A stretch of 64,000 nt of DNA from Candidatus Freyarchaeum deiterrae (GCA_037305845.1 CP147778.1:1184001-1248000); one strand, 5' to 3'. Shown: positions 1 to 64,000, counted from the first letter of the stretch. A program made the numbers and translations. Notes: generated by a model not told the origin, from the letters alone.

Positions 1-105
1 ACTGGAAAAGGCAGTGATACCGCGGTGCTGCTTAAGCCGTCTGCTTCCTCAAATCTCTTGGATACCAAGGTTAGAGCAATACTTTGTAAGCCTAGAGAAT
101 TTTGA
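1..105 (+). CDS. 3' end of pyruvate-kinase C-terminal-like domain protein (COG1751-like), partial
   Basis: Frame 1 reads TGKGSDTAVLLKPSASSNLLDTKVRAILCKPREF*, resembling the GxDTA...xxCKPR C-terminus of this archaeal family. Confidence 0.65.
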   Translation, partial: TGKGSDTAVLLKPSASSNLLDTKVRAILCKPREF

Positions 106-151
106 AAAAGATTAAGCCGAGCCATTAATTACAATCTAAATATTCGTTTTT

Positions 152-991
152 CTATTCTTTGAAGAACTCTTTAATGGGTCGCTTACAATTTGGGCATCTG
201 TCGTCTTTCTTCAGATACTCCATTAGGTGCTCTCTATGAGCACTTTCGAAACAATAGGGGCACATAACCTGATCTTCATTTTCCGTTAACACTTCTCCGC
301 ATATCATGCACTTGGGGATTTCCTCTGCAAGATCTTCGAAACGTAAATCTGACTTCTGTGATTGAGGAAGTGAAGGTGCTCCCATCTCGTAAATGCCCTG
401 CTCTATTATCATATTTCTTACTTGAATTTGAACTTCTTTGGGAGCTTGGGTTGAAATGTCCAGCAATTTCTCAGCTTCTTCCTTTAACATTTTCCCTTTA
501 GCCCTAGATGCTACTTGTCTCCAGACCTCTCGCAGGAAAGGTAGATTCGCTAGCAAAGGACTGTAAAGAATGTTGGCAGACTCATACGAACACCCATCCT
601 CAAAATACTTGTTCACAGCTTCTTTAAACATACCAATTCTCAGAAACTGAATTATGGGGCTACTATTAGGTCCTCCTTCCTTTTCAGCTTGGTCAATTAA
701 TTTAAACGCTGCACGTGTCCTAAAAATACTAAATATTAGGAATGCCCAAATACAAAATAAAAACACAACATTAAAGATAACATAGGAGGAGCCCGAAGAA
801 ACTGGCATAAAGTATCCGAAATTAGCTAATAACCAATACGAAGTGATGTTAGTCAAGACATCTTGTCCTTGCCCTGATGTAAAGTATGTAACTATTTCAA
901 AGAGCAAGAACGCTGACAATGCAATAAAGGGGAGACAGTATAGGAATAATCTCCTTTTTAGTTTAGATTTGATTTCTGCCACTAGGGTCAC
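152..991 (-). CDS. Membrane protein with C-terminal RING-like zinc finger
   Basis: 2-3 N-terminal hydrophobic segments; C-terminal CMIC...CPYC...HREH...CPNC. Confidence 0.75.
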   Translation of the reverse strand: MTLVAEIKSKLKRRLFLYCLPFIALSAFLLFEIVTYFTSGQGQDVLTNITSYWLLANFGYFMPVSSGSSYVIFNVVFLFCIWAFLIFSIFRTRAAFKLIDQAEKEGGPNSSPIIQFLRIGMFKEAVNKYFEDGCSYESANILYSPLLANLPFLREVWRQVASRAKGKMLKEEAEKLLDISTQAPKEVQIQVRNMIIEQGIYEMGAPSLPQSQKSDLRFEDLAEEIPKCMICGEVLTENEDQVMCPYCFESAHREHLMEYLKKDDRCPNCKRPIKEFFKE

Positions 992-1239
992 CTACTATTT
1001 TAGTGTTTATGTCATTTAGGTAAAGGTTAGTTCAATAAGATTGTGCGACTGTCATTTAAATTTCCTTTCTTAATTCAAATATTCCAAAACTTAAAAACCT
1101 TAGCATACCGGTATGAGCTTTAAGTAATTCTAGGTGAATACTACGCCGATTTATGTTTTAACACTTTTTACTGAAGCTTATTTTTTAAATTTTTGACGCT
1201 TTATCAGATTTTGTCTACCTAAGTTACTAGTTTTTGAAG

Positions 1240-1352
1240 TTAATACGCGTTGAATCGACCGAAAATTACTCATAATCATAAAAAAATTAGAAAAATATAT
1301 ATATGAGTAATTATACATTTTCGCATTGTTTCTAACTATTAACACGCGTTAA
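1240..1352. promoter_or_regulatory. Two copies of the semi-palindromic motif TTAAYACGCGTTRA flanking a TATA-like element
   Basis: ttaatacgcgttga (1240-1253) and ttaacacgcgttaa (1339-1352) are 12/14 identical and flank an AT run at about 1291-1304. Confidence 0.35.
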
Positions 1353-1384
1353 CATAAAACGAAGGATCGGTTTCAGTTCAAGAG

Positions 1385-2890
1385 GTGATCTCCATAACAG
1401 AAAATAACCTAAAAACATACGAAGAGATAAATGAAAAAATCAAGAAAGGAGATGCGGTAGTAGTAACAGCCGAGGAAATGGTGAGAATCGTAGAAGAACA
1501 AGGCGAAAAAAAAGCTGCAAACGAAATTGATGTAGTAACAACAGGAACATTCGGAGCAATGTGCTCCAGCGGAGCTTTTCTAAACTTCGGACACTCCGAT
1601 CCCCCTATAAAAATGGAACAATTATGGTTAAACGATGTTGAAGCCTACCATGGAAATGCAGCAGTTGACTGCTATATAGGTGCCACAAAAATGAGCGCCT
1701 CAAAACCTTTCATATACGGAGGGGGGCATGTTATAGAGGATTTAGCAGGCGGCAAAGAAATTACGCTAAGAGCCAGAGCATACGGAACCGATTGTTACCC
1801 TAGGACCAGCCTTGAAACCACCTTCAACATAGATGACCTTAACCAAGCTATTCTATGCAATCCTAGAAACGCATACCAAGGATACAACGCGGCCACCAAC
1901 GGACGCAATGAAACAATTTACACCTACATGGGAAAGCTTCTAGCCAATTATGGAAATGTCACTTATTCCGGTTCCGGTTGTTTAAGTCCCTTATATAACG
2001 ACCCTGATTACGAAACAATAGGTATTGGAACCAGAATATTTCTTGGCGGCGGAGTTGGATACATAATCGGGGAGGGAACGCAACATAACCCAAAAAACTA
2101 TCGCGGAACCATCATGGCCAAAGGAGATTTAAAACAGATGAACTCCGAGTATCTAAAGGGAGCTTCCTTCACAAAATATGGTACAACCTTGTATGTGGGA
2201 TTAGGCATACCCATACCTATTCTAAATGAGGGATTAGCTAGAAAAACCGCTATAAGTGACGCCGACATTTCGACAGAGGTTATAGATTACGGAGTTCCCA
2301 GATTGAATAGACCATCGCTAAGAAAAGTCACATATCAGGAACTCAAATCCGAAAGAATTCAATTGAACGGAAAAACGGTTAAGGTTTCCTCCCTCTCCAG
2401 TCTCAAAACGGCAAGAAAAGTAGCTCAAGCGCTGAAAAAATGGATAGAGGAAGGAAGATTCTTTTTGAGCAAACCAGCTGAAACATTGCCAACCACGACA
2501 GGATTTAAACCCATGAAAATCACAAAAGAGATTCAGTATGTTCGTAGTATAATGATACCCGCAATAACGACCACAACAGAGACCAGCATTCACGATGTAG
2601 CAAAATTGATCGTGGAAAAAAACGTTAACCACATAGTTATAGTAAATAACGACAACACCTTAAAGGGAATAGTTACCTCATTCGACGTCACACGTGCGGT
2701 GGCTAATAACAAAAACAAATTAGAGGAGATAGCAGTCAAAAGGGTTTACACAGCAAAACCAGATGACCCCGTAGACGCGGCGGTGAAAGAACTGGAAACT
2801 CATAAGATATCCGCACTACCGGTGATAGACGAAAAAAAGAAAGTTCTGGGAATTATCACCAGTGAGGAGATATCACGACTATTAGCCTAA
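1385..2890 (+). CDS. Homocysteine biosynthesis protein / L-aspartate semialdehyde sulfurtransferase (DUF39 + CBS pair; MA1821/MJ0100 type)
   Basis: DVVTTGTFGAMCSSGA, YGGGHVIEDL and YGTDCYPR motifs; C-terminal CBS domains. Confidence 0.92.
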   Translation: MISITENNLKTYEEINEKIKKGDAVVVTAEEMVRIVEEQGEKKAANEIDVVTTGTFGAMCSSGAFLNFGHSDPPIKMEQLWLNDVEAYHGNAAVDCYIGATKMSASKPFIYGGGHVIEDLAGGKEITLRARAYGTDCYPRTSLETTFNIDDLNQAILCNPRNAYQGYNAATNGRNETIYTYMGKLLANYGNVTYSGSGCLSPLYNDPDYETIGIGTRIFLGGGVGYIIGEGTQHNPKNYRGTIMAKGDLKQMNSEYLKGASFTKYGTTLYVGLGIPIPILNEGLARKTAISDADISTEVIDYGVPRLNRPSLRKVTYQELKSERIQLNGKTVKVSSLSSLKTARKVAQALKKWIEEGRFFLSKPAETLPTTTGFKPMKITKEIQYVRSIMIPAITTTTETSIHDVAKLIVEKNVNHIVIVNNDNTLKGIVTSFDVTRAVANNKNKLEEIAVKRVYTAKPDDPVDAAVKELETHKISALPVIDEKKKVLGIITSEEISRLLA

Positions 2891-2894
2891 TGAG

Positions 2895-3287
2895 GTGGAA
2901 AAATTGAAAATAATGATAATGTTTGATCCGGCAAAAGTGGGAGACGCAATCACATCAAATGTAATACTAGAAAAGAAAGTGCCCTTCAACATACTAACCG
3001 CAAAAATTGACAAAAAAGGCGGCGAAATGCTCATAGAAGCCCCAGACGATAAAGCACAAGAGTTAATTGAGGCATTCAAAGAAAAAGGAGTCAGAGTTGA
3101 AACACGAAAATTCGTGGAAATACTCCCACACAAGTGCATAAGCTGCGGGCAATGCTTTTCCATTTGCCCAGTTGACGCAATCACATACGATGAAGACTGC
3201 TCCATAAATCTGGAACAGGAAGACTGTATAGGCTGCCTTCAATGCGTTGACAGCTGCCCTCTCGAAGCCATTGTTAAAGCGAGTTAA
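2895..3287 (+). CDS. NIL-domain ferredoxin, partner of the sulfurtransferase (MA1822 type)
   Basis: N-terminal NIL motif (FNILTA); two CxxCxxCxxxCP motifs; adjacent to the DUF39 gene. Confidence 0.88.
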   Translation: MEKLKIMIMFDPAKVGDAITSNVILEKKVPFNILTAKIDKKGGEMLIEAPDDKAQELIEAFKEKGVRVETRKFVEILPHKCISCGQCFSICPVDAITYDEDCSINLEQEDCIGCLQCVDSCPLEAIVKAS

Positions 3288-3406
3288 CTTGATTTATCTA
3301 TCACAGCTTCCACCCAATTTTTTTCACAATCTTTTTTAACGAAGAGAAGTTAATATATATTTATACTACCATAAAAACTAACAGCGTAAAATATGGGGAA
3401 ACTAAT

Positions 3407-3931
3407 ATGGTAATTGAAGGGGAACCAAGTATAAACTCGGCAATTGATGCTACCAAACTAATAGATAAGACACTAAACCAGATAAAGACTAAATTAGGAG
3501 AAAAAGACGCGGAGCTAGTAAGACTCAGAATCGAGATAGAAAACATAAAAAAAATGGAAAAAGCAAACATCGAAATGAAAAAAGAAAACATCGAAATGAA
3601 AGAGGAGTTACAAGGAATCAAAAATCAACTATCAAAAATAAGCACTATGTACAGTGATCTTTCAAAAAAGAAAGATGAAGCCATAGATGTCAGAGAACTT
3701 CTAACAATATATGTTACCCTGCTAGAACAGGTATTCGCGGGGATGCCCCATGCAAGAGTTTTATGGCTTCTTCACGGTGCCAAAACCACTCTGACCCGCG
3801 AAGAAATAACGAAAACATCAGGATTCCAACCCGCAGTGATTCTCAAAAGCATATTCGACCTACAAAACTCAAAACTAGTTCAATACGACACGAACTCACA
3901 AAACGTAAAACTATCACGAAAACTCTACTAA
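3407..3931 (+). CDS. Coiled-coil protein with C-terminal winged helix
   Basis: Heptad K/E-rich N-terminal half including a duplicated NIEMK heptad; wHTH-like C-terminus (RVLWLLHG...LTREEI...LVQYD). Confidence 0.65.
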   Translation: MVIEGEPSINSAIDATKLIDKTLNQIKTKLGEKDAELVRLRIEIENIKKMEKANIEMKKENIEMKEELQGIKNQLSKISTMYSDLSKKKDEAIDVRELLTIYVTLLEQVFAGMPHARVLWLLHGAKTTLTREEITKTSGFQPAVILKSIFDLQNSKLVQYDTNSQNVKLSRKLY

Positions 3932-4154
3932 TTAAAAACCATTCTTACAATAGCTCCAGAAGCGAACGCTGGAAATTTTAATTCATTAAACCTTCAACAC
4001 CCAACTAAAACGCCACAGTTTTAACTATTTTTTAAAATTATCGAAAGGCACCAAAAATAACAAAGTAGAGGGCTAAATGTTCGAATTATTCCGTTCAATT
4101 TAAATCTCTAGATAAAATACCGTACCGAGAAAAATTGGCGAATTTATTTTCGAG

Positions 4155-5687
4155 GTGTGGAAAATGGAACCTTTCCCGTGGTGGACAGACGAACAAAAAA
4201 GTTTTGCAGAAGAATTACAAAAATTTGTAATCGAAAACATCCCCAAAGCCGAGAAAGCATTCTGGGCTAGAAAGTTCCCAATGGACATAGTGAGAGAAGT
4301 ACAGAACAAAGGATACTTCGGAGCAGCCGTACCAAAAAGGTATGGTGGATTGGAACTCGGAGCCACAGGGGCTTGTATAGCGGCTGAACAATTGGGACGA
4401 CTGTATGCAGTAGGGCATGTATTCGTGGTCTCCCAACTTGGGGGTATTCATCAGTTATTACACTTTGGCACTGAAGAACAAAAAGTGGAATGGTTGCCCA
4501 AAATTGCTAAGGGTCAGCTGGGAGCCGTTTGCATCACTGAGCCCTTCGCTGGCAGCGATGCGGCGTCGGTTTGGACTACCGCAAGTAAAGAAGGCGATGA
4601 ATGGGTAATTATGGGTAGAAAAAGGTATATAACAGGCGCGGGTCCAGCGGACAGATACTTCGTATACACCAAAACAAGCAATGATCCCGAAGTCATAAAA
4701 AAATATGGGCACCTAACAGCTTTCATAGTAGAAAAAGGAACGCCTGGATTCTCCTTAGAAAAAATCAACGAACTCATCGGATTTGATAACGTTCCAAATG
4801 GATATTTGAGCTTTGATGATGTAAGGGTTCCAGACGTTAATAGGATTGGCGATGTGGGTGCCGGCTGGGCGATAATGACCTCGGGCCTCAACTTTGAGAG
4901 GCTTGTGACTTCTGCTGTGTATGCTGGAGGATTAGAGGATATTATTAGAATGGTGATTTATTACACTAATAGGCGTGTTCAGTTCAGTCAGCAAACAAAT
5001 AAGTTCGTTAACAATCAGTTCAAGATTGCGGACATGATAACTATGAACAAGCTTTCGCGGATTGTGACTTATTATACCGCGATGCTACTTGATAGTGGAC
5101 AAAATCCAGCCGTAGAAGCTTCCATAGCAAAGCTGCTGAATACAGACTATGCCGTTCAAACTGGATTGGATGCGGTTCAAATAGTCGCTGGAGATGGACT
5201 CACGAAATTTTACCCTTTGGAGCGTTTGGTCAGAGAGGGAAAGATTGGTCAGATTGTAGCGGGTACTAATGAAATTCAGAAGTTGATTATTTACAGGATA
5301 GGTACACTTAGCTATCTGGATATGCCTTACCGTCTGCGTATAGACCCCGAATTGGGGGTTCCTATTCCAAGTTTAGATGATGGTCCTTGGAAGGGTAAAA
5401 AAATCACTGAGGACGTGATGCTTAAAGTACTTGCGGAAGATTACAGAACTAACCCTGGACTATACATGACTATAGAGGATCTGGAAAAGGAGACTGGTTT
5501 GGAGAGTAGCAAAGTCCTTGAATTCGTAGCTTCCCTGGAGAAAAAGAATCTAATAGCCACCTTCAAAGACCGCCGTGGGAATGTAATAATGGTGAAGGCA
5601 AACTATGAGGGTCTTAGACAGGCTTATCCAGCAGAACACTACCGCTGGTTCCCTGACTGGTTTGACCCTGAGGAACTAGGCTTTTAG
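4155..5687 (+). CDS. Acyl-CoA dehydrogenase with C-terminal wHTH-like extension
   Basis: ITEPFAGSD, GRKRYIT, RVQF and GTNEIQK motifs; about 120 aa extra at the C-terminus. Confidence 0.9.
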   Translation: MWKMEPFPWWTDEQKSFAEELQKFVIENIPKAEKAFWARKFPMDIVREVQNKGYFGAAVPKRYGGLELGATGACIAAEQLGRLYAVGHVFVVSQLGGIHQLLHFGTEEQKVEWLPKIAKGQLGAVCITEPFAGSDAASVWTTASKEGDEWVIMGRKRYITGAGPADRYFVYTKTSNDPEVIKKYGHLTAFIVEKGTPGFSLEKINELIGFDNVPNGYLSFDDVRVPDVNRIGDVGAGWAIMTSGLNFERLVTSAVYAGGLEDIIRMVIYYTNRRVQFSQQTNKFVNNQFKIADMITMNKLSRIVTYYTAMLLDSGQNPAVEASIAKLLNTDYAVQTGLDAVQIVAGDGLTKFYPLERLVREGKIGQIVAGTNEIQKLIIYRIGTLSYLDMPYRLRIDPELGVPIPSLDDGPWKGKKITEDVMLKVLAEDYRTNPGLYMTIEDLEKETGLESSKVLEFVASLEKKNLIATFKDRRGNVIMVKANYEGLRQAYPAEHYRWFPDWFDPEELGF

Positions 5688-5880
5688 TTAACGCAGAGAG
5701 ATTTTTAAAATTCAATTTTTTTTCGATTTTTGATTTTAATTCGAGACAGACATAACAAGTATCAATTTCTTCTTTTTCCAAAATTTGGCTAATCATAGTC
5801 GTGTATTTATTTATAGTTCAGAACTCTTTGTTACTTGAGTATTCTTGCGAGTAGGGGTTTGTATAAAAAAGAAGAGGGGC

Positions 5881-6267
5881 TTAGAGCACGGCACCAAGTT
5901 GTGCTGCTGCACGAGACACATCCACATAAGAACCCTGCGTGTCTCCTTGTGGTGTTACATATGCCATTAAGAGAGCGCGATATCTGGCTGTGGCCATGAT
6001 GATGTGTCCCATTCCTGAGATGTTTGTGGCAACGAGGCGTTCGTCTGTTGCGGATAGAGTGGAGTATTTTATACCTTGCACAAGGATTGATGGTGCCTTA
6101 TCTCTCCACGCGGCTATTAAATTGGGAGCGTCGTCGACAACATTCCAATTACTGGTTTGCCACATTACTTGCCCTTCTAGGCTTATTATGGCTACTGCGG
6201 TTACGTTGGGGTTTTTACCTTGAAGCTGAATTATTATGGAGTCAACGTTTGACAAGGCTTTCAACAC
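5881..6267 (-). CDS. Asgard-type profilin
   Basis: AVAIISLEGQVMWQTSNW, ILVQGIKYS and ERLVATNISGMGHII resemble Asgard profilin signatures; size about 125 aa. Confidence 0.85.
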   Translation of the reverse strand: MLKALSNVDSIIIQLQGKNPNVTAVAIISLEGQVMWQTSNWNVVDDAPNLIAAWRDKAPSILVQGIKYSTLSATDERLVATNISGMGHIIMATARYRALLMAYVTPQGDTQGSYVDVSRAAAQLGAVL

Positions 6268-6333
6268 CTGTAATACTTTATATTTGTAAAATTCGTATCT
6301 AATTTAAATTAGTGTTAAAATTTAATAAAAACT

Positions 6334-6672
6334 TTGCGTGTTTATTATTGCTTCTTACTGGTGGTGTACAATTTGGCAGATACCAGTGTAGTTGAAGAAT
6401 GTTCTGAAGGTGTTTTGATTCATGTTTTTGTGAAGCTTAGTTCGCCCCAGCTTAAATGTCCTGCGGGGATAGAGGATGGCTTAGTTATTGTTAAGGTTCG
6501 CTCCCCTCCTGTGGGAGGCAAAGCGAATAGGGAATTATTAAAGGCTCTTGCAAAGTTTTTTGATATTCCTTCTAGTAGTGTTAGCATTGTTAAGGGACTT
6601 AAGGATAGAAGTAAGGTTGTTAAGATTTTGGGAGTTTCTATCTCTACGATTAAAGAGAAGTTGAGAGTTTAA
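6334..6672 (+). CDS. DUF167/UPF0235 (YggU-like) protein
   Basis: PPVGGKANRELL and VSIVKGLKDRSK motifs; true start probably near 6373. Confidence 0.85.
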   Translation: MRVYYCFLLVVYNLADTSVVEECSEGVLIHVFVKLSSPQLKCPAGIEDGLVIVKVRSPPVGGKANRELLKALAKFFDIPSSSVSIVKGLKDRSKVVKILGVSISTIKEKLRV

Positions 6673-6715
6673 GCCCGTTTAATTTATGATTTTTGCGGCT
6701 TTGTGATTATGGCAG

Positions 6716-8497
6716 TTATTTTCTTTTACCTTTTTGTTGTTTTGGTTGGGTTTTTATTTGTTTTTGATACATTTCTATTATTTCTTCTACTGTTGTCGCC
6801 TCTTCAGGGCTTTTGTCGTCTCTCCACTTCCCGGTGAATCTTGGGAATCTTACTGCGATACCGCTGTCCTTATTTATGGCTCCCATTGCAGCGGTATGTA
6901 CTTGACTTAAAGTGTATTCTGCTCCTATAATTTCTATAACTTTTCCTGGTGTGAACCATACGTCTGCTTTGAGTTTGGAGTCTACTCGAGGGTGCTTGTG
7001 ATCTATTTTGTATTCTTTGAGTTTTTCCGGCAAAGCCTCAAGGTCAGCGTCACTAAAACCAGTTCCGACTTTGGATATTGTTCTGAACATGTCTTGTTCC
7101 GGGTCATAGACTGCTACTAGCAGTGCCCCGTATGTTCCCGCTCTTCTTCCTCTCCCCATCAAGGCTCCCACTATTACTGTGTCTATTGTGTCTATCATTT
7201 CGGTTTTGTATTCTCGTTTGTATTTTATCCATTTGAATCCTCTGCTTCCCGCCTCGTAAATGGAGTCTGGTTGTGTTGATTTCGCCATCAGGCCTTCGCA
7301 TCCGGATTCTATGGCTTTCTCAAAGAAGGTTTCGAAATCTTTGGGATTGTTTACTATTTCCGCTTCGACAGGTTTTATCCTATCATTTTTCTCGGTGATT
7401 TCTTCGAGTTTTTTCCTTCTTTCAGTGTAAATTTTTGTTGTGTAATCAATTTTACCGACCAGTAGTATATCGAAGAGGTTGAGACTTGCGGGAAATTCCT
7501 CTATAGCCTCTTTTATTCCGTATTTTCGCCTACGCCGCATTAGTGTTTGAAATGGCAGTAATTCCCCGGTCTGCAGATCAATAGCCACTATTTCCCCCTC
7601 TACAATCGCCGTTTCTGATATAATGTTCTCTTTTACCAACTTTGCTATGTCGGGGTATTGTTCGGTGATGTTGTCTAATCGACGTGAGAATAAGTTAACT
7701 TCCCCATTGTTTTTGTGCGCCTGTACTCTTTCTCCATCAAGTTTGTATTCTATAGCGCATTCACCCTGCATCTTTTCCAAAATTTCTTCAGGAGTAGAGA
7801 GTCTTTGTGCGAGCATCATTCTGACCGGGCTACCGAGTTTAACCTCAAAGTTTTTTACGGTTTCCAATCCTTGGGTGGCAATTGTTTTCGCCACATATCC
7901 GATGTCGGAACTAATATTGAAGGCTCTCTCAATTATAGGCCGATTCCCCTTTTCTCCTGTGTAAGTGATTGCCAAGGCGTCTAGTACAGTATACTCCGCA
8001 ATACCTAAACGTAAGGTTCCTAAAGCCATGCGTACTATGTACTTCGCTTCTTTAGGCGTTCCATCAAGCAGAAGTCTTGATAGCAGTTTGAGTTTAGTAT
8101 CAACAGACCCCGACCCTGTAGACTTTGCTATCTTATCTAGGGTTTCATAAACATCCAAGACCTCCAAAGGCTTTTGTTGAAGGGACTTTTGCTTTTTACT
8201 TTTCAAAATCTGCTCTGTAACTTCACCCAAATCCCCAGTTTTCTTTAGCATCTCCTCGACTTCATCAACCTTGTCACCAGAAGTCATCGCCACACTGCGG
8301 ATTGCTAATTTTTCCGCTAACCCTAATACAATAGGAACAAACAAAGGATACAATCTACCAGTGGTGAGATAGACTACTTTATCTATAAGCTCATTGGGAG
8401 TCTGCTTAAAAAGCTGAACCAGAAAATCCGTCATTTCCAAACGTTTGGATGTTTCTTCGATTTTCTCGTAAAAATCGGCTATTATTGAGAATTTCAT
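6716..8497 (-). CDS. lig: ATP-dependent DNA ligase
   Basis: EYKLDGER, EGLMAK, WIKYK and RFPRF motifs. Confidence 0.97.
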   Translation of the reverse strand: MKFSIIADFYEKIEETSKRLEMTDFLVQLFKQTPNELIDKVVYLTTGRLYPLFVPIVLGLAEKLAIRSVAMTSGDKVDEVEEMLKKTGDLGEVTEQILKSKKQKSLQQKPLEVLDVYETLDKIAKSTGSGSVDTKLKLLSRLLLDGTPKEAKYIVRMALGTLRLGIAEYTVLDALAITYTGEKGNRPIIERAFNISSDIGYVAKTIATQGLETVKNFEVKLGSPVRMMLAQRLSTPEEILEKMQGECAIEYKLDGERVQAHKNNGEVNLFSRRLDNITEQYPDIAKLVKENIISETAIVEGEIVAIDLQTGELLPFQTLMRRRRKYGIKEAIEEFPASLNLFDILLVGKIDYTTKIYTERRKKLEEITEKNDRIKPVEAEIVNNPKDFETFFEKAIESGCEGLMAKSTQPDSIYEAGSRGFKWIKYKREYKTEMIDTIDTVIVGALMGRGRRAGTYGALLVAVYDPEQDMFRTISKVGTGFSDADLEALPEKLKEYKIDHKHPRVDSKLKADVWFTPGKVIEIIGAEYTLSQVHTAAMGAINKDSGIAVRFPRFTGKWRDDKSPEEATTVEEIIEMYQKQIKTQPKQQKGKRK

Positions 8498-8757
8498 TTC
8501 CTCTTCTCTCCGTTACAGAAACGGTGTATGAACTTTATTAATGTCTTGCCTTGGGTTTAAAGTAATTTTCTTTAGTTGCTAATAATAATTTACATTTAAT
8601 AATAAATTTTATCTTTTGAAGAATTATCTCCTCTCATAATGGTAAATAACACTTAAATTTGGGAAAACCTAGTTATAGAGATAATAAATAGTGTAAGTCG
8701 ATTGTTATAATCGAAACACCTGACAAATCAGGAGCATCTTTTCTAATTATAGGCTCA

Positions 8758-10296
8758 GTGAAGGGATTTAGTTTGAATTTGAATGTTAAAATGGTAGATA
8801 TTCTAACAGGTCTGAAGGTTGTTATTCTCAACAACAATGATGCTTCAAATCTGGGAGTTAGACCCCACGACAGAATAAAAGTGAAAACATGCAAAAGAGA
8901 GTTAACCGCTATGGTTAACGTTACAGATTCCTACGTAAACCAAGGAGAAATCGGCATCACCCCGCCTTTAAAGAAATTGTTCGAGTGTGAAGTCGGAGAA
9001 ACAATGGAAATAACCACCACAAGCATGCCATCATCCATGGAGTACATCTACAAAAAAATGAAGGGAGAAAGTCTAAAACACGAAGAGATACACGCCATTA
9101 TCAAGGACATAGTTGAAGGAAACTTGAGTGAACTAGAAACAGCCAGCTTCATTCTCTCTGAACAGTTCGTAGGAATGAGCCTAGACGAAATCGAGTATCT
9201 AACCCGCTCCATGGTCGATACCGGAGAAAAAATCGACTTCGATGTACCCGCCTTCGATAAACACTCAACTGGCGGTGTGCCCGGTAATAAGGTTAGTCTC
9301 CTGATTGTTCCAATAGTTGCGGCGGCGGGATTGCTGATTCCTAAGACTAGTAGTAAAGCAATAACCAGCCCGAGTGGAACAGCGGACACTATGGAGGTTC
9401 TGGCTCCGGTAAGTTTTAATGCGGAGGAGCTTAAGGAGTTGGTTGAAAAGACCAAGGGAGCGATTATTTGGGGAGGCTCGCTAAATATGGCACCTGCAGA
9501 TGATCTAATCATACAGATTGAGCATCCTCTTCGAATAGACCCCACGTCCCAAATGATTGCAAGCATTATCGCAAAAAAGATTTCGGTTGGAATAGACAAC
9601 ATGGTATTAGACATTCCAGTGGGAGCGGGAACAAAGATGGAAACTATGGAGGACGCCGAAAAATTTGCGAATGCGTTTATAGAGATAGCTAAAAGATTAA
9701 AGATAGTGACTTATTGCGCGGTTACGTATGGGGGGCAACCAGTTGGCCACGCAATAGGCCCTGCGCTCGAGGCGAAGGAAGCTTTGGAGGCTTTGATGGG
9801 GGGTGGCCCCACTAGCTTGATTGAGAAATCTACTGGTTTAGCCGGATCTCTCTTGGAGTTGGGTGGTGTTGCACCGGAGAACAAAGGCCAGGAATATGCC
9901 AAGGAGATACTGAGAAGCGGAAAGGCTTTAAAAAAGATGCGGGAAATAATTGAAGCACAGGGCGGCAATCCTAACGTGAAACCTGAGGATATTCCCATCG
10001 GCGAGCATGTAGCTAGCTTGGAAGCAAAAGCCGATGGATATGTGACCTTTGTAGACAACAAGAGCATAACTAAGATTGCTCAAGCTGCGGGTGCGCCGTT
10101 AGACAAAGGAGCGGGAGTGGTTTTAAACTATAAAAGGGGTTACGCGGTGTCTAGGGGAGAAAAATTGTTAAGTATATACGCCGAAAAAGAGAGTAGACTT
10201 CACGAAGCAACGGCGCTGGCAACAAGAACCATGCCTATAATAGTTGAGGGCATGCTTCTCCAAAAGTTTCCGAAGTTTGGTGGTAAGGCAAGTTGA
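8758..10296 (+). CDS. deoA: AMP phosphorylase
   Basis: DKHSTGGVPGNK, KTSSKAITSPSGTAD and GPALEA motifs; archaeal N-terminal double-psi domain. Confidence 0.92.
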   Translation: MKGFSLNLNVKMVDILTGLKVVILNNNDASNLGVRPHDRIKVKTCKRELTAMVNVTDSYVNQGEIGITPPLKKLFECEVGETMEITTTSMPSSMEYIYKKMKGESLKHEEIHAIIKDIVEGNLSELETASFILSEQFVGMSLDEIEYLTRSMVDTGEKIDFDVPAFDKHSTGGVPGNKVSLLIVPIVAAAGLLIPKTSSKAITSPSGTADTMEVLAPVSFNAEELKELVEKTKGAIIWGGSLNMAPADDLIIQIEHPLRIDPTSQMIASIIAKKISVGIDNMVLDIPVGAGTKMETMEDAEKFANAFIEIAKRLKIVTYCAVTYGGQPVGHAIGPALEAKEALEALMGGGPTSLIEKSTGLAGSLLELGGVAPENKGQEYAKEILRSGKALKKMREIIEAQGGNPNVKPEDIPIGEHVASLEAKADGYVTFVDNKSITKIAQAAGAPLDKGAGVVLNYKRGYAVSRGEKLLSIYAEKESRLHEATALATRTMPIIVEGMLLQKFPKFGGKAS

Positions 10297-11042
10297 AAGA
10301 CAAAGTTAAACAGGTTTGGGATGAACTACGGGACTACGTGAACGAATTTAACGTAGTATCCAAAACTGAGCTGATAGCCGAAATAAACGAATTACTATTC
10401 TCCCTTTTCACAGACGAAGAGAGGGAAAAAATGGAAAGCGAGTTCTCCATGAAACCAACATTATTTTTCTTCGAGAGTATAGTCGGGGAAACACCTCACT
10501 CAGTTTACTCGCCTCACCTGAGCGAGAAAGACTCTTTCCATGGAGAGACCTATTATCACGCCCATACTTATCCAGCGAAGGAAGAAGACATCAAAAAAGC
10601 ATACGAAAGACTGGAACAGATTAAATTCAAAGCCACAACAAACATCCTCAAAAACACGCTTGAAAAAGCAGGATACCGACTAAAAACAGAGAATAACATG
10701 GTGTTAGCTAAAAAATCAGGCTACACACTAAAATGCACCATTTTCTCAAATCCGGAAACAATAAAATCAAATATTCAGAAATCACCAAACGAATACAAAG
10801 AAACCGTAATAGTTGTACCAACCGAAACCTCCATCAGCCCATTCAAAGAGCTCTACAAGGAGTCAAACAAACTACTCGACAACCAAACAATCATATGGGT
10901 CGCAAACATTCAAAACTATAGCTTAAGCCCCTTTATTGGAGTATACCCCGGAGAAAAAAAAGACAAAGAACTCACCAAATACTTCGAAAAACCAGAATTA
11001 GCGTCAAGAATCTCCAGCACATGGAAAACTGAAATCGATTAA
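10293..11042 (+). CDS. Hypothetical protein
   Basis: 249-aa ORF overlapping the deoA stop by 4 nt (translational coupling). Confidence 0.7.
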   Translation: MKDKVKQVWDELRDYVNEFNVVSKTELIAEINELLFSLFTDEEREKMESEFSMKPTLFFFESIVGETPHSVYSPHLSEKDSFHGETYYHAHTYPAKEEDIKKAYERLEQIKFKATTNILKNTLEKAGYRLKTENNMVLAKKSGYTLKCTIFSNPETIKSNIQKSPNEYKETVIVVPTETSISPFKELYKESNKLLDNQTIIWVANIQNYSLSPFIGVYPGEKKDKELTKYFEKPELASRISSTWKTEID

Positions 11043-11246
11043 AAAGCCACCCTCAGAAAGAAACCGCAAAAATAAAGCACTAAAACAAATACCCTCAAAT
11101 GTTAAATTTGATGTTAAACTAATTATTTATTAACTTTAGGAACATTTTCAGCACAAAAAGTATTAATACTATTCTTACCAAGTCAATAAAAGCAACAAAT
11201 ACTCATACTTTACTTAATCAATAATAGAATTAGGAGTAGGGTTTTT

Positions 11247-11864
11247 ATGATCAAAGATGAAAAAATTAAAGATAACATTTATATGTCAGGTACAACAACC
11301 CTGGGAATCATATGCGATGGTGGGGTAGTACTCGCAACAGAATCACAGGCAACCATGGGAAACCTGAAAGCGAACATAACCGCACCCAAAATATACAAAA
11401 TAGCCCCCAAGATTTCCATAACCATATCTGGCAGCGTAGCAGATTGCCAACAAGTGGCAAAAATAATGTACGCAAACCTAAATCTTAGAAAATACGAAAT
11501 CAGTAGAGAAGTAAGCGTAAAAGCTGCCGCACAACTCCTATCCGTACTCCTATACCAGAACCGAAGCTATATAAGTATGCTAGTCCTAGGCGGAGTCGAT
11601 GGAACCGGACCACACATCTACACACTAGACCCCCTAGGAAGCCTACTCGAAGAACCCAAATTCGGCGCCACAGGATCAGGATCAGTCCTAGCCTACGGAG
11701 TTCTGGAAGACGAATACAAGGAAGGATTGAGCATAGAAGAAGGAAAAGACCTAGCTATAAGAGCAGTAAAAGCAGCCAAAGCCAGAGACATCAACTCAGG
11801 GGGAAGAATTCAGATACACAAAATAACACTAGAGGGAATAGAAGAACAACTAATCGAAGAATAA
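11247..11864 (+). CDS. psmB: Proteasome beta subunit
   Basis: Propeptide followed by G/TTTLG; GSVADCQ, ATGSG and RDINSGG motifs. Confidence 0.95.
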   Translation: MIKDEKIKDNIYMSGTTTLGIICDGGVVLATESQATMGNLKANITAPKIYKIAPKISITISGSVADCQQVAKIMYANLNLRKYEISREVSVKAAAQLLSVLLYQNRSYISMLVLGGVDGTGPHIYTLDPLGSLLEEPKFGATGSGSVLAYGVLEDEYKEGLSIEEGKDLAIRAVKAAKARDINSGGRIQIHKITLEGIEEQLIEE

Positions 11865-12209
11865 ACAAATAAAACAACCTAAAATGTTGGAAAAAATCAA
11901 TCCAACCCCCAAAAGAGAAGGAATACTATTTCTTTCCCACCCTATTTTTAAATCCGTTTGGGAGAGAGTTAAAGGTTACCGCGGAAGAAAACAACGGACC
12001 GGTGATCTCTCCCGCCCAAAAACATGCATTTTGATATTAAATTTTGATGTTTCCAAACTTGTTCAGATAAAAAATCGAAAACAAAATGATACCGCAGATC
12101 CCAGATTATGAAAAAATTATATGAGAAAAATATTCTAAAAAGGGACTAATTATTCAATCAAAAAACATGTTAATAAGTCAACGTAAACTAGATGAGAAAA
12201 AGGACATTA

Positions 12210-12338
12210 GGGAAGCCCTCAACGCTAATACGCCCACACCAATACTAAAAAAAGAAGACCAACAACGACAATGCAAGTGAGGGGGGAAAGCGATTAGTGA
12301 GCTTAGTGTGGAGTGTGTAGCGTGAGGTTCAACTTCCC
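12210..12338 (+). ncRNA. Candidate structured intergenic RNA (long imperfect hairpin)
   Basis: Colinear pairing gggaag/cttccc, cctc/gagg, acgcta/tagcgt, tacgc/gtgtg (G-U pairs), ccacac/gtgtgg, actaa/ttagt. Confidence 0.35.
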
Positions 12339-12581
12339 CGATTAAGTATAATGTATTTTATAAATAAAAATCTTTTGCTTGTTTTCGGTATTTTTTTCCT
12401 TTTGTTTTATATGTTTGGATTTTTATAGGCTTTTTGTTCAAAAATGTACATGCCTTTCATTTTTAAATGTACTTTTTGTGGGGTTATGTAAGTATTTTTT
12501 GTGTGTTACTCGGGTTTTTATTATTTTTTGGTGTGAATTTTTTAAGTTAACGCGGCTTATTATGGTCCGGAGGACTCTTTC

Positions 12582-13073
12582 ATGTCTGAGGATAATTCAC
12601 ATTTTACGATATTTAATAGTGTTAGCGGTGATTCTGGTTCAGGAACCAATTATGGTTCCAGTTCAAGTTCGGGAAAAAACGATGTTATGAGAAGGTTGAT
12701 GGGAGGCGATTTGTGTAAGAGAGCCATTTTTGATGTTTTGAGCAGCGGGGGTTGGTTTACAGTTCTTGACCTGTGTCGTGCGGCGCGTAATTGTGATCGC
12801 GGCGTAGGTATTGTGAGGGTGAGTACTATCTTGAACCAGTTTCAGCAATCTCTGGGTAGTGATTTTCTGGAGTCTAGAATGGGGAGGGACGCCACTGAGT
12901 GGCGTATTAATCCTGAGTTTTTACGCTCTGCAGCGGGTGTCCTCTCCGAGTTGAAATCCCGTGATAATGGGATTGAGACCAAGATTACGGAAGGAGGTAA
13001 GAGTGAAAACGTGAAAACGCATAGTAGTCTTTTACGCAATCTCTTAGGAAAGACATCAGATTTGAATTTGTAG
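12582..13073 (+). CDS. Hypothetical protein with Ser/Gly-rich N-terminus and wHTH-like core
   Basis: GGAGG RBS; KRAIFDVLSSGGWFTVLDL...EWRINP pattern is wHTH-like. Confidence 0.6.
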   Translation: MSEDNSHFTIFNSVSGDSGSGTNYGSSSSSGKNDVMRRLMGGDLCKRAIFDVLSSGGWFTVLDLCRAARNCDRGVGIVRVSTILNQFQQSLGSDFLESRMGRDATEWRINPEFLRSAAGVLSELKSRDNGIETKITEGGKSENVKTHSSLLRNLLGKTSDLNL

Positions 13074-13216
13074 GGATTCGTGTTTTCGGACTTATTTCTT
13101 TATTCTTCGGTCCCCATTTTTAGGTAATTGTTCGCTCTTTGATGAGTTAAATTCTTAAATATCTTAAAAACTGGTTTCTACAGAGTTTTAAGGTAAGGGC
13201 AGGGTACGGTTTTAGC

Positions 13217-13450
13217 ATGGTTCGTATAGCTATAGATCCAGATAAGTGCCACGGTGAAGGAATATGCAGGGCGGTTTGTCCTAAAGGTGGGCGGATTTAT
13301 AATATTGTGGAATCTAACGGTAAGCGTTTAGCTGTAGTTATGGACGAAAGTAACTGCTTAGGTTGTAAATTATGTATGACGCGATGCCCACATGATGCGA
13401 TTAGGATTGATTTTAAGAAGAGACCTCACTCCCAAGATGTGGAGCCTTGA
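13217..13450 (+). CDS. Ferredoxin (4Fe-4S dicluster type)
   Basis: CHGEGICRAVCP and CLGCKLCMTRCP. Confidence 0.88.
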   Translation: MVRIAIDPDKCHGEGICRAVCPKGGRIYNIVESNGKRLAVVMDESNCLGCKLCMTRCPHDAIRIDFKKRPHSQDVEP

Positions 13451-13553
13451 TTAATTTTTAGTTTTCTAATTCTGTTTTATGCGCTGTTTTAGCTTGCGTT
13501 TCTAAGAGTTAATGTTTTAAGCTTTGTCACAACTGTATTTTTAGAATTTTGCT

Positions 13554-14492
13554 ATGTGGCGTGCGATTATGGTTTATGACAAGGCTGGGAGGCCTATTAG
13601 GGATATTCGAGTTTCCCTTACTCATCGTTGTAATCTCAAGTGTATTTACTGTCACGGTGAGGGCGAGTGCCATCCTAATGGTGAGTTAAGTGCTCCGGAA
13701 ATTGAAAGAGTTGTGGAAGTTGCGGCGGGTGAGGGTGTTCAGCGAGTAAAGTTGACTGGTGGGGAACCGCTACTGCGTAAGGATGTTATTGATGTGGTTA
13801 GGAGGCTCTCCTCTATCCCTGGAATAGAGGAGGTTTCTATGACTACCAATGCTACCATGCTTGCGGACATGGCGGGTGAGCTGAAAGAGGCAGGATTAAA
13901 AAGAGTTAATATTAGCTTGGGCTCTCTTGTTCCTGAGAGGTATAAGGAAATCACTGGTTTTGATAAATTAGACTCTGTGCTTAGCGGAATTGATGAGGCG
14001 GTGGAGGTTGGGCTCAGCCCTGTGAAGACTAACATGGTATTGTTGAAGGGATTGAACGATAATGAGTTCTGGGATTTGGTGAAGTTTTCCAAAGACAAGG
14101 GTGTGGTTCTTCAGGTTATTGAGTTTGTTGATGTCGGGAATAACTCCGTCTTTGAGCACTATCATGCAGATGTCGAACCCCTAGAGAACGAGTTGCAGCG
14201 TCGCTCGGAAAGGATTGTCACCAGAAATATGCATAAAAGAAAAAAGTATTTTCTACCCGGTGGGGCGGAAGTGGAGATTGTTAGACCGGTACATAACAGT
14301 GATTTCTGCTCCAACTGTACACGTATTCGGCTAACAAGCGACGGAAAGCTCAAACCCTGCTTGATGCGGAACGACAATCTAGTGGATGTTGTTGAACCGC
14401 TCAGAAAAGGAGCAGACCAAAAAACTCTCAAAAAGCTATTTTTGAAGGCGGTAGAGTTACGCGAGCCTTACTATAAAGCTAAGAATGAGTAA
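13554..14492 (+). CDS. moaA: GTP 3',8-cyclase MoaA
   Basis: RVSLTHRCNLKCIYC, LTGGEPLLR and FCSNCTRIRLTSDGKLKPCL. Confidence 0.95.
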   Translation: MWRAIMVYDKAGRPIRDIRVSLTHRCNLKCIYCHGEGECHPNGELSAPEIERVVEVAAGEGVQRVKLTGGEPLLRKDVIDVVRRLSSIPGIEEVSMTTNATMLADMAGELKEAGLKRVNISLGSLVPERYKEITGFDKLDSVLSGIDEAVEVGLSPVKTNMVLLKGLNDNEFWDLVKFSKDKGVVLQVIEFVDVGNNSVFEHYHADVEPLENELQRRSERIVTRNMHKRKKYFLPGGAEVEIVRPVHNSDFCSNCTRIRLTSDGKLKPCLMRNDNLVDVVEPLRKGADQKTLKKLFLKAVELREPYYKAKNE

Positions 14493-14513
14493 ATTACTTT
14501 ATTTTCAGTTTTC

Positions 14514-14651
14514 TTATGGTCGCACCTCTATCTTTGCCCTCTTTTTAGACTCCGTTTTAGGGAACAAGACGCGATCAACGAGGACCAAAGATAATGAGGT
14601 AACGCCTATACCGATGACGAATAGGGTGGTCAAATCAAACACTTTTTCCAT
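14514..14651 (-). CDS. Small single-pass membrane protein (45 aa), not in the ORF track
   Basis: AGGAAGGTG directly precedes ATG; MEKVFDLTTLFVIGIGVTSLSLVLVDRVLFPKTESKKRAKIEVRP* has a TM segment and basic tail. Confidence 0.55.
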   Translation of the reverse strand: MEKVFDLTTLFVIGIGVTSLSLVLVDRVLFPKTESKKRAKIEVRP

Positions 14652-14675
14652 CACCTTCCTAGTTTACTATTTTTA

Positions 14676-14694
14676 ATACTAATATAATTAGTAT
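14676..14694. promoter_or_regulatory. Palindromic putative operator
   Basis: ATACTAAT-ata-ATTAGTAT lies between the TATA-like run (about 14695-14710) and the RBS of the 45-aa ORF. Confidence 0.3.
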
Positions 14695-14870
14695 AATATA
14701 TAAATATATTTGAGATTGGTTCACAATTATTATGAAAAATTATTAAATTTAGTTATGAATTATTAATAACTTTTAAGAAAAAATATGAAAAACTTATAGC
14801 TATACTTAATTTAAAATAGAGATTCCGCCCTCAATAACAAAGGTCGCATGTCTATTTTTCTTACCTGTAT

Positions 14871-16010
14871 CTAGAGGGATCTTTTTAGGAGTTCCATTAG
14901 GTCTACTAATTTTATTTTGGAGTCGGAGTACCTAATGGCTCTTTCGAAATTGAATTCGCAGATTGGGCAACTGGTCACAAGCATTTCTGCACCTGTGGCT
15001 TCTGCCTCTTTTACGCGCTTCTCGGCTATTTTCACAGCGACCTCAGGGTAAGCGGCCATCATCCCTCCGCCTGCCCCACAACACTTCGCTTCAAACTTGT
15101 TGTACTCCATTTCCCTCAGTTCCAGCCCAGGAATACTGTTCAGAATTCTGCGTGGTTCCTCTATTACCTTCATGTGTCTGCCTAGATGGCAAGGGTCGTG
15201 ATAAGTGGCGACGGTTTTCACAGGTTTGGTGGGTTTTATTTTCTCCTCATCCAGCATCTTTGCCACCGCCTGTGTTATATGTTCAACCTTTAAGTCGAAG
15301 TCGAAGTACTTGGGATACTCTTCAGCGAAAATTTTGTAACAACCCGGGCACCCGGTGATGATTGTTTTTATGCCAGCTTTCCGAAACGCGTCTACGTTCT
15401 TTTTCCCGTTCTCAATGAAATCTTCTAAAAATCCGGTGGTGAGCATAAGGCTCCCGCAGCAATACTCCTCATTTCCTAGATAATTCAGTTTTAAGCCGCT
15501 GTCGATGAGCAATTTGGCAGAGGATTTCAACCAATCAGGAAAAATATAGGGATAAGTACAACCAGCATACAGGAGAGTATCGGCAGACTTCGAGAATTTA
15601 ATGTCCTTCGCCCAGTTCGCTCTCTCATTTCTGGGTTTCAAGTAGGGATTACTGTTTCGCTTTATTTCTTCTATGCCCCTCTCATGATACTCGTCTTTAA
15701 AGCCCGCCTCCACCAAGTCTGCCCTGAGAGCTTCAATAATTTCCACATTTCTTAATGCACAACGGGATCCGCAGTAATTACACGTTGCGCATAGGTTTAT
15801 ACAGTCCAGTATTTCCTTACTGGGCTCAAGGACGCCTTCTAACAGTCCTCTCGCTATGAGCATTTTTCCACGACAAGAATAAGATTCCAAACCCATCTCT
15901 CGAAAAGCCGGGCAGAGTTCGCGGCAATAGCCGCACCGACTGCGATTACAAGTGTATATGTCTTCTTTGTATTCATCGGTATGTTCCATTTTTTTCCACT
16001 CTTTTCTCAT
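14871..16010 (-). CDS. Fe-S oxidoreductase (GlcF/HdrD-like, 4Fe-4S + two CCG domains)
   Basis: CATCNYC, YCCG, TYHDPCHLGR, KCCGAGGG and TSCPIC motifs. Confidence 0.88.
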   Translation of the reverse strand: MRKEWKKMEHTDEYKEDIYTCNRSRCGYCRELCPAFREMGLESYSCRGKMLIARGLLEGVLEPSKEILDCINLCATCNYCGSRCALRNVEIIEALRADLVEAGFKDEYHERGIEEIKRNSNPYLKPRNERANWAKDIKFSKSADTLLYAGCTYPYIFPDWLKSSAKLLIDSGLKLNYLGNEEYCCGSLMLTTGFLEDFIENGKKNVDAFRKAGIKTIITGCPGCYKIFAEEYPKYFDFDLKVEHITQAVAKMLDEEKIKPTKPVKTVATYHDPCHLGRHMKVIEEPRRILNSIPGLELREMEYNKFEAKCCGAGGGMMAAYPEVAVKIAEKRVKEAEATGAEMLVTSCPICEFNFERAIRYSDSKIKLVDLMELLKRSL

Positions 16011-16044
16011 CTATTGAACAATTAGTGTGAATGTTTTGATTTTC

Positions 16045-17514
16045 TTACGGTTGTTTTTCGGGTTGTATCCAGCATGATTCGAATTTTTTGCCGGGGTTCA
16101 TTATGTTTGCGGGGTCGAATACTTCTTTGATTTTCTTCATGTATTTTAGCGCTTCCCCGTGTTCGTACTCGTTGAAGCCGCCTAATCGGTCTCCGTCTCC
16201 GATGTAGGTGCTCATGGTTCCTTCTAGGTCTACGGCCATTTTGCTCATTTCTTCGACGTATTTGTAGAAGCGTTTTATTTCGTCGGGGTTGGTGTCGTCT
16301 ACGAATACTGCGAAGCTTATGCTGGGGCTTATGCGGTTGGGTCTTTCGTTGTACACGCACATTCCCAGGATTTCGATTTGGTTTTTTTCTGCTATTTCTA
16401 GGAATTTTTGGTATGCTTCTTCTATTCGGCCTATGGGGATTCCTAGGTCTGCGGCTCCGAATTTTTTCTTTCTCTGGGAGTCAGGCCATTTCTGTTTGAA
16501 GGGTTGGAACTGTAGAGTGTGTTTGCTGGTCCACCACCCGTCGATGATTTCTCTCTCTTTTACTTTTACTCCTCCGCTTTCTTCTAGTATTTTTAGGGCG
16601 TATTCGTGCGCGAAGTTTACTACTTCTTCGTCGCCGTTGAAGGATACGAATAATAGCGCTTCAGCCCATTCGGGGATGTCAGGTTCTTTTCCGTGTTTTT
16701 CTTTGTAGGCGTGGGTGTAGAATCCTAAGCGGTTTCTGCAGTTGATGTGGGCGCTTTCGACGCTTAGTCCGGCTTTGAGGAGTTTTTGTAGGGCGTTTAT
16801 TGCTTCCGAGATAGATTTGAAGACTGCCGCTTCTACTGCTCTAGTTTGGGGTTTGGGGAAGACGTTTAGTGTGGCTTCTGTGACTACTCCGAGTGTGCCC
16901 TCTGCTCCTATTAGGAGCCAGTGTAGTTTGTATCCAGAGGAGGTGCAGAGTGCTTTTCGGTGTCCCACTCTCAGGATTTCTCCAGTGCCGGTCACTATTA
17001 CGGCGTTGAGGAGGTAGTCTACTAGTTTTCCGTATTTTATTCCGAAGGTGCTGTCGTTATCGCAAGATATGGCGGCTCCGACTGTGGATGCAGGTTTGCT
17101 TTCGGGGTCGTGTGGCCACCATAAGCCGTGTTTTTCTAGTTCCTTGTTAAGGGTCAGGACGGGTATGCCGACTTGTGTGGTTACTGTTAGGTTTTCCTTG
17201 TCTATTTCCAAGACTTTGTTGAGTCCCTTGGTGTCTATGGTTATGCCTCCTTTGATTGGGGATACTCCCCCACCCATTCCGGTTCCGCCTGCAAACGGGA
17301 CAACTGGAATCTTGTTTTTGTACGCGATTTTTATTATTTCCGCTACTTCCTCTGTGGTTGAGGGCACTACGACTAGGTCGGGAAGCTGTGCTTCTTTCGC
17401 GTTTCGGGGAGACCAATCTCTGCTGTAAGCCATTCTCTGGAATTTTTGAGCTGAAATTTTCTCCTCACCTATTTTTTGTGCTATTTCCTGAGCAACCTCC
17501 TCTATTTCTAGCAT
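16045..17514 (-). CDS. FAD-linked oxidoreductase (GlcD / D-lactate dehydrogenase-like)
   Basis: PDLVVVP, GGTGMGGG, GAEGTLGVVTEATL and FDPANIMNPGK motifs. Confidence 0.9.
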   Translation of the reverse strand: MLEIEEVAQEIAQKIGEEKISAQKFQRMAYSRDWSPRNAKEAQLPDLVVVPSTTEEVAEIIKIAYKNKIPVVPFAGGTGMGGGVSPIKGGITIDTKGLNKVLEIDKENLTVTTQVGIPVLTLNKELEKHGLWWPHDPESKPASTVGAAISCDNDSTFGIKYGKLVDYLLNAVIVTGTGEILRVGHRKALCTSSGYKLHWLLIGAEGTLGVVTEATLNVFPKPQTRAVEAAVFKSISEAINALQKLLKAGLSVESAHINCRNRLGFYTHAYKEKHGKEPDIPEWAEALLFVSFNGDEEVVNFAHEYALKILEESGGVKVKEREIIDGWWTSKHTLQFQPFKQKWPDSQRKKKFGAADLGIPIGRIEEAYQKFLEIAEKNQIEILGMCVYNERPNRISPSISFAVFVDDTNPDEIKRFYKYVEEMSKMAVDLEGTMSTYIGDGDRLGGFNEYEHGEALKYMKKIKEVFDPANIMNPGKKFESCWIQPEKQP

Positions 17515-17731
17515 AGTTTTAACTCCTCTAAGTAAGTGTTATCTCAATTAATTCGAGTGATCGTAATAGGTTCATCCGTGCATTTTGAGAGGTTTTTCCC
17601 CTCGTTTTTTGAATGCTTTAAGAGTATTTTAACAGTTTTATAACTGTATATATTTGTTTCTGGTTTTTAAAAAATTGAAAGAGAACTTGTTCATTCGTTT
17701 AAAGTTTTACCGCTAGTTTTTTATTGTGTGA

Positions 17732-18337
17732 ATGATTATATTACTCAGCGATATTAGAGAGTCGAGGTGGAAGTCGCGCTTAGAATGTGGATTTCTAGTT
17801 TCCATTGCAATTGAGGTGAGCTTTTTGAGAAACGAATCTCTCATTAAGGATATGAGCAGGATTCTGCTAGAGTTTAACGACACCAAGGAAAAATACGATT
17901 TAGAGGTTAAACGACTCTCAGAGTCTTTGTCCCAGCTCAAGTTATCAAATTCGAACGGTGATAGACTTAAAAACGGAGAAAAGGCTCTTGATTGCATATT
18001 TGACACGGATGAGTATTTGTTTAATTTTGAAAGAATTATGACGGATTTGATAAGTCTGGAGATGACTAAGAACCGAGTTCAGTCTATGACTTCTAATTTT
18101 ATTTCGAGGGTTAGGTCTCAGAGGGAATTACTAAGCGAACTTCAAAAGAACATCAAAAACTGTTTGAAGGTTAGCGATAACTCTGACCTCTCAGAAATCG
18201 CTATAGAGGATCTCCAGAAAAGCTCAGAAGTGTTTAGGAAAAACGTGTTAGAAACCAAGCGAGAAAGTGAAAATTTGACTTCGCTGCTCAGAGATAAATA
18301 CGAGAAAGTTCGCCTGGGAAAATCTAATTATATTTAG
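17732..18337 (+). CDS. Hypothetical coiled-coil protein
   Basis: Helical and E/K/L/S-rich; GAGGTG RBS at about 17814 suggests a start near 17825. Confidence 0.6.
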   Translation: MIILLSDIRESRWKSRLECGFLVSIAIEVSFLRNESLIKDMSRILLEFNDTKEKYDLEVKRLSESLSQLKLSNSNGDRLKNGEKALDCIFDTDEYLFNFERIMTDLISLEMTKNRVQSMTSNFISRVRSQRELLSELQKNIKNCLKVSDNSDLSEIAIEDLQKSSEVFRKNVLETKRESENLTSLLRDKYEKVRLGKSNYI

Positions 18338-18345
18338 GAGTTCCT

Positions 18346-19749
18346 TCATTTTTCCTCTTTTTCTTTTGGTTTCGCTTCCTTCTGCTGTTTCTTCTTTCCA
18401 TATTCTTTAACCAAGCCTAAGATATAAGCAGCCATTGGAAAGGAGAAGGCTATGGGTAGTAGCAGCACTAGAACTATTTCTGGTTGTGAAACCTCTACGC
18501 TCTCGATAACGGACAGGGGAACCCCAACTTGGTTTAAGGCTATGAGTGTTGCGAAACATATGAAGGAGAAAAGAATAACGCCTCCGACACGGAGAAGGGT
18601 ACCGATGAGGGCTGAGCGGGTTACACTGCCGAAGCTTGGAGCCGCGGCTGCCGCGGTTAGTGTTTCTCTAGATTCCGGAATTTCTGTGTAAATTTTGTCC
18701 ATGTATGTTTGCAGTCTTCTGATATCGTGTAGCGCTTCTTTTTCCACCTTTTTCTTTCTAAAAATCTTCATTTCAATAAGGTTTCTAAGGAACTTTATAG
18801 CCTCTTCGCTTAGCGTTGTTCTAGTTTTAGTAGCCCCCTTCGTTTCGTCGGCAATCACTTCTTCTTCTGGTGCTGAGGCAATTTCTTCCACAACTTTCAA
18901 CTGCTTCTCAATCATTTTTCTTCTTTCAATCGCGGGGGAAGTAACCTCATTCATGTATATAACTTGGAAGCCCACCTCCACATAGAGATAGCAAACAAGC
19001 GCTGCGAAGAACAGAGGTGAAGTTAAAAACGAGATTGCTGCTCCAGCTACACCCCCGTACAATACCTCAATAAAGAAGGAAGTAGAGGTAAAGAACAAGG
19101 TACTGCCAGGCAAACCAATGTTAATCATCTGGGTTAAAGCAGCGAGCGCCAACATTGATTGTATGCAGATAAATGAGGAAACCAGATATCGCATCTTTAC
19201 TCTCCAGAAAAAGACAACACCGGTAATAATAGCAACAATAAGTAGGAGAGGAAATAGAAAATAATAAAATGACCAAAGAGCATTAAGCGCCAAGTCGCTT
19301 AGAACAAGCGTCCAAAGGCTGGGCCAGATCAAATATTCCATCTGGAAAGAGTTCAAAAATAGAATCAAAGGAAAGGGATACAACCAAATTTTCGATGTGA
19401 AAAGATCCCCATAGTATTCTAGAATCAAAATATTATTATATAATGCGAGGTATGGCTGAGCCAAGGGGGGCATGAAAAATTGGGCTGCGAGCGTATCTAA
19501 CCCTCTAATCATCATTGTAAAAATAAATTGCAAAAGTCTCCAGAAATCTCCTAGAAAAACGCTAAAGTTGCTGAGGCTCCAGGTATCAATCGGGTTATAA
19601 AGAGTGTAAAACGTGTTAGAACTCCCGTTGTAGTATTGAATTTGGTGGAAAGTACGCGACCAAACGTTAGTAAGAACCACTAGTAGAGAGCCTAGAAAGG
19701 AGACACCGGCAACAATTTTTAGTGATAGTTTAAATTGCGAACTTTTCAT
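18346..19749 (-). CDS. Multi-pass membrane protein, last gene of the MoxR operon
   Basis: Multiple TM segments with a charged cytoplasmic loop; 5 nt downstream of the DUF58 gene. Confidence 0.75.
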   Translation of the reverse strand: MKSSQFKLSLKIVAGVSFLGSLLVVLTNVWSRTFHQIQYYNGSSNTFYTLYNPIDTWSLSNFSVFLGDFWRLLQFIFTMMIRGLDTLAAQFFMPPLAQPYLALYNNILILEYYGDLFTSKIWLYPFPLILFLNSFQMEYLIWPSLWTLVLSDLALNALWSFYYFLFPLLLIVAIITGVVFFWRVKMRYLVSSFICIQSMLALAALTQMINIGLPGSTLFFTSTSFFIEVLYGGVAGAAISFLTSPLFFAALVCYLYVEVGFQVIYMNEVTSPAIERRKMIEKQLKVVEEIASAPEEEVIADETKGATKTRTTLSEEAIKFLRNLIEMKIFRKKKVEKEALHDIRRLQTYMDKIYTEIPESRETLTAAAAAPSFGSVTRSALIGTLLRVGGVILFSFICFATLIALNQVGVPLSVIESVEVSQPEIVLVLLLPIAFSFPMAAYILGLVKEYGKKKQQKEAKPKEKEEK

Positions 19750-19754
19750 GGGGG

Positions 19755-21077
19755 TTACCTCAGTGCCACGCCTCTCTTTTTAGCATTAAGATACTGGCTT
19801 ACAGCAGCCGGTAGGAAATCTTCGGGACCTACGTCTATAACTTCCACGTCCATTTTTACGAGATCATCAACAATTTTCTTCCTCTGTTCCAGTAATTCCT
19901 CGGAGATAGCCTCTGTCAATGCTCTCTTGACCGGGGTCATCTCACTGGGGTATGCTTCAAACCAAGGCCCGAAAGGTGAAATGACCAACAATGAGTCTTT
20001 GTGGGCACGTGCAAGTTTACATGCTTCTATCAAGTCTCTGCTGGTTTCTTCAAGGTCAGTGAAAATTATGAAGAAGCTTCTTTTCGGGGTGCGTTTTAGA
20101 ATCCATTCCATTACTTCCTTCATTCGTGTTCCCCCCAGAGGTTCCACGGTGGCAAGTGCCTCTAGTATTTGATAAAAGTAATTCTTACCCATTCTGGGCT
20201 TAACGTAACTGTGAACCTTGTTTGAAAAGGCCACCACACCTACCTCATCTCTACGTTCCAATGCAAGCCTTGCAAGAAGCACCGCCGCTCTTATAGAGTA
20301 GTCAAGTTTTGTATTTTCTGGAAGCCCTCCGCCCATGCTAATACTTGTGTCTATTAGTAACAAAATTGTGATGTTCTTTTCGGTTTCAAATTCCTTAACC
20401 ATTATTCCTCCGGTTTTGGCGGTTGCTTTCCAGTCGATTCTTCGATATTCGTCCATGGGGAAGTAGTTTCTTATGCCGAAGAACTCTGTTCCCATGCCTT
20501 TTTGTCTGGTTCTGTGAGTACCGAACATACGTCCTAAAGTTCTCTGATCAACCAACGATTCCATTTTTCTTACATCTTGGTAGGAAGGATAGACCAAGAG
20601 CTCCGTGTAGACTTGAAATTTTTTCTGTTCGAAATGTAATCCGAGTCGGTCATGCACCACCAGTTTTATGGGTCCTATCTTGTGTATTCCTCTTCTTCGA
20701 CACTGTAAAACGTAAGAAAAGACTTTCTTCTCTTCGGGATCCAATCTAGTAGTCATTATGCTTTTCCCCAGAACCAGAGTGAATATTTCAGGATAAGTGT
20801 CGAATACTTCCAAGTAGTCTATTCTTGAACTTCCCTTATTTTCAACAGACACCGTTACAAATACAAAATCTTCCGCAAACACTTTTTCCTTATCAATGGT
20901 TCTTTTTATTTCAATATTATCCAAATCCACAGCCAATTCAAAATACGGCATGCTGATGACTGACCCCAGAATCAGGAAAATTCCGAGGAGCACCAAGTAG
21001 TAGTTTACAGAGCCAAATCCGAAAGCTAAAATGAAAACTCCGCTGGCAATTACTAAAGCTCCTCTAACAGTAAGCAA
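19755..21077 (-). CDS. DUF58 / vWA domain protein
   Basis: GTEFFGIRNY...RIDWKATAK...VKEFE; MIDAS-like IDTSISM. Confidence 0.9.
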   Translation of the reverse strand: MLTVRGALVIASGVFILAFGFGSVNYYLVLLGIFLILGSVISMPYFELAVDLDNIEIKRTIDKEKVFAEDFVFVTVSVENKGSSRIDYLEVFDTYPEIFTLVLGKSIMTTRLDPEEKKVFSYVLQCRRRGIHKIGPIKLVVHDRLGLHFEQKKFQVYTELLVYPSYQDVRKMESLVDQRTLGRMFGTHRTRQKGMGTEFFGIRNYFPMDEYRRIDWKATAKTGGIMVKEFETEKNITILLLIDTSISMGGGLPENTKLDYSIRAAVLLARLALERRDEVGVVAFSNKVHSYVKPRMGKNYFYQILEALATVEPLGGTRMKEVMEWILKRTPKRSFFIIFTDLEETSRDLIEACKLARAHKDSLLVISPFGPWFEAYPSEMTPVKRALTEAISEELLEQRKKIVDDLVKMDVEVIDVGPEDFLPAAVSQYLNAKKRGVALR

Positions 21078-21100
21078 GAATATTGTCCCTCTGAATATTT

Positions 21101-22144
21101 TTAGATTGGTATGGCAATTTCTCCTACGATACTAGCAATTATCCGGTTTACAGACACTCCCTCAAGTTCTGCTTCTGGTCTAAGAATCAAACGATGGTTT
21201 AATCCTTGCTGGGCTATTCCCTTCACGTCATCGGGGATAACATAGTCTCTGCCGTTCAGAACTGCTCTCGCCTTTGCGCCATCCATCAAGACTATAGATG
21301 CTCGGGGGCTTCCTCCGAGGAGAATTTGAGGATTTCGTCTCGATCTAATCACTATATCACGTATGTATTCCATTATTTCTGGGGCGACGTACACGCCCTG
21401 TACAACATTTTGCATTTTTGTTAGAATGGTCGGTGATGCAACTGATTTAACTTTATCCTCATTTGCTTCGGCTCTTCTCTTGAGCATTTCCACCTCTTCG
21501 CTGTCCGTAGGATAATCCACGTTTAGTTTGAATAGAAATCTGTCGACCTGCGCCTCCGGAAGGGGATATGTTCCCTCATGCTCTATCGGATTCTGTGTTG
21601 CGAGCACCATAAAAGGATTGGAAAGAACGTGCTTTACGCCTTCTATAGTTACTTGTTTTTCCTGCATAGCCTCCAATAGAGCCGACTGAGTTTTTGGTGG
21701 TGCCCTGTTTATTTCGTCAGCGAGCACGATGTTCGCGAAAACCGGACCTTCACGGAATAAAAACTCGCTTGTTTTTTGGTCGAAGACATAGGTTCCCAGT
21801 ATATCTGAAGGGAGTAGGTCTGGTGTGAACTGTATTCTCTTGTACGTACAACCCAGAGTTTGTGCAAAGGTTTTCGCCATGTATGTTTTAGCCACTCCTG
21901 GAACACCTTCCAGTAGGATGTGTCCGTCACACATCAATGCGATAAATATGTCCTCCAGAATCTGGCTCTTTCCCACTATGACTTTATTAACCTCGGTCAT
22001 GATTTCAGAGGCTATTTTCCTAACAGCATTAACGCCGCTAACTTTTCTGGTTTTTTCTTTTCCCTCAGTTTCTGTTTCATCAGACATTTCATTTAACACT
22101 CTCCAACAATCTCTGCATCTGGAAGAATAATTCCAAAAATTCAT
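21101..22144 (-). CDS. moxR: MoxR-family AAA+ ATPase
   Basis: LLEGVPGVAKT, RIQFTPDLLPSD, DEINRAPPKTQSALLEAMQE; probable start at MSDET (about 22087). Confidence 0.95.
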   Translation of the reverse strand: MNFWNYSSRCRDCWRVLNEMSDETETEGKEKTRKVSGVNAVRKIASEIMTEVNKVIVGKSQILEDIFIALMCDGHILLEGVPGVAKTYMAKTFAQTLGCTYKRIQFTPDLLPSDILGTYVFDQKTSEFLFREGPVFANIVLADEINRAPPKTQSALLEAMQEKQVTIEGVKHVLSNPFMVLATQNPIEHEGTYPLPEAQVDRFLFKLNVDYPTDSEEVEMLKRRAEANEDKVKSVASPTILTKMQNVVQGVYVAPEIMEYIRDIVIRSRRNPQILLGGSPRASIVLMDGAKARAVLNGRDYVIPDDVKGIAQQGLNHRLILRPEAELEGVSVNRIIASIVGEIAIPI

Positions 22145-23441
22145 TTTTGCTCATAAACATCTCTTTTCTTTCTGCCGAAATTTCCTCACATAAATCAAAA
22201 AGCTTCTTTACCTCTTTTTCTTTTATGCTAGGATTCTTGGCTATGGCGGCTTGAACCGCCGCATCCACGCTGAAACCTTCCTTAAGCCCGAGCTGTCTCA
22301 CAAGCTCACGTTTCAAGCGGCGATACAATAACTTAACCGCATTACCGTAAAGCTGGTATTGTGTATACCACCTCATCTTTTCGCTGAAGAAAGTTTCACC
22401 CCTACGCATAAACACTTCCGTGGGACTGAGAGGCTCAGGCTTCTTCTCACGAGGCAACCAACGCCAAATAACAAAAGCCAAAATTACGGGGTAAATAGCA
22501 AGAAGCAACCAGTTACTGGACGCCCAGTTAATATACCCCATCATAGAACCGAATATTCTCGCATAAGATGTGGCTGGAAGAGCCAAGTGAGCCTCATCCA
22601 CAATAATCGGATAATCAGTGCCTCCTCTGCCCTGAGCCAACCAATCAACTATGTTAGTGGCAAGTTGATGGTTCTCAACCCGGTTTATCATATCGTCATT
22701 AAAAATACTTGGATCACTCACCAAAACGATTCTACCACTACCTAACCCCATCTGCTTCAAGTCATAAGCAGCAATAACGGTTTGAGGACCGAGAACATCA
22801 GGGGGTGTATCAATAACCATATTATCGTTCATGTCCAGCCAACTATTAAGGGGGCTGGTAGCCGCAACATTACCTTGTGGAACATTAATCAGTGTGCTTG
22901 CATAGTTTAACAATGTCTGGTTTACACCTTGAGTAAAGCTGTAATTACTGTTAAAATCTGTTATCAAAGGTGCTGCTGTCCAGGTTGTTAAATTAGCGTC
23001 CGTTGCCTCGTACAAAACGTGTTTAGTGAATATGGGAGGGGATATCCCTAACATGGGAAAAAGTTGTACAAGAAGTGTATCCGCTGTGCCGAAGTCGTCG
23101 GCTATCAACAAGCCACCACCCTCTCTTACGAAATTAGCCAACCCGCTTACCTCAATTGGGTCATAGTAAATGGTGGAAGGGCCAATAACTAAGAATGTTG
23201 AGTTGGGGGACCTACTGAGAACACTTAGAGAGGAAAGAAGGGGTTGAACTTTGTAGCCCTTACTGTTCAGATCCGCCCTAAACTGCTGACAACCATTAAA
23301 TAATGGGTTATAGATTGAGAAATCGATACCAAACGGGATATTCATTGCTGTGCTGCTTGGAAGAAAAGGAAGTAGTAGGGGAAGCCAAGCAAGAACAAAA
23401 ACCACGATGTAAATAGCAGTTTTGATTTTGCTTCTAGGCAA
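22089..23441 (-). CDS. DUF4350/GldG-like membrane-anchored protein
   Basis: FSIYNP..NG, FVREGGGLLIADDFG, GRIVLVSDPSIFNDDM and DEAH motifs; C-terminal TM. Confidence 0.75.
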   Translation of the reverse strand: MPRSKIKTAIYIVVFVLAWLPLLLPFLPSSTAMNIPFGIDFSIYNPLFNGCQQFRADLNSKGYKVQPLLSSLSVLSRSPNSTFLVIGPSTIYYDPIEVSGLANFVREGGGLLIADDFGTADTLLVQLFPMLGISPPIFTKHVLYEATDANLTTWTAAPLITDFNSNYSFTQGVNQTLLNYASTLINVPQGNVAATSPLNSWLDMNDNMVIDTPPDVLGPQTVIAAYDLKQMGLGSGRIVLVSDPSIFNDDMINRVENHQLATNIVDWLAQGRGGTDYPIIVDEAHLALPATSYARIFGSMMGYINWASSNWLLLAIYPVILAFVIWRWLPREKKPEPLSPTEVFMRRGETFFSEKMRWYTQYQLYGNAVKLLYRRLKRELVRQLGLKEGFSVDAAVQAAIAKNPSIKEKEVKKLFDLCEEISAERKEMFMSKNEFLELFFQMQRLLESVK

Positions 23442-26400
23442 GCTTTAAACTACCTCCGGAAATGAGACTGTAAAGCTCTGCGAAGTATTTGGCTGCCTTA
23501 TTATAATCCTCCTTGTCTAGAGTTTCGTTGCTGTAACGCGCCTGCTCGAACAGCTGCGTTAGACCATTAACCAGTTGAGGGTTAAGGCCTTCCTTCTTTA
23601 TAACCATCACTGCGAATTCACGAGTGGTCTCACTGGGAGCCCTCGCAACACCGGAATACTGGTTCACAGTGTCCGCAAACATGTTATACAGGTACTTGAC
23701 AGCATCATTGAATTTGCCCGCGCCGACCAACTCCTTAAGCTCGGCAGTCCTAGATTGAAGGTTCACGGGCGTAACAACCTTCTTCTCTTCCTTAGGACGG
23801 GCTCTCATAACTAAACAAATCACGAGAACCACAGCAAAAATAGCCAAGATAATTACAATTGGAAGCAAATAAGTTGTATAATCCATCTGCAAAGCATAAT
23901 ATAACATAATAGCCAAACCTCCAAAACCACTATTCTGACTAATTAGAATGGTTGCCGAATCAGAAACACCTGTGTCTAGCTTCAAAGAGATTGTTACATT
24001 ACCCACAGTATTGTTATTAGGGTCAATAAAGTAATTTTGAGAAATTACTCCTGCACTATTAGTAACGCTGAGGCCAATATTAGTCACGTTCCAAGTAATA
24101 TTTATTGTTCTTCCCATTATGGGATTCCCATTAGAATCAACAGAGGCGCATAGTATATCGTAATTACTTCCAAGTACACCAACACTCGGAGACTGAAAAA
24201 CCAGTTGAGCATTAGTAAAAACATGTAACTCAGTGATTCTCGAAGAGCCATTGTGGAATGTATCACCAGCATAGCTTATGTTGAGAACAGACAACGCGTT
24301 AACAGGTAAAATAGAAAGATCAGAGCTATTAAGTGTAATATTGAAGTTACCACTCGGCCCAGTAGCAACACTGTTTAAAAATGTGGAACCAAAATAAACA
24401 GAAACAGTCTGATTATTAAGCCCATTCCCAAGAGAATCCCTTAACACACCCGTTATGTAAGCCGTTTCATTAGGTTGTACTGATCGTGATTCAATACTCT
24501 GTTTTGCGTAAATTCCATTAAGAGACAAGCTTCGATAACCTAAACTTGAAGAACCAATTACTGTTCCAACAATTATCTTGATTATTTTTGATGTACTCGA
24601 AGCATTGAACAATGGTACTGCACTGGTAGCATTGATGGTGTAATTACCAAAGGTAAAGGCGCTACCCGAAATTAGTATATTTGTGCTAAAGTAACCGGAA
24701 CCATTCGTAGTTAAGGGATAATTAGGAGTTGTGTTTCCATAGAACCAAATTATAATGTTAGTATTGGGTCTAAGAGCACCAGTCCCGTCTAGAGCCCATC
24801 CACTAACAGTAATGGTATCACCTATAGCAGCTTGAGTGGGAGCGGAATTTATTACAATTAATCCCATGTCGTAAATGTAAACATTTACTCTAGAAGAGTT
24901 TACACCAAGAACTCTACCACTTGGTGAACAATTAGCAAAAACCTGAACCACCGCCTCCACTTCCCGAGCGGTGTTGTTGTACTGAACATTTCCAAATGGG
25001 TTGGTATTACTACTACTAAGTAGTGTTACATTACCACCAATTACTGTACTATTATCCCAATATATTGAGACTTGCATGTTATTAATTGCTGTTCCATTAT
25101 CATACGCTAAGTGAGCCGTAATATTAGTTGTAGTACCATTTTTGACATTTGATGGATTAACCGATACGGATAGTGACGGCATAACGTATACATGTATTAT
25201 GTCGATTGGATCCGAGGCTGAGGTTGGTGGAGTTATTTGGAAACCTAAATAACTGCCGTTATAGTTTGCTGTAAAATTGTAATCTGTGAGATCCAATGAG
25301 GAACCCGGATAAAATATTTGGAAGTTGCCGTTATTATCCGTCAAACCATTAGCAACTTGGGTTCCATTCCGATCTACTTCTATGTTCACGTTGGGTATTC
25401 CTATAATTGAAGCGTTGGTACAGTTCGGATCGATGAGTCTTCCTTCTACCATTACGCCTCCTTGATTTCGAATAAGATTGTGATTATTTATTCCCACCCA
25501 AGCGGTTGCATTAGCGGTCATGCCGGTGATATTAGAATTACCGGTTAAGAGTACACCAGTATAGTTTGAAGCTATCGGAATACTGGGAGATATTGTTTGG
25601 TTATACGCCTTAGCTAGAAATATTATTGGTCCAACGCGGAAATTACTATTTAGTGTAGTGCTGTTTTGAGCCAGACCGTTTACGTTGGTTGTGCCATTTC
25701 CAATAAAGAGTTCATTCGTTGTTACTGGATCAAAGATGAAGAATGATACGTTAGCACCATTAACAGCACTACCGGAAGTAGCGTTTGTGAGTGTTGCATT
25801 AAGCGTAATTGATGCCCCTCTCGACACAGTCAGTGGAGACGCATTTAATACTAGGCGATAAGCACTTTGAACGTTAGGGTCAGGGTTGGTTCCGTTTTGT
25901 GCGGGCCCAGGTGTTGGGTCAAATTGCACCCATTGACCGCCGCCACTTGAGGTAGGCACCCAAACTTCTGCCCAAGCGTGAGCATCTGAAGCTCTTATGA
26001 TGTGTACTACTCCTAGTTGAGGGTCTACCGTTATTTGTCCCCCTACGAATCCAGTCACAAGTCTAGCTGAGATGCCTAGTGCTCTGAGCGCCATTACGAA
26101 TGCACTCGCGAAATGAACACAGATTCCTTGCCGGCCCTGTAAAAACCATAGCACAGGGTCTTCTCCCTGCGGCGGACCCCCACCGCTTAATAGAACACTT
26201 ATATTATATATGTATGAACCGTTATTTAAAAGAGATAAAGCACTCATAGCGGTTTGATAAACTGTTCCGCTACTATTTATGCTGTTTTTAAAGTTTATAA
26301 AAGTACTATTTGCTAGCAAGTAATTAGGAATTTGAGTGTAAATACTACTTATATTAGACGGCGTCTTCGCAGGAGAGCCTGCAGTACTATTAACTGCAGC

Positions 26401-27162
26401 TAGGTTGAAAGGATATCCTGCAGCCGTATAGTTTAGAGTTGAGAGCCCTGAACCAGTGTAACCTCCGTTAAGGAAAGTACTGTTGTATTGATCCATACTA
26501 ACGTTGAATGTGTTAAGATCTCCTTGCAGGGTTTGGATTGTGTACCCATCAGCGTTTATTATTGAGTAATTTGCGAAAAGTACGGGTATCATAGTGGATT
26601 GTGAAGCGGAATGAGTGAAATTCATATACACCATGTATAATTCCGCTGGAGGATAGGAAGGCACAGTACTATTTGGAGGGTTTGGGTACGATCCTGTTAG
26701 ACTCTTAATCCAGTCCATGCTATAATAGTCATATGCTTCCAGTCTCCAATATCTAGTAGGATATGTGGAATTAATTGGGTGGACTATGAGAATTGTCATG
26801 TTTGGATCCATTAGACCCGAGTCGAACATGCCTATGGGTAGAAATTGGTTTGTCATATTTTGTGGAGTCATGTTGGGGGGTAGAGTCATGTTGGGGGGTA
26901 GAGTCATGTTGAATGGATTAAAGGTTATATTGAAAACGTTGTTGAACCAGTTTTGAGGAATTTGTGGAGGGTTTGTGTTTGTGTTAATTGGTGTAATCCA
27001 GGGATAGTATATTTGTCGTGGTATGTTTGATACGGTGGCGTAGTCGAGTGCTTGCTGCACGTAGGATTGGAACTGGCTTAGGATGAGGTATGCTCCTCCT
27101 AGGCTTAGGATTAGGAGGAGGATAAGTGTTACCGCGATGATTGTTTTCCTTCGGGAGGCCAT
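23434..27162 (-). CDS. Large surface transglutaminase-like protein with Ig-like repeats and C-terminal DUF4129
   Basis: YWR motif; GICVHFASA, HAWAEV and WVQFDPTP (C-H-D triad); many NxS/T sequons; TM then SETTREF...FEQARYS. Confidence 0.88.
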   Translation of the reverse strand: MASRRKTIIAVTLILLLILSLGGAYLILSQFQSYVQQALDYATVSNIPRQIYYPWITPINTNTNPPQIPQNWFNNVFNITFNPFNMTLPPNMTLPPNMTPQNMTNQFLPIGMFDSGLMDPNMTILIVHPINSTYPTRYWRLEAYDYYSMDWIKSLTGSYPNPPNSTVPSYPPAELYMVYMNFTHSASQSTMIPVLFANYSIINADGYTIQTLQGDLNTFNVSMDQYNSTFLNGGYTGSGLSTLNYTAAGYPFNLAAVNSTAGSPAKTPSNISSIYTQIPNYLLANSTFINFKNSINSSGTVYQTAMSALSLLNNGSYIYNISVLLSGGGPPQGEDPVLWFLQGRQGICVHFASAFVMALRALGISARLVTGFVGGQITVDPQLGVVHIIRASDAHAWAEVWVPTSSGGGQWVQFDPTPGPAQNGTNPDPNVQSAYRLVLNASPLTVSRGASITLNATLTNATSGSAVNGANVSFFIFDPVTTNELFIGNGTTNVNGLAQNSTTLNSNFRVGPIIFLAKAYNQTISPSIPIASNYTGVLLTGNSNITGMTANATAWVGINNHNLIRNQGGVMVEGRLIDPNCTNASIIGIPNVNIEVDRNGTQVANGLTDNNGNFQIFYPGSSLDLTDYNFTANYNGSYLGFQITPPTSASDPIDIIHVYVMPSLSVSVNPSNVKNGTTTNITAHLAYDNGTAINNMQVSIYWDNSTVIGGNVTLLSSSNTNPFGNVQYNNTAREVEAVVQVFANCSPSGRVLGVNSSRVNVYIYDMGLIVINSAPTQAAIGDTITVSGWALDGTGALRPNTNIIIWFYGNTTPNYPLTTNGSGYFSTNILISGSAFTFGNYTINATSAVPLFNASSTSKIIKIIVGTVIGSSSLGYRSLSLNGIYAKQSIESRSVQPNETAYITGVLRDSLGNGLNNQTVSVYFGSTFLNSVATGPSGNFNITLNSSDLSILPVNALSVLNISYAGDTFHNGSSRITELHVFTNAQLVFQSPSVGVLGSNYDILCASVDSNGNPIMGRTINITWNVTNIGLSVTNSAGVISQNYFIDPNNNTVGNVTISLKLDTGVSDSATILISQNSGFGGLAIMLYYALQMDYTTYLLPIVIILAIFAVVLVICLVMRARPKEEKKVVTPVNLQSRTAELKELVGAGKFNDAVKYLYNMFADTVNQYSGVARAPSETTREFAVMVIKKEGLNPQLVNGLTQLFEQARYSNETLDKEDYNKAAKYFAELYSLISGGSLKLA
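26864..26911 (-). repeat. 18-bp tandem coding repeat (NMTLPP)
   Basis: agtcatgttggggggtag repeated; protein reads NMTLPPNMTLPPNMTPQNMT. Confidence 0.8.
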
Positions 27163-27562
27163 TTTTTCACCTACGCGTAAGCGTTAGCTTTCCCTTGTAA
27201 TAGATGATATCGTTTTTGATAGTGATAAATGTTTTGAATGTTGCAAAATTTTGGTCAGCAAAAATTACTATGTAGAATGAGAATTTTACAATTTACAATG
27301 TTAGGAATCTCTTAGATGCATAAAATAAAAAAGATCCTCCTTATGAAACTAATGAGAAGCTTACCATTTTATCTCGTGGATTGACTGTATACAATATGAT
27401 AAGTTCAGTGAGTGAAGATAGCTGGATGTTTGTTTGGATACCGAGAATTTAGCTGCATTAACCACACATAGATAAGATTTTAAGCAAATGAGTTGACGTT
27501 TAGATGACCGGAGTGTTTCCATTCGTGGCGTTTCGAGCATCATTATTCCAAGGGATGCCATC

Positions 27563-28639
27563 ATGGGCGAAATGGATATCATGTTCAGTGAGGAAATGGG
27601 AAAATACGATTTCGGGCCGGGACATCCTTTCAGAGGAGATCGGTTCACCAATTTCATTGAACGTTTCAGAGAGGTGTTTTTGAATGAGAGCTCGAGGTTC
27701 GAAATTGTAAAGCCGAGATATGCCACTGAAGAAGAAATACTGACAGTTCACGACCCTAACTATGTGGACTACGTTAAGAAGACCGCAGCCAGAAACGGAT
27801 TCCTAACATTAGATACTCCCTTATCCCCCGGTATGCATGAACAGGCAAAACTTGTCGTCGGGGCCGCCCTAGACGGCGCCGAGCGGATTATGAATAGCAA
27901 TGCATCAAAAGCCGTGGTAATCGGTGGAGGGATGCATCATGCCGGAAGTGATTATGGCGGGGGTTTCTGTATTTATAATGATGTTGCGATTGCTGCTAAG
28001 ATGCTTCTTGAGAAATATAAATTTGAGAGGATACTTATCATAGACACTGATGCTCATGCTGGTAATGGAACGGAGGATATCTTCTACGAGGAGCCTCGAG
28101 TGCTTTTCATTTCGCTTCACCAGGATCCTAGGACGTTGTATCCGGGAAAGGGATTTATTTGGGAGATAGGATCTGGTGAGGGAAAGGGCTACACGGTTTG
28201 TGTGCCTCTGCCTCCAGGCTCGGGGTATGATGTTTATACTTTGGTTATGGATGAAATCTTTGTGCCTTTGGCGCGTGAATTCAAGCCTCAGATAATTTTT
28301 AGAAACGGGGGCAGTGACCCTCACTTTGCCGATACCATCACTAATCTTGGTCTTTCTATGAAAGGGTTCAATATGTTTGGGCGATATGTACGCGATATGT
28401 CTGGGGAGCTATGTGGGGGTAAGGAGCTGGATTTTATTGGGAGTGGCTATAATCCCATTGTTTTGCCTAACGCTTGGGTTTCCATTATTTTGGGACTGGC
28501 GGGAATTGATAGGATTCTACCCGAACCTGTTAATCCCCCTCCATGGCTGGATGACCCGAAATTAGTGGAATACACAAAATCCAAGGTCATAGAAGAGCTC
28601 AAACTAACCTTAAGAGACTACTGGAATTGTTTCCGGTAG
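27563..28639 (+). CDS. HDAC/AcuC-family deacetylase
   Basis: GHPF, GGGMHHA, GFCIYND and DTDAHAGNG motifs; probable start about 27582. Confidence 0.9.
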   Translation: MGEMDIMFSEEMGKYDFGPGHPFRGDRFTNFIERFREVFLNESSRFEIVKPRYATEEEILTVHDPNYVDYVKKTAARNGFLTLDTPLSPGMHEQAKLVVGAALDGAERIMNSNASKAVVIGGGMHHAGSDYGGGFCIYNDVAIAAKMLLEKYKFERILIIDTDAHAGNGTEDIFYEEPRVLFISLHQDPRTLYPGKGFIWEIGSGEGKGYTVCVPLPPGSGYDVYTLVMDEIFVPLAREFKPQIIFRNGGSDPHFADTITNLGLSMKGFNMFGRYVRDMSGELCGGKELDFIGSGYNPIVLPNAWVSIILGLAGIDRILPEPVNPPPWLDDPKLVEYTKSKVIEELKLTLRDYWNCFR

Positions 28640-28640
28640 A

Positions 28641-30062
28641 GTGCTTAATAGTTCTAATGGAATCTATCATATTTGTGAGCTGAATAAATTCTTTGATGTT
28701 GTGAGGTGTGATTCTTTGCCTAATAGTAGGGAATTAGCGGCTGACATGCTCATACAGTATGAAAGTAATTGGAGGAGCGCATCACTTCGAACCATTTTCT
28801 ATAACACGGTTGATGCGGTGGATATTGACGATATTCCAGTTAAAACTAGTAGCTACGGTCTAATGCTGGAAACTATAAAGTGTTTTAACACGCTTGATTA
28901 CTTACTTATAAGATTTATTAATAAAAAAAGATTCAGAGAGATGGATCCCTTTCTGCGCAATATGCTTAGAATCGCCACACTAGAGTTGAAATTCAATTAT
29001 GATTCCACGGTTCGTGTAGAGGACATAGTCTACAAGTTGATATTAAAGAGACGAGGGGAGAATGATGCGAAATATGCTATGAATATTCTTGAAAAAGTTA
29101 ATGAGCTCAATTTTGAGGAAGCTCTAAACAAACTGGATAAGAATGGGCAAATTAGTCTCAAATATTTTCACCCTACCTATCTAGTCAGTAAATTTGTAGA
29201 AATTTTTGGTTACGATGAAGCGGTAGAGTTAATGCAAGCTAACAATCAGAAGAAGACTGTCTGGCTTAGAGTTAACACCCTGAAATCAAGCATGGAGGAT
29301 GCAATTCAAACACTTGAGAAGGGGGGCGCCGGGGTTCAACGGGATGAAGACTTTCCGGAAGTTTTTAGGTTGCTGGAAACAGAAAACCCGGTTCCTCTAA
29401 CTCCGGTTTTTAGGGATCGAAGTATAATAATTCAAGATAAAGCAAGCGTAGCAGTGGTTCACGCGTTGGATCCAAAACCAGGAGAATGTGTCCTCGACGC
29501 CTGTGCTGCCCCCGGTATGAAGACTTCTCTAATTTCACAGAAAATGGGAAATGCCGGATTAATAGTTGCTGTGGATAATAATCAGGCTCGTCTGAATAAG
29601 ATGAAAGAACTGCTTGAGATTTCCGGTGTGAAGAACGTGGAATTCAAGTTGGCAGATTCCAGAAAGCTGTCCGAAGGCGAGTACGATAAGATTCTCGTAG
29701 ATGCTCCCTGTACTTCCAGCGGAGTCATACAGTCCTCACCCGAGATGAAATGGAGGCTAAACCAAAACCAAGTTGACTGGTACTCTTCCATTCAAAAAGA
29801 TATACTCGAAAACACACTAAACCTATTGAAGAAAAACGGCACATTAGTATTCTCAACATGTTCTGTTTTTCCAGAAGAGGGCGAACAAGTAATAGACGCA
29901 GTAAAAGAAAAGGTGGTCATTTTAAAACTAGAAGTTCCTGGCTCTGAAGGCTATAAGGGATACACCTTTTCCCCAAAAATAAAAAGATTCTTTCCCCACA
30001 AACACGGAACTCAAGGATTTTTCATGTGCAAAATGAAACTAAAAGAAACAGACAATAAATAA
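28641..30062 (+). CDS. RsmB/NOP2/Sun-family RNA m5C methyltransferase with NusB-like domain
   Basis: LDACAAPGMKT, DAPCTSSG, FSTCS and GFF motifs. Confidence 0.9.
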   Translation: MLNSSNGIYHICELNKFFDVVRCDSLPNSRELAADMLIQYESNWRSASLRTIFYNTVDAVDIDDIPVKTSSYGLMLETIKCFNTLDYLLIRFINKKRFREMDPFLRNMLRIATLELKFNYDSTVRVEDIVYKLILKRRGENDAKYAMNILEKVNELNFEEALNKLDKNGQISLKYFHPTYLVSKFVEIFGYDEAVELMQANNQKKTVWLRVNTLKSSMEDAIQTLEKGGAGVQRDEDFPEVFRLLETENPVPLTPVFRDRSIIIQDKASVAVVHALDPKPGECVLDACAAPGMKTSLISQKMGNAGLIVAVDNNQARLNKMKELLEISGVKNVEFKLADSRKLSEGEYDKILVDAPCTSSGVIQSSPEMKWRLNQNQVDWYSSIQKDILENTLNLLKKNGTLVFSTCSVFPEEGEQVIDAVKEKVVILKLEVPGSEGYKGYTFSPKIKRFFPHKHGTQGFFMCKMKLKETDNK

Positions 30063-30143
30063 TCTCATTGTTTGATTGGAAATGCTTATAGTGTACTTTA
30101 AATAAGTTAGTACTAGGGTCAGCGGTTTAGCGGAGAAATATAA

Positions 30144-30950
30144 ATGCCCGAAGATAGCTACAAATACTGTTACCACTGCGGAACACAGATGGAAATAAGT
30201 GATACCTACTGTCCAAAATGTGGTGCTGCCGCTCCCCCACCGCCAAAATTCTGCATCATATGCGGAAAGAAACTAGCTCCCAACACAAAATTTTGTTCAA
30301 GATGCGGATTCGAGCAAACACTACCCGAATCAGTGGAAGAGCTAGAAGACCTAAATAACGTTAAATATATTTTTGTCCGAGATAATGCCGGATTAGCTCT
30401 CTACGAGCAGCCCCTTCTAATTTCCAACGAGTTCAACGCCGACTTACTAGCCGGCTTTACAACAGCAATTTCAGACTTTTCAGTAGAACTCGGCAAAAAA
30501 GGCATCCGGGGCTTAATTTTCCAAGAAAAAAAAGGCACCACCTCAAGAATGCTAGCAGAAGTAGGAGAATACGTAACCGTAGTTGCATTGATGAATTACG
30601 AATCCCGAAGCGTAAATAAAAAGTTAAAATTACTAGTAAAAAGAATCGAAAAAGACTGTGCCACCAATTTAAAAAACTGGAAAGGAAATGTTGCAGAAAT
30701 AAGACAAAAAATCATACCAATAGTAGAAGAAGTGCTCAAAGTAAGCAGACTCCAAGAATTAGAAGAACAACAAAAATTAGGCAAAACACGGAGCGTCACT
30801 CAAACAGAAAACGAAACATCAACAGAGGAAACAACTTCAGTCCAAACAGCAGACACAAATGACCAAACAAAAGACAATGATACTAGTGTAAACTCTCAAT
30901 ACGTAACCGAGAAAAACCGCCAAGCTCGAAACGGGGAAATTAGATTATAG
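30144..30950 (+). CDS. Double zinc ribbon + longin-like domain protein
   Basis: Four CxxC pairs; YIFV..AGLALY...DLLAGFTTAISDFSVEL...NWKGNV resembles Asgard longin domains. Confidence 0.7.
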   Translation: MPEDSYKYCYHCGTQMEISDTYCPKCGAAAPPPPKFCIICGKKLAPNTKFCSRCGFEQTLPESVEELEDLNNVKYIFVRDNAGLALYEQPLLISNEFNADLLAGFTTAISDFSVELGKKGIRGLIFQEKKGTTSRMLAEVGEYVTVVALMNYESRSVNKKLKLLVKRIEKDCATNLKNWKGNVAEIRQKIIPIVEEVLKVSRLQELEEQQKLGKTRSVTQTENETSTEETTSVQTADTNDQTKDNDTSVNSQYVTEKNRQARNGEIRL

Positions 30951-31067
30951 CTTCACAAATTCGGAAAAATTTTATTTTTTAGAAGACAATAAATGATGAA
31001 TAAGAAAAGAGTTGTCAGATTCTTTTTAAATTTCACCAAAATAATAAAATGCAAGTGATAGTTCTCC

Positions 31068-31652
31068 TCACCGAAAAAGCTCCACCTTTGCTGTACCTAT
31101 TATAGAATTCTGAACACTGTAAAAGGTATGCTCTATTTTATTATCCTGCTTTTTCTGCTCGAAAATGATTTTTAGCCCTTCTTTCAGCCAACCTCTATAA
31201 GCAGCCTCATAAAGTTTAACATTTCCATCCTGTGGCGTCTCTATTTTATCAGTGGTTAATGAGGAACTTATTGTTGCGATCGGGGTTACCGCTTCCTGCC
31301 ATATTTCTAGATCCAAGAATTTTTTACTCTTCTCCTTATACTTTTTGACAATTTTTGCCTTGGAGTGAACCATGTCTCCAGGCCTCACCATGCCTCTGAA
31401 CTGTACATCGATATCCTTTAGTTCCCCGTCTTTTCCGAGCCAATTTACAAGAGCTTGTATCATATAGGCCATATCCAAAAGTCCGTGAGCTATAACGCCC
31501 TTTAAACCCGCCATGACTGCATACTGCTCGTTGGTGTGAATCGGATTTCCGTCCCCTGAGGCTTTAGCGTATTGCACTAATTGTTCTCTTTTTATCGGTC
31601 CTTTAATGTAAGGTGGTATTTCAAAACCTTCCATTATTTCGTTAAAATTCAA
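31068..31652 (-). CDS. MaoC-family dehydratase
   Basis: YAKASGDGNPIH, GVIAHG and FRGMVRPGD motifs. Confidence 0.88.
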   Translation of the reverse strand: MNFNEIMEGFEIPPYIKGPIKREQLVQYAKASGDGNPIHTNEQYAVMAGLKGVIAHGLLDMAYMIQALVNWLGKDGELKDIDVQFRGMVRPGDMVHSKAKIVKKYKEKSKKFLDLEIWQEAVTPIATISSSLTTDKIETPQDGNVKLYEAAYRGWLKEGLKIIFEQKKQDNKIEHTFYSVQNSIIGTAKVELFR

Positions 31653-31669
31653 CGCGTTTATTCCTCCGT

Positions 31670-32110
31670 TTAAAATCCTCCGGGTCTTATTATGAAGGTA
31701 GTGGTTACCCTAGACACCATTTCACCAATTTGATTTTTAACTGGTATACTTAACACTAAAAACAGCATTTCGTTTTTTACATAAATATCTTTGATTGTGA
31801 CCTGTAATTCCAGTTTATCCCCTGGTTTTACTGGAGCTAGGAATTCGTATCTTTGCCCACCGTGTAACAGTTTAGAAATGTCTTTAAAAATCCCTTCTTT
31901 TTGGAGCCCACCCAAAGTAGCAAATGAGGAAATCCAGTATACAGAGGTGAATTCGAGGGGGGCTACTAGTTTTTTGTCGTCTTTTTCAAGAAACTCTGGT
32001 TTCGTATTATCTGTGGATTTAGCGTAGTTTTTGATTCGGTCTCCTGTTACTTCAAAAGTTACAGGCGAAAAAGTCATGCCAATATATTTATCGTATTTGT
32101 TTTCGCTCAA
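31670..32110 (-). CDS. MaoC/FAS1-like dehydratase N-terminal-type subunit
   Basis: VAP, LLHGGQRYEF and PVKPGD motifs; paired with the MaoC gene. Confidence 0.82.
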   Translation of the reverse strand: MSENKYDKYIGMTFSPVTFEVTGDRIKNYAKSTDNTKPEFLEKDDKKLVAPLEFTSVYWISSFATLGGLQKEGIFKDISKLLHGGQRYEFLAPVKPGDKLELQVTIKDIYVKNEMLFLVLSIPVKNQIGEMVSRVTTTFIIRPGGF

Positions 32111-32232
32111 AATTTTCCGCCTCCAAAAATAATCAATTGATTAGTTTCTGTTTGTGTAAAATAGCTTTCTGAGCGTTTTTTTCAGTTATCTGCTATTTTT
32201 TTGTATTTTGTATTAAACTTTTATGGTGTTAT

Positions 32233-33923
32233 GGCTTTGGGACAAAAGTAGTAACTTTCTCTTCTTAAAGGGCTTGCTCATCTCTGGGGGTTAGGTTAAA
32301 ACGGTGCCCCCTTTATACACATCCAGTTCTACATCGCATACTTATAAAAACCACTACTATTACCAATACCACTACTCCACAGTTTCACAGCCCCACCATA
32401 CAACCACATTACCACCACGATGACCATACTCATAATCTCCACTCACTCAAAAGAACTTCAAGCAACCCCCTCTTAAAAGAAGAGGAAGGAGAAGCAACTC
32501 TACCACAGACCAGAAAGAAAGACAAAAATGCGCTTCTCTCTCCGTGTATGTTTAAACGAAGGATTAACATCAATTAGGCTTAAAAAACCGGATTTTTCTA
32601 TAAAGAGTTGATAACCACCACCGAGAAGATGGAAAACGCGGGGTGCACAAGCAGTGCCGGAATCAATCGTGGTCACCAGAACTGAGCAAATCCACATTCA
32701 GCCAAACAGCAACAACAACAGTCTGAGCAGGCTATGCCACCACTCCAAGAACCTCTACAATCAGGCAAACTACATAGTTAGGCAAACTCTCCTCAAAACC
32801 GGAAAATGGGTAAAGTACAGGGAGCTTGCGGGAACGCTCAAAAACTCGGAGAGCTACAGAGCTCTCCCAGCACAAACCGCCCAGCAAACACTGAAAACAC
32901 TGGACCGAAGCTGGAACGCGTTCTTCAGAGCAATCCGAGAATGGAAGAGGAAACCGGACAAGTTCCTTGGGAGACCGAAAATGCCCGGGTACAAGGAGAA
33001 GAATGGAGAACACCTTCTAATCTTCACAAACCAGCAGTGCCGAATAATAAAGGGCGGAGAAATAAAATTCCCAAGAAAGGTGGACTTGACTAAAGTTAAG
33101 ACGCGGCTGGGAGACGAAACCCGCCTACGGGAAATCCGAATAGTGCCAAGGGGCGCAGGCTACGTCCTTGAAGTGGTTTACCAAAAAACCGTGGAGCCGC
33201 AAAAACTGAACTATGAGAGAATGGTGGGCTTGGATTTGGGGCTGAGGAACACCGTAACCATCGCAAACAACATCGGGGAAAAACCGATTGCTGTTAAGGG
33301 CGGTGTACTAAAGTCCATAAACCAGTACTATAATAAGGAGAGGGCGTGGTTGCAGAGCGTCTACGACCGGCAGAAGGTTAATAATGGCTCCAAGCTGCTG
33401 AGATTGACCCAGAAGAGGAACCGGAAGATACACGACTTCTTCCACAAGCTGAGCCGCAGAATAGTGGATTGGTGCACCGAGCACGATGTGGGCGTCATAG
33501 TGGTTGGCTATAACCGAGACTGGAAGCAGAGCCTGAACCTTGGGAGGAGGACCAACCAGAACTTCGTTCAGATACCCTTTCAGAAGCTGGTGCAGCAAAT
33601 CCGGTACAAGGCTGAGGAAGCGGGAATAACCGTATTGATGCGGGAGGAGAACCACACCTCAAAGTGCAGCTTCCTTGACCTCGAACCTCTGGAACACCGT
33701 GAAGAGTACTCGGGGAAGAGGATAAGCCGGGGATTGTTCCGGTCGAGTGAAGGTGTGTTGATTAACGCGGATGTGAACGCCGCCTACAACATTATAAGGA
33801 AGGCATTCCCGGAAGCTTTTGCGGACGGGATAGAGGGTGTAGGGCTTCACCCGGTTAGAATGGATTTAAACATGTTCTAGCGAAGGGCTTTTAAGAAAGA
33901 GCAACTAATTTTGTCCCTAAGCC
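32233..33923 (+). mobile_element. Non-autonomous TnpB-only element (IS1341-like) bounded by imperfect inverted repeats
   Basis: GC-richer tnpB with no tnpA; GGCTTTGGGACAAAAGTAGT (32233-32252) matches the reverse complement of 33904-33923 (GGCTTAGGGACAAAATTAGT) at 18/20. Confidence 0.6.
32654..33880 (+). CDS. tnpB: RNA-guided endonuclease TnpB family protein
   Basis: SKNLYNQANY, RuvC-I GLDLG, HKLSRRIV, REENHTSKCS and RuvC-III NADVNAAYNI. Confidence 0.93.
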   Translation: MPESIVVTRTEQIHIQPNSNNNSLSRLCHHSKNLYNQANYIVRQTLLKTGKWVKYRELAGTLKNSESYRALPAQTAQQTLKTLDRSWNAFFRAIREWKRKPDKFLGRPKMPGYKEKNGEHLLIFTNQQCRIIKGGEIKFPRKVDLTKVKTRLGDETRLREIRIVPRGAGYVLEVVYQKTVEPQKLNYERMVGLDLGLRNTVTIANNIGEKPIAVKGGVLKSINQYYNKERAWLQSVYDRQKVNNGSKLLRLTQKRNRKIHDFFHKLSRRIVDWCTEHDVGVIVVGYNRDWKQSLNLGRRTNQNFVQIPFQKLVQQIRYKAEEAGITVLMREENHTSKCSFLDLEPLEHREEYSGKRISRGLFRSSEGVLINADVNAAYNIIRKAFPEAFADGIEGVGLHPVRMDLNMF

Positions 33924-34002
33924 TGTTCATTTATTGTAGAATATACTTTATAAGGAAAGTTTACGTAAATCATTAAGATAAAAAACCAAGAAACTTCATC
34001 CA

Positions 34003-34365
34003 ATGGAGAAATTCGAAATGTCTGAGATTACGTCTCACCTCAAAAAAATGGAAGAGGTTGCTGCAAGAAGTGAAGATGTAGCAGCCGAACTGGAAGGATG
34101 GGAGCGAGTCATTCAATTTCAAGGTGAAGGAGTGGATCCCTTCTATATCACCATAAAAGATGGTAAACTATCAGTCTCCGAAGGCACGTACGAAAACCCA
34201 GACTTAACAATGGAAGCAAACCATGATACAGTATTGGGCATGATAACCGGAGAAATTGACGCTACTTCTGCCTATATGAGCGGAGACTTGAAAGTTATAG
34301 GCGCACTTCCAGACGCTGTAAAATTCAGAACTTTAATAGAGATAATTAGAGACGAAATGGAGTGA
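34003..34365 (+). CDS. SCP2 sterol/lipid-binding domain protein
   Basis: PDLTM...GEIDATSAYMSGDLKVIG. Confidence 0.88.
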   Translation: MEKFEMSEITSHLKKMEEVAARSEDVAAELEGWERVIQFQGEGVDPFYITIKDGKLSVSEGTYENPDLTMEANHDTVLGMITGEIDATSAYMSGDLKVIGALPDAVKFRTLIEIIRDEME

Positions 34366-34573
34366 TTATTTCTACCTCCTCTACTTTTTTAGATAGCTTG
34401 TTCTCAAAGATAAACGATTCCAAAAGATACATCATTTATTACATCTCTCCATCAAAAACCAAAAATTGAAACCAGTTTTTAAGAAATTCACTGGAATAAA
34501 GATTCAGTGATAATTTATAACAAAAGGTTAATAATGTGAAAAGCAAATATTTCAAAGGGCAGTTAAGAGAGAT

Positions 34574-34996
34574 ATGAGGGCTTTAATAATGTCTGTGGAT
34601 GAACTGACTCTGGCGGAAATGGTACAACTCAAAGAGGGGAGAATAGCGTTACCAAAAAAGTTTATTGAGGTAATTGGTAAGCCATATGCCATCATGATAG
34701 TTTCAAGAACTAATGGTGAGATCCGCCTGATTCCCACCGACACTTCTGAAGTGGTCAAACTCTCCGTAGAGATTGATAAGCTTTCTCAGAGATTTCTTAG
34801 AGATCTCGGGTTGATTATAGTAAGGGATAAAATAGAGTTTATACACACCACTGGTCTTTGCCGAAAGGGGAAGCAATGTTTTTACGAAGGTTATATAGAA
34901 AAGGATAAATTATCTCAAAAAATTGAGGATTTAAAATTTCAAGTTTCTCAAATAGAAGGCGTCATGAATGTGGATATTACTATAATAAAATTATAA
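34574..34996 (+). CDS. AbrB-like N-terminus + ACT-like domain protein
   Basis: GRIALPK AbrB-like motif; C-terminal IEGVMNV is ACT-like. Confidence 0.55.
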   Translation: MRALIMSVDELTLAEMVQLKEGRIALPKKFIEVIGKPYAIMIVSRTNGEIRLIPTDTSEVVKLSVEIDKLSQRFLRDLGLIIVRDKIEFIHTTGLCRKGKQCFYEGYIEKDKLSQKIEDLKFQVSQIEGVMNVDITIIKL

Positions 34997-35428
34997 ATTT
35001 CTAAATATTGACCCAAAATTAATAAAATTATCTTCAAAAATTGGTCAAAATATTGTGAATTTTTCAAAATTTACCAAATATTTGGATACTTTTACCATAA
35101 GGTTTATAAGGGGAAAAGCGTTGTAATAAATTGTGCGGGGGACAAAACCGAAAGATATATAAGTACAAAAAACTTAAATAGCATCCTTTAAAAGGAGCAG
35201 ATTCCAACAAAAAGTCTCCCGTAGAAAAAAAAGAGGAACAAAAATAAAAGAAAAAATGTTGTAAAAGTTCCGATTCATCACGGAAAGATGAATGTATATC
35301 ATAGATATGAGTAAAATAAAAACTTTATCCGAAAAAATATTTGTTATTAATTTTTGAGGATTAAAGTTCGATTCGGAACATGTCCTCAATGTTTTATTTA
35401 TAAATTTTATAGTTTGAGGTGAAAATAT

Positions 35429-36370
35429 TTGGCAAAAACCGAAGGAAAGGAAGAATCGCTCAAAGAGGTCACGCAGTGCCCAGAATGTGGCAGCAAGAGA
35501 ATTCTCAGAGATTATACTAGAGGCGATACCATCTGTGGTGATTGCGGTCTAATAATCAACGATTTGATGATAGACAGCGGCCCAGAATGGAGAGCATTCA
35601 CAGCAGAAGAGAAGAGAGATCGAAGCAGAGTAGGTTCACCTATGACCTATCGAATGCCGGATAAGGGACTCAGTACCACAATCAGTAGAAGTGACCGAGA
35701 CGCTTATGGCAGAAAGCTTTCACCTAAGAGAAGAGCTCAGATTTACCGATTAAGAAAATGGCAAATAAGAACTAGAGTACACAGTTCGATAGCAAGAAAC
35801 TTAGCTCAAGCAATGCCAGAACTTAACCGAATTGCAAGCCAAATCGGCATCCCAAGAGATATCCGTGAAACCGCAGCGGTAGTGTACCGACGAGCTCTAG
35901 AAAAAGGACTCGTTAGAGGAAGATCTATAGAGTCAATGGTGGCAGCAGCAGTCTACCTCGCCTGCAGACTCCATAAGATTCCACGCCCTCTGGACGAAGT
36001 TGAGAGTGTGGCTCGAGTTAACAGGAAGGAACTAGCACACTGCGTAAGACTCATACTCAGAGGATTGGATATGAAAATCCCTAGACCGAGCGCGACAGAC
36101 TTTATCTCAAGATTTGCAAATGAACTAAGCATGTCCGGAGAAAGCCAGAAACGCGCAATGCAAGTGATTGAAAGAGCGAGCGAAATAGGGATAACTGGGG
36201 GAAAAGACCCCACGGGACTAGCAGCAGCGGCTTTATACATTGCGGGAATTCTGGCGGGTGAAAGAAGAGCACAAAGAGAAATCGCTGAAGTGGCACACGT
36301 AACAGAGGTTACAATTAGAAACAGATACAAAGAGATTGTCAGAAAACTAAAAATGGATCTCGAAGTTTAA
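35429..36370 (+). CDS. tfb: Transcription initiation factor IIB
   Basis: CPECG...CGDCG zinc ribbon; GPEWRAF, RGRSIES and TEVTIRNRYKE. Confidence 0.96.
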   Translation: MAKTEGKEESLKEVTQCPECGSKRILRDYTRGDTICGDCGLIINDLMIDSGPEWRAFTAEEKRDRSRVGSPMTYRMPDKGLSTTISRSDRDAYGRKLSPKRRAQIYRLRKWQIRTRVHSSIARNLAQAMPELNRIASQIGIPRDIRETAAVVYRRALEKGLVRGRSIESMVAAAVYLACRLHKIPRPLDEVESVARVNRKELAHCVRLILRGLDMKIPRPSATDFISRFANELSMSGESQKRAMQVIERASEIGITGGKDPTGLAAAALYIAGILAGERRAQREIAEVAHVTEVTIRNRYKEIVRKLKMDLEV

Positions 36371-36523
36371 GAGAGTTAGCCAAAGCTCTCTATTCTTTAT
36401 TTATTCCCAATCTTAACTATTACCCAGAAACCGGATTTTTAATTTATTAGTCAAAACCAACCTGAATGAGTTATATCTTCGTAAATGTTCTTACTTTTCT
36501 TTATTTTTTTTATACAATATATT

Positions 36524-36742
36524 TTATGGCCTGGAAGCTTTTTTTATTAGCAGTGCACACGATGCGATTATGAGAATAGACCAAGCATACGTTAATGTTG
36601 GCCCTGTCCATAAAATTGAGGAAAATGTAAACGCGAATAGAGTTTCTTGGAATGTTGTTATTTCTAGAATGTGTATTCCAGTGAGCTGTTTAGTAACTAA
36701 AAATGTAACCGCAAGTAATGCGAACATTCCATCTCGTACCAT
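36524..36742 (-). CDS. Small hypothetical membrane protein
   Basis: Hydrophobic 72-aa ORF co-oriented with 36791-37180. Confidence 0.45.
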   Translation of the reverse strand: MVRDGMFALLAVTFLVTKQLTGIHILEITTFQETLFAFTFSSILWTGPTLTYAWSILIIASCALLIKKASRP

Positions 36743-36790
36743 TAATGGGAGTATTAGTTTTGGAAAAAAGATCCGTTTGAAGCTAGTTGA

Positions 36791-37180
36791 TTATGTTGGC
36801 TTATTTTCCTCAGATGCTTCAACTGCTTTGTCAAATTTTTCATCATACTTCTTAGTTAGAGAAGACATCATAGTCAAGACAACGCCAACCCTTTGGTCGC
36901 TGAAAATAGCCAAAACCATTCTCTCAGAAACACGCATAATTAAGAGAGCCTTATCGCCGATATTCACGGTTATATTAGAGCCCACGGTCAGAACAGGGAA
37001 GCTTGGAATGAATACATTCAACCGTGCACGTATATCCTCAGTCATATCCAAATAGAGAAGCCTGCCATCAATAGCGAAGAGAGCCAGCCCCCTGGCTGTG
37101 ATAGACCCGAGTACTCTAAGTTCGTTTCTAATCTCATTGACTAAGTTCTTGATTAGGCTCTCTTGTCCTATAAAAAACAC
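36791..37180 (-). CDS. Roadblock/profilin-like fold protein
   Basis: GLALFAIDGRLL...LLIMRVSERMVLAIFS...VGVVL pattern. Confidence 0.6.
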   Translation of the reverse strand: MFFIGQESLIKNLVNEIRNELRVLGSITARGLALFAIDGRLLYLDMTEDIRARLNVFIPSFPVLTVGSNITVNIGDKALLIMRVSERMVLAIFSDQRVGVVLTMMSSLTKKYDEKFDKAVEASEENKPT

Positions 37181-37300
37181 CCGCCTTTGCTCCGTTATTA
37201 TTAAAAAACTGATTATTAAATATTATGCTTCATTATGCAACCCTAGAACTGAAGAATAAAAGGGGTCTAAAACAAAAGGAAATAAAAATAGAAAAGAGAA

Positions 37301-38449
37301 TCAACGAGTTAAAATATGAACACAACTAACAGAGCCAGTGTTATCACGCCCCACACCAATATTGTGGGTCAGACCCACTCCCGCATCTTTGACTTGAATC
37401 TTACCCGCCTCACCTCTGAGCTGCTCGTAAATCTCAGCGATTTGAGCTACTCCTGTGGCTCCGATGGGGTGGCCTTTTGCGAGAAGACCTCCGCTTGGAT
37501 TCATGGGTTTTTCTCCGTCTAACGCAGTTACTCCTTCTTGAATTAGTTTGTGGCCCTGACCTTTTTCACAAAAACCAATGTCTTCGTAGTTTAGAATCTC
37601 GGTGACCGAAAAGCAATCGTGTATTTCTCCTACATCGATATCCTTAGGTTCGAGACCAGCCATTTCGAAAGCTTGTCTACTGGCCTCTTTGCTTGCTGGA
37701 AAACCAGCCAGAGACTCCGCTTCCCCAAGTATCCAACTATCCACGGATAAACCGCTGCCGGCAACGTAGACGGGGGTATCGGTGTAATTTTTGGCCAGAT
37801 CAGCCTTACAAACTATGACAGCGGCAGCGCCGTCGGTCGTGGGGCAGCAATCAAATAGTCCAAGGGGCCATGATATTATGGGTGCTTTCATTACTTGTTC
37901 GAATGTTACTTCTTTTTTGAAGTGAGCATGAGGGTATAGTGATCCGTTGTGGCGGTTTTTTACGGATACTAGTGCGAAATCTTCTTTTGTGGATCCGTAC
38001 TGGTGCATATGGCGTGTGCCTCTTAAGGCGAAGAAGGACGGCATGCTTCGTGCTCTTCTCATCCAGATGTCTTTGATTGCTGCTAGTTTTATAAGTCCTC
38101 CTTTTTCGTCATGCATTTTTTCGTAACCAATTACTATTGCTTTGTCATATACTCCTGCGGCTATAGCGAAGCATGCATGGCGAAATGCATCGTTGCCCGT
38201 GGCGCAGGCATTTTCCACTCGTGATACTGGGATATTGAATAGCCCCGTGGGGTGGGCTAGCGTTACTCCTGTGAATCTACCTCTGAGGGTTCCTAGCCAA
38301 GCTGCTTGTATTTCTTGAGGTTCAATCCCATTGTCTACGCTTTGTAGCGCGTTTATGTAGGCTTCTTCCATCATCATGTCTGGGCTTTTGTCGTATAGTA
38401 CGCCGAAATCTATTAATCCTGCTCCAACTACTGCGACCTTATTCTTCAT
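37301..38449 (-). CDS. Thiolase (archaeal acetyl-CoA acetyltransferase, SCP-x type)
   Basis: VENACATG, EIHDCFS and NPSGGLLAKGHPIGATG motifs. Confidence 0.92.
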   Translation of the reverse strand: MKNKVAVVGAGLIDFGVLYDKSPDMMMEEAYINALQSVDNGIEPQEIQAAWLGTLRGRFTGVTLAHPTGLFNIPVSRVENACATGNDAFRHACFAIAAGVYDKAIVIGYEKMHDEKGGLIKLAAIKDIWMRRARSMPSFFALRGTRHMHQYGSTKEDFALVSVKNRHNGSLYPHAHFKKEVTFEQVMKAPIISWPLGLFDCCPTTDGAAAVIVCKADLAKNYTDTPVYVAGSGLSVDSWILGEAESLAGFPASKEASRQAFEMAGLEPKDIDVGEIHDCFSVTEILNYEDIGFCEKGQGHKLIQEGVTALDGEKPMNPSGGLLAKGHPIGATGVAQIAEIYEQLRGEAGKIQVKDAGVGLTHNIGVGRDNTGSVSCVHILTR

Positions 38450-38455
38450 TTCAGC

Positions 38456-38860
38456 TCAACTCTTTTTTACTGGTTTTACCTTGAATGATTGTACGCGGTA
38501 TCCGTCCTCTTGGAAAATTTCTCGATAGTCAAGTTCCACTTCCATTCCGATTTTGATTTGGTCGGGTTTGCAATCGGATACCATGGCGTATATTCTTCCC
38601 CCGCCGTCCAATTCCACTATTGCTAGGGGTATCGGTGGTTCGAATTCTGCGGGTAGTGCGTGGGCTACTGTGTAGGTTAATATCTTGCCCCTGGGTCCCA
38701 GTGTAATTGTTTCGAATTCTGAAGGGGCCTTTTTACAATTAGGGCATACTCTCCTTTTTTCGGGATAGCTCACGTAGCCACAGTTTTTACATTTATAAGC
38801 TTCCATCCTATTATTCTGTCTATAGTCTCTCCATAATGGAGGTGTTATCATTCTGCTCAT
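38456..38860 (-). CDS. DUF35 Zn-ribbon/OB-fold protein
   Basis: CKNCG...CPNC; GKILTYT; IGMEVEL. Confidence 0.9.
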   Translation of the reverse strand: MSRMITPPLWRDYRQNNRMEAYKCKNCGYVSYPEKRRVCPNCKKAPSEFETITLGPRGKILTYTVAHALPAEFEPPIPLAIVELDGGGRIYAMVSDCKPDQIKIGMEVELDYREIFQEDGYRVQSFKVKPVKKS

Positions 38861-38876
38861 CTCCCAAAGTCTTTTA

Positions 38877-39902
38877 CTACTCGGTCCGGGATATTATTCT
38901 GTTTTGCCTGAGGTGTGTGAAGTAGTCTATGTACTCTTTGTTTTCCTTAAAACTTTTAACGGGAGTTGAATTGTCCCTTTTATCATATATTTTTTCATTT
39001 ACTTTAAAGCTCAGGGCGTCGCTTGAACCCGAGCCGTAGGAAACAGCTAATATTCTCTGTCCTTGTTCCGCTTGGTCGAGAATTGCGGATAACCCTATGA
39101 GAATAGATGCGGAACCAGTGTCACCAAAGTTATCAATGGTCATGCCAGCTTTAAGCTGTTCAGGCGTAAAGCCTAAGCTTTTAGATGATTCGGATATCAG
39201 TCTATTCTCTTGTTGTTGAAGTACCACATGGTTGAAGTTTCCTGCTGAATCTCCAAGTTTTTCCATAAGGCCTTTTGCAGCCCTTATTACGTGTTCTGTG
39301 TATCCGTATTTCCTTATGAACCCGGAATCTCCATATGAAGGATATTTTGATTCAACATTTTTCCATTTGTCGGCAAAGCCTGTGGTATAAAAAGAGCTGC
39401 CTTCATATTCAGCTATCACACCATCACCACTTAGTATACAAGCAGCCGCTCCAGATCCTGCAGTGTATTCAAAACTAGTTCCAGGCGCTCCTACAAGGAC
39501 ATCGCTTCCTGCAACCAAAATGTTATCAAGCCTTTCAGATTTTACGGCATCTAAACCAGCTTGCAGTGCAGCTATACTGGCTCTGGGTGAAGCCCCGAAA
39601 TCCACGGCTTCAGCATTTTGAGGTAAGCTGAGGGCGTTTGCCAAAGGTGCTGCTAACGACGCTTCAGCATAGGAGCTGGACACCGTTCCCAGATACAATG
39701 CGTTGATATCTCTAGGTTCCACAGCCGCGTGTTTTATGGCGTTTCTACAAGCGCTGTAAGCTAGTGTTGATACATTCTCATCAAAATAGGCTACAGCTTT
39801 TTCCCCAGAAAGCTGCGAGTCCTCCTTCCAGGCAGCTGCGATTTCTCTTAGTTTTACTCGATGTAAAGGAATATAAACCCCGTATCCGCTTATTCCCAAC
39901 AA
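38877..39902 (-). CDS. HMG-CoA-synthase-fold protein lacking catalytic residues
   Basis: GYGVYIP..RV, DE, GSGAAA and VSYGSG are retained; the catalytic Cys, Glu and His positions are substituted. Confidence 0.8.
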   Translation of the reverse strand: MLGISGYGVYIPLHRVKLREIAAAWKEDSQLSGEKAVAYFDENVSTLAYSACRNAIKHAAVEPRDINALYLGTVSSSYAEASLAAPLANALSLPQNAEAVDFGASPRASIAALQAGLDAVKSERLDNILVAGSDVLVGAPGTSFEYTAGSGAAACILSGDGVIAEYEGSSFYTTGFADKWKNVESKYPSYGDSGFIRKYGYTEHVIRAAKGLMEKLGDSAGNFNHVVLQQQENRLISESSKSLGFTPEQLKAGMTIDNFGDTGSASILIGLSAILDQAEQGQRILAVSYGSGSSDALSFKVNEKIYDKRDNSTPVKSFKENKEYIDYFTHLRQNRIISRTE

Positions 39903-40134
39903 TGTTTTGTACCTTCCAATTTTTGTAATATTAATATTATAAAGACATCAGTCGACCAATTTAAAAACACTTTCGCAAAATTGAAAAAAGAATTAACCAA
40001 AAAACTTGTTTTATATAAGAGGTTTCTTAAAATGCGGGGTCTTCGCAAAAAAGTGAAGTTGGAGAACATCTTAAAGCGGTATTGGAGCTAATAGTTGAGA
40101 AATAAAAAATGAATTTGTTCGGAAATTTTAGTAT

Positions 40135-41837
<1,703 letters not shown>

Positions 41838-41967
41838 CTTTGAACGCGTAATTAAAATGTAAAAAATTTACAATAATGGGATTCAAAGAGTTATATTGCA
41901 TTTTTTAAACAAGAATTTTGCAATCGAATAATGATATTTGGATTCCAAGTAAAGTGCATTTATCTAT

Positions 41968-43098
41968 CTACATTGTTTCTATTGGAAGTTTGTTTAGAAC
42001 TTGGTTACCTTCTTCTGTTATTAGTATAGTATTTTCTATTTTTAGACCGCCGAATTCGGGTATGTAGAGTGCGGGTTCTAGGTTTATGATTAGACCATCT
42101 CTAATTTTATCCGTGTTATTTAATGAGATTATGGGAGGCTCGTATTGGTCTAAACCTATCCCGTGTCCAATGGGGTGGATAAAGAACGGTTCGTAACCCT
42201 TTTCTTTTATCACATTTCTAGCCACTAGGTCTAATTGGCTTAGGGGAATCCCCGGTTTAGCGTATTGTAGGGCGTCACCGAGAGCTTGCTTTACAACCTC
42301 AAAAATCTCTTTATGCTTTTTGTGTGGGCTGCCTGTGAAAATGGTTCTTGACACGTCGGCGCAATATTCGTTATAAGAAGCAGCCACATTTATCGTTACA
42401 AGCTCATTTTCTTCGATCTTTTTATTCCCTGCGATTGCATATGGATAAGCAGATTTTGAACCCGACACTACCACGCTCTCAAATAGAGCTTTCTGAGAAC
42501 CTGCCCTACGCAGAGCACTCTCCACCTCTACAGCAACCTGTATTTCTGTTGATCCAGGGCTGATAATTTCTATAGCAGTTCTCAATCCTTTTTCAGCAAT
42601 CTCTATCGCTCTCTGCATATTTTCGATTTCCGAAATATCTTTATACATACGCATTTCCCAGACATTCTTTGAAACGTCTTTGAATCCCACCTTAGGCAAC
42701 TTTTTCTTTAGAGCTTCAAATGTTAAGACAGGGAGTCGGGAGAGTTCAACACCTATTATACTCTCCGTCAAACTTTTCTCTTCAATTATAGCACTAATTG
42801 AATCGATGACGCTATCCACTTTCTCATTTTTCTCATCGGTCTTGAGAGGATACGGGTAATAACATCGAACATCCTTAATCCATGAGGACTCTGCTGCTCT
42901 ATCCAATTCTATACGTGAAACAGTGAGGGTTGCTTCATTATCTCCGGAAAATATAACCGCGCTGGGAACATCAAGTGAATGGCTGTAGAATCCCGTTAAA
43001 TAGTAAATATTTTTGGGTTCCAATAGTAGTAGAGCGTTTATTCCTTCACTGACAAGTATTCTTTTGGCCTTATCAAAACGAGTGGAATTCACTCTCAT
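41968..43098 (-). CDS. Xaa-Pro peptidase (M24) family protein with atypical active site
   Basis: NIYYLTGF, YCADVSRT, GHGIGL, EPALY and IENT motifs. Confidence 0.85.
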   Translation of the reverse strand: MRVNSTRFDKAKRILVSEGINALLLLEPKNIYYLTGFYSHSLDVPSAVIFSGDNEATLTVSRIELDRAAESSWIKDVRCYYPYPLKTDEKNEKVDSVIDSISAIIEEKSLTESIIGVELSRLPVLTFEALKKKLPKVGFKDVSKNVWEMRMYKDISEIENMQRAIEIAEKGLRTAIEIISPGSTEIQVAVEVESALRRAGSQKALFESVVVSGSKSAYPYAIAGNKKIEENELVTINVAASYNEYCADVSRTIFTGSPHKKHKEIFEVVKQALGDALQYAKPGIPLSQLDLVARNVIKEKGYEPFFIHPIGHGIGLDQYEPPIISLNNTDKIRDGLIINLEPALYIPEFGGLKIENTILITEEGNQVLNKLPIETM

Positions 43099-43352
43099 TG
43101 GTAACCACCCAACATCTGATAAGTTATTTACTAGTTAACAGTTAAATCCACACGTAATGTTCAAAAACCTTACGGCTATTACTCAAACTTAATAAGTTAA
43201 TACAAATAAAAACCTAACCGCTTAAAGACTTTGAATTAGGCAAAAAACGCTAAAACTCAGAGAATCAATGATTTAAGAAAGATGGTTGGTTGATTCAATT
43301 TCAAAATCAGAAAGCCAGTTAAACCCTACGGAGGGGAAACAAAATAGGAAAA

Positions 43353-43856
43353 ATGATAGTTTTAACCATAAAAATCCCGGAGCAAATATTAGAAGAATTG
43401 GATAAAAGAGTCAGCCGTGGTAAACGTTCCGCGTTTATAAAGGAGGCCATAATAGAAAAGCTGGAGAAAGTACCGGACGATAAAGAAAAAGGTTTGAAAA
43501 ACGAAATCGACCAACTCAGATCCAGAGTCATAAAAATTGAGAGAGTCATTAAAAAAGAAGAATCAATTAATGACACCGAATCAGAGGAAGAGGATCTAGA
43601 ACAACTTCTTAATAAATCATGCAACGATGAGACAGACAGACGAATAATAAGTAATCTCTTAGAATTAGGTGGCGCCACAACCAAGGAGTTAGAATCGGTA
43701 ACCGGCCTTAAGCGGCGGCAGATTCTCACCCGAATTAAAAGTATAGCGATTAGAACAGAAGAAAAATTTGGAAAAAAAATAATCCAGTTCAAAGGCTCCA
43801 TGAATAAAGGGAAAAAACAAGCCTGGTGGATTGAAACAGACCAAATTGTCGAGTAA
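43353..43856 (+). CDS. Ribbon-helix-helix (CopG-like) regulator with coiled coil and wHTH
   Basis: LTIKIPEQILEELD...RSAFIKEAI; C-terminal ATTKELESVTG. Confidence 0.75.
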   Translation: MIVLTIKIPEQILEELDKRVSRGKRSAFIKEAIIEKLEKVPDDKEKGLKNEIDQLRSRVIKIERVIKKEESINDTESEEEDLEQLLNKSCNDETDRRIISNLLELGGATTKELESVTGLKRRQILTRIKSIAIRTEEKFGKKIIQFKGSMNKGKKQAWWIETDQIVE

Positions 43857-43915
43857 CCAAAATATCTAAAAATATAAAATCTAGTTCTTCACCTAATCAA
43901 ACTTGACCAAAACGC

Positions 43916-44043
43916 GGGCCTGTAGTCTAGTGGATAGGGCGCCGGCCTCCGGATAAACATAATGTTTAGAAGAAAGCCGGATATTCAGGGGTTCGAAGAA
44001 GTACTCCAATCGAAGTAATTCGAAAGTCCCTTCAGGCCCGCCA
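43916..44043 (+). tRNA. tRNA-Arg(CCG) with two introns (37/38: 43953-43974; 59/60: 43998-44026)
   Basis: Acceptor stem GGGCCTG/CAGGCCC plus GCCA; anticodon stem CCGGC/GCCGG; BHB motifs at both junctions; 77 nt after splicing. Confidence 0.9.
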
Positions 44044-44144
44044 TTCAATTTCAAATTTAAAAAAATGGATAAAAGCATAATGGAATATCTTTTATTGTAT
44101 TGTATACACCGCAGTTTTGGTAAATAGAGTAAATCTGAAAGTGG

Positions 44145-46055
44145 TTGGTAGACTTTATGCTCACAGAAACGAGAGAAAAAATTATAGAGGCAATATACAG
44201 TGCCCTCGAATCACTGGGAATTGATAACGCAGTCTCAACAGAAGAGGTTAGTTTAAGTCTAGAACAGCCCCCAGATCCCAAACTAGGGAACCTTTCATCC
44301 TCGATAGCCTTTCGCGTTGCAAAGATCCTCAAGCGTAAACCGATAGAAACCGCCCAGCAGGTAGCAGAACAACTAAAAGTTCAGGAACTGCCCCTTGTCG
44401 AGAGAATAGAAGTTGCAAACCCGGGTTATATTAACTTTTACTTCGACGATTTAAAACTCGCAGAGATGACCATAAAAAAGGTTTTTACTGAGGGTCAGGC
44501 CTATGGGCAGATGAATCTGGGAAAGGGTGATAAAGTATTAGTTGAGCACACAGCGGTTAATCCAACTAAACCTTTACACATTGGTCACCTAAGGAACGCC
44601 GTCTTGGGTGATGTGGTAGCAAACCTGCATAGAAATGTTGGATGGAAAGTTGAGGTGGAGAATTTCATAGATGATTTGGGAAGACAGGTTGGAGTGCTAG
44701 TCTGGGCTTTTCTGAACAATATACACTTAGAGATGCCCAGGGAAAAGGATACCAAACTAGACTTTTGGTACGGATTAATATATGCCAGAGCTGCGCAGCT
44801 TCTTAAAGAAAAACCGGAATTGGAAAAAGATGTGGATGCAGTAATGAAGGAGATGGAAAAGGGGGGAAACGAAGTTGCGGATTTCAGCCGACATTTATCC
44901 GAGATGTGTGTTGAGTCAAATCTTGAGACAACAACCAGAGCAAATATCCCATACAACCTACTGGTTTGGGAAAGTGATATTGCGCGGTCTAAAATATGGG
45001 CGGAGACTCTCAAAAAACTGGAAAAATCTGAAAACTTCGTCTGGGAAACAGAGGGTGAGTATAAAGGTTGCTTTATAGCGAAATTCGGTAGATTGGAAGA
45101 GTTCCAGGACAAGAAAAATCCAGACAAGGTAATAATACGCTCTAACCAGGTACCCACCTATATAGCACACGACATAGCCTACCAGTTATGGAAATTTGGG
45201 AAGCTCAGCACTAAAATGAAATACCGTCCGTGGAACACTCAGTTCAACCAACAGGTATTATGGACTACATCTCCCACATTAAGCAACCCCAACGATGAAT
45301 TTGCTAATGCGAAAAAGGTAATAAACGTGATAGGATACGAGCAGGAATACTTACAGCAAGGTCTTAAAGCAATCATTAAACTTCTCGGTTATGATGAGGA
45401 AGAGAAAAACTCAATCCACCTCTCCTATAAACATGTCAAACTTGCAGAGGAAAGATTCAGCGGACGAGAGGGAAATTGGGTGGGATATCATGCAGATGCA
45501 GTAATCAATCAGACCTCCATCCGAGCATACACACAAATAAGCAAAAACCTGCCAGATATTTCCGAACTCGAAAAGAGAGAACTAGCGGATATAATAGCCA
45601 TAGGGGCAGTAAGATTCTGGCTTATAAAGTTCAGCACCGAGCAAACCATAGTATTCGATTTTGACAAAGTAACAAACTTCGACGGAGAAACCGGACCCTA
45701 CATACAATACGCAGGAGTCAGGGCCAGAAGTATACTAGAAAAGGCTGGTATAAAACCAAAACCAAAAATAAAACCAGAAAAACTAAGCGATGAGAGAGAA
45801 AAAGCCCTAATACAGCACATAGCACAGTTTCCCGAAATAATAAAAGCAGCAGCCGAGCAACTCAAACCCCACCTACTAGCAGAATACACTTACCAACTTG
45901 CCCTAAAATTCAGCAAATTCTACGAATCCCAACCCGTCCTCACAGCGGAAGACGAAGAAACAAAAAACGCCAGACTCACACTAGTCTACATAACAAAACA
46001 AACCATAGACAACGCACTAAGCATATTAGGAATACAAGTACCAGTAAAAATGTAG
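44145..46055 (+). CDS. argS: Arginine--tRNA ligase
   Basis: VEHTAVNPTKPLHIGHLRN, FSGREG and GPYIQYA motifs. Confidence 0.96.
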   Translation: MVDFMLTETREKIIEAIYSALESLGIDNAVSTEEVSLSLEQPPDPKLGNLSSSIAFRVAKILKRKPIETAQQVAEQLKVQELPLVERIEVANPGYINFYFDDLKLAEMTIKKVFTEGQAYGQMNLGKGDKVLVEHTAVNPTKPLHIGHLRNAVLGDVVANLHRNVGWKVEVENFIDDLGRQVGVLVWAFLNNIHLEMPREKDTKLDFWYGLIYARAAQLLKEKPELEKDVDAVMKEMEKGGNEVADFSRHLSEMCVESNLETTTRANIPYNLLVWESDIARSKIWAETLKKLEKSENFVWETEGEYKGCFIAKFGRLEEFQDKKNPDKVIIRSNQVPTYIAHDIAYQLWKFGKLSTKMKYRPWNTQFNQQVLWTTSPTLSNPNDEFANAKKVINVIGYEQEYLQQGLKAIIKLLGYDEEEKNSIHLSYKHVKLAEERFSGREGNWVGYHADAVINQTSIRAYTQISKNLPDISELEKRELADIIAIGAVRFWLIKFSTEQTIVFDFDKVTNFDGETGPYIQYAGVRARSILEKAGIKPKPKIKPEKLSDEREKALIQHIAQFPEIIKAAAEQLKPHLLAEYTYQLALKFSKFYESQPVLTAEDEETKNARLTLVYITKQTIDNALSILGIQVPVKM

Positions 46056-46065
46056 AAAAGGTGTT

Positions 46066-46205
46066 TGGCGGGCTCAGCGGGATTTGAATTCGTGAATCCA
46101 CCTCAAGGATGGATTTCCCACGATCACAGGCTCCGCAGGCATACGCACCAATCAAATATGGTTCTGCGCCCTTTCAGGAGCCTATCCTGACTAGGCCATG
46201 AGCCC
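46066..46205 (-). tRNA. tRNA-Arg(GCG) with three non-canonical introns (46173-46183, 46141-46163, 46089-46116)
   Basis: Removing the 11-, 23- and 28-nt introns gives GGGCTCATGGCCTAGTCAGGATAGGGCGCAGGCCTGCGGAGCCTGTGATCGTGGGTTCAAATCCCGCTGAGCCCGCCA, a 78-nt cloverleaf. Confidence 0.88.
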
Positions 46206-46404
46206 GCAAAGTGCTACTCGTATTAGGCATTTAACAGAATAAAAATTTTATGTAGTCGAACATTTTCATGATTAGTGGTGGATTGATGGCCCTTTTTCTT
46301 CTGAGATTATAATTTTTCCAAATAAGCTGGGTTTTTAAGAAGACTTGGGAAAATTACTGTGAACCTACTCAAATTATCGAAGACTATATTGTGGAAGAGA
46401 GATT

Positions 46405-46917
46405 ATGCAACGTAGTCAGCTCGTGGAAAAATTACTGGAAGATGTAGAGAGGAATAAGGGTAACTGGAATTCTAAGGGAGTAGCAATACTAGACCTGAAT
46501 AGTTCCGTTATTGGTTTTAAGGGTGATGTCCCAAAGGATTACATTGAATACTACCTCAAGTTTCCCATCTCGGAGATGCATGAGGGAGACACCATACACA
46601 ACCGGAACAGTTTCCTCATGAGAGTCTCGGAAAAAACGGCAGTGCTGGTAGTTCTTAGCGAAGAGCATTTTGCTAGACTAGCGGCAATAAATCTGCGGGG
46701 CAGAATATCAGCTCTCCATGACTTCTATCTGCTGGATTTGGATGGTGAAGATGGAGAGAGAATACTCAAAGGTAAAATCATCGAGGGAGAGACTTCAATT
46801 CTTGATGATGTGTTAGAAAAAATAAAATGCGGCGAAACAGCAGCAGATATAGCAATAAACGACTGGATGAATAACTTCATAAGCAAAATCAAAAACACCA
46901 CCCAAATTAGAATATAA
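46405..46917 (+). CDS. Roadblock/profilin-like fold protein, similar to 36791-37180
   Basis: GVAILDLNSSVI and LMRVSEKTAVLV parallel GLALFAIDGRLL and IMRVSERMVLAI. Confidence 0.55.
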   Translation: MQRSQLVEKLLEDVERNKGNWNSKGVAILDLNSSVIGFKGDVPKDYIEYYLKFPISEMHEGDTIHNRNSFLMRVSEKTAVLVVLSEEHFARLAAINLRGRISALHDFYLLDLDGEDGERILKGKIIEGETSILDDVLEKIKCGETAADIAINDWMNNFISKIKNTTQIRI

Positions 46918-47054
46918 AAGGCACCCCGTAAGCCATTAGATCATGTTAGTATAGCTTCTCGGTATTTTTTATTCTGGTTTAAACTCTGAATTTGGCTTCG
47001 AAAATATTTTTTATTAACTTAAATATAAGAATACAGGACTAGATTCAACGAGCC

Positions 47055-48167
47055 TTGAATTCGTTCTGGCTCGAAAACAGAGCCTTTTTAAAGGGTGGTT
47101 TTATGAAGTTAGGGTTGATTTCCCATAAGGCTTTCGAAGAGTTACATAATCCTGAGTTGACTAGACCATGGATGGAAGCATTTGAGAACCCGAATCGAAT
47201 AAAGCTTACGCGTGAATATTTGCATAATTCCGGTCTGCTGGATAACCCGAATTTGAAAAGTTTTGAATGCAAACCCGCTACTAGAGAGGATATCATACGT
47301 GTACATAATCCCTACCTTTTTGATGTAGTTAATGAACTATCCAGCCTAGGCAGTGGAGAAGTGGGTTCTTCAAGCGTCGTAGTTAAGGATACGTTTAGAG
47401 CTGCTTGCTTATCGGCTGGCGGCGCCATATCAACAGTTGATGAGGTTAACAAAGGCAGTGTAGAGACAGCCTTCGCTCTCATCCGCCCACCTGGACACCA
47501 CGCGGGAATAGGGCACTCGGAGGGAATGTGTTACTTCAACAACTGCGCCATAGCTGTAAGATGGTTGCAAGAGAAGAAAAAAGTGAAACGTGTTCTCATT
47601 CTAGACTTAGACGCACATGCCTGCGACGGAACCACCCAGATATTCTACACCGACCCCACGGTTTTTTGCTTATCTTTTCATGAATATGGTATGGAGGCAA
47701 TAGAGAGGGGATGGTTAGAGGAAGTAGGAAGTGGGGAAGGCGAGGGATACAACATTAATGTGCCACTACCATTTGGAACTTGGGGAAATGCTTATCGATG
47801 GGCTTTCGAGCAAATTTTTCCCGAGATACTCCGAGACTTCAAACCCGAAATGCTTGTAGTTTCCTTCGGCTTTGACACACACTACAGCGACCCTGTAGGA
47901 AACATGAATCTACAGGCTGAAGATTACGCTCAACTAACCCGGATAATTCTCCAGTTGGGAAAAGAGGTCTGCGGAGGAAAAACAGCCTTCATACTGGAAG
48001 GAGGATATAGCCTCTTAGCCCTACCCCTAAGCATCGGAGCAGTCATATCAACGATACTGGATACAGAAATAAAATATTTTGACAAAATCCCTGAACCGGA
48101 AAAAATCCCTAAAATAGTTAGAGACGTTACTGAGGAAATCCAAAACATAAGAAAGCAATACCTCTAA
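47055..48167 (+). CDS. HDAC-family deacetylase (class II-like)
   Basis: RPPGHHA, GMCYFNN, DLDAHACDGT, GFDTH and LEGGY motifs; probable start MKLG at about 47103. Confidence 0.92.
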   Translation: MNSFWLENRAFLKGGFMKLGLISHKAFEELHNPELTRPWMEAFENPNRIKLTREYLHNSGLLDNPNLKSFECKPATREDIIRVHNPYLFDVVNELSSLGSGEVGSSSVVVKDTFRAACLSAGGAISTVDEVNKGSVETAFALIRPPGHHAGIGHSEGMCYFNNCAIAVRWLQEKKKVKRVLILDLDAHACDGTTQIFYTDPTVFCLSFHEYGMEAIERGWLEEVGSGEGEGYNINVPLPFGTWGNAYRWAFEQIFPEILRDFKPEMLVVSFGFDTHYSDPVGNMNLQAEDYAQLTRIILQLGKEVCGGKTAFILEGGYSLLALPLSIGAVISTILDTEIKYFDKIPEPEKIPKIVRDVTEEIQNIRKQYL

Positions 48168-48487
48168 AAACGTTCTGTCGGTGCCCTCGCTTTATAGTAA
48201 GTTTTTGTTTGGCTAAGCTAAGTGCCCAATGTGTTAACAGAAATTCCCTTCCGGTCTAACTGAAGATTTTGTATTCTTTGTAAATAATGGAGCTGTAAGA
48301 AATATGGAAGTATACCTCTGAAATAAATTTAGCTGTGTGGACAATTTAGAGGTCGTTGCACTAATTAAACATGCACTCGGTGGGTGGGAGCGTTATAGTC
48401 TCATATGCAGGTGATTAAATGTTATACACATTCTAAACAGTTATGAAAATGACTATTGCCATAGAAAGGAGAGGAAGGCTGGGGGTT

Positions 48488-49171
48488 TTAAGGTTTGACA
48501 CTGCCCTGTTTGACTTGTAGCTTTTGGTCACGTATTCGCTGATAATGTGGTGTGATAAACAGAAAGTTAATTGAACCGGTAATACCAAAAAACATTAAGA
48601 GTGCTACCATCAGACCGGGGTCCTGGCGTATTATATAGAATCCTGAAAGCAACATGAGTAGTATTAGCACACAGTATATCGCGTCCAAGGTCATCATAGA
48701 GATGACTGTTCTTTTTCCCTCTTTTGTACTCCATATCAGAGATTTGAATCCTTTCACTGCTTCTCCCAGATTTTCGTAGCCGTTAACTCTGCTCAGAGGT
48801 GTAAAAAGCCTAATGGGTGTGAGCAGAAAACACACCGTGAGGGGCACCAGCAGAAGCAACTCCAACGTTAACATGAAGCCGGGATTCGTAGAAACTACTA
48901 ACCATCCTTCCCAAATCAGACCAAGAGTAGTGTAGTCTATTGAAAGCAACAAGCCAATAGTTAGAGGTCCTAGACTCAAGAGATGGGACCAGCCCGCGGG
49001 AAAAAGATAGAGCAAGCCTACGAGTAGTTTCACTCGGCTGAAAAAGAAAATATACATTAAGACAAAAAAACTGGTTACCGAAACTAGTAGAAGGACTATC
49101 AAAATTTTTTTAAATACACCACCCAGAGTTTTTGTTCTCATTTTTATCTCATCCAAACATTTATTTATCAT
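48488..49171 (-). CDS. Multi-pass membrane protein, candidate immunity protein 2
   Basis: GGAGG RBS; paralogous to 49847-50407 (LELLLLVPLT vs LDLLFLVPYT; TPLSRVNGYENLGE vs SPFSGIAGYEKFGD). Confidence 0.75.
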   Translation of the reverse strand: MINKCLDEIKMRTKTLGGVFKKILIVLLLVSVTSFFVLMYIFFFSRVKLLVGLLYLFPAGWSHLLSLGPLTIGLLLSIDYTTLGLIWEGWLVVSTNPGFMLTLELLLLVPLTVCFLLTPIRLFTPLSRVNGYENLGEAVKGFKSLIWSTKEGKRTVISMMTLDAIYCVLILLMLLSGFYIIRQDPGLMVALLMFFGITGSINFLFITPHYQRIRDQKLQVKQGSVKP

Positions 49172-49295
49172 TTAACCCTCCAAAAAAGGGAGGGAAGACC
49201 TAAACGCTCCCAATGAGGATTAGGCCTATCTGGAAAAGCGTTTTAGTTTTAAAGGGCGAATACTCATATTTCAACGTTCTTGAGAGTTACGTGGG

Positions 49296-49634
49296 TTAAG
49301 GCGGCGGCGAATTTGTAGGGAAGGGCCCTACCCAAACCCAAGTATCGAAGCCAATAGTGTTACCCCAGACAGTAACGAGATTAGTGTACTCATTCCACAA
49401 TTGACTATAATTATCAACGTTTACGGAATAAGGCCAAGGTAATTTATAGTACCAGTTATCTACGCGAATATAGTAGGGAGTGACATACGGTTGCGTATCA
49501 TAGTACGATGGGTAGGCATTCATCGGAGGAGTGAGTGGGTCGTGGAAATACTCAACTTCCCTGAAACCGAAATTTGGATCACGGGCCCAATTATAGGCTT
49601 CGGTAATAACAAAACTGTCCCAAGCAGCGGCCAT
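49296..49634 (-). CDS. Orphan divergent copy of the C-terminal domain of the 50606-51970 protein (silent cassette or pseudogene)
   Basis: AYNWARD, YFHDPLTPP, YTNLVTVWG, GFDTWVWVG and SPPP align with AYNEARD, YWHNPMLPP, YINLVTAFG, GFGNWVWLG and SPPP. Confidence 0.75.
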   Translation of the reverse strand: MAAAWDSFVITEAYNWARDPNFGFREVEYFHDPLTPPMNAYPSYYDTQPYVTPYYIRVDNWYYKLPWPYSVNVDNYSQLWNEYTNLVTVWGNTIGFDTWVWVGPFPTNSPPP

Positions 49635-49846
49635 AAAAGTATTAGCGACAACATAAACAAGATTCCATTAGATAACACCTTTTTGATAGTCATTCCAAAA
49701 GTTGTTGGGTATGAGTTCCCAGCGATGACGAGAATGTTAGTTTTTTATTGCTGTGAATGCCTTCATTGTAATAGGTTCCTTAGTGTAGAATCTGAAGCTT
49801 TAGGAACATCTCTAGCGCGCCAAGAGTATAATAACCCGTTTTCCGT

Positions 49847-50407
49847 CTATTGAATTGTTTTACGAATCTTTTGTAGTCGCATCCACGCAATAGTTAAACC
49901 CAATACACCGTCTATAAATAGTTCTAAAATAATTAGAGGGAAATTAAGTATTGTTTTGGAACTTGCAACAAAGGGAACCACCGCTACCGCGTAGAAGACT
50001 ATAATGATTAGAATCCCACTAATAATTAATGTTCTTTGCTTGCCTGTATTCTTAGTGATCATGAACCGAATTTTGTTCATCACATCACCGAATTTTTCAT
50101 AACCAGCGATTCCGCTAAAAGGTGAGATGAAAACATAGATGAGTCCTGTGACGAGAATTGCTAGCGTATAGGGAACTAGGAAAAGCAAATCTAAAATGAA
50201 CTTCGTGGTAAAATTCGTTACATATAAGGGTTGCTCAAAAAACACCACGCCGAGAAGATTAACCTTTATTATGGTTATGGGAAACACAAATACTGTGACA
50301 CTAAGCCCGTTAATCAGATACCACTGATAAACAAGAAAAGTAAGACTCACTGCCAAAAGTATGACAGTCAGTACTCCTATTATTTTAGCTAATACTTCCG
50401 TCTTCAT
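49847..50407 (-). CDS. Multi-pass membrane protein, candidate immunity protein 1
   Basis: GGAGGT RBS; about 4-5 TM segments; directly downstream of the secreted protein. Confidence 0.8.
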   Translation of the reverse strand: MKTEVLAKIIGVLTVILLAVSLTFLVYQWYLINGLSVTVFVFPITIIKVNLLGVVFFEQPLYVTNFTTKFILDLLFLVPYTLAILVTGLIYVFISPFSGIAGYEKFGDVMNKIRFMITKNTGKQRTLIISGILIIIVFYAVAVVPFVASSKTILNFPLIILELFIDGVLGLTIAWMRLQKIRKTIQ

Positions 50408-50605
50408 GGAATACCTCCAAAAAACTTTTGAAACAAATTAACATAAGAAAAATTTCGTTAATTCAAGTTATTAAATCACCTATCCATAATAGTTTTTTAC
50501 TATGAAAAAGGGGGAAATGAAAGGATTTAAGATTTCATTAATTGGTGCAATTCATTTTTAGGCTTTTGATGTACCTATGCAAAACTGCCATCAAGATACT
50601 TTGCA

Positions 50606-51970
50606 TTATGATGGGGGTGGTGAAGGTGCGGAACCCGTACCAAGCCATACCCAGTTACCGAAGCCATATAAACTACCAAAAGCGGTAACCAAATTTATGT
50701 AACTGTAATATATCGGCTCTCCAATTAGGAAATAGGCATCTCCAAGCGTCTTGGGCCAAAAAGCTCCGTCTACGCTGACGAGATAAGGCACTATTTTATT
50801 CCATTCATCATAGCAAGGTGGATTAGCTGTCTTTGGAGGGAGCATTGGGTTATGCCAATAGTCGCACTCCATCCAACCCCAGTCCCAGTCTCTAGCTTCA
50901 TTGTACGCCAGCACTTCCTTATACCTATCAAGTGTATACGCCTGTGCATAATGCCCAATAATACCCACTACAGCAAGTGCGAGCCCTACAGCACTAAGAA
51001 CAGTGGCTGCTGCTGATGTCACAGTACCAGCAACTGCCGCACCAACACCATATAAACCACCAGCGAAGCTAGCTATTGTACTTGCCCAGGTGAAAGCGTC
51101 CATGCTAGCGAGAGGTAGGTTTAGATATACATTTGCTAAATAAGCAGAAGCCTCCAATCCAGGTGTAAAAAATATGCACATGTACCAGTCGTATCCGTAG
51201 AGTACCACTGTAGGCCACCATCCAATGTAATAGGGCCACCAAAATACCCACACATAGCAAGGCCAGAGCAGTTGCGCCTGGTTGATGCGGAAGTAGGGGT
51301 CCATAATTACTGTTCCATCATCCGTAGTTACTGTTATTTTGGTTACGTTTTGTGTGGTTCCGTTTATTGTTAGTGAGTATTCTCTAGTCACAATGTAATA
51401 GGTTGTTCCATTAATGGTTTTAGTTTCGTTCAATTCGCTTGTTATTTTACCCTGCTGCACGATGTAGTTTACTTGTTGAAGTGATTGTATAGATTCATTC
51501 ACTATTTCGGGTGTTCGAAGCTCGTTTTCTCTGGAGAGCATTTGATCATACTGTGCGAAGCGTTCTGCGCAGTCCAGTCTTTCGGACAGGAACTGGAAGA
51601 ACAGCGCTCTGACTGATTCATTGTTTGGTGGTGATGTGAATGGTTTGAGTTCTCCGCTTTCTATTTTCTGCATCTGCCAATTCATGAAAGCATTGTTTAC
51701 AGCATCTTCAATGCTATGTTTCGCAACTTTGATTTGGTCCAGTGTTAATGCTTCTATGTCCAAGTTGGTAGAGAAATTCAGACTGTTGGAGATGTTTAGG
51801 TTTGAGCTTTTCGTTTGCTGTTCAAAATTTAGGGCATATAGTCCAAGAGGGGAGTAATTGTTATTCGCAAGTGCGCCGGCTCCAAACATCAGATAACCTG
51901 TTCCCAAGCTGATACTAAGCACTATGAAAACACTAGCCGCAAATATCCTTAACTTTGCTTTCATTCTCAT
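50606..51970 (-). CDS. Secreted hypothetical protein, candidate archaeocin/toxin precursor
   Basis: GGAGG RBS; basic and hydrophobic signal or anchor; after a DP dipeptide come a Trp/Tyr-rich segment, an Ala/Gly-rich hydrophobic hairpin and an aromatic C-terminal domain. Confidence 0.8.
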   Translation of the reverse strand: MRMKAKLRIFAASVFIVLSISLGTGYLMFGAGALANNNYSPLGLYALNFEQQTKSSNLNISNSLNFSTNLDIEALTLDQIKVAKHSIEDAVNNAFMNWQMQKIESGELKPFTSPPNNESVRALFFQFLSERLDCAERFAQYDQMLSRENELRTPEIVNESIQSLQQVNYIVQQGKITSELNETKTINGTTYYIVTREYSLTINGTTQNVTKITVTTDDGTVIMDPYFRINQAQLLWPCYVWVFWWPYYIGWWPTVVLYGYDWYMCIFFTPGLEASAYLANVYLNLPLASMDAFTWASTIASFAGGLYGVGAAVAGTVTSAAATVLSAVGLALAVVGIIGHYAQAYTLDRYKEVLAYNEARDWDWGWMECDYWHNPMLPPKTANPPCYDEWNKIVPYLVSVDGAFWPKTLGDAYFLIGEPIYYSYINLVTAFGSLYGFGNWVWLGTGSAPSPPPS

Positions 51971-52369
51971 CCTCCCAAATTTTTTAACATTTATTTTGGA
52001 AAAACTTGTATATATATATCGGAAATTCAGAAAGTATAACGGCGTTATTGAATTTAGTTTCTTGTTTCGGCGATTATTTTAATTTGGCAAAGGTCTTACA
52101 ATGTAAGTGAAAAGCTAAGATTTTCGTGCTGCTAGAAAAAGGTACGACTGCAAAATTTGTAAAAGAAAAAACATCAAATAGTACCATTTTTTCATTCTCT
52201 TTGGCACTCTGGTCACATATAGTCAGTATTGGAGCCGAAGAAAACCGCAAGAGTCAACTCAGTTCAACAAGTACACCGCAAATCATAAGCAAACCACCAA
52301 ACAAAAAATCACAAACAAAACGAGTATTATACTAGAACATTCTGGAAAGAAGGCTTAAAAGTTTAGAGA

Positions 52370-52759
52370 TCATGTGAGATTTTTAATCCTCTTTATGATT
52401 TTTTGAGTAACACGCCGCGAATTTTCCAACAACGTTTCAATCTCCATTTTCGAGGCATTTTCCGTATGAACACCCGCGGTCACTGTAACTACCCTATTAG
52501 TTTCCCTAGCTATACTATCCGCAGCCTCACGGGCCACAATATCGTCCTTATGGCTGAGTAGAGTAATCACGGAAGAAGTGGAAGATATAACACCCGGCTT
52601 ATCTCTGCTCGGACGGGGTTCCGCCACAGCCAAGGCACCCACATGCGATTTCTCTCCCCCACCAATTCCAACTACCAAATCATCTCCAATGAGAAAGAAA
52701 AACGCCCAGACACGACTTCTACCTTTTCCTTCCTCCTCATAAAAAACCCTAGACAACAT
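52370..52759 (-). CDS. LpdD-like protein (prenylated-FMN chaperone family)
   Basis: GDDLVV.IGGG..HVGA, SHKDD and VTAGVH motifs. Confidence 0.7.
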   Translation of the reverse strand: MLSRVFYEEEGKGRSRVWAFFFLIGDDLVVGIGGGEKSHVGALAVAEPRPSRDKPGVISSTSSVITLLSHKDDIVAREAADSIARETNRVVTVTAGVHTENASKMEIETLLENSRRVTQKIIKRIKNLT

Positions 52760-52786
52760 AACGTTACCTCTAAAAAATGTATTTTT

Positions 52787-53032
52787 TTAGCTTTCTTCTT
52801 CAACAAAGATACTCATTTCAGGGCAGTATAATTCGCATTGACGGCATGCCTTGCAGCGCTTAATATTAACCGGTATTGGGGTATAGTAACCTTGCTCGTT
52901 TGGTGTTTTGGATTTTTCCAGTACGTTCTGCGGACAAAATTTGATGCATAGCTCGCAACCTTTACAGAGCTTTGGGTCAATGTGGATTGCTTTTACTCTT
53001 TTTTTAGGCTCCTGATTTTCTTTTTCTTCCAA
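52787..53032 (-). CDS. 4Fe-4S dicluster ferredoxin (KorD/delta-subunit-like)
   Basis: CKGCELCIKFCP, N..GYY and CKACRQCELYCPE. Confidence 0.88.
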   Translation of the reverse strand: MEEKENQEPKKRVKAIHIDPKLCKGCELCIKFCPQNVLEKSKTPNEQGYYTPIPVNIKRCKACRQCELYCPEMSIFVEEES

Positions 53033-53375
53033 GTCTAATCGTCCCTTCCACGCTTATAGGCGAGGATTCATCCAATTTTTCTGTTATTTTCGAGTTTGTT
53101 CTGGTTTTCGGATTTTCCGTGACCTGAAGTTCTACTTTTAGTTTAGGAAATATTTCTTTGACTGACTCAAGAATTTCTGTGGTTGATTTTTCAGCTTCCG
53201 GCGTCTTGGTACTGGTGAATAGTACTTGATTCCAATTGGGAAACAGTGAGAGAACACCTACGAATTGGTTGTTTCTGATTAAAAAATATTCGCAGCAGTG
53301 TTGTCTTACCCTAAAGCCCTTTTCAGCCAGAAGACTTCTCAAATCTTGCAGTTTATTCGAAGTGACCACATACAT
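53004..53375 (-). CDS. Hypothetical protein
   Basis: 123-aa ORF overlapping the ferredoxin start; contains HCCEY. Confidence 0.6.
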   Translation of the reverse strand: MYVVTSNKLQDLRSLLAEKGFRVRQHCCEYFLIRNNQFVGVLSLFPNWNQVLFTSTKTPEAEKSTTEILESVKEIFPKLKVELQVTENPKTRTNSKITEKLDESSPISVEGTIRLGRKRKSGA

Positions 53376-53555
53376 GGTAGGGTTCCCTCAAATTTTAATA
53401 TTCTTTTAATATTACAGTTTAAAAGAAATGGTTGGTGGCGTATTAAGTTTTTGAAGAGTAATAGTAAGGTTCTCCATAAATACTTTAAAAAGATTAAAAA
53501 AATACAAATAATAGAGAATTAAAAACATTATGAACGCTAGAAGCTTTGGGGTTGC

Positions 53556-54332
53556 GTGGACATGATAAGCAACAAAACCAAAAAGACGTTAGAGGACATC
53601 GGGCTCACCAAGTACGAGATTGAGGTTTATTTAACGCTTGTGAATTCCGGCTCTCTTACCGCGATTGAATTGAGTAAAAAAAGTGGTGTGCCCTATTCTA
53701 GGATATACGAGGTAGCTGAAAGGCTTGAGAAGAAGGGTTGGGTGAGGTCGGATAGAGGAAGACCTAACAGGTACATGCCCAGACCTCCGCTGGAGGCGAT
53801 GAGGAATCTTAAGCTTCAAATGCAGAAGGAGTTAGAGGAAAACGAGGGGCAGATTGTTAACGAGCTTCAACCGCTTTATGAAAAAAGTGGAGAGTCTGAA
53901 CGACCGGACATCTGGATAATTCACGGAGAGGATAATCTCTTAGAAAAAGTCAGAGAGATGGTGGATAAAACAAAGAAGAACATATTAATCGCTTTTCCGA
54001 AAATAACGGATGAGAACTTGGATACTCTGCAACAGATTTTGGATAAACTGAGAGGCAAAGATGCAGAAATAAAATTCATGACCTCGAATGTTGGAGATCA
54101 GATTTTGAACAAATTGTTTAAATACTCTGGAGAGATAAGAACTCGAGACGTATTATATGGCGGCGGTATAATAGTAGATAACCGTGAGGCAATCATTATA
54201 TTTCCAGAAATCACTCATGAAGGGGAAATTATTTTCTCCTTGGGAATATGGTCGGATCATCTGGGACTCGCCGCATTAGCAGCCGATTACTTTGGGTACC
54301 TTTGGAATACATCCAAGGTGATTAAAAGATGA
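53556..54332 (+). CDS. TrmB-family transcriptional regulator
   Basis: GLTKYEIEVY, SGVPYSRIYEV and LEKKGWV; PLD-like effector domain (IIVDNRE). Confidence 0.92.
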   Translation: MDMISNKTKKTLEDIGLTKYEIEVYLTLVNSGSLTAIELSKKSGVPYSRIYEVAERLEKKGWVRSDRGRPNRYMPRPPLEAMRNLKLQMQKELEENEGQIVNELQPLYEKSGESERPDIWIIHGEDNLLEKVREMVDKTKKNILIAFPKITDENLDTLQQILDKLRGKDAEIKFMTSNVGDQILNKLFKYSGEIRTRDVLYGGGIIVDNREAIIIFPEITHEGEIIFSLGIWSDHLGLAALAADYFGYLWNTSKVIKR

Positions 54333-54352
54333 AAATTATGGAGGCTTACTGA

Positions 54353-55159
54353 TTGTTTAGAAAGCCGATAATAGGCCGCTTCCTATCCTATCACAGACAC
54401 GAAAATCCAAGCCCCGCAGTAATAGCCTTTAGAGAATTGATTTACCGAACCATAGGACACCCCTACCTACTCGACGTGATAAGGGCCGAGAGAGTCTTTA
54501 AGGCACTAGATCCTAAACCCAAGCAGAAAGTTCTGGATCTGGGATGCGGTTGGGGCGTCTGGAGTGTCGCGCTAATGGAGAATGGTTTAAAGATGGTTGC
54601 CGTGGACTTGCCCAACGAAGATTTCTTCGAGGCTCATAAATCCGCCCAAATAAATGATTTACCAATAGACTTCTTAATAGCGGATGGCCAAGCCCTTCCC
54701 TTTAGGGAAGATATCTTTGACGGTATTATAATGCTGGATGTTTTGGAACACATTCCCGATGACACTAAGGCGATGCAGGAGTCAAAAAGAGTGATAAAAG
54801 AAGGTGGAGCTGTAGTAGGAACGGTTCCCACCGTCGAGAGAGAGAAGATAATCATAAAGGAAAAATTAGTGAGGAACGAGCTGACAAGAGAGGATCTTAA
54901 CCTCGGACACCACAGAAGATACACTCTCAAGAGAATATTGAAGCTAATAAAGAGTGTGGGCATGAAAGCCGCTGCCTATGGTTACTACAATCAGCAGTTC
55001 AGCGAGGTTGCCGAGGAAATAAGAGAATTTCTCAGGCGTCACAAGATTCCTGATTACGTAGTATTTACCTTCCTCTACCCAATAGCCAAGATAGACGATT
55101 ACATTATAGCAGAGGGAGTAAAAGGCAGTGGATGCTATTTCAAGGCTGTTAAAACCTAG
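54353..55159 (+). CDS. Class I SAM-dependent methyltransferase
   Basis: VLDLGCGWG, LPF...FD, DVLEHIPDD and GHHRRY motifs. Confidence 0.88.
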   Translation: MFRKPIIGRFLSYHRHENPSPAVIAFRELIYRTIGHPYLLDVIRAERVFKALDPKPKQKVLDLGCGWGVWSVALMENGLKMVAVDLPNEDFFEAHKSAQINDLPIDFLIADGQALPFREDIFDGIIMLDVLEHIPDDTKAMQESKRVIKEGGAVVGTVPTVEREKIIIKEKLVRNELTREDLNLGHHRRYTLKRILKLIKSVGMKAAAYGYYNQQFSEVAEEIREFLRRHKIPDYVVFTFLYPIAKIDDYIIAEGVKGSGCYFKAVKT

Positions 55160-55228
55160 AAGTATGAAGAATACTTATCTAGGATTTTTGTATGAAGCCC
55201 CACGAGCATTCACTTTTTCTTAATTCTT

Positions 55229-55978
55229 CTAGCTGGAGACATGTTTTTTTATAGTATTTATGGAAGCCCGGTAGTTATTTATAAGTAGCTTAAGGTAGGC
55301 TTCGGTTTTCTTGGCGTTTTCAACTTCACCCGAAGTATCCAAATTCGTATTAACATGTTTTATAGCGCTTTCTAGATATTGAACAGATTCTTCAAGGTAT
55401 TGAACAGCTTTTCTAAAATTTTTCTCAAGAACCGCTACAAGAGAGTTGAAAAAGGAGATTTTAGCCTTCAGGATATTCACTCCTCCGCCTAATACTGAAA
55501 CCAGATCTTGATCCTTAGCTTCCGACACTTTTTTCAGTGCAGTCTCCAGTTCGGGCAGAATTGGTTTAATGTGCTCCAAAGCTTTCGAGAAAGCCTCCTT
55601 TATTTTTTGTGTACCGTGCACAGAAGCAGTATCTAAAATCATGTTTCCAAATTGAATCTTATTAAGAGAAATCTTGTCCACAAAACTAAACAGTGAATCG
55701 TTAAGTTCCATCATAAAAAGTTGGTTTGAAACTTCTATGATGCATCTCTGAGATTTGAAAAAAAGACGTATCGCTTCCATCAAGGGGGAATAGTAGTTAT
55801 TTGCGCTTCTTGTTTTATTTTCATAATTCTGTTCAAGTTCTTTTGAAAGAGAGATAATTTCTTTTGTCACCTCTACTCCCTTAACATAGTTGAAAGCATC
55901 ATCTCCATACAATTCCCGATAAGCATCCACAAGTGACTCATACTTCTTAAGCTTATTATAACTCAAAACAATCACCAT
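55229..55978 (-). CDS. Hypothetical all-helical (TPR-like) protein
   Basis: NFRKAVQYLEESVQYLESA is a TPR-like helix. Confidence 0.6.
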   Translation of the reverse strand: MVIVLSYNKLKKYESLVDAYRELYGDDAFNYVKGVEVTKEIISLSKELEQNYENKTRSANNYYSPLMEAIRLFFKSQRCIIEVSNQLFMMELNDSLFSFVDKISLNKIQFGNMILDTASVHGTQKIKEAFSKALEHIKPILPELETALKKVSEAKDQDLVSVLGGGVNILKAKISFFNSLVAVLEKNFRKAVQYLEESVQYLESAIKHVNTNLDTSGEVENAKKTEAYLKLLINNYRASINTIKKHVSS

Positions 55979-56099
55979 AATTTGAATTACATTAAACCGA
56001 TTCAGAAATGTTTTAATCGATTTGGAAAGATGACAGGGTCAATAAAACCTTTCGCCTCTAGAAGCTAAGAGAAGGAATATCTAATCAAGGTTCGGAACC

Positions 56100-57395
56100 T
56101 CAAGGCAATAGTCTGTTAATGAATCTGGGAAACAGTGTAGCCTCACGAATATGCTCTAGGCGGAAAATCCATTCTATAGTCCGCTCAATACCTAGTCCGT
56201 AACCGCCGTGGGGAACAGAGCCGTACTTCCTAAAGTCCGTGTACCAGCGATAATCTTCCAGATTTGCATTTATCTCTCCCAACCGCGAAATAATTTTATT
56301 GTAATCATCCTCTCTCATCCCGCCGCCGATAATCTCACCCACAGTAGGTACCAGCAAATCCACAGCCTGAGCCAGGGTTTCATCTGATTCTTTTCTCTTA
56401 AAGTAAAAAGCCTTCTGAATAACTGGAAATTCTGTAAGGAAAATAGGCACCCCAAAGTGATCGACAAGCATCCTCTCCTTAGACTCCTCTATATCCATTC
56501 CCGGCTCAATGCTGACGCCCCTAGACTTGAAGAACTCTAAAGCCTCGGCATAGGTCATCCGTTTAAAAGGCTGTTTAGGCACCTCAAGGTCGGTAACGCC
56601 GAACAGCTCCAAAATTTTATAATCTTCCTCTAAGGTTCTTTTGACGATGTGTACGATGGTGTCTTCAGCAAATCTAATCAAGTCTTCAAAATCGATAAAC
56701 GCTAGTTCCGGCTCAAAGTGGTAATACTCTAGAAGATGTCTCCTAGTTCTATGGTGTTCAGCTCGAAAAGATTTTTGAATACAGTAAACGTTGCCAAGAG
56801 CGGGGAGAACCGCCTCTAAATAAAGTTGGGAAGATTGTGTTAGGTAGGCGGTATCATCAAAATATTTCACGGGGAAGAGCGTAGCTCCTCCCTCACAAGC
56901 CGCCTTTGTTAGTGCGGGAGGAATTACCTCTGTTAAACCTCTCTCGACACAGAATTCTCTCAAATACCTAAGTAATTTATCAGTATAGCGCAGCACAGCT
57001 GAAGCTTTTTCTCCACGGACAACCAGATGCCTCTTATCCAACAATAGCTCAACTGAGGAGTCAGGCTGAATCTCCTCCTCTATACTTGACTGTGAAGGAG
57101 AAATTACCTTAGCACCATTCGCCCTTATTTCATAACCATAAGGAGACCTCTCATCTTCCGATACGTCACCCGTAACAATTAAAGAGGCTTCTCTATAACT
57201 ATTAAAGACCTCATTATAACCCTGAACGTTATCTCTCAATACCACTTGAACGAAACCAGTCCCATCTCTTACCACCAAAAAAAGCATATGCTTCCCATGC
57301 TCTCTTTTAAGGTGCATCCAACCACGAATTTGAACGGTTTCACCTACATGGTTTTGCATGTCAGAGATACGTACAACCTTTTCCATAGAAATCAT
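56100..57395 (-). CDS. asnS: Asparagine--tRNA ligase
   Basis: RDGTG, EGGATLF, YLTQSSQLYLE, FRAE..RTRRHL and PHGGYGLGIER. Confidence 0.93.
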   Translation of the reverse strand: MISMEKVVRISDMQNHVGETVQIRGWMHLKREHGKHMLFLVVRDGTGFVQVVLRDNVQGYNEVFNSYREASLIVTGDVSEDERSPYGYEIRANGAKVISPSQSSIEEEIQPDSSVELLLDKRHLVVRGEKASAVLRYTDKLLRYLREFCVERGLTEVIPPALTKAACEGGATLFPVKYFDDTAYLTQSSQLYLEAVLPALGNVYCIQKSFRAEHHRTRRHLLEYYHFEPELAFIDFEDLIRFAEDTIVHIVKRTLEEDYKILELFGVTDLEVPKQPFKRMTYAEALEFFKSRGVSIEPGMDIEESKERMLVDHFGVPIFLTEFPVIQKAFYFKRKESDETLAQAVDLLVPTVGEIIGGGMREDDYNKIISRLGEINANLEDYRWYTDFRKYGSVPHGGYGLGIERTIEWIFRLEHIREATLFPRFINRLLP

Positions 57396-57494
57396 CTGTT
57401 TGTCATTTCTAAGAACAGGCCCTTTTTAAGGCTAATTAGAGACTAGGGGCATCGTATGAAAAATATATCCGAGTTTTAATAATTTGAATATTTT

Positions 57495-58463
57495 TCACAG
57501 GGGAGCCGCGCAATTGGAACAGAATTTTGCAGTTGGTGGGCTCGCTTTTCCGCATTTGTAACAGTACTTCCAGCCACAATTTGAGCAAATGACTGGCTGG
57601 TTAGATTTTTTGCCGCAGTTTGGACATTTGAATCCTTGAGAGGTAGGTTGCGTTTTTACCGAAGACTTCGGTGTAACATCCGAATATAACTCTTTTATCC
57701 ATTTGGTGATTTGACTAAGGTCGGGTGAGGATAACGCTAGGTTTTTTCCACCCGTTATGTCAGCGGCTTCTTTAAACAGGTCGTGGTGCGCGTTTTTGCC
57801 TATGCTGATACAGTTGAGGTGAATATCTCGTCTGTCTCCTAGTGTATCTTTGACGGTCTTTAGAAATTTTTCAGGAGAATCTCCAGATTTCTCGTATGGC
57901 GCTGCATCCGAGATAAGTACGAAGAATACTGGCTTCACTTGGTTCTCTTTAATCATCATTTCTGCTAGCTCCACTCCCCTCTCTATGGCTCCGCTAAGGT
58001 TGCTTCCACCCTTACAGTTCAGCCCAAAGTCCAGCATGGCGATTATAGCTTCAGGAGCGTCCTCCTCTGTAGTTTTGAAAATGGCTAGTTCTCTATTCTC
58101 ACGGTCCGGCCAAACATCGTCGTTAAAGAAGAAAACCGAGAAGAGGTTTCCGATTTTACGTCTAAGCATGTCATCAAAGGTCAGAATACCCGCAGTCACA
58201 GCCCCGGCGCATCTCTTAACTAGTTTGTCGGGAACATTCAGCATCTCTTTTAATCGGTTAACGCTTTCCGAGGATAGGGGAACATAGTATTTTTCCAAGA
58301 TTTTTGATAGGCTTTCTTCCCCGGGCGCCCAAACATTCGACGAGACGCGTACATCATTATACCTGATCATGCTGAAACTGTTATCCATTCCTATGACAAT
58401 GTTTTTCCCCTTAACTTGAGCCATCAAAAACCCTCTTTCAAAACTCTTTAGGTACCAAAACAA
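57495..58463 (-). CDS. vWA domain protein with C-terminal zinc ribbons
   Basis: MIDAS DNSFS, LISD and A..TGG; four C-terminal CxxC pairs. Confidence 0.75.
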   Translation of the reverse strand: MFWYLKSFERGFLMAQVKGKNIVIGMDNSFSMIRYNDVRVSSNVWAPGEESLSKILEKYYVPLSSESVNRLKEMLNVPDKLVKRCAGAVTAGILTFDDMLRRKIGNLFSVFFFNDDVWPDRENRELAIFKTTEEDAPEAIIAMLDFGLNCKGGSNLSGAIERGVELAEMMIKENQVKPVFFVLISDAAPYEKSGDSPEKFLKTVKDTLGDRRDIHLNCISIGKNAHHDLFKEAADITGGKNLALSSPDLSQITKWIKELYSDVTPKSSVKTQPTSQGFKCPNCGKKSNQPVICSNCGWKYCYKCGKASPPTAKFCSNCAAPL

Positions 58464-58564
58464 CCAGACACTAACTAATTATTAATAAAACTTAGGCTAA
58501 AAACTATTCCCTCTAAGCAAACGCAATAAATTAAATCAACAACTCAAAATAATAGGAATAAACT

Positions 58565-58996
58565 TTAACGAGCGATGAAAACAGGTCTTTTGCTCGAGCG
58601 TAAAATCTTCATAGCATGACTGCCCACTACTACTCTTTGAGTTCCAGTAGTTCCACGTATACCGACAACTATCAAGTCTACACCTTCTCTCTCAGCTTGG
58701 TCGCAAACTAATTTCCCAGGGTCGCCCTCCAAAACATATTTGGCAATCTTTATACTTTTGCTTTTTGCTTTTTTCTCAGCTTCGTCCACAAATTGCTTCG
58801 CCTTCGCCTTCATCTGTTCTTTTATCTCTTGTATACCTTCTTTCGCGTAGGGTTCCAGACGTTCCAATTGAGCCATTTCCACTACGCTTAGAACAACGAG
58901 TTCGGCTCCGAAGGCCTCTGCCAACGCAACAGCATAATCCACGGCCTTTTCAGCATACTTCGATCCGTCTGTTGCTACTAGAATCTTCTTAAACAT
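58565..58996 (-). CDS. Universal stress protein
   Basis: FKKILVATDGS, GDP, DLIVVG and VGS motifs. Confidence 0.93.
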   Translation of the reverse strand: MFKKILVATDGSKYAEKAVDYAVALAEAFGAELVVLSVVEMAQLERLEPYAKEGIQEIKEQMKAKAKQFVDEAEKKAKSKSIKIAKYVLEGDPGKLVCDQAEREGVDLIVVGIRGTTGTQRVVVGSHAMKILRSSKRPVFIAR

Positions 58997-59145
58997 GACA
59001 AGACACCGATTATGAAATACACTATTAATCTACTTTAAAACTTAGTGTTAGTAAATTTGAATCTGAAAAAGCAATTTTAGGAATTGGTTTAAGTAATAAT
59101 TTTTCATTCAGATTTGATACTTAGTGTATAACTTACAAAAACAAA

Positions 59146-60141
59146 ATGAATTTAAATCCTAGAACTTACGTTCTCACAGCAAATATGGAGTTGTTTGTTT
59201 TGTCCCAGGGAAATAGTATCAAGGAATTACAGGAAGAGATTTTAAAACTTAAGAAGAGAGAGAACATATTTCTTCCCGCCCATAACTATCAAAGGCCCGA
59301 GATTCAAGAAATCGCAGACGTTCTAGGCGACAGTCTCGAATTAGCAAGATTGGCTCAAAAAGAGATCAAAGCAGACACAATCGTTTTCTGCGGAGTCGAC
59401 TTTATGGCGGAAACAATGTCAATTCTCAATCCAGACGCCGAGATTTACGTCCCTGATACAAAAGCCAGATGCCCCATGGCAATGATGTGCCCAAAAAATA
59501 TTCTCTTAAAGGCGAAAGCAGAACACCCAGACCTACCGGTAGTATTGTATGTTAACACCCTTGCTGAAGCGAAGGCGGAAGCCGATGTCATATGCACATC
59601 CGCAAATGCGGCAAAAGTAGTAAAAGCCTTAGGCGTTGACAAGGTTCTCTTCGGACCGGATAAAAATCTTGCAGCCTATGCGGAAAAAAAGACCGGGGTT
59701 AAGACCATTCCAGTACCGGAGGATGGATACTGTATCGTGCACGTAAGATTCACACCTGAAATGATTCTGGAACTGAAAAACAAGTACCCTAATGCGGTTG
59801 CACTCGTTCACCCTGAGTGTGAAATGGAGGTTCAGAACGTAGCGGATATAGTTGGATCCACAAGTTACATGTTCAACTATGTCAAAGAATCAAAAGAGAA
59901 GGAATTCATCATCGGAACAGAGATAGGTCTTATAGAACGTATGAAAAGGGAAATCGGAGGAAGCAAAATACTTATCCCCGCGTCGGAAAAAGCTATCTGC
60001 AGGAACATGAAGTTAAACACTCTAGAAAAAATACGAGATGTAATCATTAATAAACCCAAGGAGAATGTGGTAAAGGTTCCCGAAAAGGTGGCAGAGAAGG
60101 CAAGAGATGCGCTTGAAAAAATGTTCCAACTAACCAAATAA
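59146..60141 (+). CDS. nadA: Quinolinate synthase
   Basis: AHNYQ, GDSL, FCGVDFMAE, CPMA, YVNT and HPEC motifs. Confidence 0.96.
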   Translation: MNLNPRTYVLTANMELFVLSQGNSIKELQEEILKLKKRENIFLPAHNYQRPEIQEIADVLGDSLELARLAQKEIKADTIVFCGVDFMAETMSILNPDAEIYVPDTKARCPMAMMCPKNILLKAKAEHPDLPVVLYVNTLAEAKAEADVICTSANAAKVVKALGVDKVLFGPDKNLAAYAEKKTGVKTIPVPEDGYCIVHVRFTPEMILELKNKYPNAVALVHPECEMEVQNVADIVGSTSYMFNYVKESKEKEFIIGTEIGLIERMKREIGGSKILIPASEKAICRNMKLNTLEKIRDVIINKPKENVVKVPEKVAEKARDALEKMFQLTK

Positions 60142-60196
60142 TTCTGCCGATTCGCAGCATTTTGAATTTTAATAGTTCAACCAAAAATAGTTAAGC

Positions 60197-60532
60197 TCAA
60201 CCACCGTGAACCGCTGAAAGGAGAAAAACAGTATCTCCGTCCTGTAATTTTGTGTTTAATCCCTGAAGTACTTCTATGTCTTTTTTGTTTACCAGAATGA
60301 TTATGCCTGAATTCAACTCCCCCTCATGATCCAAAATAGAATTAAAAAGCTTCTTGTCGACTGCAAGTATGGAATTAAGAAGAGAAAGAACCGTTGCTTC
60401 ATTATCCATATTAAAAGACATTTTACTCTTTTTCGCGATGTATTTGAGAGACGACATAACTTGAACCTCAACCTTCATAGAGTCACCCATAAAAAGCTGA
60501 ATTTTTTGAATGCAAAAAGTTTCGAAGCCCAT
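60197..60532 (-). CDS. MoaD/ThiS/SAMP-like ubiquitin-fold sulfur carrier
   Basis: ILVN..DI..L.GL.T.L.DGD...VHGG C-terminus; probable start MKVEVQ at about 60478. Confidence 0.88.
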   Translation of the reverse strand: MGFETFCIQKIQLFMGDSMKVEVQVMSSLKYIAKKSKMSFNMDNEATVLSLLNSILAVDKKLFNSILDHEGELNSGIIILVNKKDIEVLQGLNTKLQDGDTVFLLSAVHGG

Positions 60533-60791
60533 TTTATCCCTAAAATTGGTCTATTAATTTATGAGCCTTAGATTTTATAGTATTTTCCCATGATGTAAAC
60601 CTGCCTTTTCTAAAGGTGCTTTCAGTAAAAAGAATTAGCGTTTGGGAAAAAGAAAGTTTGATAGAAAACTGAATGTTGATCAAAATAGGTGCATTTCCTC
60701 ATTGCTTGATGGGCTCAGTGCAGGTCAGTTCTATCATCTATGTCCCCTATTCGTATTCCCTCTTTTTAGAGTTTCTGTCGACTGAACTCTA

Positions 60792-61961
60792 CTATTTCTT
60801 AATTTTGCTTTTTAGCCAGTAAGGAGCAGCTTGAACCAGTATTCTATTATAGGATTTTCTCCCAAGTAAAAGGTCGCCTATCAGTTTCTGCATGCTTTTA
60901 TCGGACATGATCCCGCTTCCCGCTTTTGAGGACTGCCCCTTTAAGAAATAATTTTTGAGCCACACTCCCCATTTCAAATCGCTGCCAATTTGTTTTTTTA
61001 ATTTTTTCTGATAATCTGACAAAACTTTCTCGCCGTAATTATTTTTTTGAAACGCGTTATTGATAACTTCGGCAGCGATTTCTCCGCTCTTCATAGAGTA
61101 ATACATACCTTCTCCAGTGATTGGAGATACCGTGCCTGCCGCATCTCCCAAAAGAACTATTCTGTCGGAATAGATTTTAGAGGTTAGACCTGAAAGCGGA
61201 ACTAAGGCAGCGTCGAACCGAATTACTTTGGCTCCTTCCAGTTTCTTAGAAGCGACGGGATGTTTATTGACAAAATTTTCGAGGTAGTTTTTCAGATTTT
61301 CTTCAACTTTTGACAAAAGTGCCCCCACACCCACCGCGATACAGTCTCTCTTTGGAAATATCCAAGCGTAGCCGAAGGGAGAGACATCGCCGCCGTAGTA
61401 GAACTCGTTTCTTCTTCCAAATCTTTCATCTATTAATTCGGGCTTCATGCTCATTAAATATTGTACACAGAAACCAAGAGACGAACGGTCTTCAGTTGGA
61501 TTCAATAAATTTTTGATAAAAGAATTTGCACCATCTGCTCCTACAACCATTTTTGTTTTTACCGTTTCAGATATCGATAGCTCCACATAGTCTTGTTGCA
61601 CCTTTAATTTTTTAACGCGTTCTTTTGACCTCACTTCCGCACCAGCAGAAATCGCCTTTTGAGCTAAATATTTTCCGAGTTTTGTGCGATGAACGTTGCC
61701 CCCCACTCTCTCATTGTAGTCTATGTTAAAAGATTCTCCCTCTCTATAAGCCACTCTAACCCCCCAAATTTCCCTTTCCAAGATACTATCATCCAAAGCA
61801 AACTCATGTAAAGCTCTCTCTGTCAGCATACCTCCGCAGGGCTTATCTATATTGGGCTCGGCTCTATCATCTAAAACGAGTACATTAAGACCGTATGAAG
61901 ACAATTTTTCTGAACAAATAAGTCCAGCTGGTCCCCCGCCCACAACAATTATATCCATCAT
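60792..61961 (-). CDS. Geranylgeranyl reductase family flavoprotein
   Basis: VGGGPAG, KPCGG, GADG, GYAWIFPK and GDAAG..SPITGEG. Confidence 0.9.
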   Translation of the reverse strand: MMDIIVVGGGPAGLICSEKLSSYGLNVLVLDDRAEPNIDKPCGGMLTERALHEFALDDSILEREIWGVRVAYREGESFNIDYNERVGGNVHRTKLGKYLAQKAISAGAEVRSKERVKKLKVQQDYVELSISETVKTKMVVGADGANSFIKNLLNPTEDRSSLGFCVQYLMSMKPELIDERFGRRNEFYYGGDVSPFGYAWIFPKRDCIAVGVGALLSKVEENLKNYLENFVNKHPVASKKLEGAKVIRFDAALVPLSGLTSKIYSDRIVLLGDAAGTVSPITGEGMYYSMKSGEIAAEVINNAFQKNNYGEKVLSDYQKKLKKQIGSDLKWGVWLKNYFLKGQSSKAGSGIMSDKSMQKLIGDLLLGRKSYNRILVQAAPYWLKSKIKK

Positions 61962-62049
61962 AATTTAGATCCTCCAAAAGTATGCCTTTACAAACTACGA
62001 TAACAACAGGAAATTCATTTCTATCCAAATAATTTATGCTGTAAATGTT

Positions 62050-62835
62050 TTATTTTATACTTTTTATAGTGTTGAGGGAGATTTTTATGGCGTCGTCTAA
62101 TCCTTGTATTAATTCTGATGCGAACTTTTCGATGCCAGAAAAAATAAATCCTGTTGTAGGATTATCGCTTACTACCATAATCGCTGCGGTCTTTATGTTG
62201 TAGATTTTGCCCAGAGTAAAAATTGCTGAGCACTCCATATCTATTCCCACGCATCCCTTTTCGACAGCCTTTTTGAATAGTTCTGGAGTTTCTCGAAATA
62301 GAGCGTCAGTTGTCCAAACCGGACCTATGTGGACATTCTTTCCATACTCTTTGGATTTTTGGATCAGCAGATTTGTTAATTCCGAATTAGCTTCTACTCT
62401 CTCGCCTTCCATATAATGTCTGGTGGTGCCGTCTCCCTTAAAGGCTGAATCTGCGATAATTATGTCGCCAATCTTAATATCGTCCCTTAGACTGCCTAGG
62501 AAGTCTACTCTAATCGCGGTCTTCACATCGGCATGGTGTAATGCCTCAAGAACAATAGCAGCCGCAGGGCACCCAATTCCAGTAGAAACCACGGAGACGC
62601 TTAATGAATCCACTTTTCCTAGGTGTGTTTGACCCTTGGTCTCGAGGTTTTTTATGTATCCTAAGATTACGTTGGTGACCGTGGAAGTTGCTGGAAGTAG
62701 CACTGTTTTCGCAATTGCATTCGGCCCGCAACCGAGTAAGAAATACACGATTCGAGAATCTTGAGACAACAACCTCATCCCTATAGATTTAGGCATAGCT
62801 TCAATGTTGTATTTTAAATTTTTCAGGAACCGCAT
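62050..62835 (-). CDS. Purine/uridine nucleoside phosphorylase (PNP_UDP_1 family)
   Basis: STGIGCP, WTTDALFRET, IDMECSA and VVSD motifs. Confidence 0.85.
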   Translation of the reverse strand: MRFLKNLKYNIEAMPKSIGMRLLSQDSRIVYFLLGCGPNAIAKTVLLPATSTVTNVILGYIKNLETKGQTHLGKVDSLSVSVVSTGIGCPAAAIVLEALHHADVKTAIRVDFLGSLRDDIKIGDIIIADSAFKGDGTTRHYMEGERVEANSELTNLLIQKSKEYGKNVHIGPVWTTDALFRETPELFKKAVEKGCVGIDMECSAIFTLGKIYNIKTAAIMVVSDNPTTGFIFSGIEKFASELIQGLDDAIKISLNTIKSIK

Positions 62836-63247
62836 AATTTAATGTACTATCTATTAAGAGATATCTTTTTACCAAAATGGGTTTCAAGAGCGGTTTCTTC
62901 TATGCCAGTTTTAAAATAAAATAAGGAAAAAGGAATGTTATAAAAGTATGGCTGAGTGAAAGTAAAGACTCCGATGTTCATTTAATATAAAGCATATATA
63001 GAGTATGTAACTGCCATTTTTAAGACTCCGCCTCCCTGCACTTCGAAACCTGTTTCTAAAAATCCAAGCCCTATTAATAACCATGGCTTTAATTGATACT
63101 ATTTTGAAAGCTTCACGGAAATGGGAGCACTTTTGCGCTAAATTTATTAAACTAATCTTGAGTTGTGTCTCGGAGAAAGTAATCTTGTCCACCGCGTAGA
63201 TAACTGTACGCTCACCTATTTGAAAAAGAATAACTGGTGCTGATGAA

Positions 63248-63457
63248 ATGAGTAAGAAAATAGAGCTAAGTGAGAATGAAGAAATCCTAGTAAAAGAAGT
63301 AATGGAAGAATTGGGCTTGAAAGGCGGCAAGGACAAGAGGCTAGTGTCAACAATAGGTAAGAGAACGAATTTTGACAGGCGAAGAATGATAGTTACGATC
63401 AAACGAGCGTTAATTGGAAGGGAAGAAGCCAATAATAGTAGCCCAATTCCAGAATAG
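63248..63457 (+). CDS. Small hypothetical protein upstream of hdrA
   Basis: 69 aa; its stop codon overlaps the GGAGGTG RBS of hdrA. Confidence 0.55.
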   Translation: MSKKIELSENEEILVKEVMEELGLKGGKDKRLVSTIGKRTNFDRRRMIVTIKRALIGREEANNSSPIPE

Positions 63458-63473
63458 GAGGTGGTAACCTCAG

Positions 63474-64000
63474 ATGAGTGAAAATGAGAAAAAAGCATCG
63501 GAAGTTGCTATCGGTGTCTACGTTTGCGAATGAGGCATTAACATAAAAAGCGTCGTTAACTGCGAAGAGGTAGCAGAATTCGCCAGTAAACTACCCAACG
63601 TAAAAACAGCGAAAACCTATTCATTCTTCTGCTCAGACCCCGGACAGAACATAATAAAGAAAGACGTTGAAACTCTAGGAATAAACAGAGTTGTAGTAGC
63701 ATCCTGCACACCAAAAATACATGAGCCGACCTACAGAGCCCTACTCGAAAGAGCGGGGATAAGCCCCTACTACTTCCAGATGGTTAACATCAGGGAACAG
63801 TGCTCTTGGGTACACTACAAGGATCCTAAGGAAGCCACGGAGAAAGCAAAGCAACTGGTCGCTGCCGGAGTAGCTAGAGCACGACTACTTGAGGATGTTC
63901 CTCAAAGGAAAGTGAAGGTCGAACCGGCGGTGCTTGTTGTCGGAGGCGGAATAGCGGGAATAAGCGCGGCGCTTACCATCGCAAATCACGGGCTGAAAGT
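63474..64000 (+). CDS. hdrA: Heterodisulfide reductase subunit A, 5' part, with in-frame UGA (probable Sec20)
   Basis: MSENEKKASEVAIGVYVCE(TGA)GINI...FCSDPGQ...RVVVASCTP.IHE...NIREQCSWVH...VLVVGGGIAG; frame stays open to the window end. Confidence 0.92.

Follow-up and report, generated by a model that had tools for sequence, protein, structure and literature searches.

A recombining two-gene module of Jordarchaeales with a hypervariable hydrophobic hairpin and adjacent polytopic membrane proteins

What kind of system is encoded by four genes of Candidatus Freyarchaeum deiterrae, in which a gene for a predicted exported protein (A) is followed by a membrane protein gene (B1), a copy of only the 3' part of A (A') and a second membrane protein gene (B2)? 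The genes lie in a stretch of 64,000 nucleotides (GCA_037305845.1 CP147778.1:1184001-1248000), which is called here the window. A sequence-only reading interpreted them as a polymorphic toxin/immunity array in an Asgard-like archaeon. The host is an Asgard archaeon (Jordarchaeum/Freyarchaeia), and all four open reading frames are found co-oriented on the minus strand, in the order A-B1-A'-B2 and at the positions first given for them. From the toxin/immunity interpretation, the layout, the pairing of A with B and the exchange of cassettes have stood, while the C-terminal domain as a variable "warhead" and the diffusible bacteriocin have not. The four features of the array are the following.

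50606..51970, minus strand: gene A, full-length member of the A family, 454 aa from the ATG at 51970
49847..50407, minus strand: gene B1, B-family polytopic membrane protein, 186 aa, about five hydrophobic segments
49296..49667, minus strand: A', displaced remnant from the 3' end of a former class-2 A gene, with an ATG open reading frame at 49296-49634 (112 aa)
48488..49171, minus strand: gene B2, B-family polytopic membrane protein, 227 aa

The true start of A is likelier to be the ATG at 51964, which would give a protein of 452 aa; GGGAGG sits 6 nt 5' of this codon and a TATA-like box, ATATATATATA, about 50 nt 5' of it, and the start agrees with the MKGKLK of the orthologs and with a 452-aa database entry. 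B1 and B2 are both intact and have ribosome-binding sites, which are GGAGGT, 5 nt upstream, for B1 and GGAGGG for B2, whose ortholog starts correspond to an internal MRTKTL at position 49141. BLASTP links B1 to B2 only by a 34-aa loop (E 2e-4), and orthologs and paralogs bridge them into one family, so the proposal that they are divergent paralogous membrane proteins, each with its own ribosome-binding site, is borne out. Kyte-Doolittle profiles show 4-6 hydrophobic segments in B1 and B2, and the family has a common layout of 4-5 TM and a loop motif, GYE-x-(F/L)G-(E/D)A-x-K...K-R. In L014 and L022 one A precedes several divergent B genes in tandem, and arrays of tandem paralogs are a pattern known for polytopic immunity genes.

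The A and B families are found in 8 of the 301 Asgard genomes searched, all of them Jordarchaeales, and the 11 orthologs of A, with 44-68% identity, are named only from Jordarchaeia. Nearly every A-family gene (about 20 loci, spread over at least 7 genomes and lying in unrelated neighbourhoods) is followed by one to four B-type multi-TM genes on the same strand, a linkage that is also present in the sister-family genome L020. Genomes that diverge at the level of the order retain the adjacency, which occurs in 10 or more different genomic contexts, and the genes around A-family loci are housekeeping genes which are different at each locus. The locus is a copy of a self-contained two-gene module specific to Jordarchaeales. 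The expectation that homologs of A pair with a B-like gene holds almost everywhere and fails in one lineage, L009/L010, in which an intact A is left with only a 39-aa remnant of B and, in L009, the array is deleted. The sequence-only reading had named homologs of A without B partners as evidence against itself, although the A of this lineage has a charged hairpin. An intact A without B is also found in G007. Many family members in other Jordarchaeum genomes are fragments or have in-frame stops, and an IS66 transposase lies inside one array.

The anatomy proposed for A from its sequence (signal or anchor, sequons, DP dipeptide, Trp/Tyr-rich segment, Ala/Gly-rich hairpin and aromatic C-terminal domain) is confirmed by composition and alignment, and comprises these segments.

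51863..51970, minus strand: residues 1-36, signal peptide or anchor, a basic N-terminus and a hydrophobic stretch ending GAGALA before NNNY
51296..51763, minus strand: residues 70-225, N-domain of helices and beta structure, conserved, closing with the near-invariant D224-P225
51167..51295, minus strand: residues 226-268, long beta-hairpin rich in Trp/Tyr/Phe (42%), with the LYGYD motif at its end
50930..51166, minus strand: residues 269-347, hypervariable, Ala/Gly-rich hydrophobic helical hairpin, predicted helices 292-312 and 318-360
50609..50929, minus strand: residues 348-454, aromatic C-terminal domain, motifs YN-x-A-x-DP-x-(W/F)G and GF-x-x-WVW...PPP, near-invariant H373

The first segment, which is conserved among orthologs, is predicted to be a Sec-type signal peptide or signal anchor, with a putative cleavage site after GAGALA that is placed by its A-x-A pattern. 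The N-domain has 58-97% identity among orthologs and is modelled by AF2 at pLDDT 73-95. All nine N-x-S/T sequons of A fall inside residues 38-208 (shuffles 4.0 +/- 1.8, P=0.007); six of them are in the N-domain, where N181, N187 and N203 occupy invariant or nearly invariant alignment positions. The strands 226-244 and 248-268 (pLDDT 89-93) form, with LYGYD, the last conserved block ahead of a recombination breakpoint. Residues 269-347 are 35% Ala+Gly and 3% charged and reach a Kyte-Doolittle 19-residue maximum of 2.4, and the AF2 helical hairpin (292-360), modelled at pLDDT of about 50, projects from the alpha/beta domain to which it is attached. The C-terminal domain, with 21% aromatics (AF2 pLDDT 57-94 over residues 341-440), is homologous across all family members, including a giant paralog.

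In giant paralogs, the whole A unit, C-terminal domain included, is the N-terminal head of OmpL47-repeat surface proteins of 915 and about 1850 aa, whose remainder is made of OmpL47-type beta-barrel repeats (NF047446, E 2e-125). A is, with its C-terminal domain, a single conserved unit, and its position at the N-terminus of repeat proteins suggests a membrane base and not a warhead that is delivered. The 915-aa fusion (L028) still has B downstream, the giant of L005 is followed by no B in a downstream sequence that is sufficient to judge, and the giant paralog of the window's own genome persists without B. Only two intact B-less members, L009 and the giant L005, can be judged on their downstream sequence; 12% and 19% of their hairpin residues are charged, against 2% in the window's A, and some B-linked hairpins are 11-14% charged.

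No family had been recognised for A or B at the outset, and neither matches any sequence or fold library tried. PDB sequence searches give no match, fold searches give only generic helical hairpins (Z <=7.4), and no similarity to the colicin pore-domain fold is detected, an absence that is weak evidence. Signatures of toxins, nucleases, peptidases and pore-formers are not found in Pfam, NCBIfam, PADLOC or PHROGs, and S-layer, pilin, archaellin and cannulae families give no match to A or B in Pfam, NCBIfam or PDB, with which a structural role is compatible. A contains no Ig domain, and OmpL47/Ig-like repeats occur only in the long paralogs, outside the variable part. No secretion or delivery module (T5SS, T6SS, T7SS, pretoxin domains or a releasing peptidase) is linked to the A-family loci, and the Sec-type N-terminal signal is the only trafficking element present on A. 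Judged from these searches, A and B are two new, previously undescribed protein families.

The hypervariable part of A is the hairpin and not, as first proposed, the C-terminal domain. Between L025 and L006, the N-domain is 97% identical, the hairpin 36% and the C-terminal domain 64%, and the corresponding values are 86/45/79 for L014/L023 and 86/45/90 for L009/L037, so that the hairpin (36-45%) lies below the C-terminal domain (64-90%) in all three strain pairs. The cassette variation between strains that the sequence-only reading predicted is seen directly in L025 and L006, where a block of 628 nt in L025 and 2621 nt in L006 is swapped between flanks that are 98.4% and 98.2% identical in DNA. 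The block begins just after LYGYD, at A codon ~277, and extends as far as the intergenic region 5' of B1; the L006 version brings two additional B genes with it. The near-identity of these strains allows the breakpoints to be mapped within about 100 nt. The DNA breakpoints of L025/L006 and of the window and L011 are at or just after the LYGYD block, and the breakpoint position is repeated in three independent strain pairs. A has an abrupt junction between a conserved N-terminal part and a variable part that was made by recombination: L025 and L006 DNA is 98% identical as far as A codon ~277 and unrelated beyond it. The dN/dS ratio is raised for the C-terminal domain, at 0.37-0.79, over 0.24 for the N-domain and 0.08 for HDAC. 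Class-2 C-termini of A accompany B2-type genes in the window and in L011. The order of B genes is shuffled between L014 and L023, and therefore an adjacent B need not be cognate; co-variation of B with A, controlled for the N-domain, is weak (11 pairs; partial r of 0.10 with the hairpin and of 0.33 with the C-terminal domain).

A' and B2 are probably what is left of an older cassette. A' had been described as a divergent copy of the C-terminus of A, and it aligns with residues 348-453 at 38% identity (E 2e-18), including all four of the motif pairs that were quoted. Its open frame and homology extend 11 codons upstream of the ATG to a TAA, the ATG corresponds to an internal Met in P0013, and no SD or other RBS, signal peptide or hairpin is present, for which reasons A' is taken as a relic fragment. 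The claim of an orphan C-terminal cassette holds insofar as A'-B2 match the pair of a sister lineage, and gives way insofar as A' is a relic that has been truncated. With the C-terminus of the full-length A in that lineage, L011, A' shares 66% identity, and B2 is 66-67% identical to the L011 B that follows a class-2 A and to the last B before HDAC in L006. Relative to L011, dS is 0.40 for A', 0.44 for B2 and 0.40 for the flanking HDAC, against 1.1 for the N-domain of A; by these values A' and B2 are vertical orthologs of the L011 A C-terminus and B. A and B1 of the window look imported. The N-domain of A is 77% identical to a more distant clade and 62% to the sister lineage, the flanking proteins are 90-94% identical to the sister lineage and 76-85% to the more distant clade, and B1 is 65% identical to the B that L025 and L006 have after an A of this class. 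These two genomes retain a 48-aa remnant of the same A', followed by B2; the array of L017 has the order A-B-A'-A''-B, and a relic, truncated B of L006 shares 81% identity with the intact B belonging to another A class.

We consider the chances about even that A is a polymorphic, recombining effector or identity determinant and B its cognate protective or recognising membrane partner, which would serve antagonism or self/non-self discrimination. A more specific form is put forward tentatively: an allele-specific system of Jordarchaeales for self/non-self discrimination inside the membrane, with a hypervariable hairpin on a glycosylated surface protein, cognate polytopic partners and traded cassettes. 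The Sec-type signal would export A, whose N-glycosylated ectodomain would be displayed on the cell surface, while the very hydrophobic Ala/Gly-rich helical hairpin would retain the protein in the membrane and the aromatic C-terminal domain would come back to the outside. B, with its 4-5 TM, would read the hairpin inside the bilayer in an allele-specific manner, acting like the polytopic immunity proteins of pore-forming colicins, TsaI for TspA, or IdsE for IdsD. The hairpin and the adjacent B gene or genes would be traded between strains as one cassette, with recombination beginning just after LYGYD, and older cassettes would be displaced downstream and then decay, as A' with B2 may have done. 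The role of the module would be contact-dependent antagonism or self/non-self discrimination between Jordarchaeum strains. In favour of this reading are the linkage of A and B, the cassette swap, the recurrent dip of identity at the hairpin, the displaced relics, the tandem B arrays, the charged hairpins of the two B-less members and the raised dN/dS of the C-terminal domain. Against it stand the missing toxin signatures, the one fold of all alleles, the N-terminal place of the A unit in giant repeat proteins, the lack of linked delivery machinery, the intact A without B in L009/L010 and G007, the shuffled B order, the weak co-variation and the B-linked hairpins that are also charged.

A structural role is a serious competitor, though on balance a doubtful one. 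A would be the membrane base of surface glycoproteins or fibres and B an assembly or stabilising partner; the giant OmpL47-repeat forms would be the complete version, and the hypervariability would reflect diversifying selection that viruses or grazers impose on a surface protein which is exposed and dispensable, with no conflict or recognition between cells. The giants have no C-terminal anchor, and therefore the A head must tether them; B is kept downstream of the 915-aa form, the sequons of A are conserved, the hairpin would stay in the membrane of the producer, and the library searches returned no toxin signature. However, variability is greatest in the membrane-buried hairpin and not in the exposed ectodomains, which is hard to attribute to external agents, and up to three or four divergent B genes per A with stacked relics fit an accumulation of the immunity type better than a stoichiometric partner. 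B is, moreover, dispensable in L009 and for the giant of the window's own genome.

The secreted pore-forming bacteriocin of the sequence-only reading has fared worse and is improbable. As a diffusible archaeocin, A or a fragment released at the DP would insert its hairpin into competitors and kill them, while B would block the pore in the producer, and the Ala/Gly-rich hydrophobic hairpin beside a polytopic membrane protein, as in pore-forming colicins, the near-invariance of D224-P225, the cassette exchange and the orphan modules would all suit it. Yet so hydrophobic a hairpin, at Kyte-Doolittle ~2.4 in a Sec-type exported protein, should remain anchored in the membrane of the producer, which makes a diffusible bacteriocin unlikely. 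Colicins are folded in the cytoplasm and released by lysis, and the window has no lysis gene, release gene or dedicated exporter near A. The DP is placed by the AF2 model within a beta-turn of a confidently folded domain and not in a linker, and no similarity to the colicin pore domain is detected, which is weak evidence. A reading with no special biology is very improbable: A and B would be fast-evolving, dispensable, lineage-specific families shaped by duplication, gene conversion and decay, with A' and the extra B as pseudogene debris and the adjacency as co-transcription of two unrelated membrane proteins. The stops and fragments among Jordarchaeum members, the lack of start signals in A', the deletion in L009 and the IS66 insertion agree with it. 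Against it are the persistence of the adjacency across the order and its many genomic contexts, the purifying selection on the N-domain and C-terminal core of A (dN/dS 0.24), the recurrence of the breakpoint position and the intact state of B1 and B2.

Ideas on eukaryogenesis give a central place to contact between cells and to the choice of partners, and to our knowledge almost nothing is known of how Asgard archaea interact with each other. If discrimination inside the membrane is correct, the module would decide which cells adhere, fuse, exchange material or die on contact, and, with its two new folds, would be the first of its kind in the archaea that are closest to eukaryotes; the hairpin would then be an unusual, membrane-embedded specificity determinant. 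The locus is a concrete, compact and testable candidate, with two small genes, clear alleles and breakpoints between 98%-identical strains, and it offers natural "knock-outs" (B-less lineages with charged hairpins) and relic cassettes. Should the module prove to be nothing beyond a structural anchor, the locus still establishes what the lineage's giant OmpL47-repeat surface proteins use as their membrane base.

Among known systems, the element that acts on the membrane or is recognised is a hydrophobic helical hairpin in pore-forming colicins and in TspA, whose immunity proteins (Cai/Cbi and TsaI) have 3-5 TM and act inside the bilayer; tandem arrays of immunity paralogs occur for TsaI. A is likewise accompanied by adjacent, co-oriented polytopic proteins, B1 and B2, comparable with the colicin immunity protein of 3-4 TM. 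A and B have, however, no sequence similarity or detected fold similarity to these proteins, the hairpin of A projects from an alpha/beta domain in the AF2 model and not from a 10-helix bundle, and A would be exported by a Sec-type signal and not by lysis or a T7SS. IdsD and IdsE of Proteus mirabilis are membrane proteins encoded by adjacent genes, with strain-variable regions in or beside transmembrane segments, whose allele-specific binding defines self. A and B share with them the two adjacent membrane-protein genes and the location of the variable regions, but Ids is bacterial, needs T6SS transfer, has no homology to A or B, and is not known for orphan fragments or partner-gene arrays.

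Polymorphic toxin systems (PTS: CDI CdiA-CT/CdiI, Rhs and MafB; Zhang et al. 2012, PMC3482391) also have a conserved N-part with a sharp switch at a motif, VENN or DPxGL there and LYGYD here, and a partner gene directly downstream that is exchanged with the variable part, although joint exchange, cognacy and an immunity role are putative for B. Displaced orphan 3' fragments with partner genes lie downstream in both (here A'-B2, L025/L006 and L017), partner genes pile up in arrays, and exchange crosses lineages. Classical PTS swap unrelated toxin domains (PMC3482391), whereas the variable part here is a membrane hairpin with one fold in all alleles; a toxin cannot be recognised in A, nor is there a delivery module, whether of the T5/T6/T7 type or another, its unit is N-terminal to repeats in long paralogs, in reversed domain order, and the putative immunity protein is polytopic and of one single family. 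VARTIG of Thermococcales (Makarova et al. 2021, PMC8416519) opens with a gene for a large multi-Ig protein (arCOG07710), whose C-terminal Ig domain is hypervariable. Both modules are archaeal, lineage-restricted, hypervariable and recombining between strains, with a surface protein gene first and then variable predicted membrane proteins, which track the subfamilies of the first gene, and both resemble PTS in organisation without an identifiable toxin, so the same three functional hypotheses apply (PMC8416519). The families are unrelated, the variable element is an Ig domain in Thermococcales and a transmembrane-type hairpin in Asgard Jordarchaeales, and the VARTIG authors stated that breakpoints could not be mapped (PMC8416519). 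By analogy, the best reading of A-B would resemble PTS, VARTIG or Ids, and the locus would extend the logic of PTS/VARTIG-like recombining surface cassettes to Asgard archaea.

The array belongs to a closed 3.58-Mb genome, which the names of its homologs assign to Candidatus Jordarchaeum (Jordarchaeia, or Freyarchaeia), an Asgard archaeon. It is formed by A, which codes for a predicted surface protein, B1 and B2, which code for polytopic membrane proteins, and the shorter A', with one further gene at each flank:

50606-51970, minus strand: A, ORF
49847-50407, minus strand: B1, ORF
49296-49634, minus strand: A', ORF
48488-49171, minus strand: B2, ORF
47055-48167: histone-deacetylase-like gene (HDAC), one flank of the array
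52370-52759: LpdD-chaperone-like gene, the other flank

The sequence-only reading had described four co-oriented genes in the order A-B1-A'-B2, and all four indeed lie on the minus strand between these two flanks. A' aligns with A residues 348-453 (38% identity, E 2e-18), which agrees with its description as a copy of the A C-terminus only. The ATG of A' is an internal Met of full-length relatives in the alignment, its homology extends 11 codons upstream of this ATG, up to a TAA, and no GGAGG-type site precedes it. In BLASTP, B1 and B2 have only a short loop in common, and orthologs and paralogs bridge them into a single family of proteins with 4-5 TM segments and the conserved loop GYE-x-(F/L)G-(E/D)A-x-K...K-R; GGAGG-type sites precede both genes, so that they stand as divergent paralogs, each with its own RBS, as had been claimed. 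The start of A is most likely the ATG at 51964, with GGGAGG 6 nt before it and a TATA-like ATATATATATA about 50 nt upstream. In a repeat search over the array, all repeats were short and attributable to chance, with no obvious site of recombination among them. ARAGORN, which was not built to handle several non-canonical introns, found no tRNA in window positions 44000-56000.

The structure of A was predicted with AF2. A first model, from 12 sequences, is poor (pLDDT 51), and a second, from a 35-sequence alignment, reaches pLDDT 73 and pTM 0.69, with these predicted parts:

N-terminal helix: signal peptide or signal anchor
Residues 77-216: helical segment followed by beta-sheet
Residues 226-268: long beta-hairpin, 42% aromatic
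Residues 292-360: helical hairpin, with low confidence over about 290-340
C-terminal domain: mixed, confidently predicted

A has nine N-x-S/T sequons, all within residues 38-208 (4.0 +/- 1.8 in shuffles, P=0.007), and three of the nine occupy alignment positions that vary little or not at all; their number and conservation argue for an outward-facing N-domain. Over residues 269-347, Ala and Gly together account for 35% and charged residues for 3%, and the Kyte-Doolittle maximum is 2.4; established translocon behaviour implies that such a hairpin, in a Sec-type exported protein, should be retained in the membrane of the producer.

The earlier statement that no protein family could be recognised remains valid, as A and B have no match in any sequence or fold library tried. 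Pfam, NCBIfam, PADLOC and PHROGs scans gave nothing significant for A, B1, A' and B2, and with profiles of A and B no PDB sequence matched below E 0.06. Foldseek found no match with the first model of A and, against PDB, none below E 0.15 with the second, for which all that VIA-align wide found were generic helical hairpins over residues 279-352 (Z up to 7.4) and TM by query did not exceed 0.27 in the ESM Atlas shape search. The A model has no match among BFVD viral structures, and protein-atlas feature searches with A and B2 gave scores up to 0.83 and no families.

Among 1.84 billion representative proteins, a profile search finds only 46 relatives, and every named one is from Jordarchaeia/Freyarchaeota. 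Among 301 Asgard genomes searched, the family is present in eight, namely 6/6 of the genus (own genome included), 2/5 of the sister family and 0/290 others. A is conserved as a single unit, the 'C-terminal domain' included. A viral or mobile origin is without support, as scanned IMG/VR viral contigs contain no relatives. The second copy of A in the own genome makes up the N-terminal ~440 residues of a ~1850-aa protein, whose remainder consists of OmpL47-type beta-barrel repeats; other genomes have a 915-aa form with an A head and such repeats. The giant gene lies outside the window:

G000:C1 ~116.2-123.15 kb (L005:4217-11153), minus strand: giant surface-protein gene

Its A-like head is followed by at least 20 repeats, and it is split into two overlapping ORFs, of 1854 and 463 aa, the second of which carries the repeats on. 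Over its last ~40 residues the first ORF is seemingly out of frame, a sign of a possible frameshift or assembly error. Neither a B gene nor a C-terminal anchor is seen in this giant.

Linkage was surveyed by running HMMs of A and B on six-frame ORFs of all the loci collected. In many unrelated neighbourhoods, one to four same-strand B genes come after A-family genes (L006, L011, L013, L014, L015, L017, L018, L019, L022, L023, L025, L026/27, L028, L031, L037 and further contigs from genome searches). At L021, L029, L032 and L033 the B HMM is silent, yet a co-oriented protein of 221-386 aa with 4-9 hydrophobic segments follows A, and at the sister-family locus L020 a 258-aa protein downstream of A bears a B-like loop. 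The expectation that A homologs always pair with a B-like gene is therefore correct for nearly all loci but not for the own giant (B1 and B2 are the only B genes of the genome), for L009/L010, where an intact 462-aa A is followed by just a 39-aa 3' remnant of B2, or for some A fragments. Charged residues make up 12% of the hairpin in this B-less lineage, 19% in the giant and 2% in the window's A, which fits a need for B only where the hairpin is truly hydrophobic, with two cases only and with some B-linked hairpins 11-14% charged.

Other elements are seen at some arrays. In a related Freyarchaeota MAG (L026:4748-6145), an IS66-family transposase lies within the A-B array, between two B genes, with short A N-domain fragments (HMM positions 105-164) just upstream. 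At L014:3252-4158, a paralogous A-B-B-B array in GCA_038884375 adjoins a toxin-antitoxin-type pair, UPF0175/RHH and DUF3368 (PIN-like), and a trimethylamine methyltransferase (MttB) operon.

Exchange is seen between two related loci, L025 and L006, which are 98.4% identical over 1.66 kb, as far as A codon ~277, and again 98.2% identical from ~95 nt upstream of B1. The swapped block between these flanks measures 628 nt in L025 and 2621 nt in L006, where it codes for a hairpin and C-terminal domain unlike those of L025 and for two B proteins, one of 209 aa and one truncated. Protein identity of the two drops from 97% over the N-domain to 36% over the hairpin and is 64% over the C-terminal domain, and the identity valley is again centred on the hairpin in L014/L023 (86/45/79 for the same regions) and L009/L037 (86/45/90). 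These three strain pairs indicate that the hairpin, rather than the C-terminal domain as a whole, is the hypervariable element of A, with the last ~40 residues variable too. Variation of C-terminal-B cassettes between strains, as first suggested, is thus borne out by the block exchange, but its variable part is the hairpin. The truncated B of L006 shares 81% identity with a B that is intact in L037, where it follows another A class, so arrays stack relics of earlier cassettes. In Mantel tests, B distance is significantly correlated with A-region distances (r 0.44-0.60), and once the N-domain distance is removed only weak values of 0.10 (hairpin) and 0.33 (C-terminal domain) are left, owing to saturation of most pairs. 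Contigs from four DNA runs of two studies, some of them possibly the runs behind the genome itself, gave the same array at the locus, with no variants and no joints, and thus no polymorphism within the populations sampled; among public runs, none of RNA was listed for the locus.

By its flanking proteins the window is nearest to L011 (90-94% identity), with L006/L009 more remote (76-85%). Identity to the L011 proteins is 66% for A', against the C-terminus of the L011 A, here called class 2, and 67% for B2, against the L011 B; dS against L011 is 0.40 for A' and 0.44 for B2, equal to that of the flanking HDAC (0.40), and A' and B2 are thus what vertical inheritance has left of a class-2 A-B pair. 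The N-domain of the window's A has a dS of 1.1 against L011 and is 77% identical to a distant clade and 62% to the sister lineage, and window positions 49623-51187 (hairpin, C-terminal domain and B1) have no counterpart whatever in L011, so A and B1 look imported, with displacement of the 3' end of the older gene. L025 and L006 still have 48 aa of the same A' between B1 and B2, and the paralogous locus L017 has the order A-B-A'-A''-B.

Of the A-family copies in other Jordarchaeum genomes, many are split or have in-frame TAG, TGA or TAA (G007:C63, G008:C23/C81/C149, G010:C99/C121, L037:1824-1826), as in L037, where TAA replaces a Gln of relatives. Most relatives are MAGs, in which such stops may partly be assembly errors, and the broken copies are probably pseudogenes or MAG errors. 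Pyrrolysine at in-frame TAG was dropped as an explanation, since the Jordarchaeia paper restricts Pyl to Sifarchaeia; it reports Sec (TGA recoding) for Jordarchaeia.

The reading with about an even chance of being right is that A is a polymorphic effector or identity protein, which would be anchored by its hypervariable hairpin, and that a cognate polytopic partner would recognise this hairpin in the membrane, so that the module may act in contact-dependent antagonism or self/non-self discrimination, with binding, topology and activity all presumed. Complex prediction of A residues 225-454 with B1, with alignments, scored 0.00, the fold of the partner itself being uncertain, and weighs neither way on binding. 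A purely structural anchor complex, which the A-like heads of repeat-bearing surface proteins would suit and the hairpin-centred exchange would suit less, is rather unlikely. The diffusible pore-forming archaeocin first proposed draws on the same Ala/Gly-rich hairpin, whose expected retention in the producer's membrane speaks for a bound protein, and is improbable. Neutral decay would account for the broken copies and displaced ends and less readily for the recurrent A-B order, and is the least probable.

Read as a proposed anchored effector or identity protein with its partner, the A-B module differs from polymorphic toxin systems (PTS) in lacking a toxin domain and linked delivery machinery, in the one fold common to all alleles, in the reversed domain order of long A paralogs and in the lineage that has A without B. 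Like PTS loci and VARTIG, the hypervariable module of Thermococcales, it combines a conserved 5' part with a recurrent breakpoint, a downstream partner that appears to be co-transferred, displaced orphans and partner genes in arrays.
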